Virus record (IMG/VR): IMGVR_UViG_3300030100_000755
Coordinates: 1-64,000 of that record
DNA length: 64,000 nt
Source of the DNA: a virus
Lineage: Duplodnaviria; Caudoviricetes
Direction: 5' to 3' (one strand)
Under the pieces are notes generated by a model. The model worked only from the letters and a program-made list of their open reading frames with translations. It was not told the DNA's origin and ran no database searches. Below, piece by piece: positions 1 to 64,000 of the stretch. The stretch's first letter is position 1; the number at the start of each line of letters is the position of its first letter. The position numbers were made by a program, and so were the translations under genes.

Positions 1-218
1 CCCCCCCCCCCTTTTTTTTTTATTATTATGTCGTGAAGTATATGTCAACTTGCTTAGGCTGTCGCCATATTTATATGACATAATAGGAATATTGGTCAAT
101 GTCACACTTATGATTACTTTGTCAAAAATTATTATCATAATATATTATATATAGAAAATTTTTTCAAAACATATAAAAAATGGGACATATTACTGAGAAA
201 TGCCCCATTTCTATGTCA
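1..218. other. Candidate replication origin / protein-binding array (C11T10 tract, 8 TGTC boxes, AT-rich tract, 11-bp inverted repeat)
   Basis: TATGTC at 27, 41, 212 and reverse copies at 77-82 and 184-189; TGTC also at 60, 100, 120; AT-rich 125-180; AAATGGGACAT/ATGCCCCATTT at 178-210; non-coding and directly downstream of an HTH gene. Confidence 0.4.
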
Positions 219-914
219 CTACTTATTATCTTTTTTATTTTCCCATCTATATATTGTTCTTCTATCAACACCTAATAATTCTGCTATTTCACCTCTATTA
301 ATACCGTATTGTACTAGTTTATCAACAACCTCAGACTTATCCCCACCGTTACTGATAGCTAGTTTACTTTCTAATACTAAAATTTCTTCTCTTAGTGATG
401 TCACAGAATCGTTGAGTTTTTCAAAATTATTTTCCAAGTTTTCGACACGCCTTTCTAGTTCACATATTGCTTCATAAGCTTTTCTAAATGTAGATAAGGT
501 ATTTAACATTTGCCATACGTTATTGCTATTTTTAATACTTTGTCGATAAAAATAACCTTTATTATTCATTGCTTGTTGAACAGGGTGCTTATCGTGATCC
601 CTTATGATTTTGCTCACCATACTACCACACGGTTTTGATTTCTCTGCTAACACCTTATCTATATCTTTGTAATGCTTACGTGCTGCATATTCTAAACATG
701 TTTTAGGAGATTCATTAGTATCTAACATATATGAATATGCTTCACACGCTACTACCCATACTAACTCTTGCTCCCTATCTTGATAATCATGTTTATTAAT
801 AGATTTGTTATGTTTAGTTAGTCGGTTAATGAGTATGGCTCTATCTTTTGCTGATAATTTATTAAATTCTGATACAGCCTTTTTAAATGTTTCTTTCCAA
901 TTATGATCACTCAT
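219..914 (-). CDS. Coiled-coil protein with C-terminal helix-turn-helix (putative DNA-binding or origin-binding protein)
   Basis: C-terminal GINRGEIAELLGVDRRTIYRW HTH; heptad region LERRVENLENNFEKL; start reassigned to ATG 914 (MSDH), overlapping the helicase stop. Confidence 0.65.
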   Translation of the reverse strand: MSDHNWKETFKKAVSEFNKLSAKDRAILINRLTKHNKSINKHDYQDREQELVWVVACEAYSYMLDTNESPKTCLEYAARKHYKDIDKVLAEKSKPCGSMVSKIIRDHDKHPVQQAMNNKGYFYRQSIKNSNNVWQMLNTLSTFRKAYEAICELERRVENLENNFEKLNDSVTSLREEILVLESKLAISNGGDKSEVVDKLVQYGINRGEIAELLGVDRRTIYRWENKKDNK

Positions 915-2139
915 TCTTACTAATACCTTTATAAAAATTAATAGCGTCTTGCTTAACAATTGCATCTCTAACACTAATCGGTGTTACAAAAGATAAGTTA
1001 CGTAGATCTGTTATTCTACTTAACGCCACATATAATTGACCATGTGAAAAACAACCTTGTCCTACATCAATAGCTATCTTATCTAATGTTAACCCTTGAG
1101 ATGCGTGTATAGTTACAGCCCATCCTAATTTAATAGGCATTTGTTTATATGTGGCTACTACCTCTTTAGACAGACTTCCTTTAACACTTGTGTAGTCATA
1201 TTTCTCCCACTCACTCTCCACCACGGTAACAGTTTTACCAGATGTTAGTTTAACAATAACAGAGTTTAAGTTTAGTTTTATAACTTCCCCTCTATCACCA
1301 TTAACATACGTGTTATCAATATCATTAGCACATATTAAAACCTTAGCGCCAACTTTTAATTTAATTTCATCTGGTACTGGTTTCTCGCTATCACTGAATT
1401 GTCCCTGTATTACAGCATAATAAGATATTTCTTGTTCATCTATACGATCGTACCACTTATGATTTATAACCTCAGCATCGCGCTTACGTGAGCATAGGTG
1501 TAATTGATCATCATCAATATCATAATCCTTACATTCATTACTTATATATTCAATTGCCTTAGATGCCCATTTATCTTTCTTACGAATACTATTTAACATC
1601 AACACTTGTCGCTTATTATCTTGTCGATACACCTTGGATAATTCTATTACTTTAAAATTTCTAAAACTGTTAGCGCCAAATGCAAATGGTGTATCGTATT
1701 CTTCTCTGAATGTTGGACCTTCATTATAACCAACAATAGGTTCTAGTTGTAAGAAGTCTCCGACTAACACCATTTGAACACCGCCAAATAACTTCTTGTT
1801 ACCTTTCACTTGTTGTAACTTATAATTAATTAGGTCTAAGTAGTCGGCACGTAACATACCCACCTCATCAATTATGATCCTTGTTACCGCAAACAACCTA
1901 TCCCTAATCTTACTACTGACATAATAATCACGGTCTGTTACTAATCCAATGGGTAATCCGAAAGCTTTATGACATGTTACACCACCAATATTTAATGCTG
2001 CTATACCAGACGGAGCAGATAATAGTGTAGAGTGGTTTATGCATTGCTTTACTACATAACTTTTACCTACTCCTCCTGCACCAGTAATTAGTACATTTTC
2101 ACCATTCTTTACATATTCTAGTGCTAGTTCTTGTGACAT
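907..2139 (-). CDS. Pif1/RecD-like SF1B DNA helicase
   Basis: GAGGVGKS Walker A, IIDEVGM, VGDFLQLEP, YRQ, HASQGLTLD, GQLYVALSR motifs. Confidence 0.92.
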   Translation of the reverse strand: MSQELALEYVKNGENVLITGAGGVGKSYVVKQCINHSTLLSAPSGIAALNIGGVTCHKAFGLPIGLVTDRDYYVSSKIRDRLFAVTRIIIDEVGMLRADYLDLINYKLQQVKGNKKLFGGVQMVLVGDFLQLEPIVGYNEGPTFREEYDTPFAFGANSFRNFKVIELSKVYRQDNKRQVLMLNSIRKKDKWASKAIEYISNECKDYDIDDDQLHLCSRKRDAEVINHKWYDRIDEQEISYYAVIQGQFSDSEKPVPDEIKLKVGAKVLICANDIDNTYVNGDRGEVIKLNLNSVIVKLTSGKTVTVVESEWEKYDYTSVKGSLSKEVVATYKQMPIKLGWAVTIHASQGLTLDKIAIDVGQGCFSHGQLYVALSRITDLRNLSFVTPISVRDAIVKQDAINFYKGISKNE

Positions 2140-2142
2140 AAC

Positions 2143-2481
2143 TCACCCCTCTTCCTTTTTCAAATACCATTCATAATCTCGCTTGTAATGATTCATAGCC
2201 CGTTTTCTTATTCCGTAAGTTCTTGTGAATGGTAATAACCAAAATATAAACGGTATTAACAATATTTGCAATATATCACCAATAGATGTACTCCACCCAT
2301 TCCAACAGTATTTGATATCGCTATATAGACTAGGGAATAAGTCTTTACATTGAATAATAAACTCTTGCGTTAGTGCCCTACACATCACCGCTCTGGATGA
2401 ATTACCATTAGGATCATAGTAATGATTAGTTATTGGTTTAGCTAATTCTTGCTGTAACCACTGCTCGAATGATAGTTTCAT
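2143..2481 (-). CDS. Hypothetical protein with one hydrophobic segment
   Basis: 112-aa ORF with GGAGG RBS; ILQILLIPFIFWLLPF segment. Confidence 0.75.
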   Translation of the reverse strand: MKLSFEQWLQQELAKPITNHYYDPNGNSSRAVMCRALTQEFIIQCKDLFPSLYSDIKYCWNGWSTSIGDILQILLIPFIFWLLPFTRTYGIRKRAMNHYKRDYEWYLKKEEG

Positions 2482-2484
2482 AAA

Positions 2485-2778
2485 TTATTCCTCCAATTTT
2501 ATCAAGGTTACATCCCAGTCGTCTACCATACCAGTCTCCCAATCCCTCGACTCATTAATAACACCAAGTTTATAAACACCATCTTCTACTTCCAAGAAAT
2601 TAAGCGGTAAATATTCTATAATATCTGAGCAAAAATCATCAATGCTTAATTGACTTCTTCTTTTTAATACCTTAAAGGTCTTAGTGTAAGCAAAACCACC
2701 CTTAATTTCATACTGACTTGTTCTAACTCTACCAATGCATTCTAATTTTGGTTTATTATAGTCTCGTAAAAAATTCAT
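2485..2778 (-). CDS. Hypothetical protein
   Basis: 97-aa ORF, ATGA overlap with upstream gene. Confidence 0.75.
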   Translation of the reverse strand: MNFLRDYNKPKLECIGRVRTSQYEIKGGFAYTKTFKVLKRRSQLSIDDFCSDIIEYLPLNFLEVEDGVYKLGVINESRDWETGMVDDWDVTLIKLEE

Positions 2779-2990
2779 ACTCTATCCCCCGTAATATCAT
2801 ACTCAAATTTAGCTCCATTTTTACACGTTAATTCACCAGACACTGTATATGTTTTGAGTTCAGAACCAATCTTAACACAATATTCTTCTAAATGATCTTC
2901 ATAAGGCACTATGTCTTTATTGTCATAATAAATACCACTTAAGCAAATACCAGTAATTAATGCCACCAAATAAGTCACAAACCAATCCAT
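2775..2990 (-). CDS. Hypothetical membrane-anchored protein
   Basis: 71 aa, N-terminal TM helix, GGAGG RBS. Confidence 0.75.
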   Translation of the reverse strand: MDWFVTYLVALITGICLSGIYYDNKDIVPYEDHLEEYCVKIGSELKTYTVSGELTCKNGAKFEYDITGDRV

Positions 2991-2993
2991 AAA

Positions 2994-3158
2994 TTATTCC
3001 TCCAATTGTTCCATAATATCGTGCCATAATTCACAATAATAAGCTGATGAGTAAGTCTTGTCTGACTCACGTTCTAAAAATTGAAAGCCTATTCTAATTA
3101 ATTGAATCTTTTGCACTGGCGTTAATCTGTTAATTTCGTTTTCTGTTAAATAATTCAT
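2994..3158 (-). CDS. Small hypothetical protein (54 aa, missing from ORF track)
   Basis: MNYLTENEINRLTPVQKIQL...MEQLEE*; TAATG coupling with upstream gene; fills the operon gap exactly. Confidence 0.7.
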   Translation of the reverse strand: MNYLTENEINRLTPVQKIQLIRIGFQFLERESDKTYSSAYYCELWHDIMEQLEE

Positions 3159-3586
3159 TATCTATCCCTTATAAAGTCATTAACTAGTTCTGCTTGTCGT
3201 GGTGTGAGGTAGCAGTCACCGCCAGCTTTATACATCTGTTCTATTTGACCATACACTTTATCGTGATGCATTTCCCACCAGTTAATGTTATTAAAATTCT
3301 TGTATGTTTTTGTGTCAATCAAATCGTTTAAATAAAACACATAAAACCAATCATTGTAAAAATACCGACAAACACCTTTAAACTTCCTAGCTCTAATAAC
3401 TACATACCATTTATCTCTGTATTCTTCATCATTCCAAAACTTTTGCCACCATGTTAAGGTGTTATATTGATCACGTAAGTCATCCTTGATTTGTGATAAT
3501 AACTTGTTCAATTCGTCACGATCTATTCGGTAGTTATTTAATGCTGTCTTGATTCTTTCTCTACCTACGTTAACTAAACCTTTCAT
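3158..3586 (-). CDS. Hypothetical protein
   Basis: 142-aa ORF, GGAGG RBS. Confidence 0.75.
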   Translation of the reverse strand: MKGLVNVGRERIKTALNNYRIDRDELNKLLSQIKDDLRDQYNTLTWWQKFWNDEEYRDKWYVVIRARKFKGVCRYFYNDWFYVFYLNDLIDTKTYKNFNNINWWEMHHDKVYGQIEQMYKAGGDCYLTPRQAELVNDFIRDR

Positions 3587-3589
3587 AAA

Positions 3590-4036
3590 TTATTCCTCCA
3601 CTTTTGTTGCTGCTGGTCTACCAAACTCCCTGCGTATAGCAGCACATGATTTACTACACGATTTAGCATAACCTCTTTTAAGGTCTACAACTCTTGCTTC
3701 ATAAATAGCACCACAATGACATTTCATCTTCTGTTTCTTACCTCTTGATGGCCTAGCGGGAACTATTTTTTCACTTTTGGTGACTTCATTAAACCTCCTA
3801 GAATTTAACTCTCGTTCAAGGACATCTATCCATTCTTCCCACTTGTCATCATCGCAGCTAAAAGTACAGTTACCCACCAACCTCCTACAAACACGTAAAG
3901 CATTTATTATGTGTGACTTTGACATTTTATTTACAGGTGTCATATCATTCCAACACGGAACATCGCGTGACAACCCCTCATAAGCTGGATCATAATCTAT
4001 TTCATAACCACCCGCATCTTCTGCACCTTGTCCCAT
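3590..4036 (-). CDS. Hypothetical protein with C-terminal Cys cluster (putative Zn-binding)
   Basis: CHCG...SCSKSC motif. Confidence 0.7.
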   Translation of the reverse strand: MGQGAEDAGGYEIDYDPAYEGLSRDVPCWNDMTPVNKMSKSHIINALRVCRRLVGNCTFSCDDDKWEEWIDVLERELNSRRFNEVTKSEKIVPARPSRGKKQKMKCHCGAIYEARVVDLKRGYAKSCSKSCAAIRREFGRPAATKVEE

Positions 4037-4039
4037 AAT

Positions 4040-4690
4040 CTACACCCCTAATTGCTTTTTAATCATTTCAGCTTGTTCTGGTGTTACTTCTAATTCCAGC
4101 TTCACTTTCTTAGGTTCTTCCTTACGTTCCCATAACACTTCACCCATGTATTCTACTTTTATGATGTCAAGGTCTTTATTACTTTGGTTAGTTAAGTCAT
4201 CATTAAAAAAGGTTAAATAAGACCCAGCACTTATGGCTGACATATTATAAAATTTATCCTCGAATAAAACTCTTTTTTGTCTATCACGATACGTAACAAC
4301 CATTCCATCTTTTAGGTCTGATTTAGTGAATACTAGATCAAGTTTTGATTCGGTAATATATGTCCCCGTCTCCTTGAATCTAACACTCCACTCATCATAA
4401 TTAGCATCGTAAAAGACTTCCTTTATTGTAAGAACCTGTTCACCATTACTAAATAATTCACCATCTTTACGTTTAACCTTATCACCCACTTTAAATTTAC
4501 ACATATTATCACCACCAATTAATTCCAAATCACTATGTTTAAAATAGTTCATATATTCATTTTCAAATTTGACCAACACTGGTAATTCATCAAATTGGTC
4601 AATAGTCATAACTTCCCCTATTGCATTAAATTCATAATAATCACTAGTGTTCACCAAACGAACCTTGTCACCTACTTTAAATTTACACAT
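4040..4690 (-). CDS. Hypothetical protein with duplicated FKVGDKV (SH3/KOW-like) N-terminal module
   Basis: MCKFKVGDKV occurs at residue 1 and again at about residue 63. Confidence 0.75.
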   Translation of the reverse strand: MCKFKVGDKVRLVNTSDYYEFNAIGEVMTIDQFDELPVLVKFENEYMNYFKHSDLELIGGDNMCKFKVGDKVKRKDGELFSNGEQVLTIKEVFYDANYDEWSVRFKETGTYITESKLDLVFTKSDLKDGMVVTYRDRQKRVLFEDKFYNMSAISAGSYLTFFNDDLTNQSNKDLDIIKVEYMGEVLWERKEEPKKVKLELEVTPEQAEMIKKQLGV

Positions 4691-5007
4691 TACATATTCT
4701 CCTTACAGCTTTGATACATTAATTTACCATACTTAGCAGCGAGTTTCAGTTGCTCTTGTTCTGTTTCTTGTATATCAACCTTATAAGCATAATCAATCAT
4801 AACCTTAGCAAGATTAATCACTTTGTCATCATCAAGGTTTTCATACACAGCCATCAATGTCAATTGCTTTGGTAAATTAGATTGTCGTGCAATCATAATA
4901 GTTTTAGCCATTAATTCATAACTGTCACATTCATCTGCTACCACTGTTGCTGGCGCACAAGCTGATGTAATCACTACTGCTAAAGTTGTTGCTAATAATT
5001 TTTTCAT
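4690..5007 (-). CDS. Secreted or lipoprotein-like hypothetical protein
   Basis: MKKLLATTLAVVITSAC signal-peptide/lipobox-like start; GAGG RBS upstream of ATG 5007. Confidence 0.65.
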   Translation of the reverse strand: MKKLLATTLAVVITSACAPATVVADECDSYELMAKTIMIARQSNLPKQLTLMAVYENLDDDKVINLAKVMIDYAYKVDIQETEQEQLKLAAKYGKLMYQSCKENM

Positions 5008-5060
5008 AATTTGTTTCCTCATGTTTATCGTCAAAGTGTTTATTGCTGAAGTTCCATTAT

Positions 5061-5089
5061 AAGATAGCGTGTAATAAAAACCCCGTCAA
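5061..5089 (-). promoter_or_regulatory. Sigma70-type promoter
   Basis: TTGACG-17 nt-TATCTT; the -35 lies inside the terminator hairpin. Confidence 0.55.
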
Positions 5090-5100
5090 GAGACAGGGTG
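5076..5100 (-). terminator. Intrinsic terminator
   Basis: ACCCTGTC-TCTT-GACGGGGT followed by TTTT. Confidence 0.65.
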
Positions 5101-5129
5101 ATAATTATTTATAACAATGTTACCTATAC

Positions 5130-5285
5130 TTATTCCTTTAGATTATATTCATAAATATAAGGCTCAAAGCTCTCTACGGCTTCTTTGGTCAATGACTCTA
5201 GGGTTATATCATCTTGACGTAGTTCAAGCGCGTACAGGGCTTCTCTGGCTGCATATTCACCTAGTAATTGTTCTTGTGTTGTCAT
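5130..5285 (-). CDS. Small acidic hypothetical protein (51 aa, missing from ORF track)
   Basis: MTTQEQLLGEYAAREALYALE...YNLKE*; GGAGTGG RBS-like element upstream. Confidence 0.6.
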   Translation of the reverse strand: MTTQEQLLGEYAAREALYALELRQDDITLESLTKEAVESFEPYIYEYNLKE

Positions 5286-5344
5286 AAATACCACTCCGTT
5301 GTCCCGCAGTCACAGTGAGTTATTAAATTCATTATGATTTGTCC

Positions 5345-5563
5345 TCAAGAAATAACAATACATTCAATATATTCATCATACTCGCCATAATCATCAGGAT
5401 GTATAATCTCACCCATGTAGTCATCACTTTCTAATCTATCTACATCTACTGAATCAGTGGGCATAGCTTGTTGACCATGATCAGCCCAAACTCTGACTTT
5501 TAATTCACCATGACCTTTTTCGATAAGTTCTTTAGTCATATTGTGTAATTCATTTAATGTCAT
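5345..5563 (-). CDS. Acidic hypothetical protein
   Basis: 72 aa, ATGA overlap. Confidence 0.75.
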   Translation of the reverse strand: MTLNELHNMTKELIEKGHGELKVRVWADHGQQAMPTDSVDVDRLESDDYMGEIIHPDDYGEYDEYIECIVIS

Positions 5564-6489
5564 AATTTACTCTCCGCAATATTTTCTAGGTTAGTTAATA
5601 ATTCATTTATATTTCTAAGAGTGGATTGGTAAGAACTATAAGTTTTCTGCTTAGTTTCAACCCCCAACAAAGAAGTTTTAATTGATTTAATTTTAGCAAC
5701 GACATTGTTTATTTCAGTAAGGTTAAGTTCAACATCAACCATCGCACCAGCAATCTTACGCTTTATATCAGATCGTAAATTAGCTTCGTGACCAATAGCG
5801 TCATCTTTACTAACAAAACACTTACTAGTCTTTGTTTTATACATCCTACCACTATTATTGGTGAACACGTACTTACCGTTAATTTTAATGTATTCCAATT
5901 GCGAGTGGTTAGGAATATCTACTTTCCAGTTGGGGTTATTTTTAATAATCTTATTAAACTCATCCCACAAAACACCTGTTTCATCAACAGAGTATAGGCC
6001 ACCACCACTAAATTTAGCTTCACCAATTATATATGGGGTGGTTATAAATTTACTACCCGTTTCCCCATGTTCACCAACAATATCGATACTAACGGGAACT
6101 AACTTCGCCTCTGGTTCACTATATACGGGTTTCAGATTATTGTAAGGTTCTACTTCTTTTCTCACCTTATATTCCGTATCTAAATCAGGGAAACAATAAT
6201 CGCCATCTTCATCCATGTAATTACCGAGAATGGCTCTTTTAGATTGAACAACGCCTTTATCAACTTTGTTACCACTCTCATCAACATAATGAATTAACTC
6301 ACGAGTAGGTCGCTCAACCCGAAGTATGGACTTAATATCGTCCTCTGTTACTAATATTTGAACACCGTTATAATTACCAACCACTTCTCTGTCGTTAACA
6401 ACATAAGATTGATTACCTAATTCTACTAAGTAATTATCACCAACCTTAATTGCCTGATGTGCTTTTAAACCATTAATAATTTTAGTCAT
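5560..6489 (-). CDS. Hypothetical protein (309 aa)
   Basis: Long ORF with GGGAG RBS; C-terminal coiled coil. Confidence 0.8.
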   Translation of the reverse strand: MTKIINGLKAHQAIKVGDNYLVELGNQSYVVNDREVVGNYNGVQILVTEDDIKSILRVERPTRELIHYVDESGNKVDKGVVQSKRAILGNYMDEDGDYCFPDLDTEYKVRKEVEPYNNLKPVYSEPEAKLVPVSIDIVGEHGETGSKFITTPYIIGEAKFSGGGLYSVDETGVLWDEFNKIIKNNPNWKVDIPNHSQLEYIKINGKYVFTNNSGRMYKTKTSKCFVSKDDAIGHEANLRSDIKRKIAGAMVDVELNLTEINNVVAKIKSIKTSLLGVETKQKTYSSYQSTLRNINELLTNLENIAESKL

Positions 6490-6492
6490 AAC

Positions 6493-6699
6493 TTATTCTC
6501 CCAAATAATATAATTTTGCTAATTCAAATGCTTTGCCCTCACCTCTAGCATTTAATAATTCACTGTTTGTTTCACTACTATCAATTGTCCTTCTGTAAAC
6601 TGCCATGAATGCTTGTGACCATGTTAACTCTGGATTAGAACAGTAATGATCTTTTACTTTTGATATTAGGTTATAATACTCCGATGGGTTTAGTTTCAT
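6493..6699 (-). CDS. Hypothetical protein
   Basis: 68 aa with GGAG RBS. Confidence 0.7.
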   Translation of the reverse strand: MKLNPSEYYNLISKVKDHYCSNPELTWSQAFMAVYRRTIDSSETNSELLNARGEGKAFELAKLYYLGE

Positions 6700-6712
6700 A
6701 TAATGATCTCCA

Positions 6713-7513
6713 TTAATAATTCATCACCATTATTTCTTGTGTAGGTTCATCACTCTTTCTAAATGATGTATTCCTAAAATCACCATTAGTGGATAATACA
6801 TTATATTTTCGATTATTCAAGTAATCTTGTAGCATGTCATTATTAAACCCACGATTACTTAGCACATTAGTATAACAAAACTTAATACCTCTTTCACTGA
6901 ACCTGTCCATCATTTCAAATAAATCTTGGTCGTCTTTAATTGACCAACCTTTATTATAAGTGGCAGTAGTACCAGTGTAAGGTGGGTCAATAAACACCCA
7001 ATCATCATCATAGAACTTAAAATCTCTAAAGTCGGAGTTGAATGTGCTTATATTAAGCCCTGAGCAAGCCTCTATGCGATTAATATCGAAATGGTTGCGC
7101 TCACCATAGGGTAAGTTAAACTCACCCTTAGAATTAAACCTGATACCATTAGAGAAGCTACGACATACTAACAGGTACAGATGGAAATTTGAATTACACT
7201 CATTATAACTTTGTCGTAAATTCAGATAAGCCTCTTTGGTATCAGGGTAAGAGTTATTAATTTGGCATAGTCGCTCTTTAAATTCTGCTGATCGTGAAGC
7301 ATGTGATGCAAAGTTAAACAAATCGAACACCTTAGTATCACGTTCATTGTAACACACGTTTTCATAGCCATGACTAGCAAGATTGCAAGCAACAACACCA
7401 GAACCACCGAATAGGTCAATGTATCTACCACAACCATCTGGTGTGTTACTTATGATCATAGGGATTGTTTTATACTTATTACCAGTGTAATGGAATGGTG
7501 GTTTAATAGTCAT
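6713..7513 (-). CDS. dam: Dam-family (alpha-class) N6-adenine DNA methyltransferase
   Basis: PPFHYTGNK, DLFGGSG, NGIRFNSKGEFNLPYG, FIDPPY; start 7513 by ATGA coupling. Confidence 0.85.
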   Translation of the reverse strand: MTIKPPFHYTGNKYKTIPMIISNTPDGCGRYIDLFGGSGVVACNLASHGYENVCYNERDTKVFDLFNFASHASRSAEFKERLCQINNSYPDTKEAYLNLRQSYNECNSNFHLYLLVCRSFSNGIRFNSKGEFNLPYGERNHFDINRIEACSGLNISTFNSDFRDFKFYDDDWVFIDPPYTGTTATYNKGWSIKDDQDLFEMMDRFSERGIKFCYTNVLSNRGFNNDMLQDYLNNRKYNVLSTNGDFRNTSFRKSDEPTQEIMVMNY

Positions 7514-7722
7514 AACCAAATCTCCAAAATAACACCCAATGATGGAAGACCAATTGACAAGAAAAATGCAATAGCAGTTATTATCTGAACAATTACTGTT
7601 ATAGAAAACTTATGATCATTGAAAAACTTATTAACCTTTTGTTCATCATAACTGGGCATTATTAACCAAAGTGCGGTAAATACTATTATAATTGTTCCAG
7701 TTATTTTCCAATAAATTTCCAT
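7510..7722 (-). CDS. Small two-TM membrane protein
   Basis: Two hydrophobic helices; AGGAG RBS before ATG 7722. Confidence 0.7.
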   Translation of the reverse strand: MEIYWKITGTIIIVFTALWLIMPSYDEQKVNKFFNDHKFSITVIVQIITAIAFFLSIGLPSLGVILEIWL

Positions 7723-7732
7723 GTTATTCTCC

Positions 7733-8059
7733 TTATGCAACCAACGTTAAATTATCTAGTGTTCTAATCGACTCTGCACCATCATATTCTTCTATTATGA
7801 AAGCTGTACCTTGTTGAAGCCATTCAATTTCAACATCCTTCCAACCACCAAGATACTTATCCCTACCTGTTTTATTTTTAATGTATTTTTCCACCTCTTC
7901 TTCACTAGCACCTTTCAAATGAAGTTCTACCAAACCTTTATCCATGCAGAGGAAAGATTCTATACCTCTACTGTCCCAAGTAGACCAACCAGCACCAAAA
8001 TCACCAGATACTAATACTGCTACTTCACCTTCTTCATTGTAATATTTTTCAACTAACAT
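7733..8059 (-). CDS. Conserved phage hypothetical protein
   Basis: VAVLVSGDFGAGWSTW and FIIEEYDGAESI motifs typical of a widespread phage family. Confidence 0.75.
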   Translation of the reverse strand: MLVEKYYNEEGEVAVLVSGDFGAGWSTWDSRGIESFLCMDKGLVELHLKGASEEEVEKYIKNKTGRDKYLGGWKDVEIEWLQQGTAFIIEEYDGAESIRTLDNLTLVA

Positions 8060-8061
8060 AA

Positions 8062-8340
8062 TTAACCCTCCACCTGATATTCAACACCAGCAATCTTAAC
8101 TTGCTGTAATGTATTCACATTAATGCAACGATAACCATTATTCACACTATCAAAACAACCAATAAGATTCTCTTTATGTTTAATAGTAGATTCACCACCT
8201 TTCAAATGTTTCTTAACACCAAGTCGTGCTGTCATGTGACGTAATTCCCCGTTTGATTTTATAAAGTCTACCGAGAAGAATTTACCATTAGTAGCCCTAA
8301 TCATTTTCGCAGCTTGTTCACGAGTGATTGTATTGTTCAT
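8062..8340 (-). CDS. Small Sm/SH3-like (WYL_2-like) protein
   Basis: GKFFSVDFIKSNGELRHMTARLG...CFDSVNNGYRCIN pattern. Confidence 0.55.
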   Translation of the reverse strand: MNNTITREQAAKMIRATNGKFFSVDFIKSNGELRHMTARLGVKKHLKGGESTIKHKENLIGCFDSVNNGYRCINVNTLQQVKIAGVEYQVEG

Positions 8341-8882
8341 TATTGATTCTCCCATTTTGAAAATAACTGTTTTAAATCATACTCGTTTTCTTCCATCGCC
8401 GCTGACCTTGCCGCTGACCATGCTGCTGACCTTGCCGCTGACCATGCTGCTGACTCTACTGCTGACCTTGCTGAACACGCCGCTGACCATGCTGCTGACC
8501 TTGCTGCTGACCTTGCCGCTGACCATGCTGCTGACTCTACTGCTGACCATGCTGCTGACCATGCTGCTGACCTTGCTGACTCCATGGGATTGTTAAGGTA
8601 GTTAACAATCAAATTATAATCTTCATCTGAACAATAAGGCTTTATCTTTTCAATATTGATTAGTGCTTTCTTACAACCAAAGATGCGTAGATCATGTTTT
8701 TGTTCTTCACTAAATTGATCATAAGTACCCGATATTAACCACCAAACATCATCCCACCCGTTAGATTCCAAACATTGACTCAGTGTGACATCGTTGTCAC
8801 CATGTGCGTTTATAAAGGTTTTAAATCCATCTTCACACGCATTCAATTTAATTAGTTCTTTTTTGTTTGTAGATATCTTCAT
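8340..8882 (-). CDS. Hypothetical protein with SAA(W/R) tetrapeptide repeat tract
   Basis: 180 aa; LNACEDG N-terminal motif; about 15 S-A-A-W/R repeats. Confidence 0.8.
   Translation of the reverse strand: MKISTNKKELIKLNACEDGFKTFINAHGDNDVTLSQCLESNGWDDVWWLISGTYDQFSEEQKHDLRIFGCKKALINIEKIKPYCSDEDYNLIVNYLNNPMESARSAAWSAAWSAVESAAWSAARSAARSAAWSAACSARSAVESAAWSAARSAAWSAARSAAMEENEYDLKQLFSKWENQ
8398..8580. repeat. 12-bp coding tandem repeat (GCTGACC(A/T)TGC(T/C))
   Basis: About 15 units read directly, with variants (GCTGACTCTACT). Confidence 0.9.
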
Positions 8883-8913
8883 TATTGATTCCTCATTTGT
8901 TTTCGATGTAGAT

Positions 8914-8941
8914 ATAGTATCAAAGTTTCACCAGTTGTCTA
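8914..8941 (-). promoter_or_regulatory. Sigma70-type promoter (extended -10)
   Basis: TAGACA-16 nt-TACTAT with TGn immediately upstream of the -10. Confidence 0.55.
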
Positions 8942-8957
8942 ATAACGTTTTGTTATA

Positions 8958-9191
8958 TCAAACTCTAATTTGTTCATAAACTAAATCAGCAATTTGTTCA
9001 GCATAATCATCACAGATTTGATCACAGAACTCTTGAGCTAATACATTATGTCGCAAACATTCAATCTCTAATACTTCGGGGTCATTAGGTTGCAACGATG
9101 TTGATGTAATAACATAGTTTGTACCAGCATCATAATAGAAATCAACCATAAATTCTTCACCGAATAGTGTGATAATAGTTGTGTTGTTCAT
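8958..9191 (-). CDS. Small strongly acidic protein
   Basis: 77 aa, about 15 D/E versus 2 R and no K; AGGAG RBS; own promoter. Confidence 0.75.
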   Translation of the reverse strand: MNNTTIITLFGEEFMVDFYYDAGTNYVITSTSLQPNDPEVLEIECLRHNVLAQEFCDQICDDYAEQIADLVYEQIRV

Positions 9192-9223
9192 GTTTGTTTC
9201 TCCTCGTTTTGTCTACGTGATTA

Positions 9224-9252
9224 ATACTAGAGGAATGGTGGGATGAGTGCAA
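9224..9252 (-). promoter_or_regulatory. Sigma70-type promoter
   Basis: TTGCAC-17 nt-TAGTAT with AT-rich upstream region. Confidence 0.6.
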
Positions 9253-9293
9253 ACATTTTATTATAACAATTTGGAATATGTATATAGCAGATA

Positions 9294-9324
9294 ATAAAAA
9301 ACCCCAACATTTCTGTCAGGGTTT
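9294..9324 (-). terminator. Intrinsic terminator after glutaredoxin
   Basis: AAACCCTGACA-GAAA-TGTTGGGGTTT followed by T run. Confidence 0.75.
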
Positions 9325-9361
9325 ATGAGAACGTAAATTTACGGCCATCTTCGCCGTAAAA

Positions 9362-9580
9362 TCACTTATCAATAAACTTCACCAAATCATCATAACCACC
9401 AATGTGTTCATCATTAAACCATATTTGAGGGACAGTAGTGAATCCTTGCGATTTAAAATTATCAATTAATTCCTTATTACCACTAATGTCATAGTATTCA
9501 TATTCAATACTATCCCCTTGTAGCAATGAAACAGCTTTTACACAATAAGGACAGTTACTTTTACCATATACTCTAAACAT
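9362..9580 (-). CDS. Glutaredoxin
   Basis: CPYC active site, TVPQI, IGGYDDL. Confidence 0.93.
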   Translation of the reverse strand: MFRVYGKSNCPYCVKAVSLLQGDSIEYEYYDISGNKELIDNFKSQGFTTVPQIWFNDEHIGGYDDLVKFIDK

Positions 9581-9592
9581 ATTATTCTCCTG

Positions 9593-10675
9593 TTATAATT
9601 CAAACTCAAAATCGTCTAGGTTCGAGTCAAGACCACCAACAATATAACTACTCAATTCAGCTTCTTGTGGTGCAATCTGTACGTCATCTGAGCGTGTGTA
9701 TTTATCCATCCAAGGTAAAGGGTTAGAGGTTACATCATAAACCTTGTCAAGTCCCAAATGACCCAAGCATTCGTTAGTGAGAAACTGAACGTAATTAGCT
9801 AGTAATTTCTCATTCAAACCAATCACACTACCATCTTTAAACAAATGTTTAGCCCACGACATTTCTTGTTCTGCTGTCTCTTTGAGCATATCGGTAATAA
9901 GGTGAATGTTATCATGTACAATGCGTGTCATTTCTGGATCATCAACACCCCTAATCCATCGCGTCATAATAAAATGAGTAGCGCCTTGATGTAAGTATTC
10001 ATCACGATTGATTAGCTTGATAATCTTTGAATTACCCTCCATTAACCCACGCTCATTGAATGAATATGAGCAAGCAAATGATACATAAAAACGTATTGCT
10101 TCTAGCGCATAAACACTAATCATACATTTGAATAAGTCTAGGCGTAATTCATCAGTGACAACACCGTCTAGTTTATACTGTAATGTAGTGCGTTCTAGTT
10201 TGTCATACGCTTGTGTAACCGAATTAGCACGTTCAATAATCTCTGGTGTTTCTAGTATGGAATCAAAGATAGTGGATGGATCATTAAATACATTCCTTAT
10301 GATATGGGTGTAACTCTTAGAATGCACCACTTCAAATGCACTCCATGTTTCAATCCATGTTTCTAGCTCTGGTAATGAGCATAGTGGTAATAGAATTGAT
10401 ACAGGACTTCTACCTTGAACGCTATCTAGTAGTATCTGATATTTTAAGTTTTCAATAAATATCTTCTGATCATTAACACTCAATTTATTATTAAAGTCAT
10501 GTTTATCTTTACTTAGGTCAATTTCAGATGGTCTCCAAAAGAAACCATGTTGTTGTTCTACGAATGAATCAAATCGTGGGTAACGCATTTTATCATAACG
10601 CGCTACACCTAATTCCTCACCGAAAAACATATATTCTTTTGTTGTATCAAAAATATTCTTATTGAATGCTGGCAT
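9593..10675 (-). CDS. nrdB: Ribonucleotide reductase class Ia beta subunit
   Basis: FFWRPSEIDL, DSVQGR, EVVHSKSY, LEAIRFYVSFA, INRDEYLH, QIAPQEAELSSY. Confidence 0.96.
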   Translation of the reverse strand: MPAFNKNIFDTTKEYMFFGEELGVARYDKMRYPRFDSFVEQQHGFFWRPSEIDLSKDKHDFNNKLSVNDQKIFIENLKYQILLDSVQGRSPVSILLPLCSLPELETWIETWSAFEVVHSKSYTHIIRNVFNDPSTIFDSILETPEIIERANSVTQAYDKLERTTLQYKLDGVVTDELRLDLFKCMISVYALEAIRFYVSFACSYSFNERGLMEGNSKIIKLINRDEYLHQGATHFIMTRWIRGVDDPEMTRIVHDNIHLITDMLKETAEQEMSWAKHLFKDGSVIGLNEKLLANYVQFLTNECLGHLGLDKVYDVTSNPLPWMDKYTRSDDVQIAPQEAELSSYIVGGLDSNLDDFEFEL

Positions 10676-10692
10676 TTATTTCTCCTGTTATT

Positions 10693-11379
10693 CTAATTGT
10701 TCAAAATGCGTTCTTTTGCGATGTTGAAGTATTCTTCATCTAGCTCTATACCAATGAAGTCTCTTTTTAGGTTCTTACACGCCACTCCTGTTGTCCCACT
10801 GCCCATAAATGGATCAAGTATAATATCACCACTGTTTGAGTGTATTTTTATCAAATCCTCCATGAGTGATAGGTTTTTTTGTGTAGGATGAAGTCCTTTT
10901 TCTACGGATTTTACAAACTTAGGTCTTTGATATTTTTCATCCTGCCTGTTAAAAACCCACTTCCCTTTTGGTTTCACCAACCACACAGCACATTCAAAAT
11001 CAGTTATGTATCTCCTTTCTCTATTTCTAGGCATTGGGTTGGACTTTTCAAGTCTAATCATATCCTTCACATCAAAGCCTAAATATTCCGAATATCTAGC
11101 TATATCCCCTAGATTTTTCCAATCATTGAAAACCACAAAAGATCCGCCTTTTTTTAAAACCCTTATAACTTCATCGATATATGAAAATAAATCAGCGTTT
11201 TTATCCCATTCACCAAAATCTATTCCAGCCCTACCCATTGTGTGAAAGTTGTTACTCCTTGCTATATTATAAGGTGGGTCAGTCAATACCATATCTACAC
11301 TACCATCTGGTATGTTCTTCATTAACTCAAGACAATCACCTTGCCACAAATTAATATCGCCCAACGCAAAATTACTCAT
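10693..11379 (-). CDS. Beta-class N4-C/N6-A DNA methyltransferase
   Basis: GDCLE, LTDPPY, HPTQK, LDPFMGSGTT, IGIELD. Confidence 0.92.
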   Translation of the reverse strand: MSNFALGDINLWQGDCLELMKNIPDGSVDMVLTDPPYNIARSNNFHTMGRAGIDFGEWDKNADLFSYIDEVIRVLKKGGSFVVFNDWKNLGDIARYSEYLGFDVKDMIRLEKSNPMPRNRERRYITDFECAVWLVKPKGKWVFNRQDEKYQRPKFVKSVEKGLHPTQKNLSLMEDLIKIHSNSGDIILDPFMGSGTTGVACKNLKRDFIGIELDEEYFNIAKERILNN

Positions 11380-11393
11380 ATTTATCTCCTGTG

Positions 11394-11421
11394 AAAATAA
11401 ACCCCGAATTAACGGGGCTTA
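11394..11421 (-). terminator. Intrinsic terminator after nrdA
   Basis: AAGCCCCG-TTAATT-CGGGGTTT-ATTTT. Confidence 0.7.
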
Positions 11422-11428
11422 ATATTAT

Positions 11429-12370
11429 TTATAATTTACATGCGCCACTAGCACAACCATCATCTTCTGGCTCAATATCTTCACCTGAGCCATCTCGTGT
11501 ATTGTGATAGTACAACGTCTTAACACCCATCTTATATGCATACATCAAATCTTGCAACACTTCTTTTAGCGGTACTTTATTACCAGCATATTTACGCGGA
11601 TCATAATTAGTATTAGAACTAATCGCTTGGTCAACAAACTTCTGCATAATAGCAACAAGTGATAGATAACCTTTATTAATCTTACTATCCCACACTAACT
11701 CATAAGCATCGGCGAGTGTGTCTACCTCTGGTACTAATTGGCTATAATATGAGTCCTTGGAGCCTTTGGTGACACGTAACCCTCTTACTGGTTCAATACC
11801 ATTGGTGCTGTTAGAAATCTTACTAGAAGTCTCTGCTGGCATCAATGCTGTAAGTGTAGAATTACGTAAACCATACTTCGTAATATCAGAACGTAGTGTT
11901 TCCCAATCTTGATTATAACCAACACTTACCAATGAATCCACATTCTTGTTATAGCGATCAATCGGTAGTACGCCATTAGCATACGAAGTCTCATTAAACT
12001 TCTCACAAGCACCTAGTTCTTTAGCAAGTTGATTACTCGCTTTGAGTACATGATACTGAATAGACTCAAACAATTCATGTGTTGCGTCATTAGCACTGTT
12101 ATTACTATAACGTAAACCTTGTTTAGCTAACCAATAAGCAAAGTTAACAACACCAATACCCAATGTACGTCTTAACTTGTTCTTCTCTGCTGCTTTAACA
12201 GGGTAATTTTGATAATCTAATAAGTTATCCAATGCTCTAACAACAATAGGAGCAAGTGTATCTATTTCATCAGCAAATTCCAAGTTGAATGCTGCTAATG
12301 TGCATAACGCAATCTCACCATTTTCATCATTGATATTATTCATCGGTGATGTTGGTAAGGTAATTTCTAA
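11429..12370 (-). CDS. nrdA: Ribonucleotide reductase class Ia alpha subunit, exon 2
   Basis: Continues LEITLPT (E441 equivalent), EIALCTL, MPAETSS, KTLYYHNTRDG, C-terminal CASGAC. Confidence 0.93.
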   Translation of the reverse strand, partial: LEITLPTSPMNNINDENGEIALCTLAAFNLEFADEIDTLAPIVVRALDNLLDYQNYPVKAAEKNKLRRTLGIGVVNFAYWLAKQGLRYSNNSANDATHELFESIQYHVLKASNQLAKELGACEKFNETSYANGVLPIDRYNKNVDSLVSVGYNQDWETLRSDITKYGLRNSTLTALMPAETSSKISNSTNGIEPVRGLRVTKGSKDSYYSQLVPEVDTLADAYELVWDSKINKGYLSLVAIMQKFVDQAISSNTNYDPRKYAGNKVPLKEVLQDLMYAYKMGVKTLYYHNTRDGSGEDIEPEDDGCASGACKL

Positions 12371-12626
12371 CAACTATGTTCAATGTGAGTCGCTAATTCA
12401 CACCAGCACCTTTACGCGCATCTATATGTCACCATATAGGTCGGACTATATCATGTAAGCCTTATGCTTACCCCTCCGCTTCGGGACGCTTGCCCCTACT
12501 CTACTCCCTTCTTACTTATGTAATGGTTTCGATAGTCTCTACGGGTTCACTTTAAAGTGCTTCCCACGGGATTGTCTCATTGAGATGTTCCCCGTTTTCA
12601 AAGGGTTTATTCTATGCCTAAAATTA
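12371..12626 (-). mobile_element. Group I self-splicing intron (IA2-like, 256 nt, no ORF)
   Basis: 5' exon ends in U and intron ends in G; P1 CUGUGU/GCAUAG with U.G at the splice site; GGGGAA/AAUCCCGUG (P4), GAGACUA (12539-12533) and GAUAUAGUCC (12452-12443) form P7; splicing restores QSNLC-LEITLP in frame. Confidence 0.92.
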
Positions 12627-13934
12627 ACACAGATTTGATTGCTTAACTGGAGCTACATCCCAATCAAAAGGGCTATTAGAATTACAATGATCCACATTCT
12701 GAATATAAATGCGCCCTGTTGCACTACGCTCATTCGCAATCAGACTAACTAGGTCAACAGCATTAATTTCTTTGCGCTTAATTAACGGGTTAGCTTCTAA
12801 TTGCTCATACAACTCTTTAAATTCATTATTCGGTTTAAAGAACTTGTCATATAAATCAGGGTGAACATTAGGGCTAAACAAACTAACCTTCTGCTTAGAC
12901 AAGAAACGCTCATAAATAAGGCGGTTCATTTGTACGCCATAATCCATGTGGCGAACACGATTGTCCTCAGTACCCTTGTTATTTTTTAGAACAATTAGTG
13001 ACTCAACTTCCTCATGCCACCAAGGATAGAATAATGTAGCAGCACCAGAACGCAAGCCACCTTGTGAGCAACTCTTAACAGCGGTTTGAAAGTGCTTATA
13101 AAATGGTATACAACCTGTGTGAAACGCCTCACCACCTCGAATAGGACTACCTAATGACCTAATCATACCAGCATTAATACCGATACCAGCACGTTGTGAT
13201 ACATACTTAACAATAGCATTAGATGCTGAATTAATCTCGTCCAAACTGTCACCAGCTTCAATTAACGTACATGAACTAAACTGTCTAGTTGGAGTACGAA
13301 CACCACCCATGATAGGCGTAGGTAAACTAATCTTACGTAAACTAACAGCATCATAAAATGCAATAACTTTATCTAATCGGTTTACTTTCTCATCTTGATG
13401 TAAGCACATTGAGATCAACATAATAGCTTGTTGTGGACTCTCAAAGTATTGATTATTAGTTTTATCTTTAACCAGATACTTAGACTTCCATTCCATCATA
13501 GCAGCATAAGTGTAATCCATATCACGTTCATGGTCTAAGAATTGCTCTAAGTAATCAATTTCAACTAACGAGTATTTCTCTAGTATTTCAGCATCATATT
13601 TACCTAACTTAACTAGACCAGTGATGTGCTCATAAAACTCAGGCACATCAAACGTACCGAATGCTTTCTTACATAAGTCAAACATGAGTAATCGACCAGC
13701 AACATATTGATAATCAGGGTTTTCTACTTTAATTAAGTTAGCTGCTGAGGCAATCAATAAATCCTGTACTTGCTCACTAGGCATTTTATCATAGAATTGA
13801 ATATGAGCATTCATTGCCACTTCACTAGGACTAACATCTTTTAAACCCTCACACGCCCACTCTAATGTATCGTTTACTTTATCTGCATCAAAAGGAACTA
13901 ATCTACCATCACGTTTAGTGATATTTATTTCCAT
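12627..13934 (-). CDS. nrdA: Ribonucleotide reductase class Ia alpha subunit, exon 1
   Basis: ATP cone (ITKRDG), ISLPTP, QFSSC, SQGGLRSGAA, ends QSNLC; spliced product 749 aa. Confidence 0.95.
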
Positions 13935-13960
13935 ATTGTTCTCCTATTTATTTGTTAGTT

Positions 13961-13983
13961 AAAAGCCGCCCTAATTGAGCGGC
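13961..13983 (-). terminator. Intrinsic terminator
   Basis: GCCGCTC-AATTAG-GGCGGC-TTTT. Confidence 0.65.
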
Positions 13984-13994
13984 ACATATTACTA

Positions 13995-14153
13995 TTACTG
14001 TTCTTCTTCGTCAATAAATTCTAACTTAGCTCTAGTGAAAAATTCATCTAAATCTTCTCGACTAATGACCTCTGTATCAAACTTGCGAGAATAAACTTTA
14101 GATACATAATCGCTACCTGTATCAACTTCAAGTGAACATTTTAATTCTATCAT
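13995..14153 (-). CDS. Small acidic hypothetical protein (52 aa, missing from ORF track)
   Basis: MIELKCSLEVDTGSDY...IDEEEQ*; TAATG coupling. Confidence 0.65.
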   Translation of the reverse strand: MIELKCSLEVDTGSDYVSKVYSRKFDTEVISREDLDEFFTRAKLEFIDEEEQ

Positions 14154-15790
14154 TAATAAAACCTCCCACCACGATAAGTAATTATAGTTCGCTTACCGTT
14201 AGCGTAGGTAATTATATGACTATGTGACCAAGTAGTACCACCTTTGTTATAACCCATATCTAGCGAACCTGTTACACCAGCATAGAAGCATCCTAAATGT
14301 ATTGCTGCTGAATGGCTATGACCAACGTTGTAACGCAACCCCATCTTACTGAATGATGACACACTACCTCTAGCACCGTTAGTACCATTGTGTCCATGTG
14401 AACCGCATTCTATACCAGCCTCACCAAACAATCTGAAACTATCATCAACTTTTAAGAAGTTTACATTCTCACATAACTTATTAGCTTTAATGCAAGCATT
14501 CTTGAATGTATGTATTTCTACAAAGTTTTCCATAGCTTTATAGTTGTCTAGCTGCAATTCTAGGAAATATCTAGCATTAACAGGGTCATTCCTATAATCA
14601 GAAGTCATCAACCACTTAGTTAATGCCTCATCGTGGTTAGACTCTACTACTACCACTTCACCCCAATTGTAATAAGCTAACTCACCCAAGAAATCAGCGA
14701 TCATTTGGATCTCATTTTCGACACTATTCTTTGATGATTTGTATCGTGTAAAATTAAAATAGTGGTCATTAATGTTATGGTGGTTTCTCGCACTAAAGTC
14801 TGCCGTGTCGTGGCAAAATATGTAATTGGGTTTTAAATCAGCAAGAATATTGTTTCCCTGATTATAGGGACTCACTTCATAATCTTCATTTATTATTAAT
14901 CCCGTACTAAGACCCAATACCTCATTATCTGATTTTTCTAAGTGTAAGTCACCCAAGTTTACCGCCTCAACAGGGGCTTCACAACTAACCAATCCTTCTG
15001 GTGTAAATTTATTTGTTAAATCATAAATAATGCCTGTTTGTTTTTCAGCATGTAGCTGACGACACCACCAATTCCCATCGTCATCAACCTCCACATATAA
15101 TGCCGCAATTGCGTGATAGAACGATGCTTTTTGACCACTCTTCTTTTCTATATAGTTGGGTAAGGTTATACTACCCGTTGTATATAGAAATCTAGGTAAG
15201 TCCTTCTTGTGTCTAGGTAAAGATTCTAATGCTAATTTAGCATGTGGTATAATTCCACTATGGCTTGTTACGTAATTTTGAAAACCCGATAGTGGATTAA
15301 CTGCTGTGGGTAATATATTTAACTCACCGCACAATAGTAAATCAGGTGCTAATTCAACAGGTTCATCACAACGATGTTTAACTATTCGTGGGTCATACCA
15401 CAAATCACCTTGACTCTTAGTTAAGTTTTGAAACCCATTTATATTATAGGTGTATGTTGACACTAATAATTCAGCACCATAATGATCAGCTATGTGGTTT
15501 AAAGTTGACCAAGCTTTTTCGTGAATTGCTGTATTATTCTGAGCAGAAGTAATGATATATTTACCAGCACCGATTTTAGACTCTTTACCATCATGCACAT
15601 TGCTTTCTTCACCACCAACAACCTTCTTATCAAGACTATCGTAAAACTCTTTAGCGTATGCTGACTGACCAGATAATATATCCCCAACGGTTGACTTAGG
15701 AATACCCGTAACTTCTGAAATTTTACGAATTGATAAGTTCTGATTACGCAAGGCAAGTATGTCTAATAATTCTTGCTCTGTTAATCTCAT
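14153..15790 (-). CDS. N-terminal HTH fused to calcineurin-like metallophosphoesterase
   Basis: LSIRKISEVTGIPKSTVGDIL; GDLH, HDTADF, SNHD, GSHGH, GHSH motifs. Confidence 0.8.
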   Translation of the reverse strand: MRLTEQELLDILALRNQNLSIRKISEVTGIPKSTVGDILSGQSAYAKEFYDSLDKKVVGGEESNVHDGKESKIGAGKYIITSAQNNTAIHEKAWSTLNHIADHYGAELLVSTYTYNINGFQNLTKSQGDLWYDPRIVKHRCDEPVELAPDLLLCGELNILPTAVNPLSGFQNYVTSHSGIIPHAKLALESLPRHKKDLPRFLYTTGSITLPNYIEKKSGQKASFYHAIAALYVEVDDDGNWWCRQLHAEKQTGIIYDLTNKFTPEGLVSCEAPVEAVNLGDLHLEKSDNEVLGLSTGLIINEDYEVSPYNQGNNILADLKPNYIFCHDTADFSARNHHNINDHYFNFTRYKSSKNSVENEIQMIADFLGELAYYNWGEVVVVESNHDEALTKWLMTSDYRNDPVNARYFLELQLDNYKAMENFVEIHTFKNACIKANKLCENVNFLKVDDSFRLFGEAGIECGSHGHNGTNGARGSVSSFSKMGLRYNVGHSHSAAIHLGCFYAGVTGSLDMGYNKGGTTWSHSHIITYANGKRTIITYRGGRFY

Positions 15791-16467
15791 AATTTACCCT
15801 CCAAGGCTTGTGGGTTAACCTGCTCAATTAGTTTTAAAAAGCATGGTTCATAAAAATTAATACTTTTAAGTGTCTTTTGTTTAGCACCATGAATTTCGTC
15901 ATCACCACTCAACACATAATACTTACCAATTTTAGTGTACGTTACATTACTATAACGCTTCTTTTTGGTGTATGCAGCCTTACTTGCTCGTGCTTCTTCA
16001 ACAGTCTTACAGAACTTACTGAAATTACTATCATTCACAATACGTAATATTTGTTCGGGATCATAACCTTTGATGTGGCAAATATCTACACAGTATTCAA
16101 TACAGGTCATCGCTACGGATGATGAGTCAAGGCGTAGTGGGTCTTCTTTAATAGCATTAGCAAGGAAATATAGTTCATCCACAAGCTCATCAATATCTTT
16201 GTCAACTACATTAGATTGGGTGGGTAACACCTTAAAATTATCAAAACCTAATAAATGCAATGCGCCGACAGCAACAACAATAACATCACCAATACCATCT
16301 AGTAGTCCATGCTCTTTATTATTGCGATATGAAGCATACAATTCATCAACACCTGTTACTTCCTCGACTAACATAAGCATTTGCGATCGCATTAGTTCTT
16401 CTGTGCCAGCACCTTTTGGTTTTCCTGCTGTTGTGTTCCACAATGCTACTCGATTCATTTCACTCAT
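15787..16467 (-). CDS. MazG-like (all-alpha) NTP pyrophosphohydrolase
   Basis: LVEEV..EL, LLDGIGDVIVV, VNDSNFSK. Confidence 0.78.
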   Translation of the reverse strand: MSEMNRVALWNTTAGKPKGAGTEELMRSQMLMLVEEVTGVDELYASYRNNKEHGLLDGIGDVIVVAVGALHLLGFDNFKVLPTQSNVVDKDIDELVDELYFLANAIKEDPLRLDSSSVAMTCIEYCVDICHIKGYDPEQILRIVNDSNFSKFCKTVEEARASKAAYTKKKRYSNVTYTKIGKYYVLSGDDEIHGAKQKTLKSINFYEPCFLKLIEQVNPQALEGKL

Positions 16468-16468
16468 A

Positions 16469-16639
16469 TTATTCTACCTCCTTAATGCGAATATCCAACT
16501 CTCCGTAAATATTCAATTGTTTTAACGCTAATACTAACTTTGGCTTATCTTCTGTTGCAAAAACTGTTTCAAAATTAAGCGTATCATAAATTTCATGGAA
16601 CTCACCTACACCACTAACGATGTAACGATTATTACTCAT
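16469..16639 (-). CDS. Small hypothetical protein
   Basis: ATG 16639 with AGGAG-like RBS. Confidence 0.6.
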   Translation of the reverse strand: MSNNRYIVSGVGEFHEIYDTLNFETVFATEDKPKLVLALKQLNIYGELDIRIKEVE

Positions 16640-16640
16640 A

Positions 16641-16856
16641 TTACTTCGCCTTATTATTTTGTTTAACATGCTCTAGGTAATCCACTACGTCTTGTAATGT
16701 AACAACATTGGCATTATAACCAGAATCATCTTTAGCAATATCAGCAACCAATTTACTAATTACTTGCAGGTTGGCTTTTGTTTGGTTATGAAGTCGTTGT
16801 TCTCTTACTAGGTCTAATGCTGTTGCATTTAATTCAGCTTGTAGTTGATCGCTCAT
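16641..16856 (-). CDS. Hypothetical coiled-coil protein
   Basis: 71-aa ORF with AGGAG RBS. Confidence 0.7.
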   Translation of the reverse strand: MSDQLQAELNATALDLVREQRLHNQTKANLQVISKLVADIAKDDSGYNANVVTLQDVVDYLEHVKQNNKAK

Positions 16857-16858
16857 AA

Positions 16859-17260
16859 TTATAACTCCTTAATCTTTTTCATAATCAGTTTAATATAATC
16901 GTGTGCAATTGTTCGATCACAATGACCTATAGTTAAGTGTTTATGTTCTAACTCTTCTGAGGTTAAAAACTCTAATTCTCTGACAGACTCCAATCTCACA
17001 GAACTAACACTACCATAAATGGATTCAGCTAAATCACAACCCAATTCATCATCTAACTCATCAGAGAACGCCAATGCCTTCACACTAAGCTCATCATCAT
17101 CATCTTCGTGGTAATTTCTAGCAATCGCAACATCACCGCATAAACAACATGCTGTACCACAATGCCAACTCAACATGTTCAAAGGCAATATTGCTTCTTC
17201 ACCAGCATCTAACATTTCTTGTAATAATTCTAAAGCTTTTTCTTTGTTCTCAATGATCAT
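16859..17260 (-). CDS. Hypothetical protein with CGTACCLCG motif
   Basis: 133-aa ORF with AGGAG RBS. Confidence 0.72.
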   Translation of the reverse strand: MIIENKEKALELLQEMLDAGEEAILPLNMLSWHCGTACCLCGDVAIARNYHEDDDDELSVKALAFSDELDDELGCDLAESIYGSVSSVRLESVRELEFLTSEELEHKHLTIGHCDRTIAHDYIKLIMKKIKEL

Positions 17261-17261
17261 A

Positions 17262-17759
17262 TTAATTCTCCTCTTTTAATTTATTAACAAGGTCAGTTCG
17301 GGTTTTCACATCATTCAAATCACCACGTTTTTCACATAACCATCTGAAATTATTTTTAGTAGCCCATTCACCATGTGATTGTTTAGTACCGTCTTTACGT
17401 CTTTTAGCAAACGGCATTGGTGTCGAACTATTTTCAAATATTAACACCAACTCTATTTCCTTACAACCTAAATCTTTATAATATTGCCAGTTATTCAGTG
17501 AATCACGAATCCATTTATATTTGGAACTCTCCGTGGAATCCCTAAATCTACCCTTAGCTTCTATTACAAATAATTTAGAATGTAATTGAAACAAGAAATC
17601 TGGTTCATATTTATGCTCGGTATAATAAGGTACTCGGTCTTTGTTCAGTACATGGTGTTGAGCATCTTTAAGCGATTCTTGATGTAGTCTGTATTCTAAC
17701 TTAGAGTCATAACCCTTTGGTAAACCTTTTGGTCTTTTAGCAAAATATCTTTTCTGCAT
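17262..17759 (-). CDS. T7 endonuclease I-like Holliday junction resolvase
   Basis: YDSKLE, YEPDF, IEAKGRF PD-(D/E)xK motif, WATKNNF. Confidence 0.85.
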   Translation of the reverse strand: MQKRYFAKRPKGLPKGYDSKLEYRLHQESLKDAQHHVLNKDRVPYYTEHKYEPDFLFQLHSKLFVIEAKGRFRDSTESSKYKWIRDSLNNWQYYKDLGCKEIELVLIFENSSTPMPFAKRRKDGTKQSHGEWATKNNFRWLCEKRGDLNDVKTRTDLVNKLKEEN

Positions 17760-17762
17760 AAC

Positions 17763-17930
17763 TTAATCCTTATCCCAACGATTCTCAGGATGATCGGCAG
17801 AAGTTAGTGTAATATCAGAATCAGTTTCAATAACGTCCTCGATATTAGCCCAACCTATACCATCACTCAATACTACAATTTTATCTTCGTGGTATTTCTG
17901 CAATACTTTAATCAAATGTCATACTGTCAT
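17763..17930 (-). pseudogene. Small coupled ORF interrupted by in-frame TGA (MTV*HLIKVLQKY...)
   Basis: ATG overlaps the exonuclease stop; 4th codon is TGA; the remaining 51 codons are open and fill the gap. Confidence 0.45.
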
Positions 17931-18955
17931 AATTTATTATCCTTTTCCCATTGGTTAATCATATCTGTATAAGGTTGTGGTACTAAATCATCCCTACCCT
18001 TACGCATGTAAGCAAGGTTTAGTGTTTCCATTATAAAGTCTTTCCAGCTCCCCACAGCGCGTTCTCCGTCCTTATTTACATAGTCATAGACTAACCCATA
18101 CTTCTTGTAATAAAGTAAACACACTTCGCTCACAGCGTCATATAATTGGTCTACTGGTTGGTTATTGAATGGTGCTAATGTTTCATGTGCTTTAGTTTTA
18201 CCCACACGATCTATACCGCTATAATTATCAGCAGTATCACCTGTAATTAATTGGCCTAGTAAAAACAAATGTCCTAAACCAGTAAGCTTTAATGATGTTT
18301 CTTCAACGTAACCTAATGTATCGGGATCAGACCAAACAGGTACATCGTGATAGTCAGGGTAATACACCCAACAACCAACACACTGAAGCCCGTCTTTTTC
18401 ATTCTGTATCAATACGTTAGTTGGTTTACGCTGTGATAACCCACATACAATATCATCTGTTTCTACATCACCAGTGGAACGCTTGTGATTAGGCATCGTG
18501 AGAACATATTTGCGTAACTGGTCTAAGTGGTAAGGTTTTGCTGCTTCTTTGCGATTACCTTTATATGGTTTACGTAGGCTAAGTTTATGTCGAAAATTCT
18601 CTAAACCCGTTTTCTTACTAACATAACAAGTGTAAGTGTCAGCGCCAGATTGTTTCAAATAACGCATTAATAATTTCTTATACGTTTTTACAGCTTCTTG
18701 AAATTCACCAATGTGTAATCTTTCTTTGCGAACGAGTTTAGTAACGTCACCCTCATAACCAAATTCAACATCAGCACCCATTATCTCACATTCTTCTAAC
18801 CAATTCTTAGCTGACTTGGCTTTACTGAATGAACCTACTTCATTACCTTCTTCATCAACAAAATAATATTCAATTTGTTGCGCAGAACTAGCAGCAGGGA
18901 ATATGAGCAGATCAGAATCCACATAAGCATGTTTAATCTTTTTTGGTTTCATCAT
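17927..18955 (-). CDS. 5'-3' exonuclease (T7 gp6/FEN-like)
   Basis: YVDSD, NFR, PYKGNR, ETDDI, KDGLQ, GDTADNYSGI; the annotated extra N-terminus is the upstream terminator. Confidence 0.88.
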   Translation of the reverse strand: MMKPKKIKHAYVDSDLLIFPAASSAQQIEYYFVDEEGNEVGSFSKAKSAKNWLEECEIMGADVEFGYEGDVTKLVRKERLHIGEFQEAVKTYKKLLMRYLKQSGADTYTCYVSKKTGLENFRHKLSLRKPYKGNRKEAAKPYHLDQLRKYVLTMPNHKRSTGDVETDDIVCGLSQRKPTNVLIQNEKDGLQCVGCWVYYPDYHDVPVWSDPDTLGYVEETSLKLTGLGHLFLLGQLITGDTADNYSGIDRVGKTKAHETLAPFNNQPVDQLYDAVSEVCLLYYKKYGLVYDYVNKDGERAVGSWKDFIMETLNLAYMRKGRDDLVPQPYTDMINQWEKDNKL

Positions 18956-18967
18956 ACCTCCGATAGT

Positions 18968-18992
18968 AAAAGGGGCAGCACAAGGCCGCCCC
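18968..18992 (-). terminator. Intrinsic terminator after SSB
   Basis: GGGGCGGC-CTTGT-GCTGCCCC-TTTT. Confidence 0.75.
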
Positions 18993-19017
18993 ATTAATTA
19001 ATCAATACTATTGCGTA

Positions 19018-19674
19018 TTAATATTCGTCATCATCAGCTTCATCTTCTGTATCAAATGGTGGTACTTCATCATCGTCAACAGCCAACTCAGGGTCAATGT
19101 CATCACGCTTCTTAGAGTTACCTGTGCTATAAGTAACGCCCAATACATCATCTTCAATCTCACCAGATGACTCATAAGGAATGAGATCTAGGACTTGCAC
19201 TAGGTTAAGCTGCATGTTCCACTCACCATCTTGGTTCTGATAAGCGCTACATTTAACTGTAACTGTACTACCGTTACCAATTAGATCATCAATATCTTCA
19301 CCTTTCTTGTTAATAACCTTAACAAAGCGAGGTTTACCTTTTTTGCTGAACTCAGGGCATGATAGACCAAACCCAAATAGACCTTCACAATCAGGGTATT
19401 TCTCAGTAGGATATTTAAACTTACCACGGTTCGGGCCTTTCTTGAGTTTATCAACACCAACCTCGGCAAACACCTTAGCACTATTTACTGGTAGGTCTAG
19501 TAGTGCTTCTTTAGATTGCTCATCAATGAATAGTTGAACACTAAACTCACGCTCACCTTCTTCACCCTTATACTTGTCTTGTGGCTCATAAACTTTAGCG
19601 TAATAAACCTTAGCATTCTTGATGTAGATTGATGAGAATTGACCGTCTTGCTTTAAAATAACATTCTTAGACAT
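19018..19674 (-). CDS. Single-stranded DNA-binding protein (T7 gp2.5-like)
   Basis: YYAKVYEP, IGNGSTV, LNLVQVLDL, acidic tail ending in aromatic residue. Confidence 0.78.
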   Translation of the reverse strand: MSKNVILKQDGQFSSIYIKNAKVYYAKVYEPQDKYKGEEGEREFSVQLFIDEQSKEALLDLPVNSAKVFAEVGVDKLKKGPNRGKFKYPTEKYPDCEGLFGFGLSCPEFSKKGKPRFVKVINKKGEDIDDLIGNGSTVTVKCSAYQNQDGEWNMQLNLVQVLDLIPYESSGEIEDDVLGVTYSTGNSKKRDDIDPELAVDDDEVPPFDTEDEADDDEY

Positions 19675-19744
19675 ATAATGTCCTCCTTTTTACTATTGAA
19701 ATTTCAACATGAATTTAATGTGAGTCGTCAAATCCATGTTGTGT

Positions 19745-19773
19745 ATATTAATGTGTTTAATTTTGATTGTCAA
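19745..19773 (-). promoter_or_regulatory. Sigma70-type promoter for SSB
   Basis: TTGACA-17 nt-TAATAT. Confidence 0.7.
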
Positions 19774-20726
19774 ATAGTTTTTCGCAATTTTTTCATATAT
19801 TTTTGATGATACCGAAATGCATGAATATTATAGTCTTTTATTTCGGTATTACCTTTTCGATATTCCCTGATCGCCAGTATAGATTTCATGTTGTTATACT
19901 CAAAGCTAAACTTAATAGACTTTAGCGGATAGAAGTGGTATCGAATAACAATTATATTATCTTTTAAATACTGTTCTGTAAACCCCCTTCTGAAATATAT
20001 TTGCCCCATCTTAGCAACAGAGTGTGTAGCCATAACAGGTTTATCGTAATAACCCACACCTTGTTCCTCCCTAGCTTTAGGTATAATGTATTTACCCACC
20101 AATTTGTCATAGGTAGCATAACAAGTACGCTTATACTTCATACCGAAACCAAAATCCCGGTTAAACCAAAATGTAGGATTGTCATCACGGAAATGAGCAT
20201 ATATGGTTTTATGTCCCATAGGTACAGCCATACCATATATCTTCCACATCTTGTCATAATCCCACGACAATGATTTTAAATGTTCAGTTAATGCTCGAAA
20301 TACACCACCTGTTGTGAATGTGTAATGTTTATTCTTAGCAAGTAGACCTTTGTGATTCAGTAATCCAATCTTAGGGTTCTGATGCTTCAACATAAACGCC
20401 ATTGTTGGTTTATGCTCAGGAGGCACTCTACGCCATACATCCTTGTCTATTAGCTTACGGTAATCCTCAATTTCGTCTATATCCCACTGACCTTCCCATC
20501 TTTCAAATGGGTCATGGTCAACATGAATATGTGGTATTAACTTACCTTCATGTTGAACATCGTACTCCCCTATAAGCTCACCCATTTCATCACTCATGTA
20601 TCTAAATTCATTTAGCCTATGTAAATGACCATTTTTATTTTTAAGCTCCAAATAATAAGCGCGGGGTTTTCGTTCCTCTGTCATTTTGTGCCAGTATTCA
20701 GGATCGTGTTTAGTTAACTTTGTCAT
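19770..20726 (-). CDS. Uncharacterised basic, aromatic-rich protein (318 aa)
   Basis: Long ORF coupled to the polymerase by ATGA; no motif recognised. Confidence 0.75.
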   Translation of the reverse strand: MTKLTKHDPEYWHKMTEERKPRAYYLELKNKNGHLHRLNEFRYMSDEMGELIGEYDVQHEGKLIPHIHVDHDPFERWEGQWDIDEIEDYRKLIDKDVWRRVPPEHKPTMAFMLKHQNPKIGLLNHKGLLAKNKHYTFTTGGVFRALTEHLKSLSWDYDKMWKIYGMAVPMGHKTIYAHFRDDNPTFWFNRDFGFGMKYKRTCYATYDKLVGKYIIPKAREEQGVGYYDKPVMATHSVAKMGQIYFRRGFTEQYLKDNIIVIRYHFYPLKSIKFSFEYNNMKSILAIREYRKGNTEIKDYNIHAFRYHQKYMKKLRKTI

Positions 20727-22933
20727 GCACCTACACCCTCTACGAGTTTCTTAGCTTCACTAATATAGTAATCATAATTAATATCCCAATCAAACTGCTT
20801 CATATTATTACACGTTTTAGCAAGCCATGATGCATCAATACCAAACTCCCTTTCTTTCTCAGGATCTTTAGGTACAGGGGGCATAATTTTAACTAGTTTA
20901 CCACCATTATTAGCAATATAATAACGTGTGATGTTCTGTTGTAATTCTGTATTAATCAACTCACCGTCACTATCATAATAACGCAATTCCAACCTACTAC
21001 TACGAGGTACTTTTGTTCTAAGCATGAAATCAAATGGGTCTTTACATTTCTTAATTGTATGCTCAACAGGGATACCCTCAGTGATACAACGAACAGCAGC
21101 CTCGCGAATAATTAGGGCAGACTTATTCTGATGCATATCTAAACCCTGACCACTAGGATGAGTGTGAGCATCACGATATTCATATCTACCATTCATTTTC
21201 AAATCACCACTATCATATTGAGCAATATAGTTGTTCACATCAGCAATAGCCATCATCTTATATGTGACTTTTTCCATTTCAAGACCACACACTTTATCCC
21301 AATCACTAACAATCTTATCAACTAATTCAGCGTCACTTCTTTTAATGTAAACAGTAAGACCGTCAGTGTTACATTGAATCATTTCTAAGTCTTTAACTTG
21401 CGTTACTAATTTCTCGACCAAGTTTGTTAGCGTAAGTTGACCCAATACCGTACAGTTTATTGTACTTTGTGGATCATAGAACACACTGTATTTGTTATTA
21501 GTATTACCATACACCGAGTTAAGTGCGAGTTTATATGCTAAGTTAAGATTACTACCTTTGGGATGCTTCTTACGCTCCAAATACAAGTCTTTATAAATAT
21601 CACAAAATTCCTCACCCAAATGTTCAGGGTGAATTTTATTCGATATGAATATATTAGGGTACATTGACGCATAATCGTAATCCACAATAATATACTCATC
21701 GTTAGAATAATATGTTTTATTTTCAACAGATGCGTGAATGCCACCCGTACCATAAACTAAAGTAAAACCATTAATAACAATGTTAAGGGTCTCAGTCATT
21801 CGCCAATTAAATGACCAAGTAGTCTTACCAGATTTAAGATAATTTCGCTTAACCCAACCCATAGGGTGTAACTTCATTAATTCATCAATATCCTTTTGAT
21901 TTGGTTCACCATATAGTTCATTCTCAGTCTTAATTCGCTCATCATCAGATAAGTCAGTTTTAAGTTTATCAAGATAAGGTTTACGAATTTCACGACCTTT
22001 TAATTCCTTAGTTTTTAACTTAACTGACTTGATTTCCATTTCACAATACTTAGCAAGTTCACCCAAGTTATGCTCTTCAATATCAGAGAACACGCCTTTG
22101 GTTTCAGTAATCTTTTGCTTACGTAACCAAGTCATTAGTGCTTTAAATTGCGGTAACTCAAAATCAATGTAATCTAATTTAAGATCATTAAAATCAATGA
22201 ACTTCCTTTTAGTCTGACGCATGACTTTTTTACCATCTGGTAAGGTCTTGTAACAGGAATCGGGATTCTCACTCTCTAATTGCATCTGGAAGAATTGATT
22301 ACCTATTTTACTATCATTAAAATTAGTGAAGTCAATACCATATTTCTCAGTAAGCTCTTTACGTAAATTAATCGCCTCTTGCATCTTAGGTGAATTGTAA
22401 AACTTCAATGTTTCCATAACATCGTGCTTGTTGTATTCAATCAACTTATCAATTTGCTCACCAGTTAGAATACTACCAACATCATAAGGTAAGTCCTCGA
22501 TGTTCTCAGAACGACTATTAAACTCAATCATTTTCAAACTAGTAGCTTTTGCCTTATTGTCGTAATGATTGATTTTGTATAAATCCAACTGTTTCAACCA
22601 CTCCTTGTTTTTAGGTACTAAGTGTTTAAACTTATCACCATTGTTACCATCTTCAATAATTTCTTGCGCATACTCAAATATTTCAAGTGGTGTGGTAATT
22701 TCTTTACGTAACCACTTGTGTAGTATTGGACTATCAAAACCTACTGAATTGAAACCAACCATTACTGTTTTATTTTTATAAATATGACCAAGATGCTTGC
22801 GCAAACGCTTTGAATCATCTTTCCTGTCTGATATTTCAAACACATAAATCTTGCGCTTGTTGGGGTCAATAAAGACCCCTGTAAACGCGTTTGGGTACGT
22901 TTCCAAATCGTAAGCCACGATATCACTCATCAA
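20723..22933 (-). CDS. Family-B-type DNA polymerase with 3'-5' exonuclease
   Basis: YDLET, GFNSVGFD, YNKHDV; DYASMYP, KLALNSVYG, CNTDG. Confidence 0.9.
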   Translation of the reverse strand: MMSDIVAYDLETYPNAFTGVFIDPNKRKIYVFEISDRKDDSKRLRKHLGHIYKNKTVMVGFNSVGFDSPILHKWLRKEITTPLEIFEYAQEIIEDGNNGDKFKHLVPKNKEWLKQLDLYKINHYDNKAKATSLKMIEFNSRSENIEDLPYDVGSILTGEQIDKLIEYNKHDVMETLKFYNSPKMQEAINLRKELTEKYGIDFTNFNDSKIGNQFFQMQLESENPDSCYKTLPDGKKVMRQTKRKFIDFNDLKLDYIDFELPQFKALMTWLRKQKITETKGVFSDIEEHNLGELAKYCEMEIKSVKLKTKELKGREIRKPYLDKLKTDLSDDERIKTENELYGEPNQKDIDELMKLHPMGWVKRNYLKSGKTTWSFNWRMTETLNIVINGFTLVYGTGGIHASVENKTYYSNDEYIIVDYDYASMYPNIFISNKIHPEHLGEEFCDIYKDLYLERKKHPKGSNLNLAYKLALNSVYGNTNNKYSVFYDPQSTINCTVLGQLTLTNLVEKLVTQVKDLEMIQCNTDGLTVYIKRSDAELVDKIVSDWDKVCGLEMEKVTYKMMAIADVNNYIAQYDSGDLKMNGRYEYRDAHTHPSGQGLDMHQNKSALIIREAAVRCITEGIPVEHTIKKCKDPFDFMLRTKVPRSSRLELRYYDSDGELINTELQQNITRYYIANNGGKLVKIMPPVPKDPEKEREFGIDASWLAKTCNNMKQFDWDINYDYYISEAKKLVEGVGA

Positions 22934-24815
22934 TTACCTCCCAATCGTGTTCTTCTTGTTTTACATCATAATCACTGTCATCAATAATGTCATTACTTTC
23001 ACCAAATAAGATTGGGTCTGGCTCATCATTCTCAATATAAGGATTATTAGTTGGGTAAAAATGCGTAGTGTCATTATCATAGCGAACCCAACCAGCTTCA
23101 CCAGTAAGACCTGTCCTACGACACTTAACCAATAACAGCCTAGTAGAGTTACGCTTGTTAGGATCATCACTAAGCTTATCACGACTAAATAAAACAGTGT
23201 TAAATGCAATCTGGTTAATACTACTGCTACCTAACAATGAATACTCACTGATGTTATGGGGGTCATCAGAATCAGGTTTACGCATGTGACTAACAAGAAT
23301 AACAGCGGTATCAGTCTTTTTAGCAAATTTCAACACTCTATCCATGAAATCAATGATTGCGCTATTATCAGACGAGTTAACACCAGCTTGTAACGGGTCA
23401 AAAATTATTACATCCGCGCATTCAACCTCAGCAAGATAGTGAAACTTATCAAATATATCTTCTGTACTACACGCACCCTGATGGTCTACGAACGCAAACT
23501 GATCTTTACTTGCTAATGAGTTCATATAACGATTGCGTAATTGCGTCATGTTTAATTCAGACCTATCAGCAAGACGTAAGTTAACTCTCATATCAAGACT
23601 CATTAAATCACGAACAATTTCACGCTTAGTACCCTCTAAGTAGAACGCACCTACTTTAAATTTAGTGTTGTCAATTAAATGGTAAACAATATTGTTGATA
23701 ATACTTGTCTTACCAATTGATGTATATGCACCCAACACAGTGATTTCACCTTTTTCAATACCACCACCTAATTTATCATTCAATAATGACATTGAAGCTG
23801 GAAAAGGTATTTTAGTGTTTAAGTCCTCTTTCTCAAAATCCTCCCACATTTCAGATAAATGTAGGACATCGACAGGGCTATAACGTTCAGCCTTGAAATA
23901 TGCTGATTTAATTTGCTCCCACTCACCTCGCTTTGAATGCTCACAAGCATCTTTACGCTTATACTTCGCAATCTTTGCTTGCCCTGCTTTCATTATCTTA
24001 GCAATCTTTTCAGCACCTTCACGACCAGCATCGTCTTGGTCATACATAATGATTACACTTTCAAATGAACTCAACCATTCATAATTAGCACGAATTTGAG
24101 CAACAGCACTTTCACCACACTGTGTTGATACGACAGGGGTAATGAACTTGCTAACTTTCATCACCTTTTTACCAAGTTCTGAATTAAATACTTTCTCAGT
24201 ATTAAGGGCAGTGAATACAGCACGAGCATCTGCTTGACCAGAACACAGAACAACAAACTTACCGCCTTTCTCAAACTTATTCTGACCAAACAACTTCGTG
24301 GAAGCACGAACATCACCCACTGAATAGAATGGAGCACCTTGTACTTTCTTACCTTCATTTTTGGCTTTCTTTACTGCGTCATTACGAACATGATAACCTA
24401 CTAATTGGTCTTTCTGATTATAAGCAGGGCAATATTCTTTAACTAGTTCTTTGTTAGCACCATCACCCTTAACGTCAGAACGAACACCATAAAACTCATT
24501 AACTAGGGCTGGTATTTTACGCTCAGGCCAACCGTGAATCTTCTTATTACCAATAAATTCTAATTGCTCTTGAATTTCTTCTGTTAACACGTAACCTTTT
24601 TTATTGCTAGAAGATGATACAGCCTCAACCAACACTTCATTAGCGCCATCAGTAACACCAAGCTCTTTCAATTCTTTAGGTTTCATATAACCACAATTTG
24701 ACCAACAATTACCATCAACATGATTCTCTTTCTGATACAACGCCAAAGGATCTGAACCACCACATTTAGGACAAGCGAAATGACCAATCAATTCACCTTG
24801 TTCTAGTTCTTCCAT
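22923..24815 (-). CDS. T7 gp4-like primase-helicase
   Basis: CPKC..C..C Zn finger, TOPRIM YDQDDAG, GAYTSIGKT, IFDPLQ, LVSHMRK, GSSSINQ, KCRRTG. Confidence 0.92.
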   Translation of the reverse strand: MEELEQGELIGHFACPKCGGSDPLALYQKENHVDGNCWSNCGYMKPKELKELGVTDGANEVLVEAVSSSSNKKGYVLTEEIQEQLEFIGNKKIHGWPERKIPALVNEFYGVRSDVKGDGANKELVKEYCPAYNQKDQLVGYHVRNDAVKKAKNEGKKVQGAPFYSVGDVRASTKLFGQNKFEKGGKFVVLCSGQADARAVFTALNTEKVFNSELGKKVMKVSKFITPVVSTQCGESAVAQIRANYEWLSSFESVIIMYDQDDAGREGAEKIAKIMKAGQAKIAKYKRKDACEHSKRGEWEQIKSAYFKAERYSPVDVLHLSEMWEDFEKEDLNTKIPFPASMSLLNDKLGGGIEKGEITVLGAYTSIGKTSIINNIVYHLIDNTKFKVGAFYLEGTKREIVRDLMSLDMRVNLRLADRSELNMTQLRNRYMNSLASKDQFAFVDHQGACSTEDIFDKFHYLAEVECADVIIFDPLQAGVNSSDNSAIIDFMDRVLKFAKKTDTAVILVSHMRKPDSDDPHNISEYSLLGSSSINQIAFNTVLFSRDKLSDDPNKRNSTRLLLVKCRRTGLTGEAGWVRYDNDTTHFYPTNNPYIENDEPDPILFGESNDIIDDSDYDVKQEEHDWEVIDE

Positions 24816-24838
24816 ATATTACCTCCAAGTTTAGATGT

Positions 24839-24862
24839 GTGTCTAAAAACCTTATATTATAC
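24839..24862 (+). promoter_or_regulatory. Putative late promoter motif (terS)
   Basis: GTGTCTAAAAACC, shared with motifs before terL, portal, tail fibre and protease. Confidence 0.45.
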
Positions 24863-24890
24863 AGATTTCCAATATAGGTCAAGACATTTT

Positions 24891-25403
24891 ATGAATACAA
24901 AAATCACCACGCGATTACCCACTCTGACTAAACCGAGGCAAGAAAAGTTCCTAGAGTTATTGTCTAAGACAGGTAATATGTCACGCTCTGCTGCTGAATT
25001 AGGACTAAGTTATAGCACAGTATCATCACTCATGTCAAAGGATGAGTATTTTAAAGAGATGGTACAAATTGCTAAGGCTAAGTATTTAGGTAAGCTTGAG
25101 GACACGGCTTATAAACGCGCTGTGGATGGCGTAGAGGAGAATGTGTATTTCCAAGGGCAGATTATCGACACTAAGACAAACTACTCTGATAAGCTGTTAG
25201 AGACACTATTAAAGGCTGCTTCACCAGATAAATATGGTGCTAAGAATAACAACCAAACAAACAACACATTAATCGTAACAGACAGTGATAGTACTGTTGC
25301 AGCACTAGAGAAATTCTTGAAGATTAAAGATGATGATAAATCTGAGGAATCTGAGGATGGTGGTGACGATGATGTGATTGACGGAGAATATAGTGAAGAA
25401 TAA
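24891..25403 (+). CDS. terS: Terminase small subunit
   Basis: QEKFLELLSKTGNMSRSA HTH, KRAVDGVEENVYFQG, YSDKLLETLLKA; acidic tail. Confidence 0.8.
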   Translation: MNTKITTRLPTLTKPRQEKFLELLSKTGNMSRSAAELGLSYSTVSSLMSKDEYFKEMVQIAKAKYLGKLEDTAYKRAVDGVEENVYFQGQIIDTKTNYSDKLLETLLKAASPDKYGAKNNNQTNNTLIVTDSDSTVAALEKFLKIKDDDKSEESEDGGDDDVIDGEYSEE

Positions 25404-25418
25404 GAAATGGTCTAATAA

Positions 25419-25646
25419 TCATTTCTTACACCCCATATCTTCATAAAGCTGGTCTTGTTCATCTATTCGTAATAACAAAGGAATAAGGTCAGCCTTGATA
25501 GCCTTGTCTATTTCAACATTAGTGGGTTTAATTTGCTCAGCAACTAAGCAGTAATCAGTGGTTGTTACGCTTACGCATCCGCTCAATACGTTCAGCATCA
25601 GACAACTCACCACTATCTTGCCTAGACTCTTTAGCTTTAGATACAT
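25419..25646 (-). CDS. o-spanin (Rz1-like lipoprotein)
   Basis: Lipobox VLSGC; overlaps the i-spanin 3' end in another frame. Confidence 0.75.
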   Translation of the reverse strand: MYLKLKSLGKIVVSCLMLNVLSGCVSVTTTDYCLVAEQIKPTNVEIDKAIKADLIPLLLRIDEQDQLYEDMGCKK

Positions 25647-25779
25647 TATCTATGACCCCCTCTTGTTGCTTAACACGCTCTTTATTCTTACCTGATTTAA
25701 CAGCTTCATATAAGATAAAGCCAAACAATAAAAGCATTAATAGTACACCATATATCCATGACTTTATCTTATTTAACAT
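25555..25779 (-). CDS. i-spanin (Rz-like)
   Basis: N-terminal TM plus periplasmic coiled coil, downstream of the endolysin. Confidence 0.75.
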   Translation of the reverse strand: MLNKIKSWIYGVLLMLLLFGFILYEAVKSGKNKERVKQQEGVIDNVSKAKESRQDSGELSDAERIERMRKRNNH

Positions 25780-25782
25780 ATT

Positions 25783-25989
25783 TTATGCCTTATCTTTTGG
25801 CTTAGCATTACCAACGTTAATAGCAAATACGTTAGCTATTGATCTAATAAAATCTAATACTTTACCAACGGCGTTGTCATCTTTCTTAGTTGGAGTTAAA
25901 GCGGCAATAGCAGATGCAGCAGTAACCAACATAAAGATGGCGTTTAACCAAGCTGGTAAATCTTCAACAAACTTTAGTAACTCATTCAT
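25783..25989 (-). CDS. Small holin-like membrane protein
   Basis: TM helix followed by TPTKKDD; position between endolysin and spanins. Confidence 0.55.
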   Translation of the reverse strand: MNELLKFVEDLPAWLNAIFMLVTAASAIAALTPTKKDDNAVGKVLDFIRSIANVFAINVGNAKPKDKA

Positions 25990-26005
25990 AACTTATAACC
26001 TCATT

Positions 26006-26395
26006 TTAATGTGTAATTTTTAATACCCAACTTTCATCACCAAAATACTTCATTATTTTAAGTAATGCTTTCTTGCTGTCAACACCCATATACTCCTCAC
26101 CACCAATTTGTTTTAACTTCATACATGGTGCAATACAACCAGCAAGTTGTTGTACATAATTAGCGGGGTGTAATTCTATTGCAAATCTAGGCGCTACTTG
26201 TTCATCCCTAACTCTATAATATTGCCAACGCCCAGTAACATCCCTATCTATAATATAGACACCTTCAGGTATGCAAGAAACATTAGATTCGTTATTTAAC
26301 CACGGCCTTTCTAGTGTAAAGATTTCATCACCATTAGGTAATATAATAACACCAGTAGTACAACTCTCATGGTATTTACGCCTAAGTGTCAGCAT
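26006..26395 (-). CDS. DUF5675-family putative endolysin
   Basis: TLERPWLNN, SCIPEGVY, IELHPAN, GCIAP; lysis-cassette context. Confidence 0.72.
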   Translation of the reverse strand: MLTLRRKYHESCTTGVIILPNGDEIFTLERPWLNNESNVSCIPEGVYIIDRDVTGRWQYYRVRDEQVAPRFAIELHPANYVQQLAGCIAPCMKLKQIGGEEYMGVDSKKALLKIMKYFGDESWVLKITH

Positions 26396-26834
26396 TTACC
26401 CTCCGCTCATATTTATCACGTATTCTTTCAGCATCTCGTTTCATTGGTAAGAATGCATCTTTAATACTTTTAATAAAATCGTGTCGATAAATAATATCAA
26501 TCAGTTCAGACTTATCAATAGGCTTGCGAATATAATCAATAACACCAAGATGTAATGTAGCAATGACATTCTCAGGATCATCACTTGCCGTTAAGAACAT
26601 GACAGGTATATCCCTCGTTAATGGATTTAGTTTCAAATCCTTACACAATGTAGTACCACTCTTATGAGGCATTTCATAATCGAGCAACACAAAAGATGGC
26701 TGCTCTTTCTGAATGACCTCTAGGGCTAATTCTGGATTTGATATACCAATACAATTATAACCAGCGCTTTCTAATTGATTGGTAAACATCTGTAAATCTA
26801 TGTCATTGTCATCTACAATTATAATTGTACTCAT
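26382..26834 (-). CDS. Stand-alone CheY-like response-regulator receiver domain
   Basis: IVDD (D8, D9), LLDYEMP (D52), DIPVMFLTA (T82), DYIRKP (Y101, K104); no output domain. Confidence 0.92.
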   Translation of the reverse strand: MSTIIIVDDNDIDLQMFTNQLESAGYNCIGISNPELALEVIQKEQPSFVLLDYEMPHKSGTTLCKDLKLNPLTRDIPVMFLTASDDPENVIATLHLGVIDYIRKPIDKSELIDIIYRHDFIKSIKDAFLPMKRDAERIRDKYERRVNADT

Positions 26835-27124
26835 TTGTTCGTCCTGTTCATTAAGTGAAGCATTAATCCGTCCATTCTTTTCTCTAAACTATTAGCTGCT
26901 TGTAATGAACTATCAGCTAATGATCTAGTATCACCCTTAATCCCTTCTACATCTTTCTTGATTGGGGTTAATGCACCATTAATCATCTTTTCTACTTCTT
27001 CACGACTAACAGACTCACTTGCTTTCTTGTTTAAGTTTTTGAGCGTATACCAAAACCACCCAAAAACCCCCGCCCCGATTAACGACACTATTGCCATTAT
27101 CGCATCCTGTATCGTTAACTCCAT
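26831..27124 (-). CDS. Single-TM holin/antiholin-like protein
   Basis: N-terminal TM (IMAIVSLIGAGVFGWFWY) plus coiled coil; first gene of lysis cassette. Confidence 0.6.
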   Translation of the reverse strand: MELTIQDAIMAIVSLIGAGVFGWFWYTLKNLNKKASESVSREEVEKMINGALTPIKKDVEGIKGDTRSLADSSLQAANSLEKRMDGLMLHLMNRTNK

Positions 27125-27145
27125 AATCTCCCCTTAATTATAAAT

Positions 27146-27796
27146 TTATGACCAGTCTAAGTTAGCCATGTAATTATCAATCTCTTGTTGAGTTTCTAAT
27201 GCATTAATATAATCTTTGTGTTGACGCGCTTTATATACATAATGCTTCTTGTGTGCAGCCACAGTTTGGCCTAGTTGTTGCAACTCAGATGACGTTAATT
27301 CAACTTCAATATTATCAACAGTGAGCCATGTAGTGTCCACACCAGACAATACTGCACCCATTAAATCACTAATAGATTGTTGATCTGTTTGATATGTGTG
27401 ATTATTAAATTCAACCCCACCATGTATATAACCATCACGTAGTGAATTGATTGATGATTTAGCGTTATTACGAAGTAGGTCGATGCCAATAGGTGATACA
27501 GATACATCAGAATTAGAGTCATCATGCAGTTCCCATAACTTTTCCCACACATTAATCTCAACATCAACCATCTTAGGTTGTTCTTCCGTGATGTCATTAC
27601 CCTCTTCATCTTGCCCTACAACAACTTCTTCTGTTCCTTGCTGTTCTTGGGTGTAACGTTTGAAGTCTTCACGTATTACCCCTGAGTGAGTAGGCAAACC
27701 TTCACCTTCATCCCATACCCAAGAAACAGCACCATCTTCATTTTCTTTGAATGTATCGACTTTTAAGAAGTCATTTTCGTCTATAAATGTAAGCAT
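27146..27796 (-). CDS. DUF4376-like tail fibre-associated protein
   Basis: INSLRD, YQTDQQS, WLTVDN, KARQHKDYINAL C-terminal pattern; follows the fibre gene. Confidence 0.7.
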   Translation of the reverse strand: MLTFIDENDFLKVDTFKENEDGAVSWVWDEGEGLPTHSGVIREDFKRYTQEQQGTEEVVVGQDEEGNDITEEQPKMVDVEINVWEKLWELHDDSNSDVSVSPIGIDLLRNNAKSSINSLRDGYIHGGVEFNNHTYQTDQQSISDLMGAVLSGVDTTWLTVDNIEVELTSSELQQLGQTVAAHKKHYVYKARQHKDYINALETQQEIDNYMANLDWS

Positions 27797-27808
27797 TGTT
27801 ATGATTCC

Positions 27809-28870
27809 TTAGAAGTTTACTTTTATTTTTGAAGAAGCGTCCCCTGTACGTAATTCTACATGATTACCCGTCCCCACTGAGCTGCTCAATGTAATGTTGA
27901 TTACTGCTACCCTACTGGACGATTGTCCTTGCAAAGATAGCGTAACATTAGACTCAATTAGTACGTTGTTACTGAACACAGAGAACTGACCTTCTGTAGT
28001 CAAGCTGGAAGGAAGAGTGTTACTCATTAAGGGGAGATAAACTCTTGCAACAGTAGATGTTAACATTACTCCTGTCGCCACCACGTCCTGAGCACTGTTA
28101 CCCGAAAACTCGTTAAGGTTAGTGTTACCGCTGTGATAGAGCTCTGCCCACGGTGAAAAACCCGACGAAGACGGTTTTCCTCGAAAATATGCTTCCCTCC
28201 CGTTTATATTTATTGAAAGTTGTGTGCATAGGGTGTTTGAGTACCCCGAAGTTAGTACTGTACTAAAACCATTAGACGCACGATTAACAGTAGAAGTATT
28301 AGTTCTTGATAGTCCTGAAGGAGCTAAGTCAAGGTTGCCTGAGATCGGAACTGAGCTAAAATCCCCCGATTCTACACCTAAACCATAATCTAAAGGATTA
28401 ACAGAGTTACCGCTGTGGAATATTCCAGCGCTATTTAATGCCGCATCACTCTGAAAGTACGCCTTGGTAACAACATCATCACTAGCAACTGGCGCAGATG
28501 CCTTTAATCGCCCATTACTATCACGTTTAGCTATGCTATTAGCCGCAGCACTGACATTAACATCACCAGCAATGCCCTCGTATGTAACTCGTAGTTGTCG
28601 TATTTCCTCGGCAGCAGCTTTAATCTCAGCAGCAGTGGGTGCAGATATAGCGGATTGCCCTGAACCACTTGCGCCATTCCAATTATCGAATAGCTCAATA
28701 GTCTGAGGTGTGGCTGATGTGTTAACTGTCTTAACTTCTTGTATTCGCCCATTACCAATTTGAATCCATGAATTAGGCGAGATTAGAGAAACATCATCGC
28801 CTGTATTCACCCGTATAAATTTGTTACCGTTAGTAGCGGTAACATCTGTTGCTGTAAATAATTGTGACAT
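27809..28870 (-). CDS. Tail fibre / receptor-binding protein
   Basis: ATNGNK fibre N-terminus, IAKRDSNGRL, FHSGN, PWAELYHSGN motifs. Confidence 0.75.
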   Translation of the reverse strand: MSQLFTATDVTATNGNKFIRVNTGDDVSLISPNSWIQIGNGRIQEVKTVNTSATPQTIELFDNWNGASGSGQSAISAPTAAEIKAAAEEIRQLRVTYEGIAGDVNVSAAANSIAKRDSNGRLKASAPVASDDVVTKAYFQSDAALNSAGIFHSGNSVNPLDYGLGVESGDFSSVPISGNLDLAPSGLSRTNTSTVNRASNGFSTVLTSGYSNTLCTQLSININGREAYFRGKPSSSGFSPWAELYHSGNTNLNEFSGNSAQDVVATGVMLTSTVARVYLPLMSNTLPSSLTTEGQFSVFSNNVLIESNVTLSLQGQSSSRVAVINITLSSSVGTGNHVELRTGDASSKIKVNF

Positions 28871-28893
28871 TATTTCATCCCGTTATTAGGTTT

Positions 28894-28917
28894 AATCTAG
28901 TGTGGTATTTTTGACAC
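28894..28917 (-). promoter_or_regulatory. Putative late promoter motif (tail fibre)
   Basis: GTGTC-13 nt-TAGATT. Confidence 0.5.
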
Positions 28918-28948
28918 GTATTGTTAGGCTAGTTTGTTTTCTTCGATT

Positions 28949-31900
28949 TTAATTTAGTATATTTTCAAAAGTACTTATGGAGCACTTTTGATTTCTTCCT
29001 GATAGATTTAATTGGTCTACTTCTATTGTATAAGTGTAAGTTGTGCTGCTAGTGTTAGAATCAATTAGATTTGTACCAAAGGAATAATAATCCGTAGTAA
29101 GGTACTCACCCTGCTCATAACGTACATCACGAGTAACATTAATCTTACCTGACTCTAGGGTAGAGCTACCACGTTTCACAGTGTAGTCTATTAAGTACGT
29201 AGACGTTCCTACACCACCTGACGGAGCACTACTAGTGTTAGCAAAAGCACTACCTGACGAACCAACAGTAATTGATACATTCTTACCTGCACTTTTATGG
29301 TTTACAGAAGCGGAGTATACGCCAGTAGCTGACTGACTTTCAACAACACCCCCTTCAAAGAAACTACCTTTAATATACCCCGTACCATCTTTCTTAATCC
29401 AGAATGTACCATTAGCATCATTCTTAGCCCCCTTACCAATCCAGAACATATAAGTCCCGTCATCTTCCATTATGGCTCTTGATGCGCTTGCTGATTGAGT
29501 TGTTGCAACTCTACCGCCTGATACACTAGCACCAGAGATAGTGCCGCCTGTAATAGTGGATGCTGTAATAGTAGCACCGCTCACATTACCACTGAATGTA
29601 CCTGAGTCAGCGATAATCTCACCATCAAATACATAGCGACCATTCTCAACATCAAAATAAATCATTGGTGTGTTATCATCGTCAACGAATACAACACTGT
29701 CTGATTTGAACTCTATTTGTTGTTGTGAATTACTACCGCTAACAAATATACCTGTCACTTGGTCGTTAACATTAACACCAAAGAAAGCCCTAGCTTCTAA
29801 TTCACCAATAGACTGATTAAAGTTGGTATTCAATTGAACCTGAGCAGCGGCGAAATCCTCGTTATCCTCTACTCGGTTTGTTAACTGTGTAACACTACTA
29901 GCAGCGCCATCGGCAGTTGATTGAGCAGTCTGAACAAATCCATACAAAGCACTAGAGTTAGTTTGAGGGTTATCTAGCTTACCTTGAACGCCACTGATTG
30001 CAGTAGCTTGCTGACCATTAACAACTTCCACGCTATCTATGCGAGATAATGCGCCACTTAAACCGCTATCTAAATCGTTAACTTCTATCTCAAGCGCATC
30101 AATGGCGGATGTTTGTTGCCCATTAACTGTTTCAACGTCATTTAACCTAGTTAACGCCCCACTAATATCACCATCATTATTGGTAACTCTCAAATCTAGC
30201 TGGCTTATAGCCGTAGCCTGTTGCCCATTAATGGTTTCAACGCTGTCAAGCCTAGTTAGCGAGCTACTAATATCTGACTCTACATCAGTTACTCTTTGCT
30301 GTAATCCACTTATAACCGTTGCTTGCTGCCCATTAACAGTCTCTACACTGGATAACCTAGTTAAAGCACCACTCAACCCACTATCTAAATCATCAACCTC
30401 TATCTCTAATGCATCAATAGCACTAGTTTGTTGATTGTTAACTGTTTCAACGCTGCTTAATCTAGTTAACGCACCATTTATATCACCATCGTTACTAGTG
30501 ACTCGCAAGTCTAGTTGACTAATCGCTGATGCTTGTTGCCCATTAACAGTCTCTACACTATCAAGCCTACTTAAAGTGCCACCAAGCCCAGCGTCTAAGT
30601 CGTTAACCAACAACTGCAAACCACTTATAGCAGATGAGTTATTGTCAGCATCTATTTCTACTTGGTCAACTCTTTTAATCGTTGCTAATATGTCTGACTC
30701 TGTATCGCCCACTCGCAAAGAAAGGCCACTAATCGCTGATGTATTACCATCAACATCAGTTTGAACCCTGTCAACTCTGTCATTGGTAGCAGTGATTAGA
30801 TTGCCGTTAATAACAGTAAACGCTTCAAGGCTCGTTAGCTGTTCAGCAAGCGCACCATCTGGACCAATATCAACGTTGATTTTATTGATAGCATCAGCAA
30901 AGTTTGTGTTAGTCGATAAATCACCCGCTCGTATTTTAGCGATATCTATCTCAGCAAATAAAGCGGCAATGTCAGACTCTTGGTTTCTCGACCGCTCTGT
31001 ATAGATACCATACGCATTGTTAACAATCTCACCATTCTGTGCATCTATGCGCTCATTAGCTTCGATGAATTGCGCGGTGTTGTCATCCTGATTTGACTGT
31101 ACTGTTTGAGCAAGTGTTGTAACTGTTCCGCCTAACGCATCAATCTCAATACCAGCGGTATTCGCCTTAACAATCGTGTCGTTATCAATCAACTCCTGCC
31201 TAGTCGCTTGTAAGTCAATGATGCTATTCAAGCCATCAACAGTAGTCTCAACATTACTAAATGTAACGGTGTTGTTGTTATATTCGGTAACGGTTACACG
31301 CTGTGTTATTGCCGCCTCATTAGCATCAATATCTAATTCAGCCTGTGATACTCGCGCTTGTACGCTTTCAAGCTCAAGTAGTGAAGAGTCTGGTTTACCG
31401 ATTATAATAGACGTAATCGTAAACTCATCAGCAACGCTGTTACCAAGCACCAACCTAACGCGATTAATAGTACCGTTATAAGATGATATACCTCTAAAGT
31501 CAGCACTAACCGTTACAGCACCAACAGACGGCTCTGCAATGATTCCAGCGTAGGTTTCTGTGGTAGTGTCGTCACGCTCGATGATAACGTCACCACGCCA
31601 TCCTGAGCCGCTTGTGCGTTCGATACCAATACGAATTAATTGGTTTTCAGACGCATCGAAGTTAAGTGAATCATTTTCAATATCACCAAACGCAACGTCT
31701 ACTTCGTTAACACCATTTATGATTGTACCATTTACTGCAACCCATCCCTGAGCGCTGTCAAAGAAATTAAATGAGTGAGCAGGGGTTAGGGCACTAATTG
31801 ACTCATTAACAATACTCGTTGCTGTTGCTGTTATCTGACCCGGTATTAATGATAATTCAGAAGATAGGTTTGTGACCTCACCCTCAACTGTTTCAATGCG

Positions 31901-34900
31901 CTGTGTAGCAATATCAACTTCACCAGATACACCATCAATTAATAACTGAGCATTAGTGAATGATTCGTCTGTGTAGTTAAATGCTCGGTTAACTATTTGC
32001 CCGTTAGTTGGATCAACATAAACAACAGCATCAATAAGAGACTCACCAGCAGCTACTCTTCGCGCCAATTCCTCACGACTAGCAGCAGCTTGGATTTCAG
32101 ATTGTAATAATTCAAGTTCAGATTGTTGTCTACGCTCAGATTCTGTTTTTAACCTAAATTCTATGTCACGATTAATACCAGATATTGCTGTGATCGAGTC
32201 AGTAATGTTTGATATATCTAGGTTAATATCATCAATATCAGAACCAATATCAGTAATGTCTAGGTTAATATCATCAATATCAGAACCAATGTCGATAATA
32301 TCTAGGTTAATATCATCAATACCAATCTCAATATTATCTAGTTCATCACGAATAGTATCGCTATTGAACACAACCTCTACTGATGTGGATGCATAATCAG
32401 ACTCATTACCAGCAACATCAATAGTCTTAACAAAGAAATAATGAGTACCAACATCAGTTGTTGAGTATGTAGTGGTTAATGCATCTACGCTACCGATTCC
32501 TATACTATCAGAAACATCTGTGAATGGTGGCTTACTAACTCTCACTTCATAATTATCAATAGCATAACCATTATTCGAGATAGACCATCTCAGCCTAGAT
32601 GTTAGACCCTCTTGTTCAGCAATGAAACTATTAGGGATAGGTGGTTGATTGACAAGTACATCAACGCTATCACCAATACCATATTCACCAAACGTGTTGA
32701 ATGATGATACATAATACATTTGTTGTGTTGTGAGTAATCCTAAGAAGAATGAATTATCCTTGGTTACACCAACAAAATTTTCATCTTCCACACCAAAGTT
32801 CAAATCAGTTCTGATCTCATAACCAGCTAACTCAGGGTCTTGAACAGGAGTGTATGTTAAGTACGTACCGTCTAAATTATGAACGTAGTTTAAGTTCTCA
32901 ACTTCTGGTAAATCTTCACCTGCTCTTAGTTCAACAATAACGTTATTAGACCAACCAGAAACAGCACCGATTGGTGATCGAAATTGAGACCTAACCTCAT
33001 ATTTCAAACCACGATCTAGTGTTGTAACCTCAAAAGCAAACTGTGCTACATCACCTTGTGCAATATACTCCCAACCATCATCTTCATCAAGAAAATACTC
33101 GTCTGGTGTGGTAGCAGTGAGTGGGAATGAACGCGCTTGAATATAAGCCCTATAATTCTTAGCTGGATATGATTGATCAGGACTATTCACCAATATACTC
33201 ATTACACCACGATTAGTGCTAACAGACATTACTGGACTAGGTGGTTGTGTAGTATCAGTTGGTATTGCAATGCTTGGATTATATGTGGGTACGGGATTAC
33301 CATCGAAATCATACAACTCGTTTGCAGCATTCAACAGTGTTAATGTAGCACCTAAATCTTCATTATATTTTATGCTAGTGATAATACAGTCGATGGCTTC
33401 TTTACCCACTTCACCATATATAACTAAATCACCAACTAAAACCTCAGCATCTAATGTATCACAATCAAATTGACCATCACCTAAATATGTGGCAGGACTA
33501 GTAGTAATAACACCTTTACTATCTCTAACCTGAACACCGAAGTTATTAGGTGGTAATTGGTCTGTGTTTATTTGTTCATCTAAAGTTATGACATTACCAT
33601 TGATAGCTTTAATTCTACCAGCACCTAAGCCAACATTAATTATGTCATTGGTAACACGAACTAAATCACCACGCTTACTTGCTAAAACCTCAGCATCTAA
33701 GTCTAAAGTATAAGCTTCTCGTCTTAGGAATTGCTCATAATAATCTAATCGAGTAAGACGATACGCTTGGTCAAAGTTGTCCACACCCCATAAATCAACA
33801 GACGTGTATCTACCTTTAAGTAGTGTTTGGTCTAACGCTTTAGCAGGATCTAAGAATGTACCTTCATCTTGCTCATAATCAACATCTTTAGATTCAAACG
33901 TAAACTTAACACCATCTACTACTTCTGGATAAACTCTACGTGATTGGAAGTTAGCGCTGTTCTTAGGTGTAAATATTTGACGAGGTACTACTTGCTTAAT
34001 CTTTTCAATTACGCCAAACTTACCCTCATTAAATTGGAACTCAGCACGACCAACATAAGAAACATTTTTTAATTCTGTTAGTAATGTTGATTGGTAATCT
34101 ATTAACGCAGAAATAGTCCAATTCTCATCAATACAACGCTGTCTCCAAGTCGATAAGCTATTATTATCGATCTTATCGTTAGGGATAGGGCTGTAATTCA
34201 TACCTCCCTGCATTAACCACTTATAAGCATCAGCAGGGTTATTAGAAGGTTCTAAGGTAAGGTTAGGCCAATCGCGCCAATCAGTACTTTTATCAGAAGG
34301 GACAACCATTGTAGCATCACAATAAAGGTTATCTAAGTTACCATTTAACTGACCAGTGGCTCTCATTCTAACACCGATAACAGTAGGTCTAAAGTTACGA
34401 ACAACATTACCATCATAACGAAGTCTTGGTCTGTTATAACCAATAGCCTCTTTAAACCCATCATCAGTCAACGGTCTAATTGTTTGCAAGTTTTCCCACT
34501 GAACATCAGCGGAACCCCTAGCCTCCTCAACTCGCTCTCTAGTAGGACCAACTTTTCTTGTTCTAATATTTATACTAGTTTGATTACCCCATATTTGCGG
34601 AACACGAGGTATTCTAATTGATTTTAGCTTAGGTTTTCTAGTTGAATCGGTATATACTAGAGAGCCGATCTTATAGTTCTCTGGTAGGTTCTTGAAGAAT
34701 AATAACCCATCTACATTAATGACTTCATAGTTACCTAATGATGATAGTCGCTCACCATTAGCGTTTACGAAACCCTCATCGAGTAGTCCATATATTTTAT
34801 TCAGGATTGAACTGTCTTTCCATACTACAAAATCACCTTGATATGGAGATACAGCATAATCTCTAGGGTGTAAGACTGTACCACTAGTTGCCCTTTGAGG

Positions 34901-35755
34901 CTTAACTACTGTCCACCAATCACCATTCTCATCCTGTATGTCTTGTCTAACCTCAACAATTTGAGGTTCATTATTACCCTTCTTATCCATTGAGAATACG
35001 CCAGAAGGGAATAGGAAATTACTCACAATGGTTTCTGGATTAGGAGCAGTTGTTCTGTTAGTCCAACCTTCCTCTTCACGCAATTCAATCTGTACTAATT
35101 CTTGATTAATATCTTGTTTCCAGAACTCACGGATAACAGATTCATCGGTATTTTCAAAATGATCTAATACGACAACTTCAACATCATCAAAATCTTCTAT
35201 TGATGTTTCACCAATACGGAAGTTTTCTAATTTAAGAGGGCCATAACCAGCAGAGAATAATGCGTGGAAATATTCCCTATCACCCTCTACTGTGGTGTAA
35301 GGGCGAGAAATATAAGAAGGAGCAATCTTACGCTTACCTAGTAAGGCTTGAAATGGTTCATAAAGTGGGGTTTTGTTTTTAAGTCCAGATATGCGGTCAA
35401 ATTTATTTTCATCTGAACCTTCTGTGTTTTGATCACCAATACTGGGCATTAACGCAATAGATAACGCAACAGAGCCTACAACGATTAACGCTACTACCCA
35501 CGGTGAAATAGGATCGGCAGGAACTAATGTAACATGAACAACATCATCTACTTTTGGTTTATAGTTACCATGTACCACTTCACCATTAACTAATACTTGT
35601 GGGTTTGAGCCTGTATTGTTAGAGGCATTTTTCTTTATATCAGATACAGAAACGCCCACCCCTATATGATGAAGGGTAGGCTCATTAAACGGGTGTTCTT
35701 GTACTAAGAGAGAAAATACGGGTGTCGATAAAATGCCCTGATCTTTGCTTTCCAC
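28949..35755 (-). CDS. Central tail fibre / tip attachment protein (J-like, 2268 aa)
   Basis: EPFQALLGKRKIAP, SAGYGPL, NPADAY, KRGDLVRV hub motifs; FN3-like segments; long coiled-coil repeats. Confidence 0.88.
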   Translation of the reverse strand: MESKDQGILSTPVFSLLVQEHPFNEPTLHHIGVGVSVSDIKKNASNNTGSNPQVLVNGEVVHGNYKPKVDDVVHVTLVPADPISPWVVALIVVGSVALSIALMPSIGDQNTEGSDENKFDRISGLKNKTPLYEPFQALLGKRKIAPSYISRPYTTVEGDREYFHALFSAGYGPLKLENFRIGETSIEDFDDVEVVVLDHFENTDESVIREFWKQDINQELVQIELREEEGWTNRTTAPNPETIVSNFLFPSGVFSMDKKGNNEPQIVEVRQDIQDENGDWWTVVKPQRATSGTVLHPRDYAVSPYQGDFVVWKDSSILNKIYGLLDEGFVNANGERLSSLGNYEVINVDGLLFFKNLPENYKIGSLVYTDSTRKPKLKSIRIPRVPQIWGNQTSINIRTRKVGPTRERVEEARGSADVQWENLQTIRPLTDDGFKEAIGYNRPRLRYDGNVVRNFRPTVIGVRMRATGQLNGNLDNLYCDATMVVPSDKSTDWRDWPNLTLEPSNNPADAYKWLMQGGMNYSPIPNDKIDNNSLSTWRQRCIDENWTISALIDYQSTLLTELKNVSYVGRAEFQFNEGKFGVIEKIKQVVPRQIFTPKNSANFQSRRVYPEVVDGVKFTFESKDVDYEQDEGTFLDPAKALDQTLLKGRYTSVDLWGVDNFDQAYRLTRLDYYEQFLRREAYTLDLDAEVLASKRGDLVRVTNDIINVGLGAGRIKAINGNVITLDEQINTDQLPPNNFGVQVRDSKGVITTSPATYLGDGQFDCDTLDAEVLVGDLVIYGEVGKEAIDCIITSIKYNEDLGATLTLLNAANELYDFDGNPVPTYNPSIAIPTDTTQPPSPVMSVSTNRGVMSILVNSPDQSYPAKNYRAYIQARSFPLTATTPDEYFLDEDDGWEYIAQGDVAQFAFEVTTLDRGLKYEVRSQFRSPIGAVSGWSNNVIVELRAGEDLPEVENLNYVHNLDGTYLTYTPVQDPELAGYEIRTDLNFGVEDENFVGVTKDNSFFLGLLTTQQMYYVSSFNTFGEYGIGDSVDVLVNQPPIPNSFIAEQEGLTSRLRWSISNNGYAIDNYEVRVSKPPFTDVSDSIGIGSVDALTTTYSTTDVGTHYFFVKTIDVAGNESDYASTSVEVVFNSDTIRDELDNIEIGIDDINLDIIDIGSDIDDINLDITDIGSDIDDINLDISNITDSITAISGINRDIEFRLKTESERRQQSELELLQSEIQAAASREELARRVAAGESLIDAVVYVDPTNGQIVNRAFNYTDESFTNAQLLIDGVSGEVDIATQRIETVEGEVTNLSSELSLIPGQITATATSIVNESISALTPAHSFNFFDSAQGWVAVNGTIINGVNEVDVAFGDIENDSLNFDASENQLIRIGIERTSGSGWRGDVIIERDDTTTETYAGIIAEPSVGAVTVSADFRGISSYNGTINRVRLVLGNSVADEFTITSIIIGKPDSSLLELESVQARVSQAELDIDANEAAITQRVTVTEYNNNTVTFSNVETTVDGLNSIIDLQATRQELIDNDTIVKANTAGIEIDALGGTVTTLAQTVQSNQDDNTAQFIEANERIDAQNGEIVNNAYGIYTERSRNQESDIAALFAEIDIAKIRAGDLSTNTNFADAINKINVDIGPDGALAEQLTSLEAFTVINGNLITATNDRVDRVQTDVDGNTSAISGLSLRVGDTESDILATIKRVDQVEIDADNNSSAISGLQLLVNDLDAGLGGTLSRLDSVETVNGQQASAISQLDLRVTSNDGDINGALTRLSSVETVNNQQTSAIDALEIEVDDLDSGLSGALTRLSSVETVNGQQATVISGLQQRVTDVESDISSSLTRLDSVETINGQQATAISQLDLRVTNNDGDISGALTRLNDVETVNGQQTSAIDALEIEVNDLDSGLSGALSRIDSVEVVNGQQATAISGVQGKLDNPQTNSSALYGFVQTAQSTADGAASSVTQLTNRVEDNEDFAAAQVQLNTNFNQSIGELEARAFFGVNVNDQVTGIFVSGSNSQQQIEFKSDSVVFVDDDNTPMIYFDVENGRYVFDGEIIADSGTFSGNVSGATITASTITGGTISGASVSGGRVATTQSASASRAIMEDDGTYMFWIGKGAKNDANGTFWIKKDGTGYIKGSFFEGGVVESQSATGVYSASVNHKSAGKNVSITVGSSGSAFANTSSAPSGGVGTSTYLIDYTVKRGSSTLESGKINVTRDVRYEQGEYLTTDYYSFGTNLIDSNTSSTTYTYTIEVDQLNLSGRNQKCSISTFENILN
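29985..30600 (-). repeat. 35-aa (105-nt) coding repeats with ABC-ABC higher-order period
   Basis: L(S/T)RL(D/S)SVETVNGQQ units read in the translation. Confidence 0.85.
32215..32325. repeat. 42-bp coding tandem repeat (DIDDINLDITDIGS)
   Basis: TCTAGGTTAATATCATCAATA occurs 3 times at 42-nt spacing. Confidence 0.88.
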
Positions 35756-36120
35756 TTATTGCTCCTAAATGATTCTATTACGCTACCACCCTTATCAAAT
35801 GCGTGAATCATGTAGTCTTTATCTACTACCATACCAATGTGAGTAGGTTGACCTGCATTGTCTATGAGGATTAAATCACCCTCTTGTGGCTGCTCTTCAA
35901 TAGACAATTTTTGACACTCCTTATATAACCCCGTACCAGTTATAAAAGAAGATGTACCCTTACGACCTTCCTTGATAAAGTTACATTCTTTATAGCGCGG
36001 TAACTCGACACCATACAAATCAGAATAAATAGTAACCACCAATCCCCAACAGTCTACTATTCCATTTTCCCTACCGTTATTACCGTAAGGCAAACCAATA
36101 TAGGGTATGAATTTTTCCAT
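35704..36120 (-). CDS. NlpC/P60 tail tip protein
   Basis: IGLPYG, DCWGLV, HIG catalytic motifs; start reassigned to 36120. Confidence 0.88.
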   Translation of the reverse strand: MEKFIPYIGLPYGNNGRENGIVDCWGLVVTIYSDLYGVELPRYKECNFIKEGRKGTSSFITGTGLYKECQKLSIEEQPQEGDLILIDNAGQPTHIGMVVDKDYMIHAFDKGGSVIESFRSNKWKAKIRAFYRHPYFLS

Positions 36121-36121
36121 A

Positions 36122-36625
36122 TTATTGACCCTGTACTGTAACGTTTTCCCATAACAAGGGGAATATATTAGGGGTAACAATGTCACCAACAATAGGCTCA
36201 CTCAACACAGGCTCAGACTCAAGTTGAATAGTTACGGCACTATCTTTAACAGTCCATTCTTTAGCTCTAAATTCAATCTCAGGTAACTCAACAACGTCTG
36301 GTCTTTCAGCCACCACTACTGACAAATATACATCAGGGGCTTCATTAAATATGCGCAATTCATTTATGACTTGTCTGTCACCACTATCAAATGTTAATGT
36401 AACATCAGGCATATTATCTGATTCATCAGATCCTAGTGACATTTTAAATGCAGCAGCTTGATACACTTGCCCATTACTTGTAATTGGTTGCCAATTATTT
36501 ACGTAATATTTATTAACAACATTACCGTCATTATCGAATCCTTTATAACGCAATAATGGTAATAGTGTTGTAGGCATATATTGTGAAAACACATCTTGTA
36601 GTGTATCTGGGGTTAGGTCAGGCAT
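36122..36625 (-). CDS. DUF1833-like minor tail protein
   Basis: ITSNGQVYQAAAFKMSL...VTLTFD; synteny. Confidence 0.7.
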   Translation of the reverse strand: MPDLTPDTLQDVFSQYMPTTLLPLLRYKGFDNDGNVVNKYYVNNWQPITSNGQVYQAAAFKMSLGSDESDNMPDVTLTFDSGDRQVINELRIFNEAPDVYLSVVVAERPDVVELPEIEFRAKEWTVKDSAVTIQLESEPVLSEPIVGDIVTPNIFPLLWENVTVQGQ

Positions 36626-36634
36626 TCTTTTCTC

Positions 36635-36982
36635 CTATGGTAATAGCTCTAATTCACAAGTAACACGATATAAATTACCAACTTTTTCATAACGAGGTGG
36701 TGATCTAAATCGGTACTCTTTGGTTAAACCTGTTTCTGGCTCTTTCTTAAAGAATGATATTGTACCTCGACCCGCATCATTTTTAAAGAAAGAATCTAAT
36801 GTAGTATATAGACTATCTTCTATTACATATTGTTCCGTAATAGTTTCAGGCATAGCCGTAGAACGATTTCGCTCCTTGGCTCTACCTGTATCTGTTGGGA
36901 ATTGTAATAGTGAACTTTGCGGTGTGCGACTATAACCACTCACCAAAGGGTATTGTGGTAAATCCACAGGCCATACATTCAT
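36635..36982 (-). CDS. Distal tail (minor tail) protein
   Basis: WPVDLP...G.AKERNRST; position after the tape measure. Confidence 0.7.
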   Translation of the reverse strand: MNVWPVDLPQYPLVSGYSRTPQSSLLQFPTDTGRAKERNRSTAMPETITEQYVIEDSLYTTLDSFFKNDAGRGTISFFKKEPETGLTKEYRFRSPPRYEKVGNLYRVTCELELLP

Positions 36983-36987
36983 TATTA

Positions 36988-39900
36988 TTATCTCCTAGTT
37001 GGTTTACGTGTTAATCCGTAGTTATTATTCATTGTTCTATCGGTTCGACCAGCGTTGAACTCCTCTTGCATTACTTCACGAATGAATATACGTAATTCAG
37101 CTTTACCGTTTTCAGCGTAACCTTGTTCAGTACGAGTTGCTTCAATCTGACCATTACCTTCATTGATAACTTGGACACTAATATCACCCCAACTGTTACC
37201 ACCTGATTCATTACGTATTGTTGGTACACGACCTACACTACCACCCATTTTAAGACCAACGGGTAATTTACCTTGGTTAAGCATATCTAGCGTATCAACA
37301 CCTAATAACCTTGTAGCAGCGGCATTAATAACGTATTCACCATCAGACAATCTAGCAGGAATACTATCACTAGTACCTGTACCAGCACCGCTCACGTAAC
37401 CACCTGTGGCAAAAGATTGTGACTTAATAGCCTTTATTTGTGCGCCAACTTGTGCGCCAGCCATTGCACTCAAACCAATCTTACCCCAAAACGGAACACT
37501 AGGGTCTGCCCATACTGAGTTAACTGCCATGGCTTGTTGAATAACCGCTTGACCAATAGCCATAGCCTGATAAGCCTTAGAATTTTCCTTACCCATAGTT
37601 TGCATAACGTTCATAGCTCCACCTAATACATCATTAGCGGCTTGTGCTTGGTTTGCAAACTCCATTTGAAAATTCTGCTGCTTGTATTGATTCTCTAAAT
37701 CAGCAAGGTGGTCTTTATACATTTGACTTTCTTCACCAAATATATCTTTTAGTGTTTGTTTACGTTGTTCAAAATCTTGTCGCAATTGTTCAGTATTGGA
37801 GATAGGCCCAATCTGCGAAGCCTGTTGTCCTTGCATTCTAGCAGCAGCTAATGCCGCTTCTTTCTGCTTATCTAATTCCATCATTGAAGCAACGTATTGG
37901 TCTACCAGCTCCTTCTTTTTTTGAGGATCAGTAATACCACCCAAGGCAGCACCAACATCTTGACTTAACTGAGTACGTTGATTATCAAAGTTCTGGTTTA
38001 TCCCCGCAATATTAGAGCTACTCGCGGTTATATTTTGCATCTGCTGCCTTGCATTAAATAATGACTGTGCCGCTTTCTGTGCATCTGTTGCTGCTGTAAC
38101 TTGGTCTTTGTAAGCCTTAGCTAAATCTTTCTCAAATTGAACTCTATTCTTAATATTAGTAGTAACACCTAATGAATTAGCTAATCGTTGTTTATCGGCA
38201 TCACTAAGTAATTTTAATGAGTTTAATTGCTTATTCATTGCTGTGGTATTTGCTAGAGCGGCTAACTTAGCATCAACTTGTGCTTGTGTACTACTGTTTG
38301 TATATATGGTAGTTTTAGCTTGAGCCTCATTAACAGCGGTAATAGCATCAGCATATAATTTCTGCTGATTCTTTAGGTCAGTAAGACTCTTGTTAGCATC
38401 CTTAATATCTTGCTTATATTTGAACATAGTAGCAAGCATTTTAGTTTGTTCAGCGTCTAACTCGCTAACTGAATCCTTACCTAATTTATGAGCCTCAGCT
38501 AACATGAATGCTTCTTCAGTATTACCCTTAGCTTGTAATTGTAATACAGCGTAATTTTGTTGCAGTTTTTTAAGTGAACTAGATAGAGCCTCATTAGACT
38601 TAGCACTATCACTCATTTTTTCTAATGCTTCATTCAATCTAACCTGAGCCAAATAAGCATTTCTTAAATCTTCTGGTAATTCATCAAATGAATTAACACC
38701 TTTAGATAACGCAAATCGCAATTCATTTGCAGCTTTAGCATTACCCTCTAGTTCATACAGTAATGCTTGATTTTCTTTAATTACTTGCTGTGTACTAGAT
38801 TCAAAAGCCATTGATTTCAATTCTTCTGATGTAGCACCAACAGCCTCTTTAAGAACTTTCATTACATCACTAGCATCTTTAGCTTTATTAGTAAGAGATA
38901 GAATTTTACGAAGGAACTCCTCACCCTCTTTATTCAGATTACCATATTGATCTCTTAGTCCACCTATTGTACTAGTAAAGGTTGTGATACCCTCCGCACT
39001 AGGGTCTTTCTCTAACTCCGAGTAAGCTTCGGCAACCGTCTTACCAAAATCCCTCGCTGGTGCGCCAGCTAAACCAAATTTCTCACCAAACTCTTCAAAT
39101 GCTATACTAGCTTGGTCTACGTTTGATACGATGTTTTTTCTAGCGGATGCAATTCTTTTAACTAGTTTAGCATCTGTGAAATCAGCCAATGCTCCTAGCT
39201 CATCAGATATAGCACCAACAGCTTTCTTAACACCTTTTTCAGCCTCAGTTAAATTGAGTCCAGCTTGCACTCTAGCTAAGTCTATATTTATCTTAGCGAG
39301 ATTCATTATCTCATCAGAAAGTGTGATTAAACTACCATCTGTTTTAATCGAAGATTCACGTAGATTATCTATCGCCTCAGCAAATTCCTCTACCGCATCC
39401 TTACCGTTAAACAATGTAGGTACTAGTGCGCTACCTAACGAGAATGCAATACCAGCAATAGCACCAGCAAGAGGTACACCTAACGCAAAACCTAAGTCAG
39501 CAGATTGTTGAGATAGTGCAATCATAGGATCAACACCACCTTGTACCTGACCAACGAATTGTTGAATCTGAATACCAGCTTGACCAGCACCACGACCAAC
39601 ACCTTTTAATTGACTACGTAAAGCTTGACTTGTGTTTTGAACCGCATTCCTAAACTGATTAATCTTATTAGCAGAATCAACCGTAGCCGCACCATTAGCT
39701 CTTACGGCAATAGTAGCAGTATCATAAGCTGACTTTAACTTTAATTCTTCTTCTCGTTGCGCAGACAAGGTTAGATTCGAGTTTCGTATAACTTGAACAT
39801 ATCTTTGATATTGTCTTTCTAATTCAGCAAGCTTGTTTACCTTAGAAACCTCTTGAGCTTCTGTGGTTTTAGTTACTTTGCTGTATGACGCTAACCCTCT

Positions 39901-40611
39901 ATTTATTTCACTTAATGATGAACTGTAATTAGCGTTAGCTTGTGATACTTTGGTTGTCTTACCAGCGGCACTTTCAATTTCACTAGTGTATTGAGAGAAT
40001 GAAGAATTAAGTTTAGTAATTAATTGTTGTTTTTCTTGTTCACTTAAATTCGACTTATTAATTTTCTGTTCATAATTAGCCAGCTTATCACTTGCTTTTT
40101 GAATAGCAACACTGTTTTTAGATAATACATCAGCACTCTTTTGTGCTTCTTTAGCTATTTGTGATTCAGCAGCAGCTTGAGCTTGCGTTAACTTAGTCTC
40201 AGCTTGTAGTGAGCGATTTACTTTACCAATAGCAGCATCAAGACTAACCTTTGCTGTCTGCAAATCAAGAGCATCACCCTCAGCAGCAACAACAGCACGA
40301 GAATACCTTTCAAATGCTGAACCTACTTGCTCTAATAATTGGTTTTGTTTCTGGCTACCACGAACGTTTAGGTCTATTTTAGCATTATAATCTTGTACGG
40401 TTTTAGCGGCACGATTAATTAGATTAGCATTCCTCTGTACTAATCTACTTTGATCTTGTATTGGTTTATTAGCACTAGCCGCTGCTTTCTCAAATGCCTT
40501 TGTTGCTTGGTCGATAGTCCTCAGCTTCTTATTCAAAGCATTAATTCTATCAATAGCAATTTTAATCGAATCAGTGTTTACTTGAACACTACCCTGAATA
40601 GAAGCTGTCAT
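36988..40611 (-). CDS. Tape measure protein
   Basis: 1207-aa Ala/Gln/Lys-rich helical protein; QFVGQVQGG, FATGGYVSG...DSIPARLSDGEYV. Confidence 0.92.
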   Translation of the reverse strand: MTASIQGSVQVNTDSIKIAIDRINALNKKLRTIDQATKAFEKAAASANKPIQDQSRLVQRNANLINRAAKTVQDYNAKIDLNVRGSQKQNQLLEQVGSAFERYSRAVVAAEGDALDLQTAKVSLDAAIGKVNRSLQAETKLTQAQAAAESQIAKEAQKSADVLSKNSVAIQKASDKLANYEQKINKSNLSEQEKQQLITKLNSSFSQYTSEIESAAGKTTKVSQANANYSSSLSEINRGLASYSKVTKTTEAQEVSKVNKLAELERQYQRYVQVIRNSNLTLSAQREEELKLKSAYDTATIAVRANGAATVDSANKINQFRNAVQNTSQALRSQLKGVGRGAGQAGIQIQQFVGQVQGGVDPMIALSQQSADLGFALGVPLAGAIAGIAFSLGSALVPTLFNGKDAVEEFAEAIDNLRESSIKTDGSLITLSDEIMNLAKINIDLARVQAGLNLTEAEKGVKKAVGAISDELGALADFTDAKLVKRIASARKNIVSNVDQASIAFEEFGEKFGLAGAPARDFGKTVAEAYSELEKDPSAEGITTFTSTIGGLRDQYGNLNKEGEEFLRKILSLTNKAKDASDVMKVLKEAVGATSEELKSMAFESSTQQVIKENQALLYELEGNAKAANELRFALSKGVNSFDELPEDLRNAYLAQVRLNEALEKMSDSAKSNEALSSSLKKLQQNYAVLQLQAKGNTEEAFMLAEAHKLGKDSVSELDAEQTKMLATMFKYKQDIKDANKSLTDLKNQQKLYADAITAVNEAQAKTTIYTNSSTQAQVDAKLAALANTTAMNKQLNSLKLLSDADKQRLANSLGVTTNIKNRVQFEKDLAKAYKDQVTAATDAQKAAQSLFNARQQMQNITASSSNIAGINQNFDNQRTQLSQDVGAALGGITDPQKKKELVDQYVASMMELDKQKEAALAAARMQGQQASQIGPISNTEQLRQDFEQRKQTLKDIFGEESQMYKDHLADLENQYKQQNFQMEFANQAQAANDVLGGAMNVMQTMGKENSKAYQAMAIGQAVIQQAMAVNSVWADPSVPFWGKIGLSAMAGAQVGAQIKAIKSQSFATGGYVSGAGTGTSDSIPARLSDGEYVINAAATRLLGVDTLDMLNQGKLPVGLKMGGSVGRVPTIRNESGGNSWGDISVQVINEGNGQIEATRTEQGYAENGKAELRIFIREVMQEEFNAGRTDRTMNNNYGLTRKPTRR

Positions 40612-40628
40612 CTTATCCTCTCATAGAA

Positions 40629-40660
40629 ATAAAAAAGGGGACTCCTATTAGAAGCCCCCT
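40629..40660 (-). terminator. Intrinsic terminator after tail chaperones
   Basis: GGGGGCTTCT-AAT-AGGAGTCCCC-TTTTTT. Confidence 0.72.
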
Positions 40661-40859
40661 GAACGCTTACCCTTATTCTTATTCTTAGCTTTCTTAGCCT
40701 CCTTCTTAGACTCTTCTGCTTTCAACATTAAATACCCCATCCATAGTGAAAATTCACTTTCTGGCATATCTAATATTTCACCATGTGTCTTGTGAAGGTG
40801 TTCAGCTAATTGTAGTTCGTTATAAGTTTCAGGGTCATCTTTTAATAATTTAGATATTA
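40648..40859 (-). CDS. Tail assembly chaperone T segment (via -1 frameshift; missing from ORF track)
   Basis: -1 frame open for about 70 codons: VISKLLKDDPETYNELQLAEHLHKTHGEILDMPESEFSLWMGYL. Confidence 0.8.
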
Positions 40860-41201
40860 CTTTGGGTCAGTTTCCGCTCCCAACAAGGCCATTAATGCTT
40901 CTGCACAAACCTCATCGAACTCACCACCTGTTTCTAATCCCTCAATAACATCAAAATCTTCATCAGTGAAAACTTTCTCACCAGTTTCAGCAATCTTAGT
41001 AAGTTGAATGGCTGTGTACACCTCTAACAGCGCATTATTAACTTGACCATTCTCAGTGGACTTAGCAATAATTTCACGCTTGTCACGGCGAGTAGGGAAG
41101 CTGAAAAACAACTCCATACCATCTAGGGTGAACTTACGACCACCATTCTTCTTACCAGTTAAAAGTTTATCACGTACAGATTTACGAATGTCTTGGCTCA
41201 T
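40857..41201 (-). CDS. Tail assembly chaperone G
   Basis: Between tail tube and tape measure; slippery site at 3' end. Confidence 0.82.
   Translation of the reverse strand: MSQDIRKSVRDKLLTGKKNGGRKFTLDGMELFFSFPTRRDKREIIAKSTENGQVNNALLEVYTAIQLTKIAETGEKVFTDEDFDVIEGLETGGEFDEVCAEALMALLGAETDPK
40860..40866 (-). promoter_or_regulatory. -1 programmed ribosomal frameshift slippery site C CCA AAG
   Basis: X XXY YYZ heptamer immediately before the chaperone stop codon. Confidence 0.8.
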
Positions 41202-41227
41202 TTAACACTCTCCATTTTAAATATTAA

Positions 41228-42265
41228 TTAAGGCGCTGGATTGATAGTGAAAGCACCAGTACCCTGACCAGATACACTTGCTTCTGCTAATGAATCAACA
41301 GCAGTTGAAATAGAACAATCGGTAATAACAGCCTCACCACTAAATGTTTGACCACTAGTACCTTCTGGTGAATAACGGAAGAATAAGTTAGTTTTATTTT
41401 CCCATGCTTCAATAGTCCAGATTAAACCTTGTGGCGCTTTACTGTTACTACCAAATCTCCATGAGAAAGGTTTGACACCCTCTGGTACAAAAAGACTAAA
41501 GCTTACTGATTCAGTTTCATCGCCCCCCGGTCCACCTGAGTAACCATCACTACCGATGCGGAAGTAACCACGAGCAAGGTTTTCACCGTCACCCTCTACA
41601 TCAAATTCAATGATGAAACGATCACGATTTTGTAGTATCTGTGCAAAGTCAGAACTAGTTTGATAGAAACCCTCAGCGTCCACTGATACATCGCGTAGAG
41701 TTGGTTTATAAAGTTGATAACCACCATTAGCACCAACAGTTTCAAAGCAACCTGTCTCAATAGTCTCAGATGACTGTGTTAGGTCAAAACTGTTAAAGCA
41801 ACCAAATGTGGTGACAGGCATATATTCACCTGATAATGTAACAGCACCACTAACACTGTAACCGTCAACAAACTTAACGCGACCATGTAGGAAATCAATC
41901 TCATCAATATTAGATGCTGCTACAACACCACTACCATCTTCTACGATTAAACCTGCTTCATAATCAAATACAGATTTAGCGCGGTCTGTAATTTCATACC
42001 AATCACCATTAACAGTAGTTGCTTCATTAGTGAATGCTGTTGCTGTACCAGTCTTGCGAATACGTGCATTGTAACCAGCCGTTTCACGGAACATGGCGTT
42101 AGCACTAAATGAATGACTGATAATACCAGTAATACTTGAATTAAAATCAGAACCAAATACAGTTGTATCCAGATCTTCACCCTCTAAGTCAACAGATGCA
42201 TCATTACCCGGCATTACAGCCCATGTGATACCATCTGGTGAGACTTCAAAAGTTTTAGCTGACAT
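41228..42265 (-). CDS. Major tail tube protein
   Basis: Synteny; two tube-like beta segments; DSLAEASVSGQGTG C-terminus. Confidence 0.8.
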   Translation of the reverse strand: MSAKTFEVSPDGITWAVMPGNDASVDLEGEDLDTTVFGSDFNSSITGIISHSFSANAMFRETAGYNARIRKTGTATAFTNEATTVNGDWYEITDRAKSVFDYEAGLIVEDGSGVVAASNIDEIDFLHGRVKFVDGYSVSGAVTLSGEYMPVTTFGCFNSFDLTQSSETIETGCFETVGANGGYQLYKPTLRDVSVDAEGFYQTSSDFAQILQNRDRFIIEFDVEGDGENLARGYFRIGSDGYSGGPGGDETESVSFSLFVPEGVKPFSWRFGSNSKAPQGLIWTIEAWENKTNLFFRYSPEGTSGQTFSGEAVITDCSISTAVDSLAEASVSGQGTGAFTINPAP

Positions 42266-42285
42266 TTAATCTTACTCCTATAATA

Positions 42286-42723
42286 TTAAGAAATTATGTC
42301 TCGATTGCCTTCTTTATTTTGAGCCTCACGCACAAAACTTAATGTAGATGTGTACAGACTAGATTCACTATCTATACTTACAAGATTAGGCATTTGCTGA
42401 CTTGTAAATTGGAAATATGTATAACCATTTAATTCTATGTTATACGCGCCAAGTAACTTGTTATAGACACTCCAAGCGTAATCTCGTGCTTGGGTTATTT
42501 TATCTCGTTTGTAACACACCACTTGCATTACAATCGTTATATCATCGCGTAGGAATCTAGGGTTTGGTGTACCGTTGATCATTCTAACAACAAGGATGTA
42601 ATCAGGGTCATTCTGCAATTCAGACTGCAATGGTATGTTATCCACATACACTCGACCTAATGTGGCATCACCCTCATTGATAAGGTATTGTGCGATTTCT
42701 TGTGATGGGTGTTTATACGCCAT
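42286..42723 (-). CDS. Tail terminator / minor capsid protein
   Basis: Synteny in the neck module. Confidence 0.65.
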   Translation of the reverse strand: MAYKHPSQEIAQYLINEGDATLGRVYVDNIPLQSELQNDPDYILVVRMINGTPNPRFLRDDITIVMQVVCYKRDKITQARDYAWSVYNKLLGAYNIELNGYTYFQFTSQQMPNLVSIDSESSLYTSTLSFVREAQNKEGNRDIIS

Positions 42724-43168
42724 TGAATATACCTTTTAATAATCTAGCTAATTCCGTTTCCCCTGTTTCACGGAAACCGCGTTCTAGGAAGTGAGATGAT
42801 GGTGTGGGTTGATGATCGACTTTATAGCGTATGTTAGTACCCGCGATCTTTTTATTAGGGTAACTACTAGGCCATATACCCTCGTGCATCATCTTAGCGT
42901 AGTTAAAACCATTAACATCAACTAAGCGACCCTCTTTGTCATAACCAGCAATACCAGTTATCTTACCTCGCCGCTTACTCGTTATTACTTCTACGTCTGT
43001 GAAAAAAGAATCTCGTAAATCACCTGAGTCGATAGGAACATAACTTTGTGATACGTCCTCAACTGATTTAAGATATTCCTCTACCGCGTGTATGGTATTC
43101 TCATGTACTTTTTCTAGGCTAGTAGTTAATTGCTTAATGAAATTATTTATATCTGATTCTTTAAACAT
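42713..43168 (-). CDS. HK97 gp10-like neck protein
   Basis: VPIDSGDLRDS, YAKMMHEG, FLERG. Confidence 0.78.
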   Translation of the reverse strand: MFKESDINNFIKQLTTSLEKVHENTIHAVEEYLKSVEDVSQSYVPIDSGDLRDSFFTDVEVITSKRRGKITGIAGYDKEGRLVDVNGFNYAKMMHEGIWPSSYPNKKIAGTNIRYKVDHQPTPSSHFLERGFRETGETELARLLKGIFNGV

Positions 43169-43258
43169 AACCTTCGCCTAATTAAAGTGAGATGATTGCT
43201 GCTCCATTTTGAGCCTGACCTGAAGAGTGAAACAGAACAACAACCCCCTCAACAACTT

Positions 43259-43576
43259 TTAAACAAGCGCTCTGTACTCATATCTTGTACCAGATAGGTT
43301 AGATATAGAACGTTCATTTTTAATCTCATAAGCGTTTGAGGGAGGGTTAATATCAGGAATATCACCCAATACTACATAGTCACCAATCTCAAATACTTTC
43401 TCAGGGAAATAAATAGTTGCTCGACCCATTGATTGCCTACCGTCATTATTAACAATCAACTCCGACCTATCTTCCCACCTAACATTAAATGTACCTACAT
43501 TGTAATAACTAGGTACATTATTAAGGTCTACACCTTCATATCTCCATAGCGTAACCATTTGAGGATGCTTATTCAT
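43259..43576 (-). CDS. Head-closure protein
   Basis: Synteny; GVDLNNVP, RWED pattern. Confidence 0.68.
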   Translation of the reverse strand: MNKHPQMVTLWRYEGVDLNNVPSYYNVGTFNVRWEDRSELIVNNDGRQSMGRATIYFPEKVFEIGDYVVLGDIPDINPPSNAYEIKNERSISNLSGTRYEYRALV

Positions 43577-43577
43577 A

Positions 43578-44093
43578 TCACCCCCTAATTAGTTCTGCTT
43601 GCTTAAATGTATTACCACCATAACCAAGATGCTTTAGTTTACTAGCGATGCGATTGTAAGCAGCAACAAATGGTGTACTACCATCTTGATAACCACCTAA
43701 ATACTCCTCACTAGAATCACCATAGCTTTGTTTAATTAATGTCTTAACGTTCTCTAAATCTTCTACTGAATGATTCTCTAACAAGATAGCAAACTCAGAT
43801 ACAGCCTCAATAATAGCAAGAGGAATACCCTTAACTTCTCGATTCTCACTATCTACGAAAGTCTTACGTGGGAATAATAAACCCTGATCTTTCTTGAGCA
43901 TGTGACTACGCCATTTGAATTGACTATCCATAAATGACGATGCTTTCATTAATAACTTTTCTTTATCAGCGTCATCTAGTAATAACCAATCAGAATAACC
44001 CCAAAACTCAGCAAAAGAATCAGACTGCGAAATAGAGGCATAACTTGTTGCCCCTACTACACCACTACCATCTTCTACTTGAAAGGTATACAT
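43578..44093 (-). CDS. Head-tail adaptor (DnaT_2-like)
   Basis: VEDGSG...TSYAS, QGLLFPR. Confidence 0.75.
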   Translation of the reverse strand: MYTFQVEDGSGVVGATSYASISQSDSFAEFWGYSDWLLLDDADKEKLLMKASSFMDSQFKWRSHMLKKDQGLLFPRKTFVDSENREVKGIPLAIIEAVSEFAILLENHSVEDLENVKTLIKQSYGDSSEEYLGGYQDGSTPFVAAYNRIASKLKHLGYGGNTFKQAELIRG

Positions 44094-44548
44094 TAATCAG
44101 CGTCCTTAATAGAGGCTAAGATTTCTAACGCCCGTTCTTTATTAACTTTTTCATCTGTAAACTTAGATGCTAATGAGCGCAACTTAGGCCATGATAATTC
44201 AGCATAGTCATCTGGAATTGTTACCGTTTCTTCTTGGTCTTCGTCTGAATCTTTTGATTCTTCTTCTTTAGATTCTTTAACCTCTTGTTCCACTTTAGAC
44301 TCAATAGTCTTAGGTGCAGCTTTAACCTCACCACCAAGCTCTGGCTTAAATTCTTTAATCTCTTTATTCTGAATCTTATAAGTGGCACGGATTTCATCAG
44401 AGGTTGTATAGAAATAATCATAACGACCTTCTGGTGATGCATTAACAAAGAATGTAGGATTAGAAAATGTCACACGAAAATCATCGAACTCTTTGCGATG
44501 TTTAATATTAGTTGTGTATGCAATTAGGGTTGGTCTTACGTTACTCAT
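44093..44548 (-). CDS. Capsid-adjacent protein with C-terminal LEM/HeH-like motif
   Basis: PDDYAELSWPKLRSLA. Confidence 0.6.
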   Translation of the reverse strand: MSNVRPTLIAYTTNIKHRKEFDDFRVTFSNPTFFVNASPEGRYDYFYTTSDEIRATYKIQNKEIKEFKPELGGEVKAAPKTIESKVEQEVKESKEEESKDSDEDQEETVTIPDDYAELSWPKLRSLASKFTDEKVNKERALEILASIKDAD

Positions 44549-44624
44549 TATGTATCTCCATTCAGATCAGGATTCAAGGCTCTTATGTAAATAGGGGTTA
44601 CTTAGATAAAAGTCTTGTGATAAT

Positions 44625-44647
44625 AAAAGGAGGGGACAAGCCCCTCT
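44625..44647 (-). terminator. Intrinsic terminator after major capsid gene
   Basis: GAGGGG-CTTGT-CCCCTC-CTTTT. Confidence 0.75.
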
Positions 44648-44667
44648 CAATTATTTATTTGATAGGA

Positions 44668-45702
44668 TTATGCTGATGGTTCGTCATCAACGATAAGCAT
44701 AACACCCGGTCCAGACTTAACTGACTGGTACTTGTAATCCCAGTTAGAAGCAGTAGCCAATTGGCCATCAGTAGGTGATTCAGAACCGACCCAACTAAAG
44801 CCTTTAATAGCTACGCGATATGCACCTTCACCTTGGTAAGTAACCAATAGGTTTTGTTTACCAGTTTTACGCTCAACTTCTAGGTCGAAGTAAGGCTGTT
44901 GTGAAATAACAAGCGCTTGCTCAGTTAGACCAAGAATGCGATGGCGAGTGATTTCTTCACTACCGTCTTGTGCCGCTGATACGTCTTGTGTAAAGGTTAG
45001 CGCAGGGCTATCAGTTACATAAGCTGGTAGACCATAAGTACCGGGATTACCACCGTATACTACTGCACCAGATACCTCACCAAGTTTCTCAGTGATTTGG
45101 TTATCCACTAGTTCAGTGAAAGGTGCAGATGGCATTACCCACATGCGAGTGCGTGAACGCTTATCACCCATAAGACCTAGTACGCGGTTAAGGTTACGTA
45201 GGGTAACAGAAGTACCATTAGCTTTAGGGTTAACAGCATCAGCAGCACCACGAGTATCAAATACCATAGCCGCTTCGTTAGACATAGCAGCAACTAGCGC
45301 ACCAAGACCACCGTTAAGGTATTTCTCAGCAAGTTGTTGACCAGCAGCTTCACCAAGTAGTACAGACATAAGATCTGGTGATTCAGAAATCTTACGGAAA
45401 CCGTCAATAGTGTTAGAGTTAGGACCAACACGATAGTTACACAAAATGTCTTTAACTTGGTCTTGAGTAAGTTTAGTTTCTGGTGCATCTGCTGTTGAAG
45501 TAGTATCACGATCAGATACTAGACCATCAACGTTTTGGAAGAATGCAGACTCAAGAAACTCACCACGAGTGGCTTCTGTAACTACGATGATACCACGAGG
45601 GCCAGCATTAAGAACACTAACTTCTTGTTCCAAAGCTTCTAACATACCAGTTTGGAAACCGTCTTGATAGATTGTAAAATCTGTTTTATTACCGATAGGC
45701 AT
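44668..45702 (-). CDS. Major capsid protein
   Basis: 344 aa after scaffold, strong AAGGAG RBS, followed by terminator, biased high-expression codons. Confidence 0.88.
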   Translation of the reverse strand: MPIGNKTDFTIYQDGFQTGMLEALEQEVSVLNAGPRGIIVVTEATRGEFLESAFFQNVDGLVSDRDTTSTADAPETKLTQDQVKDILCNYRVGPNSNTIDGFRKISESPDLMSVLLGEAAGQQLAEKYLNGGLGALVAAMSNEAAMVFDTRGAADAVNPKANGTSVTLRNLNRVLGLMGDKRSRTRMWVMPSAPFTELVDNQITEKLGEVSGAVVYGGNPGTYGLPAYVTDSPALTFTQDVSAAQDGSEEITRHRILGLTEQALVISQQPYFDLEVERKTGKQNLLVTYQGEGAYRVAIKGFSWVGSESPTDGQLATASNWDYKYQSVKSGPGVMLIVDDEPSA

Positions 45703-45775
45703 TTTAAATCTCTCCTTTAGAGTTTTCTATTTTTTAGAAACCCTCACGGCTTCCACTTCGTTTAATGTAATTATA

Positions 45776-46570
45776 TTAACTAGGTAATGCGTTATACGCA
45801 TCAACACCGTTCTCAGCGATAAACTTATGTTTAGCACTACGATCTTTTTGTAGCTGTGATTTAGTAACGTCAGACTTAGGTTTACGATTACCTTGTTGCC
45901 CTTGCATACCAGCACCACGCTTAACTTCTTGCTCAAATGCGCGACCAAACACTTCGTGGTTTTTAAGCGCCTTAACGTGGTCTTGAATAGTCATGTATTC
46001 ACCACGATCATTAAATTCTGTTTCACCATTCTCATCAACAATCTGTACGTCATAACCACCACGGTCATTCTGAACTAGACGAGAAGATGATGTTACTTTG
46101 TCTAAAAGAAACTCAGGGAAACCCTTTTCAGAACGAATAGCATCACGAGCAGCAGATTCAATTAACGTAGTTTCAAGACGCTTTTGCATCTCAGACTTCT
46201 CAGCTTCATACTGATCAATACGTTGTTGATATTTTTGCTCTAAACTCTTACGTTGCTTATCAAGTTCTTTACGGTCTACGCGAGAATCATCTTGCTCTTG
46301 CTTAGTGTCACCACCTTTATCACGCAACTCAATTAACTGTTCAATTTCATCAGGCTCTAAACCATAACCTTTAAAACGCTCTAGTTCTTCACGGCGTTGT
46401 TTGGCTTCTTGGTTTGCTGATTTAAGTTGCTTCTTGATTTGAGCAAAATCTTTCTTGGGGATTTTAACTACGTCATCCTCAATTTGATCATGTTCTCGTG
46501 TCTCAAGGTTCTCTTGATTTTCTTCTAATGCTTCTTCACGCTCTTCGTGTTGTTTGTCTTGTTCACTCAT
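45776..46570 (-). CDS. Capsid scaffolding protein
   Basis: Highly charged coiled coil between portal and capsid genes. Confidence 0.8.
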   Translation of the reverse strand: MSEQDKQHEEREEALEENQENLETREHDQIEDDVVKIPKKDFAQIKKQLKSANQEAKQRREELERFKGYGLEPDEIEQLIELRDKGGDTKQEQDDSRVDRKELDKQRKSLEQKYQQRIDQYEAEKSEMQKRLETTLIESAARDAIRSEKGFPEFLLDKVTSSSRLVQNDRGGYDVQIVDENGETEFNDRGEYMTIQDHVKALKNHEVFGRAFEQEVKRGAGMQGQQGNRKPKSDVTKSQLQKDRSAKHKFIAENGVDAYNALPS

Positions 46571-48057
46571 TAATTGTCCTCACGACTTGTTTCAGGCTCA
46601 GGTTGGTTTGTGTCATCATCCGAAGAATCTGACGGTTGCTTAAATAGAGACTCTGTTTGTAGACCCTCCATCATTTCAATGTCTTTGACAGTGATGTGTG
46701 GCGCTAGTAGTCCTCTACGCTTGGCCTCAGCTAGTGCGACCTCTGGTTTTAGACCCATCCAATCACATAAGGTAACAAATCCTTGAACTGGATTAGGATC
46801 ATCAGCAAGGTTTAAGTCAGCACCAATACTTACTGTCGGTTCAAAATCTGTATCTAAATCTAACCAATCAGCAGCTACTTTATAGTTCTGTTCTAGCATT
46901 TGTTCAATTGATCGAATACTGATTTGAGCAACACTCAATGCTTCTGCTTGGTCAATCTTTCTTGCTTGCGCTGTTTGTCTTGATACAGACTTACCAAATA
47001 GAATATCAGCACCACTACGATGCATCTGTTCTTCAATGTCTTTACCATGTTGTCTACCAGCGCTAATCGATGTACCCGTATGCTCCACATACTTAATTGA
47101 TGCATCTTTATTGTTAGTGACAACCATGTTGTTAGCGGCAATGGTTAGACTATCTGAATCTTCTTGTTCAAAACCAGCGCCTAGTAAGAATGGTACTCTA
47201 GCTACGTGTAGGATATTAGCTTGATCACTAGAACTCTGGAAGTGCTGTAAGTTAAGCCATGCTAAATCTTCCAATGTTGGATTAGCTAAGAATGTGCCGT
47301 ACTTATTTGCATAACCAGATTGAATTGGTACATAACCCAATGAATTAGGAATGGTATCAATCAACTCAAAATCACCCTCACCAGTTTGAGGTAAAGTCAT
47401 TCCAACTGGTCTAGGAATATAACCACTAACCTTAGAATAATCTCTAGCATATATTTCAATTACATCTGGCTTAATAACACGAACAATTTCACGCTCTTGT
47501 TCTAAGAAATCTTCTGTTAGCGTAATGTCTGAATCTAGGATTCGAATATGCTCTACACTTTCAAACCCGTTATTATATGCTAAATCCCAACCAATTAAAT
47601 TCAATGGTGATATACGAGCAAGGTAAGGACGTAACCCCAAGTTACGATATGTCACAGCGTCTACACTTTGAATTGGTGAATTAGGGAAATCAACATAGTT
47701 ATGACATTTACCAAATAACAGTGCATCTTCAAATAACTCAGCAGCGTGTTCGGTAATACTTTGCCCTTGACCATTAGCGTTATACTCTAAATAACTCAAT
47801 TCGTCAGGAATGCCAGATATTTTAATGTTATCACTAAATGCGTTACCTACCATAGAGGTAATCGTTCTACGATACACATTAAACAAAAAAGACCTATTAA
47901 CACGGAGTTTATATAGGTCATCACTTTCATTAGGGTTTTGAGGCAACCATTTAGCCGCCTCTTTTCGCATACGTGGTGTACCACCCATCAACGCGAGAGG
48001 TAGTTCCCATTTAGATGCCATCTCTCTATATGCGCGTAGAGGTGTATTCACTGCCAT
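46570..48057 (-). CDS. Portal protein (DUF4055-like)
   Basis: LMGGTPRMR, WLPQ..NESDDLY..R, FLFN, NLQHFQSSSD, LHVARVP. Confidence 0.88.
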   Translation of the reverse strand: MAVNTPLRAYREMASKWELPLALMGGTPRMRKEAAKWLPQNPNESDDLYKLRVNRSFLFNVYRRTITSMVGNAFSDNIKISGIPDELSYLEYNANGQGQSITEHAAELFEDALLFGKCHNYVDFPNSPIQSVDAVTYRNLGLRPYLARISPLNLIGWDLAYNNGFESVEHIRILDSDITLTEDFLEQEREIVRVIKPDVIEIYARDYSKVSGYIPRPVGMTLPQTGEGDFELIDTIPNSLGYVPIQSGYANKYGTFLANPTLEDLAWLNLQHFQSSSDQANILHVARVPFLLGAGFEQEDSDSLTIAANNMVVTNNKDASIKYVEHTGTSISAGRQHGKDIEEQMHRSGADILFGKSVSRQTAQARKIDQAEALSVAQISIRSIEQMLEQNYKVAADWLDLDTDFEPTVSIGADLNLADDPNPVQGFVTLCDWMGLKPEVALAEAKRRGLLAPHITVKDIEMMEGLQTESLFKQPSDSSDDDTNQPEPETSREDN

Positions 48058-48070
48058 TGTATGCTCCTAT

Positions 48071-48094
48071 ATTTCAATGGTAAAAATTAGACAC
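48071..48094 (-). promoter_or_regulatory. Putative late promoter motif (portal)
   Basis: TGTGTC-13 nt-TGAAAT just upstream of AGGAG RBS. Confidence 0.5.
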
Positions 48095-48103
48095 ATTGGT
48101 ATA

Positions 48104-48376
48104 TTAACAGTTGTCTATGACTCTTACTTGTGTTACATAACAATCACTACGAGTTGGTGTTGAATAATCAAAATGTATATCCGCTATACCCGTTTCAACA
48201 CCAACTAACAATACTGATATGATCCCATTTTCAAATGTAAATGTTGAAACTGAAACTTTATTATCAGGGTTAGTTATGACAACATTTGTTAATGATTCAC
48301 CATTGAGCCAGCGACTAACCCCTAACTCAAATGCGTCAGTTTTCCCCACCTTTAATTTGCGTTTAAAGGTTTCCAT
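48104..48376 (-). CDS. Small putative virion protein
   Basis: 90 aa, beta-rich, in the late operon. Confidence 0.6.
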   Translation of the reverse strand: METFKRKLKVGKTDAFELGVSRWLNGESLTNVVITNPDNKVSVSTFTFENGIISVLLVGVETGIADIHFDYSTPTRSDCYVTQVRVIDNC

Positions 48377-48381
48377 AATAA

Positions 48382-48729
48382 TTACGCTGGTACTGTAATA
48401 ACTAGGCTATTGACTGTACTAGTCTCACCAGAAATATAATTGGTGGTACTTAGCGTAATATCTGTACCAATAACTAGTGTGATTTCCTCACTACCACTAA
48501 CAAGTTTAACTGTATCTGCTGTACCAGTTGTTGTGATTGTAGCTTCACCACCGTTAGCTGGTACTGCTGTAATGGTAGCGTTATCACCACTATTTGCCGT
48601 ACTCCAACTGGTAATAGTGTGTTCAGCTAGAGGTGTAGAACCTTCTAATACACGCAAGATCGAGCCAGCCCAATTTGTTGCGAAATCATTTGCTTGCTCT
48701 AGTGTTGCCGCTGCGTTTAAAGTTGCCAT
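48382..48729 (-). CDS. Small putative virion protein (Thr/Ala-rich)
   Basis: 115 aa; TTNYISGETSTVNSLVITVP C-terminus typical of small structural proteins. Confidence 0.65.
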   Translation of the reverse strand: MATLNAAATLEQANDFATNWAGSILRVLEGSTPLAEHTITSWSTANSGDNATITAVPANGGEATITTTGTADTVKLVSGSEEITLVIGTDITLSTTNYISGETSTVNSLVITVPA

Positions 48730-48744
48730 TAATTGTTTCCTCGT

Positions 48745-50937
48745 TTAAAGTGTTATTCTATTTGATTCGGGTGAAAGTGTTATTCTATTTGATTCGGGTG
48801 AAAGTGTTATTCTTGCATCTCTTCCTGCTATTATGACAATACCAGACTGCCCTAGTAACCCACTAAAGCTTAATCTGTTTAATTCTACATTAGCCATTAT
48901 ACTAGGCTGTGGCAACGTTATAGTGGCATCAGAACTAAATAACGGCTTAGATAAATTAAAACTAACGTCTATGTTGAATATAGGTCTAGTTGCTGAAACA
49001 ATACATTCTGTTATTAAGTTATTTAAACTAAAAGATGATTCAATTTCAGGTTGTGGTAGTGTAGCGGTAATATTTGAAGTAAATATAAATTTATCTAAAT
49101 TAAAATTACCATTTATATTAAATGTGGGTTTACTTATTAAAATATCACCAGACACATTTAAGTTGTTTAAATTAAAACCACTTGTTATTTTTGGTTGTGG
49201 TAATGTATTATATAAATTACCAGTGGTTATTTTTTTGTTTAAATTAAATGATCCGTTTATTGAATAATTTGGTAATTCATTATCAACATTACCAATAACA
49301 TCGTATTTGTTTAAATTAAATAATGCTGTAATATTTGGTTGTGGTAAATTGTTATCTATATTACCAATGATATTATATTGGTTTAAATTGAAATTAGAAT
49401 TAATAACAGGGTTTGGTAAGCTATTATTAATATCACCGATTATTTGGTTTTTATTAAGCGTGAAATTAGCGTCAGCAATTGGTGCAGCGGATGCGTATTG
49501 TATCCACTGGCTATCGTCAGTTGGGAAGTTTACGAGTGTTCCGTCGTTGCTACCAACTGTATCAGGTAGAATCTGCCCTGTTCCGCTTGATGCAGATGGG
49601 TCGTAATTATTAACAGCAACGCCAGATTCTTTTATAGTTGCGCCGTAAAAATCTATTTTTGAGTTAAAGCCGTCGGGACTTCCTCCAAAGATAGCCCTGT
49701 TGAGATTTGATAAAAAACCGGCCTGTGTGGGGGTGACAGAATAAACCAAGACACCGTTTACGCTCAAAGATGCATCTTCACCTGTTACGGCAAGTTTTAA
49801 TTTGTACCTCTCACCAAAAAACACCGTTCCTGCTTGACCTGGAGTGACACCATGCGAGTATATCTTCCATTGACCATCCCTAACACCCACCCCTATGTAT
49901 TCATTGTTTTGATTGGAGATTGAAAAAAACCTAGAGTCCAACCCCGTTCCACTATTAATCAAGATATCTATTTCGACACTAAAAGGCTGTGTCAATGTTG
50001 ATATCGACGCCTCAACGTAATCATCAACCCCATCGAACTGTAAATAATACAAATTCCCACTAGGCGCACTCGCACTAGCCGATGCATTAAACACTGGCGC
50101 GTTAAGGGTAAATGCTACATCTGCTATCGGTTGCGGTAAAGACGCGTTAGCGCTTGCACTGAATGAAGGCGAAGCGATGGAGAAAGCGCCATTGGCGATT
50201 GGTTGTGGTAATGTGTTTAATAAATTACTAGTTACTAATATTTTATTAAGATTAAACCCACCAATTAATTCTGGTTGTGGAACTGTCACCGAAACATTAG
50301 AACTAACTGATAAATTATTTAGACTAAATGTGGAGTCTAATATTACGCTATCTCTCGGTTCACTATAAAACACCCATTGGCTGTTATCAGTTGGGAAGTT
50401 AACGAGCGTGCCATCATTACCGCCTGCTGTATCGGGGAATACTGTGTCGTTTGAGCCGTTAAGGGATTGTTTGTTGTATTTATTCTGCACCGCCCCAGAA
50501 TAAAAAAACTCAACTCTTTTTATATCTACCGACCCTGTTATAGAGTCTGGTCTTATTGCGTCAAAACTTGCTCTGTAACCAGTTACATTTGTTATTCTAT
50601 CTGTCTCTAACCCATCAACTTCTAACCACAAATCAATACCATCGTAAACAATCTCGTAAACATGAAAATCTGTGTAATCTACTCCATGCGTGAGATTTAG
50701 AGTACCTTGACCAGAACCAATGAGAGTGGTGTATAAAACTGAATCTGTCAGCGTTGTCCAGTTAGCCTCAACAGTTACCTGTTCCCTGATTAGCTTTATT
50801 TCGTTCGAGCCTGTACTTGTATAGCGACACTCGAAAAGCAGCCTGAAAGGTTGCCCCGTTGAAAGGTCAGGGGTTGGGCTGCCAAGCAATATTTCTTGGT
50901 CTGTACCTCCATTGCCAACTGATAAATAATACGCCAT
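48745..50937 (-). CDS. Virion protein with two LamG/concanavalin-like domains and LPQP repeats
   Basis: YLQFDGVDDYV, duplicated NDGTLVNFPTD.SQW, about 22-aa LPQP..I...F.LN repeats. Confidence 0.72.
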   Translation of the reverse strand: MAYYLSVGNGGTDQEILLGSPTPDLSTGQPFRLLFECRYTSTGSNEIKLIREQVTVEANWTTLTDSVLYTTLIGSGQGTLNLTHGVDYTDFHVYEIVYDGIDLWLEVDGLETDRITNVTGYRASFDAIRPDSITGSVDIKRVEFFYSGAVQNKYNKQSLNGSNDTVFPDTAGGNDGTLVNFPTDNSQWVFYSEPRDSVILDSTFSLNNLSVSSNVSVTVPQPELIGGFNLNKILVTSNLLNTLPQPIANGAFSIASPSFSASANASLPQPIADVAFTLNAPVFNASASASAPSGNLYYLQFDGVDDYVEASISTLTQPFSVEIDILINSGTGLDSRFFSISNQNNEYIGVGVRDGQWKIYSHGVTPGQAGTVFFGERYKLKLAVTGEDASLSVNGVLVYSVTPTQAGFLSNLNRAIFGGSPDGFNSKIDFYGATIKESGVAVNNYDPSASSGTGQILPDTVGSNDGTLVNFPTDDSQWIQYASAAPIADANFTLNKNQIIGDINNSLPNPVINSNFNLNQYNIIGNIDNNLPQPNITALFNLNKYDVIGNVDNELPNYSINGSFNLNKKITTGNLYNTLPQPKITSGFNLNNLNVSGDILISKPTFNINGNFNLDKFIFTSNITATLPQPEIESSFSLNNLITECIVSATRPIFNIDVSFNLSKPLFSSDATITLPQPSIMANVELNRLSFSGLLGQSGIVIIAGRDARITLSPESNRITLSPESNRITL
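48748..48812. repeat. 27-bp coding tandem repeat (ITLSPESNR)
   Basis: AAAGTGTTATTCTATTTGATTCGGGTG twice plus a partial third copy. Confidence 0.85.
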
Positions 50938-51536
50938 TACGCAATGGCTCCGTAAAAGTTATCAACTAACAACTCACTATACTGCCTTGGTACTTGCGCC
51001 AGATAATCACCAGATTTGCTCACTACACCAAACGTAGTTACATGAGTCTTAACGTCTTGTACCATTGCATAGGCTTGTGGTCTGTGCGCTTCTACGTCTT
51101 GCGTGAGTATGATTTTTAGATAGCCGTTAACAGGTGTAACAGTTTTGACAGGGCAGCTACCTTTAGCCTTTGCGAAGTCGTGAGCGGTTGCGTTAGCGTA
51201 TGGATAGTAAACCTCGTTAGCTGCTGCGATAGCCTTATCTAGTACACCCTGTAAAGCAGGGTCGTTACCTTCTGCCGCTATTAGCGATTGCATTAATTGA
51301 ATGATATTCTGACCAGTTTCACTAGATTGAATCAGGTTATATTCATCTGAATCGAGGAATGCCGCAGCACCATCACCTAATGGATGAGAAGAATCCGATG
51401 CAATCTCTTTGAGTCGTCTATACTTACCAGCGGCAGCTAACCAAGCGTTCATGCTATTGCGATGAATCATTTTACCTTGCACTTCTACATGATCACGAGC
51501 AGATTGTAATGTTTCAAATTCATGTAACTGTTTCAT
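50937..51536 (-). CDS. Hypothetical late protein
   Basis: ATG 51536 with GAGGAG RBS; coupled to the LamG-like gene. Confidence 0.7.
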   Translation of the reverse strand: MKQLHEFETLQSARDHVEVQGKMIHRNSMNAWLAAAGKYRRLKEIASDSSHPLGDGAAAFLDSDEYNLIQSSETGQNIIQLMQSLIAAEGNDPALQGVLDKAIAAANEVYYPYANATAHDFAKAKGSCPVKTVTPVNGYLKIILTQDVEAHRPQAYAMVQDVKTHVTTFGVVSKSGDYLAQVPRQYSELLVDNFYGAIA

Positions 51537-51537
51537 T

Positions 51538-51927
51538 TCAAAAATGCTCCTCGTCATGTTCAATAGCACTAACACAATGATTTTCTAAACCTGTTGCTAG
51601 TTCCCAAAAGAAGTCAATAACTGATGCCATTGCTATTGCTGTTTTACTACCGTTTAATTTAAGATAACCAACTTTACTACTGACTGTAACATCACAATTA
51701 CCACCTAAGATTACATTCACGCCCTGATCAGTCCATAACCAGAAGTGCAACCCCCATCGACTCATAGTATCATTGGGTGCGAATCTAAGAATAGTAGCCA
51801 GCACGTACAAGTGCCAACCCCATAGTGTAAAATCAGTAAAAGGAATATCTGCATGAAGAAAGGCGCTACCACCCCATATTAATAATATTAAAAGTAATAA
51901 CAACTTAGCTTTAATGTTACTCATCAT
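51538..51927 (-). CDS. Membrane hypothetical protein
   Basis: N-terminal TM segments; DQGVNVILGG.CDVTVSSKVG...NHC motif; start reassigned to 51927. Confidence 0.65.
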   Translation of the reverse strand: MMSNIKAKLLLLLILLIWGGSAFLHADIPFTDFTLWGWHLYVLATILRFAPNDTMSRWGLHFWLWTDQGVNVILGGNCDVTVSSKVGYLKLNGSKTAIAMASVIDFFWELATGLENHCVSAIEHDEEHF

Positions 51928-52669
51928 TGTCGTATAAATCCGTAATAAATTTAGATAAATCACTACGCATGTTATGACTAGAATCCATTTTAACATAACC
52001 AACAAAATCACTGTTGCTAAATCTTGCGCCATAGTTATCGTAGGTGACTTTTTCGATTAAATCAGCTAATCCATCATCACGTTTCTTAGCTGAATAACGT
52101 TGCTTACTATCACCCACTACTACGACTTTAGTGCCTTTACCAGCACGTTCCATACATAGCTTTAAGATATTAGGTGACATGGTTTGTGCTTCTTCAATCA
52201 GCACTAGAGAATCGTCAATTGTAGCACCAAGAAGATAGTTTGGAATATCCAACACAATGTTTCCATTAGACAAGTCATTTTCGAGTTTGTTGTTGGACAT
52301 GAATTGTTGGAATAACTTTTTCATACTCTGCATGTGAGCAGTAAGTTTGTCTGATTTAGAGCCTGATAGATAACCTATTTGATCATCAGCGGATTCGGAG
52401 GGGTTTTTAATGAGGACTATTTTACGGAATGTACCTCTGCGGTATTCTTGAATAGCTTTGTAAATTACTGTTGAACTTTTCCCGGTCCCTGATGGCGCAT
52501 CAACAATAGTGAGGTCATGTCTATCTATGGAGTCAATTATATCACACTGTCTCCCATTGGGTTTATACCAATCTAAATTCCATCCTGTATCATGCTTACT
52601 TGTTCTAACTAAGTTTAATTCGGCCTTACGACTTTGTGTGTTTTTACGTTTAGCACCAGATCTCGACAT
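51917..52669 (-). CDS. phoH: PhoH-family ATPase
   Basis: DAPSGTGKS, IGYLSG, IEEAQTM, VVVGDSKQ. Confidence 0.9.
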   Translation of the reverse strand: MSRSGAKRKNTQSRKAELNLVRTSKHDTGWNLDWYKPNGRQCDIIDSIDRHDLTIVDAPSGTGKSSTVIYKAIQEYRRGTFRKIVLIKNPSESADDQIGYLSGSKSDKLTAHMQSMKKLFQQFMSNNKLENDLSNGNIVLDIPNYLLGATIDDSLVLIEEAQTMSPNILKLCMERAGKGTKVVVVGDSKQRYSAKKRDDGLADLIEKVTYDNYGARFSNSDFVGYVKMDSSHNMRSDLSKFITDLYDNDE

Positions 52670-52690
52670 TAATAATATCCTTGGGGTTGG

Positions 52691-52960
52691 TTAAGTGTTG
52701 ACTTTGTTAGGTTTTATACGTTTAAATTTTATCTGATTCGCTCCTATGCTTTTTAATGCTTCTTTTATTGAGGTCATAACTTCATGTGGGTTATATTGGT
52801 TGCTATGACTAGAACCTAATGATATGTAAGCAACGCCATCAACAATGGTGGCAGTGCAAGTAAAATCTCTTGGTTCTGGTTGACCCGGTGTTCTTATGTT
52901 TACAACAACAGGTTCTATCTCTACATGCCTACCACTTTTTTCTGAATAATAATGTATCAA
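52691..52960 (-). CDS. Hypothetical protein
   Basis: 89-aa ORF in operon. Confidence 0.65.
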   Translation of the reverse strand: MIHYYSEKSGRHVEIEPVVVNIRTPGQPEPRDFTCTATIVDGVAYISLGSSHSNQYNPHEVMTSIKEALKSIGANQIKFKRIKPNKVNT

Positions 52961-52963
52961 CGG

Positions 52964-53530
52964 TCAGTCCTCTGTTGGAGGTACTACTTCATCCTCGAAT
53001 AAATAATCTAACAACTCTGCTTTAGTTAATTTCTGTAATTCCTCTCTTGTTGGTTCAGAATCAGCTTCCTGCATAGTCATAGAAACAATATCACCACCAG
53101 AGTAAACATCAAACTTAATAGCTATTTCCACGGCTTCTTCTGCACTCTTACCGCAAGCCATAGCAGCAACAGCGTATTTATCGCCACTACCAATCGCCAC
53201 AGGAGGTTTTGCAACAGTATATAGCCTACTACCCTCATATTCTAATACTTCGCCTTTAGGAGTGATTACGAGCGCATTAAAGCCCTCCATTTCTTCTATG
53301 AAAGCACCTTCAATAGGGATAAATGTTGAACGCTGTAATTCTTCACGTTCTAATGCGTCTTCTAATGCAGATATGAAAACCATTGCTTCTGAGTATCGAC
53401 CAGCAATACCGACAATGTGATTTTTAACATTGAATATTTTAGTGAGGGGTTCTTGTACTCGTCTATCGCCAATTGTTCCTTGGCTATCAGATGCCATAAC
53501 GAGGTTAGAGTCTACTGCGATTGTAGTCAT
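52964..53530 (-). CDS. HslV-like Ntn-hydrolase (Thr protease)
   Basis: M-TTIA N-terminal nucleophile, ASDSQ, GIAG, AIGSG, DVYSGG; AGGAG RBS supports start 53530. Confidence 0.82.
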   Translation of the reverse strand: MTTIAVDSNLVMASDSQGTIGDRRVQEPLTKIFNVKNHIVGIAGRYSEAMVFISALEDALEREELQRSTFIPIEGAFIEEMEGFNALVITPKGEVLEYEGSRLYTVAKPPVAIGSGDKYAVAAMACGKSAEEAVEIAIKFDVYSGGDIVSMTMQEADSEPTREELQKLTKAELLDYLFEDEVVPPTED

Positions 53531-53548
53531 AAGGGTGAGATCTCCTTC

Positions 53549-53572
53549 ATTCCAATGTTTAGACTTTGACAC
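53549..53572 (-). promoter_or_regulatory. Putative late promoter motif (head of late operon)
   Basis: GTGTC-13 nt-TGGAAT. Confidence 0.5.
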
Positions 53573-53594
53573 GCTACTTTTTGTTTAGTGATGT

Positions 53595-53621
53595 GGAACT
53601 TGTGTTATATTTTAATGTCTA
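53595..53621 (+). promoter_or_regulatory. SigmaE/ECF-type promoter match
   Basis: GGAACTT-16 nt-TCTAT. Confidence 0.4.
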
Positions 53622-54216
53622 TTGTTGTTGAGATTGATTTAACAAGGCTTCGTTTTATAACTCACTTACGAAGAAGGTGTTCACTAGGCTAAGACTTACG
53701 CTGACTCCAAAGCAAAATACAAAAAGAGTATAACTGGAACATAATCAATCTACATTAATGTTCGCTCTTTGACCAGAGTTGCCTATCAAGACGTTTTACA
53801 ATTTATTTAAGCAAGATTGGCAATAAACAGTATAGTTAAGGTGGAAAGCAAGCTACGAGCAATAGTAAGTCATTAGAAATAATGCAAGAGAAGATTAAGG
53901 ATAATCTGAGTAGCCTATATCCAGTGTTTCATCAGCACTACATGACACTTGACCTAATAAGTCTCAATGAATGATAAGAAGTGGTGTGTTAAATAGATAA
54001 CTGATAAAGAACATTAATGAAATGAAGTAAGAGATAATGACATAATTAATTTTTGTTATTATAGGGAATAAAGATTAGGTGTTTACTTTCTTTTCTCTCT
54101 CACTCTACTCTTACTTAATTGTCTTGGTATATGATTAGGTTAGATATTATATGGCGTATGTTCAAGTGTAATATCCACCTATGGGTCTAATGACCACTAT
54201 TGCCTAAAATAAATTT

Positions 54217-54243
54217 GAACTATTCTTATAAGACATAGTCCTA
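54217..54243 (+). promoter_or_regulatory. SigmaE/ECF-type promoter match upstream of the sigma gene
   Basis: GAACTA-16 nt-TCCTA. Confidence 0.35.
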
Positions 54244-54278
54244 AGTATAGTATCATTAAGAACAGGAAATTATATGTA

Positions 54279-54956
54279 ATGAGTTATAGCGAAATGACAG
54301 CTAATGAGTTATGTCAAAAGTATAAAGAGGGAGATGAACAAGCATTTAACGCTTTATACGAAAGGTATAACCCTATTGTACTAGCAAGACTAAATAAGTT
54401 AGTTAAACACGAGAAAGATTTAATACCAGAAATAAGTCAAGAAATATGGTTAACAGCATCAAGATACATACGTAAGACATTTGAGTTTAAAGCATCATTC
54501 GCAACGTATCTTTATCTCATAGTAAAAACGCGGTACATAAATTATTTCAGATACCACAAACCTAACACCACAACAGAAGAAGAACATTCAGAGTATTATA
54601 AATTATTTTATGGTGGTGGTGGTGATATAGACTTTAGTCTAAACACTTATGTTGCACAAAGGCTATCATCAGAGAACCATGAAATGTTTAATGACTTTGA
54701 CCACATTAACATGGAAGAAGTAGCATGTATGTATGATGAGGTGGTTGCTGAGGTTATTGCTGGATTAGATGAACGTGAAAAACTAATTTACCAATTCAAT
54801 GAAGATAAAGATTACTCCCTAGCAGATGCAGCAAAAGAATTAGGACTTAGTTATTTTACTGTTAAATCCATATCATCTAAGTCAGGGCAAAAGATTAATA
54901 AGTTAATACAGGAGAAATTCAATGAGCAATTCAGAAATAATTATCAGAATTACTAG
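54279..54956 (+). CDS. ECF-like RNA polymerase sigma factor
   Basis: GDEQAFNALYERY, QEIWL, ASFATYLYLIVKTRYINYFR (region 2); LDEREK...YSLADAAKELGLS (region 4). Confidence 0.88.
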   Translation: MSYSEMTANELCQKYKEGDEQAFNALYERYNPIVLARLNKLVKHEKDLIPEISQEIWLTASRYIRKTFEFKASFATYLYLIVKTRYINYFRYHKPNTTTEEEHSEYYKLFYGGGGDIDFSLNTYVAQRLSSENHEMFNDFDHINMEEVACMYDEVVAEVIAGLDEREKLIYQFNEDKDYSLADAAKELGLSYFTVKSISSKSGQKINKLIQEKFNEQFRNNYQNY

Positions 54957-55125
54957 AGATTCAGAAGAACAAGTAAAAACAACTATCGAGAACAATGCTG
55001 GTGAAGATAAGGTGCTACACATCATGTCTGGTGCTATCAAACTATTTCTTAACGATGATGAAGCCATGATGATGTATGCTCAATTGGTTCGTAGTTATCT
55101 TGAGTCACAGGGTAAGGGTGAATAG
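54922..55125 (+). CDS. Hypothetical protein
   Basis: 67 aa with AGGAG RBS. Confidence 0.65.
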   Translation: MSNSEIIIRITRDSEEQVKTTIENNAGEDKVLHIMSGAIKLFLNDDEAMMMYAQLVRSYLESQGKGE

Positions 55126-55127
55126 TA

Positions 55128-55454
55128 ATGCAAATTAACGAACATACGCTATGTGATAGCCTTAAACTAGCATGGTCTGACTGTTACCATTACTTAATAC
55201 CAAAAGACGCTGCAAACGCCAATGAGGAGCTAGAAGTATATAAGGCATGGATTGAATGGTTTGATGCTGGAACGATTGACCAAAACCCCATGTTTAATAT
55301 TTGTCTTGGTTACACATTGGGTGATGGTGTTATTGATATGGACATAACAGAACTAGGAATGAATGAGGTGAGAGACATTTACCTAAAACAAGGGCGTAAA
55401 GCATTGGAATCATTAATTGCTGAATTAGAGACACAAGGAGAGGAAGATGAGTGA
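55128..55454 (+). CDS. Acidic hypothetical protein
   Basis: 108-aa ORF in operon. Confidence 0.7.
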   Translation: MQINEHTLCDSLKLAWSDCYHYLIPKDAANANEELEVYKAWIEWFDAGTIDQNPMFNICLGYTLGDGVIDMDITELGMNEVRDIYLKQGRKALESLIAELETQGEEDE

Positions 55455-55629
55455 TATTAAGATGAGTAAGGGTGACGAGGTTAAAGCTATTGTTTCTGTG
55501 GTAATGATTATTCTGTATATTATTACTGTATCTATTGGATCATTAGGTTGGTTCGCATTACTTAGCCTACCTTGTGTTGCGTATTTATGGTATAACTTAA
55601 TTGCTATTGCTGATAGGAGTGGAGTATGA
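55447..55629 (+). CDS. Small two-TM membrane protein
   Basis: Two hydrophobic helices. Confidence 0.65.
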   Translation: MSDIKMSKGDEVKAIVSVVMIILYIITVSIGSLGWFALLSLPCVAYLWYNLIAIADRSGV

Positions 55630-55850
55630 GTAGATCATCACTAGTAATTAAATCAGACGATGGTGAACATATCAGTGGTTTCGATTTCACATGGGATGAA
55701 ATTAATACATTAAGTGCTGCTAATATGCTTCTACTTAGCATTCAGGAATTTCTACAAAGTCCTGATTTAGTTAAGAAGATGAGTGAAAGAGTTAATGCTA
55801 AGATTGAATTTAACATGAATAATGGTAATGATGGTAGTGGTTTTCATTAA
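55626..55850 (+). CDS. Hypothetical protein
   Basis: 74 aa, ATGA overlap. Confidence 0.65.
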   Translation: MSRSSLVIKSDDGEHISGFDFTWDEINTLSAANMLLLSIQEFLQSPDLVKKMSERVNAKIEFNMNNGNDGSGFH

Positions 55851-55875
55851 GGTGTGAGATCATGTCGTGAGTATT

Positions 55876-55901
55876 GGGCAGCTTTTTAGTTGCCCTTTTT
55901 T
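55876..55901 (+). terminator. Intrinsic terminator overlapping a sigma70-type promoter
   Basis: GGGCAGC-TTTTTA-GTTGCCC-TTTTTT; TTGCCC (55890)-16 nt-TATAGT (55912) with TGn. Confidence 0.65.
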
Positions 55902-55956
55902 ATTTCTGTGATATAGTGATATGGATTTTGTTAATTATTATAGGAGTAATGTTGAT

Positions 55957-56637
55957 ATGAAAAATGTTAAAGTACCTGATGATATGCAGGTTGGTACTGT
56001 GTATACAAGTGTAAATTGTGGTGATTTTGAAATACTTGAGTATGTTAACTCGGGTGATGTTAAAATTAAGTTTTTGAATACTGGTTATGAGAGAAGTGCT
56101 ACGGCAATAAATGTTCGCAATAAGACAGTTAGAGATCCATACCACCCTAGTTTTTATGGTAAAGGTTATACTGGGGTTGGTGAACACTCTACTTCCGTAA
56201 ACAATAAACACACTAAAATATATAGTCGGTGGAAAGGCATGCTTGAGAGATGTTATAGTCAAGCGCCAAAACGTAGAGAAATATTTAAAATGTATGATGA
56301 TTGTGAGGTTTGTGACTACTTCTTAAATTTCCAAAACTTTGCGTCTTGGTGGATTGAAAATTACCCCAAAGATGGTAAGGAGTATCAACTTGATAAAGAC
56401 AAGTTGGGTGATGGTAATAATAAAATATATTCACCAGAGACTTGCTGCTTTTTAACTGGTCAAGAAAATACTGAAATTGCAGTATCTAAACCTTATAGGT
56501 TCATATCACCAGATGGTGTTTTGCATGAAGGTGTAAATATGCATAAATTTGCTAAGGAACACAGGCTAGATTCTTCTAGCTTAGTTAAATTAAACAAAGG
56601 TAAATTAAAGAAACACAAAGGTTGGACGAAAGCCTAA
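55957..56637 (+). CDS. Free-standing HNH-type homing endonuclease with NUMOD-like C-terminus
   Basis: YSRWKGMLERCY, NFQNFASW, LDKDKL...NKIYSPETCCF; AGGAG RBS supports start 55957. Confidence 0.82.
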   Translation: MKNVKVPDDMQVGTVYTSVNCGDFEILEYVNSGDVKIKFLNTGYERSATAINVRNKTVRDPYHPSFYGKGYTGVGEHSTSVNNKHTKIYSRWKGMLERCYSQAPKRREIFKMYDDCEVCDYFLNFQNFASWWIENYPKDGKEYQLDKDKLGDGNNKIYSPETCCFLTGQENTEIAVSKPYRFISPDGVLHEGVNMHKFAKEHRLDSSSLVKLNKGKLKKHKGWTKA

Positions 56638-56658
56638 CTTAACGAGTTTCTTTTTAAT

Positions 56659-56703
56659 GTGTCTAAACACCTCATTAGATTAACTTTAAGAGGTGTTTAG
56701 ATG
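56659..56703 (+). promoter_or_regulatory. Putative late promoter inside an RBS-sequestering hairpin of terL
   Basis: GTGTC-12 nt-TAGATT; perfect 12-bp stem TCTAAACACCTC (56662-73) / GAGGTGTTTAGA (56690-701) covers the SD and the A of AUG. Confidence 0.7.
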
Positions 56704-58947
56704 CAAAAGCTTAGTGACCTGACCCCTGAGCAGAGACTAGAGATGGGCGACAAACTTCGCGCTATGAATAATGAGGATAAGAAGGCTTTCATAGATGGTC
56801 TTAGTAAAGAACAGCGTGAGGAGCTTTTATACGACCCAATTATATTTTTAAGACAAGAGCAGTTTGTACCAACAGACACCGACAACAACATCGCGTTGTT
56901 ACTATGTGGACGAGCGTGGGGAAAAAGTTTGACTAACACCACACCGATGTTAACAGCCAATAAAGGTTGGATCACTATGGGTGAACTAGAAGTTGGTGAT
57001 TACGTATATGACGAAAAAGGTCTACCTGTAAAAATTCTAGGCGTTTATCCACAACCACCTAAAGAGAAAATCTATAAGTTCACATTCAATGACAAAACTA
57101 CTATTACCTCATGTTCTGAACACGATTGGATGACGCTAAACACAGACGAGAAACGTGTATTCTATGATAACCACTATGACGGGTCTCGTGATTATCGTTA
57201 CGATGTTAATTGGGCAACAACAGGCGTGGCTACTAAGCGTACAACACAAGAGATTGTAGACACATTCGATGATAATCACGCCATACCTAGTGCATTCCCA
57301 TTACAATTTGACAATGATCAACACCACGACATTACACCGTATGAATTTGGCAACACATTTAGTGGTGGTGTAATCCCTGACGAATATATTTATTGCTCAA
57401 TAGAACAGCGTCAAGATTTTGTGCGTGGGTTTATGGACAAATATGGTGTTGTTCAAAATCACAACAATCCTAAATTTATTACCGAGGACAAAGACCTACA
57501 ACATAGTTTTGCATTCTTACTTAGGACATTAGGTGAACAACCACATTGTAAAATTAAGATAGATAAAGAGGGCAATGAATTATACACAGTTAGATGGAGA
57601 CCATGTAAATTTATCCCATTTACACTAAAGTATAAGGCTAAACGCACGTTCGTTGACAAGAAACTACCCTTTAGTAATCAGGGTAGATTAATTATGTCCT
57701 ATGAAGAAGTACCTTATGAGCCGACAACGTGTATTGAGGTAGATAATGATAGTCATCTATTCCTTGCTGGTGAAGGTCTAATACCTACGCACAATACACA
57801 TACAATATCACGAATGTTAAAGTGGTATATTGAGGAACAAGGTGTTAAGGATTTCACTATTGCTGCACCATCTAATAATGACCTAGTTCAAACTATCATT
57901 AATGGTGAGAGTGGCATTATACGTTCTTATGCTGATGGTGATCCTCGTACACCGACCTATATGCCTCATTATGGCGTTCTTAAATATCCTAATGGTGCAG
58001 TGGGTAGGTTAGTATCAAGTGAGTCACCAGAACGTGCTAGGGGTGGTAACAACGAATTAATCATTGCCGATGAATTAGGTTCATTTACAGGGGATGCGTT
58101 AGACTTCTGGCAACAATTGGAATATTCATTGCGTAAGGGTGTATCTCAAGCAATTATCTGTACTACACCTCGTGCTACACCATTAATGATTGACTTGGTT
58201 AAACGCGCTAAAGATCCTAATGATAACGTTAGACTGATCACTGGTTCTACACTAGCTAATGCCGATAACCTTACACCACAGATGATTGCTCGTGCTAAGA
58301 AAACAATGAATACTCGTGTTGGTCGTCAGGAAGTATTGGGTGAATTAATCCTTACTAATGATAAGGCATTATTTACACCAGACCTAATTGAAAAGACCAC
58401 TGTTGAAATGGTGGGTGAGTTTCATCGTAGTAAATGGGTTAAGTTTGCTATTGGACTAGATCCAAACTCAGGTACTGGTCGTAAAGATGCTGATGAATTT
58501 GGTATTGTCGTTGCGATATTAACAGAGAGTAATAAAGCGGTTATTGTTGAGAATAAAACAGGGCATCATACTGGTGATGAAGCTATGCGTATTGTTGGTG
58601 CGTTGTTTGACAAGTACAGTAAAATATGCAGTGGTAAAGTTAGAGTAGAGAAGAATGGTGCTGGTGCTTATGTAAAGTCTATGCTTAAACGCGATTTCCC
58701 ATTCATGCCAACAGAAGAGTTCCCGTCTACATCTAAGAAATATTCTCGTATAATGGCTATGGCACATTTATATGAAACAGATATTGCATATTTCGATAAA
58801 GATGCTATGCTTACTGGACTAACTGATGAAGCAATCACTTGGGACGGTAGTGGTAAATCACCTAACCATTTGGATGCTGCTTGCTTTGCACTAGACGGGT
58901 TAGTTAAGACAGGTAATTATGTTAAGAAAACTAAGTTTATTATTTGA
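56701..58947 (+). CDS. terL: Terminase large subunit (intein-containing; 458 aa after splicing)
   Basis: GRAWGK|T Walker A, IIADE Walker B, ICTTP, GLDP, HLDA nuclease motifs. Confidence 0.93.
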   Translation: MQKLSDLTPEQRLEMGDKLRAMNNEDKKAFIDGLSKEQREELLYDPIIFLRQEQFVPTDTDNNIALLLCGRAWGKSLTNTTPMLTANKGWITMGELEVGDYVYDEKGLPVKILGVYPQPPKEKIYKFTFNDKTTITSCSEHDWMTLNTDEKRVFYDNHYDGSRDYRYDVNWATTGVATKRTTQEIVDTFDDNHAIPSAFPLQFDNDQHHDITPYEFGNTFSGGVIPDEYIYCSIEQRQDFVRGFMDKYGVVQNHNNPKFITEDKDLQHSFAFLLRTLGEQPHCKIKIDKEGNELYTVRWRPCKFIPFTLKYKAKRTFVDKKLPFSNQGRLIMSYEEVPYEPTTCIEVDNDSHLFLAGEGLIPTHNTHTISRMLKWYIEEQGVKDFTIAAPSNNDLVQTIINGESGIIRSYADGDPRTPTYMPHYGVLKYPNGAVGRLVSSESPERARGGNNELIIADELGSFTGDALDFWQQLEYSLRKGVSQAIICTTPRATPLMIDLVKRAKDPNDNVRLITGSTLANADNLTPQMIARAKKTMNTRVGRQEVLGELILTNDKALFTPDLIEKTTVEMVGEFHRSKWVKFAIGLDPNSGTGRKDADEFGIVVAILTESNKAVIVENKTGHHTGDEAMRIVGALFDKYSKICSGKVRVEKNGAGAYVKSMLKRDFPFMPTEEFPSTSKKYSRIMAMAHLYETDIAYFDKDAMLTGLTDEAITWDGSGKSPNHLDAACFALDGLVKTGNYVKKTKFII
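56926..57795 (+). mobile_element. 290-aa intein with degenerate LAGLIDADG domain
   Basis: Starts SLTNTTP...MGELEVGD, TCSEHDW block B, ends FLAGEGLIPTHN followed by Thr; RGFMDKYG block E remnant. Confidence 0.92.
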
Positions 58948-58961
58948 TTAAAGGGGTGGTT

Positions 58962-59312
58962 ATGGATTTATATAAAATATTAGTAAGATATTATTCTCAA
59001 AAAGATTATCACGAATCAATCGAGGGTTTCATAGTAGCAGATAGTGATGAAGCAGTTTATGATTATGTAGACCGTAAGCAATACGGTTATTATAGCGATA
59101 TGAATGAGGATAGTGGTGGTACATTTAAAGAAAGGATGATTAAGGTTGGTGGTGAGTATTTCGATGAGGATTATGATCCCCATGATTTATACTATGGTGC
59201 TACTGCTTATGGTTGGGAAAAAGTAAGCGAATTTGATTTGGAGAAGGGTATTATGATATTAAAAGAATTGGATATTCTTATGAACGAAGAAGATTGGGGT
59301 GATTTAGGTTAA
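58962..59312 (+). CDS. Acidic hypothetical protein
   Basis: AGGGG RBS before ATG 58962. Confidence 0.7.
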   Translation: MDLYKILVRYYSQKDYHESIEGFIVADSDEAVYDYVDRKQYGYYSDMNEDSGGTFKERMIKVGGEYFDEDYDPHDLYYGATAYGWEKVSEFDLEKGIMILKELDILMNEEDWGDLG

Positions 59313-59321
59313 AATAATTTT

Positions 59322-59349
59322 GAACTTTATTTTATCATCAGTTGTCGAA
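59322..59349 (+). promoter_or_regulatory. SigmaE/ECF-type promoter match
   Basis: GAACTT-16 nt-GTCGAA. Confidence 0.45.
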
Positions 59350-59354
59350 TAGGC

Positions 59355-59641
59355 GTAAACAGGTTTCATATAGGGTTAGTCATCCTTGTTTTCCTCCTCC
59401 TAAATTGACTCGCCTAGCCTCCGTTAAGGGCTGATAATGTTTTGGGAAGGTGGTTACGGGTCTGAACAGGCTTAGCTAAAAACGTAGGCTACGATAGCAC
59501 ACCAAACTGTTACCGCTGCTTAACCATTTTCACCAAAGCGTTATACGGGTTGCACATTTGTAGCTGCGCTTTCGATTTACCCACGTTATGGGTATACATA
59601 ATATTACTTCCTTATTTTGCCCACCTCGCGTGGGCTTTTTT
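59355..59641 (+). ncRNA. Candidate structured non-coding RNA (about 290 nt)
   Basis: ORF-free, locally GC-richer, several helices, promoter match upstream, terminator at the end; not a recognisable tRNA. Confidence 0.4.
59619..59641 (+). terminator. Intrinsic terminator
   Basis: GCCCAC-CTCGC-GTGGGC-TTTTTT. Confidence 0.8.
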
Positions 59642-59700
59642 ATATGCGTTCAATAATTATAAAAGTTCATTATAATTGTACATAAAATATAAATGAACAG

Positions 59701-59729
59701 TTGACGTAGTTAGTTAGTGGGTGTATTGT
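59701..59729 (+). promoter_or_regulatory. Sigma70-type promoter
   Basis: TTGACG-17 nt-TATTGT with AT-rich UP region. Confidence 0.6.
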
Positions 59730-59760
59730 TGTTGGGCTTACTTAACAGAGGAGAAAAATT

Positions 59761-60033
59761 ATGAGCAATCTTATTGATATGATAATTTCAGACCTATTTA
59801 AGAATAGGTGGTCTGGTAATTTAGCAGAAGGTAATCTTGATGAACAAAAGAGACAATTGTTTAAGACATTAAAAGATCAAACAATGGGTTATTGGTCTGG
59901 TCATACGGCATACCATATCGCAGTAGATGGTGGTTTTCTAATAGATGGTAAAAGATGTACATATAAAAAAGTTACTCGTCTTGGCGCTATTTTTATTGAG
60001 CAATATTTAAAGGAGAATGATTATGTTTGTTAA
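59761..60033 (+). CDS. Hypothetical protein
   Basis: 90 aa with GAGGAG RBS. Confidence 0.72.
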   Translation: MSNLIDMIISDLFKNRWSGNLAEGNLDEQKRQLFKTLKDQTMGYWSGHTAYHIAVDGGFLIDGKRCTYKKVTRLGAIFIEQYLKENDYVC

Positions 60034-60982
60034 ATTTGGAAAGATAGAGCAGTTCAGAAATGTAGTAAAACAAGTTAGGGATTATTGTTCTTATCATAAT
60101 AAGCCCTTACCAACAATAGATTTTAATGGCACTGTTAAATTACACGGCACTAATGCCGCAGTCGGTGTTGATGAGTACGGAAATCTATTTTGTCAATCTC
60201 GTTCTCGCGTTATAACACCTGATGACGATAACTTTGGGTTTGCAAACTTCGTTATGGATAATAAACATTACTTTGAATCACTTTTAGGATTCTTGTGTTA
60301 TAGAGAAGATGTTGATTCATGTATTTTATATGGGGAATGGTGTGGAAGTAATATTCAAAAAGGTGTAGCTCTATCAGAACTTGATAAAATGTTTGTTGTG
60401 TTTGACGGTAAAGGTTTTCGTGGTGGTGATGAGTTTAAATTGAATGTTAACTTGATTGACCTAGACAATCAGTATAACGTATATAACATCAATGAGTTCC
60501 CCACTTATAACGTGACGGTGGATTTCAACAACCCCGAAGATATTGTTAATACCTTAACCTCTATTACAGAACGTGTAGAAAAAGAATGTCCAGTTGGTAA
60601 ACATTTTAATGTATCTGGTGTAGGAGAAGGTGTGGTATGGACTTCTGATTTTAAAGGTAATGATTTGCGCTTTAAAGTAAAAGGGGAAAAGCATTCTGTA
60701 TCTAAAGTTAAGAAATTGGTATCTGTCGATCCAGAAGTTGTAGAATCTGTTAAAAACTTTGTTGATTATGCGGTGACAGAAAATAGACTAGAACAAGGAT
60801 TACAAGAAGTTGGATTAGATCAAAATAAAATAGGAATGTTCATTGGTTGGGTTAATAAAGATATTAACAAAGAGGAAAAAGATGTTCTTGATAAAAATGG
60901 ATTGACCATGAAGCAAGTTGGTGGTAAGGTTTCGGATAAAGCAAGGAATTTTTACCTAAACAAGCTTAATAATTTTAAATAA
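60023..60982 (+). CDS. RNA ligase 2 (Rnl2)-family ligase
   Basis: KLHGTN motif I, YGEWCG, VVFD, GEGVV, FKVKGEKH. Confidence 0.85.
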   Translation: MFVKFGKIEQFRNVVKQVRDYCSYHNKPLPTIDFNGTVKLHGTNAAVGVDEYGNLFCQSRSRVITPDDDNFGFANFVMDNKHYFESLLGFLCYREDVDSCILYGEWCGSNIQKGVALSELDKMFVVFDGKGFRGGDEFKLNVNLIDLDNQYNVYNINEFPTYNVTVDFNNPEDIVNTLTSITERVEKECPVGKHFNVSGVGEGVVWTSDFKGNDLRFKVKGEKHSVSKVKKLVSVDPEVVESVKNFVDYAVTENRLEQGLQEVGLDQNKIGMFIGWVNKDINKEEKDVLDKNGLTMKQVGGKVSDKARNFYLNKLNNFK

Positions 60983-60999
60983 AACAAAGGGGAATAATT

Positions 61000-61557
61000 A
61001 TGACTAAACAACCATACCTAATCGTGGATTTAGAGACACTTGGTACTAAATCTAATTCAGTGATCATGTCTATTGGCGCTGTACTATTCACAGAGAAAGG
61101 TATTGCTAAAGATAAGTTCTATACTAATATAGACATTAAATCATGCATTGATAAAGGTCTCAACGTTGATGGTGATACATTGATGTGGTGGATGGAGCAG
61201 AGTGATACAGCGCGTAATTCTTTAAATGGTAATCGACTACCACTAGATAAAGCATTGCAGAAACTAAAGAATTATGTCTTTAAAAATGCTAAGACTTATG
61301 ATGTTCATCCTGTCGGTAACAGTGCAAGATTCGATATGGGTCTGCTAGAAAATGCTTATAATGCTTGTGGGCAGGAAGTATTCTGGAAATTCTGGATGGA
61401 GCGCGATTACAGAACGTGGAAATCATTAAATGGTGCATTACCTATCTCAAGACATAATGGTTGCGATTCTGCTACACACAATGCATTGCAGGACGCTATT
61501 GAGCAAGCTGAACATGCTATTGAGCTTAATAAACAATTCGGTGGTATATTGTTATGA
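61000..61557 (+). CDS. DEDDh 3'-5' exonuclease
   Basis: IVDLETLG, GNSARFD, HNALQDA. Confidence 0.88.
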   Translation: MTKQPYLIVDLETLGTKSNSVIMSIGAVLFTEKGIAKDKFYTNIDIKSCIDKGLNVDGDTLMWWMEQSDTARNSLNGNRLPLDKALQKLKNYVFKNAKTYDVHPVGNSARFDMGLLENAYNACGQEVFWKFWMERDYRTWKSLNGALPISRHNGCDSATHNALQDAIEQAEHAIELNKQFGGILL

Positions 61558-61706
61558 GTGGGCGAGGTTATAAATTACTAGTGGCGTTATTGCTATTATG
61601 TAATGTGTGTACGCTGGTTTATATTGGTTATCAAAATAATAATTCACAAGTTGTTGACCAAGAGAAAACTACATGCTATCTTCCATCTGTAAACTATAAA
61701 TTTTAA
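61554..61706 (+). CDS. Small membrane-anchored protein (50 aa, missing from ORF track)
   Basis: ATGA coupling; MSGRGYKLLVALLLLCNVCTLVYIG. Confidence 0.6.
   Translation: MSGRGYKLLVALLLLCNVCTLVYIGYQNNNSQVVDQEKTTCYLPSVNYKF
61654..61682 (+). promoter_or_regulatory. Sigma70-type promoter
   Basis: TTGACC-17 nt-TATCTT with TGn. Confidence 0.6.
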
Positions 61707-61723
61707 CGAGGAGTGATGTTATT

Positions 61724-62374
61724 ATGAGTGATATTAAGCTTATATTATTAAATGGGGGAAAGGGTTGCGGTAAAAGTGTATTAACACAACACTTGACTCC
61801 TAGATTATGTGGAAATGAAGCACGTTGTAAAGACAAGTTATTTGAATTAACAATGAGTTTATTTGATGTAAAAGCTGGTGATTTCTGGTCAATCTATAAT
61901 GACAGGGAGCGCAAAGAAAAGCCTGATGATTTATTCACTGTTAAAAGACCACAAGCTATTATGTTATATAATATGATTGGTGGTGAAGATTTATATAATC
62001 GTTGTGCTTTATCGAAACACGATGTTCCATTATCAGTTCGTGAGGCAATGATTTATGTATCTGAACTGGTAGTTAAACCTACTTTTGGTAGTGATTATTT
62101 TGGTGTTAGTCGCGCTAAGAATCTATTGTCTGGTGTTTATGTTGACGACAGTGCTGCGTTCGTGGATGAAATTAAGCCAGCTATTGATAAGATTGGCATG
62201 AATAACATATTACTTGTTAGAATTTATGGTCGTGGTGATTTTGAAGGTGATAGTCGTAATTATTTACCAGATCATATTGTTACTAATGTTGTTGATGTGT
62301 ATAATAACAAAAGTGAATCTGAGTTCTTAATTGAAACAACAGATAAAATTGAAGCGTTTTTAAGAGGAGAGTAA
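61724..62374 (+). CDS. Deoxynucleoside monophosphate kinase-like P-loop protein
   Basis: LLNGGKGCGKS, SVREAMIYVSE, DDSAAFVDE. Confidence 0.7.
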   Translation: MSDIKLILLNGGKGCGKSVLTQHLTPRLCGNEARCKDKLFELTMSLFDVKAGDFWSIYNDRERKEKPDDLFTVKRPQAIMLYNMIGGEDLYNRCALSKHDVPLSVREAMIYVSELVVKPTFGSDYFGVSRAKNLLSGVYVDDSAAFVDEIKPAIDKIGMNNILLVRIYGRGDFEGDSRNYLPDHIVTNVVDVYNNKSESEFLIETTDKIEAFLRGE

Positions 62375-62376
62375 TA

Positions 62377-62772
62377 ATGACACCAGAACAGAAAATTAAG
62401 CATATTATTATACACCAAACAGCGTTGTGGAAAGAGGTATTACCACCAACTGTTACCGATGTTAATGTTGACGATTTGTACGATGAATTAGTAGAACATG
62501 ATGAACATTGGGATGCTTTGTATGACGTGAGAGAGGGTGAAGTTGAAACAAACCTACCTTGTCCAAGTTCACGTCACTATGAGAGTAAATCAGTAGCTAG
62601 TAGCACACCATCTGGTGAATGGGTTGGTTGGACTTATTGGTACGGTGGTGGTAAATATTCTGAACCAGAGGATATTGATTGGATGAGCGAGGCTTATGAT
62701 TTAGACTGTGTTGAAACAGAAAGGCTCGTGACAGTTAGAGAATTTAGTAAGAGGGAGAGTAATTATGACTAA
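62377..62772 (+). CDS. Hypothetical protein
   Basis: 131 aa; VGWTYWYGGGK motif. Confidence 0.72.
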   Translation: MTPEQKIKHIIIHQTALWKEVLPPTVTDVNVDDLYDELVEHDEHWDALYDVREGEVETNLPCPSSRHYESKSVASSTPSGEWVGWTYWYGGGKYSEPEDIDWMSEAYDLDCVETERLVTVREFSKRESNYD

Positions 62773-63343
62773 ACCATTATTAGCACTAGATTGCGATCAA
62801 GTAATCACCGACTATGTATCAGGGTTTACAGCATTTGTTATTAATCATGGGTATGGGTTAAATCTGGATAATGATTTCAGCAGCTACGACATTAGCACCT
62901 ACTTTAACGGGTTGTCGCGAAATAAATGTCGTGATTTAATTGTTAAATATAATGATACGGAATCACCACCTGTTTATGGTTATCTGAAAAATGTTATACC
63001 ATCATTGTTGCAAAAATACGACATTGTAATCGTTACAAGTCACGGTGGTGGTGACTATGCAAGAAAACAACGTCTTGATATGTTATTAAGTTTAGGTTTT
63101 ACGGATGTATTTATTTTAGGTTTAGGTGAAAACAAGCAAGGTATTCTTGAGGAATTAAAGCCTGATATTTTCATTGATGATAGCCCTGAGCAATTATTAG
63201 CAGGGATTAATGCTGGTGTTGAGCAAGTAATTGCATTAGAATACCCATACAATCGCGATTGGGTTGATGATTATAACCGTAATCGTAGCATTGGTGATAA
63301 GAAACGAATTAAGAGTATTAAAAGTTTAAAGGAGATTATTTAA
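62765..63343 (+). CDS. HAD-superfamily 5'(3')-deoxyribonucleotidase
   Basis: LDCDQV, VTS, FIDD motifs. Confidence 0.8.
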   Translation: MTKPLLALDCDQVITDYVSGFTAFVINHGYGLNLDNDFSSYDISTYFNGLSRNKCRDLIVKYNDTESPPVYGYLKNVIPSLLQKYDIVIVTSHGGGDYARKQRLDMLLSLGFTDVFILGLGENKQGILEELKPDIFIDDSPEQLLAGINAGVEQVIALEYPYNRDWVDDYNRNRSIGDKKRIKSIKSLKEII

Positions 63344-64000
63344 TGAGTAGACCTAGTGCTAAAGTTATTGCACACAGTGAAGCGCCTAATGGTGAGCAGT
63401 TGATTACATTGGAAATTGAGTTGCATAGGTTTGTATTACCTGAGAATAACACACACAGATCTTTTAGTAGAAACTATGCTAGTTCTAGGGCTTGTCCAGT
63501 AACTAGTCAATTAGAACAAGTTGCTAATGATCCAGCAATGCCTGTCCATTGGGGTAAAAACCAATCTGGTATGGTTGCTGATAAAGAATTGTCAGGGATG
63601 GAGAGAAAACTAGCCGAGATGATCATATTAGGAATGCGAGATGCTTGCCTAAATGGGGTTAAACAGCTTGCTGAATTAGGTCTTCATAAGCAAGTATCTA
63701 ATCGCTACATTGAGCCTTGGCTTTGGACAAAGGGGGTTATAACAACAACCAAAGATGAATTTGACGCATTCTTTAGATTACGCTGCCATAAAGATGCACA
63801 ACCTGAGATTAAGTTATTAGCAGAAAGAATGCGCGATGCTATTAATTCGAGTGTTTCTGTTAAGTTGAAAGTAGGTGATTACCATTTACCATATATTGAG
63901 TGTTATAAACCATTAGGATCAGGTAAGCAAGTGTTCCCTGTTGGTAATGGTACAAGTGAGGTGTATTCGTTAGAAAATGCCGTGAAGATTAGTACATCAT
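63343..64000 (+). CDS. thyX: Flavin-dependent thymidylate synthase (3' end beyond window; missing from ORF track)
   Basis: MSRPSAKVIAHS...HRFVLPENNTHRSFSRNYASSRA, PVHWGKNQSGM, KQVSNR, LRCHKDAQPEI. Confidence 0.9.
   Translation, partial: MSRPSAKVIAHSEAPNGEQLITLEIELHRFVLPENNTHRSFSRNYASSRACPVTSQLEQVANDPAMPVHWGKNQSGMVADKELSGMERKLAEMIILGMRDACLNGVKQLAELGLHKQVSNRYIEPWLWTKGVITTTKDEFDAFFRLRCHKDAQPEIKLLAERMRDAINSSVSVKLKVGDYHLPYIECYKPLGSGKQVFPVGNGTSEVYSLENAVKISTS

Follow-up and report, generated by a model that had tools for sequence, protein, structure and literature searches.

A stand-alone response-regulator receiver (REC) encoded in the lysis cassette of an uncultured phage is paired with a small membrane protein. 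In the loci examined the two genes form an obligate pair that, judging from their sequences, is always inherited together, and this pairing of a receiver with a membrane partner is new. We tentatively interpret receiver and partner as a phage-specific two-gene module that would act as an accessory regulator of the lysis cassette, a lysis-timing switch phosphorylated by the host. A first-pass annotation of the window (the whole stretch of 64,000 nucleotides analysed here) had proposed a lysis switch under the control of host signals. Synteny, a phosphorylation site kept in 17 of 18 aligned sequences and the lack of a phage kinase together favor such a host-fed phospho-switch tied to lysis over the other readings.

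The window is part of an IMG/VR virus record that is 83,986 bp long, is rated 100% complete and represents an uncultured, marine-type virus. Based on megablast, no near-identical DNA of the cassette occurs in cultured phages, and cultured phages match the primase-helicase at no more than 31% identity. The record encodes exactly one REC gene. A profile search of all 83,986 bp found no HATPase_c, HisKA or Hpt domain, so that the earlier statement that no kinase is encoded holds beyond the window, for the entire record.

The receiver and its helical extension

The REC gene (26382..26834, minus strand) encodes 150 amino acids. Pfam assigns the protein to PF00072 (Response_reg; E 5.3e-24, 85 bits compared with a cut-off of 30.2), with residues 4-115 of 150 covered, and finds no second domain besides Response_reg. 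Residues D8, D9, D52, T82, Y101, K104 and P105 are all present in the translation, which bears out the first description of a CheY-like receiver with a full phosphorylation site. Across an alignment of 18 sequences the phospho-site residues are kept in 17-18 relatives (D8/D9 in 18/18, D52 and K104 in 17/18). This alignment takes in distant analogues, and D52 and K104 are missing from that of phage PT11-V19 only. The proposed check on the conservation of D52 thus came out in favor of the site.

A core alignment of 14 sequences is invariant at M1, T3, D8, D9, G25, P34, A37, P46, D52, M55, P56 and G60, and at C64, K68, T73, I76, P77, F80, H95, G97, D100, Y101, K104, P105 and Y142. Position 82 is always T or S in REC proteins of the true family. 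Conservation is highest in the active-site loops, beta3-alpha3, the NPxTRxIP loop, beta4, alpha4 and beta5, and alpha1, alpha2, alpha5 and the tail are more variable.

The AF2 model of REC (pLDDT 77.6) is a standard (beta-alpha)5 receiver with five strands and five helices, in which alpha5 is prolonged as a long helix to residue 148, with low confidence there. Together with the single Pfam domain, the model agrees with the earlier view that there is no output domain and only a C-terminal helix. This extension of alpha5, or stalk, comprises residues 108-148 and includes conserved P130 and Y142; in the model, Pro130 probably introduces a kink. When the model was searched with Foldseek, TM scores of 0.7-0.8 were obtained to many REC structures, and the top matches, PleD (2v0n) and WspR (3bre/3i5a), extend over 138-145 columns with the stalk included. 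In a PDB profile search PleD ranked first, and DivK, Spo0F and CheY were also strong. The PleD-type resemblance noted from the sequence is therefore well founded, PleD being the best solved relative.

NCBIfam DgcR aligns to REC residues 3-145. The PleD model is matched at positions 3-129 only, and REC ends at residue 150 without a GGDEF domain. In a near cellular relative from Methylophaga (L041), the receiver is joined via such a helix to a HisKA kinase core. Based on the coverage of the stalk by PleD, WspR and DgcR and on the Methylophaga REC-HisKA relative, the phage protein looks like the receiver and signalling helix of a REC-output fusion that was cut before the output.

REC is thus of the single-domain response regulator type, with a receiver, one helix and no output domain. 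Its identification as PhoB was rejected, given that the PhoB model TIGR02154 scores 83 bits compared with a cut-off of 296 and covers residues 2-114 only. The PhoB/OmpR class was rejected because the 150 amino acids include neither PF00486 (Trans_reg_C) nor another DNA-binding domain, and REC is not a diguanylate cyclase of the REC-GGDEF class because no GGDEF follows the stalk.

Among 185,579 species represented by one genome each, no cellular REC relative exceeds approximately 38% identity, with one exception. The exception is a 42,718-bp contig (L038, PBFM01000045.1) filed under a 'Candidatus Neomarinimicrobiota' MAG, which shares its length and its REC (46% identical to the window REC) with the IMG/VR R9Y-like phage contig L008 and probably represents a phage genome that was wrongly assigned to this MAG. 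On the basis of this survey the REC clade is phage-specific.

The membrane partner and its linkage to the receiver

The gene for the REC partner (26831..27124, minus strand) encodes 97 amino acids, and AAGGGGAG is the Shine-Dalgarno sequence ahead of its ATG. The protein has an N-terminal transmembrane (TM) helix at approximately residues 3-27, a helical linker that varies in length and, at the C-terminus, approximately 45 conserved amino acids with the motif VKxDTRSMAxSV..LExRLDxLMLHLMN. An AF2 model made with 12 relatives has two helices, 5-38 and 42-95 (pLDDT 73). No Pfam, NCBIfam or meaningful PHROG family was found for the partner. An exhaustive hmmsearch of 1.84 billion representative proteins with the partner profile returned only 65 matches at E<=1e-3, which are 30-153 amino acids in length with two exceptions. 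No fusion of partner and REC, and no partner within a larger protein, was found among much longer proteins using a weak, word-based search, and no copies were found in prophages or cells across 185,579 species genomes using a single usable pattern, also a weak search. A protein identical to the window partner (P0017) is recorded on 10 contigs. The longest of these, at 128,507 bp, exceeds the 83,986-bp record that is rated complete, and may be a concatemer or a larger relative.

Across 35 members, lysine and arginine residues around the TM helix number 11 in the N-terminal flank compared with 114 in the C-terminal flank. Based on the positive-inside rule, the partner is predicted to be N-out/C-in, which would place its conserved C-terminal helix on the cytoplasmic side, like REC. 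An i-spanin is of the opposite topology and a separate Rz/Rz1 pair is present at 25419-25779, so this assignment was rejected; matches to Rz PHROGs are at noise level only. A Mu-type releasin (DUF2730; Atlas feature lead 0.90) was rejected because HMM support was absent at E<=0.1 across 11 members, and an Hpt or DHp domain because there is no match to HisKA or Hpt. Transfer of phosphate from His90 of the partner to the receiver aspartate was likewise rejected, as several members have D, S, T or N at the position of H90. Next to partners with this replacement, REC keeps D52 wherever that REC was read.

The partner gene was initially described as holin-like. It does encode a small protein with one TM segment in the holin position, which makes it a holin candidate, but most loci examined have another holin-like gene: the 68-amino-acid protein discussed below in the window, a class II holin in Foturvirus and GTA_holin_3TM in the analogous locus of XX1924. 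Thus, the 97-amino-acid protein is probably not the holin, or not the only one, and is better called a dedicated REC partner.

REC and partner co-occur in 16 loci (the window and 15 others), and REC homologues at 33-75% identity each have a partner homologue directly 5'. The cultured carriers are the Alteromonas phages H4/4 and R8W (Foturvirus, Autographiviridae) and the siphoviruses R9Y1-3. The uncultured carriers include IMG/VR relatives of R9Y1-3 and metagenomic, phage-sized contigs (L011, L020, L022, L024, L025, L030, L031 and L032). In 12 of the 16 loci the junction is a 4-nt ATGA overlap; in the others the genes overlap by 1 or 8 nt or are 1-2 nt apart, and stop and start are coupled in every locus. 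In the window the ATGA is at 26831-26834, where the 5' end of REC is shared with the partner, and the 3' end of REC overlaps the gene for a DUF5675 protein by 14 nt; the ORF coordinates agree with the overlaps as first reported, and the other sequence features of the first-pass annotation hold as well. As read from the genes, the ATGA stop/start overlap couples the translation of partner and REC.

Pairwise identities of REC and partner are correlated (r = 0.87, 120 pairs). The association was also tested from the partner side, using four divergent profile matches (P0025, P0030, P0032 and P0036) that were chosen blind to their neighbors. All four are directly followed by a REC of this family, with 42-51% identity to the window REC and the same C-terminal helix. 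A comparison of the window with contig L020 gives identities of 73% for REC and 70% for the partner, against only 29% for DUF5675, and we conclude that the pair is a tighter unit than the pair plus endolysin.

Lysis genes and the exchanged endolysin slot

The window pair is located at the border of the tail-fibre and lysis modules. Directly upstream of the partner gene is a gene for a DUF4376 tail-fibre chaperone-type protein of 216 amino acids (27146..27796, minus strand; Pfam E 1e-16, phrog_2837 tail protein). Downstream of REC, on the same strand, are the candidate endolysin DUF5675, a second small membrane protein and candidate spanins. The gene order given earlier (membrane protein, REC, endolysin candidate, membrane protein, i- and o-spanin candidates) is upheld by Pfam, by weak PHROG matches and by an LSGC lipobox.

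The DUF5675 protein (26006..26395, minus strand) has 129 amino acids (Pfam E 2.8e-18). In an alignment with seven relatives, H76 and G86-C87 are invariant, and an invariant His/Cys pair is of the kind found in YkuD-type enzymes. The DUF5675 proteins beside the REC pair have no signal or TM segment, and they look like cytoplasmic, holin-dependent YkuD/C82-like peptidoglycan peptidases. DUF5675 has been described as a C82-peptidase-like lysin domain (bioRxiv 10.64898/2026.04.11.717860), and as an endolysin type it is formally still a 'DUF'.

The protein encoded next (25783..25989, minus strand) has 68 amino acids, one TM segment at 11-33 and a TPTKKDDN motif. It matches phrog_9685 (E 2.3e-13; PHROG function unknown) and is a second holin candidate. 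Similar small proteins are encoded behind the endolysin in R9Y2 and further downstream in L011. The i-spanin candidate (74 amino acids; 25555..25779, minus strand) has a TM segment at 4-30 and a charged periplasmic part, with a weak match to the Rz-like phrog_1026 (E 1.4e-5). The gene for the o-spanin candidate (75 amino acids; 25419..25646, minus strand) overlaps the i-spanin gene in another frame; its product carries the LSGC lipobox and has a weak match to the Rz-like phrog_1275 (E 3e-4).

No terminator-like sites were found within the cassette (25419-27796). The sole terminator-like site found, at 28166-28183, is upstream of the cassette, inside a gene for a 353-amino-acid fibre protein, and promoter-like sites in the cassette region were not above shuffled background. 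Two other genes near the block were noted. Converging on the end of the lysis cassette is a 188-amino-acid ORF (24837-25403, plus strand) whose product resembles a helix-turn-helix protein in its N-terminal segment, is very acidic in its tail and may be a small terminase or a regulator. Just upstream of the fibre, chaperone and lysis block is a gene for a 2268-amino-acid fibre protein (28949-35755, minus strand) with long runs of near-repeated 'SVETVNGQQ(A/T)SAIS...L', and these repeats suggest a repetitive coiled-coil or beta-helical shaft.

The gene that follows REC varies across loci. It encodes DUF5675 in the window and in L022, L024, L030, L031 and L032, and a SASA-domain protein followed by DUF5675 in L020. 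A GH108 lysozyme follows in the R9Y group (with PG_binding_3) and in L033, Amidase_3 in L011 and Peptidase_M15_4 in L035. The next gene encodes a membrane protein in Foturvirus, where the class II holin precedes the pair, and in L025; for the gene behind REC in L034 and L036, no family match is on record. An endolysin is thus most often encoded directly after REC, and its type is swapped among loci. The proposed synteny check likewise placed REC and partner ahead of lysis genes in many phage lineages. Endolysin types replace one another in the slot behind REC, and the pair itself is conserved as one block. Of all the observations this one, which comes from gene position only, most strongly suggests that the pair has a role in lysis.

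The SASA (sialate O-acetylesterase-like) protein of L020, the contig with the closest relative of the window pair, has 553 amino acids (L020:5443-7104), and its gene separates REC from DUF5675. The protein may aid lysis by removing O-acetyl groups from peptidoglycan or a polysaccharide.

The V22 ORF29, PT11-V19 gp11 and XX1924 partner proteins were left out of the family and treated as analogues, as their membership is unsupported by hhalign. In XX1924 the order is a C-terminally anchored coiled-coil protein, REC, DUF5675 and GTA_holin_3TM. In V22, REC comes after ORF29 (TM plus coiled coil) and ahead of genes for a spanin-like and a holin-like protein, and DUF5675 is encoded four genes further downstream. 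The hhalign probability between ORF29 and the window partner is 33% and concerns the TM region only. PT11-V19 encodes DUF5675 two genes off, on the opposite strand, and a REC without D52 and K104, with an alignment-dependent identity of 25-30%; its partner is not demonstrably homologous to the window partner based on hhalign.

Candidate lysis genes in the flanks of the V22 REC analogue (L026, 635-2714) encode a C92 permuted-papain amidase (weak Pfam match, E 9e-4), a spanin-like TM and coiled-coil protein of 136 amino acids and a holin-like two-TM protein of 87 amino acids. This region may be a V22 lysis cassette, which is not mentioned in the V22 paper.

Possible roles and comparison with known systems

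If the pair acts on lysis, a host donor (histidine kinase, Hpt or acetyl phosphate) would phosphorylate D52 of REC. The switch at D52 would alter how REC engages the cytoplasmic helix of the partner, via the alpha4-beta5-alpha5 face or the stalk, and the partner would then delay or promote the triggering of a separate holin in the membrane, in an antiholin-like manner. Given D52 phosphorylation, partner engagement and holin action as proposed, the timing of lysis would track the signalling or energy state of the host. That REC, charged by host two-component systems or acetyl phosphate, and its membrane-anchored partner together set holin firing as a phosphorylation-gated lysis clock is conceivable, although we regard it with some doubt.

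Several observations count against a lysis role. Gene position is the sole link to lysis, and the pair is also at the border of the tail-fibre module, a known hot spot of exchanged and accessory genes (PMC10579305). A membrane protein rather than an endolysin comes next in Foturvirus and L025, and L034 and L036 have no family match there; among the analogues, DUF5675 is several genes away (V22) or on the other strand (PT11-V19). As phages with a T7-like gene order typically lack such a pair between their holin and terminase genes, it can be no more than accessory.

An alternative is that the membrane-tethered REC is a phosphate sink or signalling decoy. In late infection it would draw phosphate from a host phosphorelay or block it; the target could, for instance, be a c-di-GMP pathway of the PleD/WspR type or one for envelope stress or motility. 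Its adjacency to lysis genes would then reflect late co-expression only. The intact receiver without an output domain and the lack of a phage kinase are consistent with a sink, as are the PleD/WspR-type receivers that are the nearest solved relatives. The module is common to unrelated phage types and all cultured carriers infect Alteromonas, which fits a host-specific target. A pure sink, however, needs no dedicated, co-evolving membrane partner with a conserved cytoplasmic helix, nor does this reading explain why the pair is so regularly found directly ahead of an endolysin gene, with four to five endolysin types involved. We therefore consider a sink unlikely.

It is rather improbable that the pair is an accessory AMG or moron (PhoB-like or CheY-like) that moves with the tail-fibre and host-recognition module and has a role unrelated to lysis. 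The window pair comes right after the DUF4376 chaperone gene and pairs follow tail-fibre genes in several other loci; the analogous block of V22, A5 and P24 is exchanged together with fibres (PMC10579305), and published annotations name an AMG (PMC8228385, PMC7289586). The PhoB reading fails, however, on a protein of 150 amino acids without Trans_reg_C or another DNA-binding domain. Furthermore, REC is translationally coupled to both neighbors within a late operon and shows no promoter or terminator signal of its own that exceeds background, and the pair stays beside the endolysin slot in most loci even when the endolysin is swapped.

Least probable is a phosphorylation-independent, pseudo-receiver-like scaffold, in which the REC fold merely binds the membrane partner and the acidic pocket serves metal binding or stability: the PT11-V19 analogue keeps the gene pair without D52 and K104, but its partner lacks demonstrable homology and the true family, down to 33-50% identity, keeps D8, D9, D52, K104, P105 and Y101 invariant and T or S at 82.

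Lysis timing determines burst size and phage fitness. If the proposed switch is real, it would be an antiholin or lysis regulator of a new class, and the first case in which host phospho-signalling is wired directly into the timing of phage lysis. The lysis decision would gain a new input through a receiver in the lysis cassette that is kept with a private membrane partner in podo-, sipho- and larger phages alike, whichever endolysin they encode. The proposal is directly testable, given the cultured carriers R8W, H4/4 and R9Y1-3 with culturable Alteromonas hosts.

The first-pass annotation knew of no phage lysis control of this type. The published papers on such receivers do not link them to lysis, but homologues or analogues had already been annotated there as PhoB or as a CheY-like AMG. 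The family member of Alteromonas phage R8W was published as PhoB, an AMG for adaptation to low phosphate (PMC8228385). The Foturvirus pair (R8W and H4/4) belongs to the true family, with REC 56% and the partner (gp47/gp43) 41-42% identical to the window proteins. It has the same ATGA coupling and is flanked by the class II holin gene on one side and by membrane and terminase genes on the downstream side. The reading as a PhoB AMG is ill-fitting, as there is no DNA-binding domain, and neither the membrane partner nor the lysis link was noted there.

The V22 gp30 and A5 gp11 proteins were published as a CheY-like class II AMG in a shared host-recognition module (PMC7289586, PMC10579305). Like the window protein, they are stand-alone receivers of approximately 149 amino acids with an intact phospho-site, preceded by a small TM and coiled-coil protein; the fibre chaperone is encoded ahead of them, and genes for holin-like, spanin-like and DUF5675 proteins are close by. 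Unlike in the window family, REC is only 22% identical, ORF29 is not detectably homologous and DUF5675 is four genes downstream. The R8W, V22 and A5 papers do not mention a membrane partner or lysis (PMC8228385, PMC7289586, PMC10579305). Full-text searches of the literature gave no relevant account of a response regulator or receiver domain in a lysis cassette, and the 'Receiver domain' of N4 gp63 is such in name only. The published labels PhoB, 'hybrid kinase' and AMG are thus corrected here; labels of this kind are used in marine virus ecology to infer adaptation to phosphate stress.

Among cellular proteins, CheY, DivK, Spo0F and CpdR resemble the window REC in consisting of a receiver only, with the full phospho-switch (D, T/S, Y/F and K) and a presumed output through protein contacts. 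In contrast to these, the window REC is encoded by a phage without a cognate kinase in the genome, has the extra alpha5 stalk and comes with an obligate partner that is anchored in the membrane and whose family is undescribed. In sequence and structure REC is best matched by PleD, WspR, DgcR and the Methylophaga REC-kinase, the only ones that also span the long alpha5. In REC-GGDEF and REC-HisKA proteins the stalk helix carries the phospho-signal to a dimeric output. No GGDEF or HisKA follows the helix of the window REC, and any output would have to be in trans.

To our knowledge, no known lysis regulator (antiholins, the lysis inhibition systems of T4 and ICP1, N4 gp62) reads host phospho-signalling. 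These systems sense superinfection or work as membrane timers. The antiholins and lysis regulators of T4 (RI/RIII), ICP1 (PMC7182436) and N4 (gp62, PMC12642591) are accessory, non-essential lysis-cassette genes that tune holin triggering, and T4 RIII as well as the termini of N4 gp62 act on the cytoplasmic side (for N4 gp62, PMC12642591). The window pair differs from them in that it has no sequence similarity to T4 RI/RIII, ICP1 or N4 gp62 proteins and in that none of those uses a receiver or phosphorylation; its putative functional likeness to antiholins is drawn from position only. As is characteristic of the antiholin class, REC lies inside the lysis cassette, between a membrane protein and the endolysin with spanins downstream, and this placement recurs across loci.
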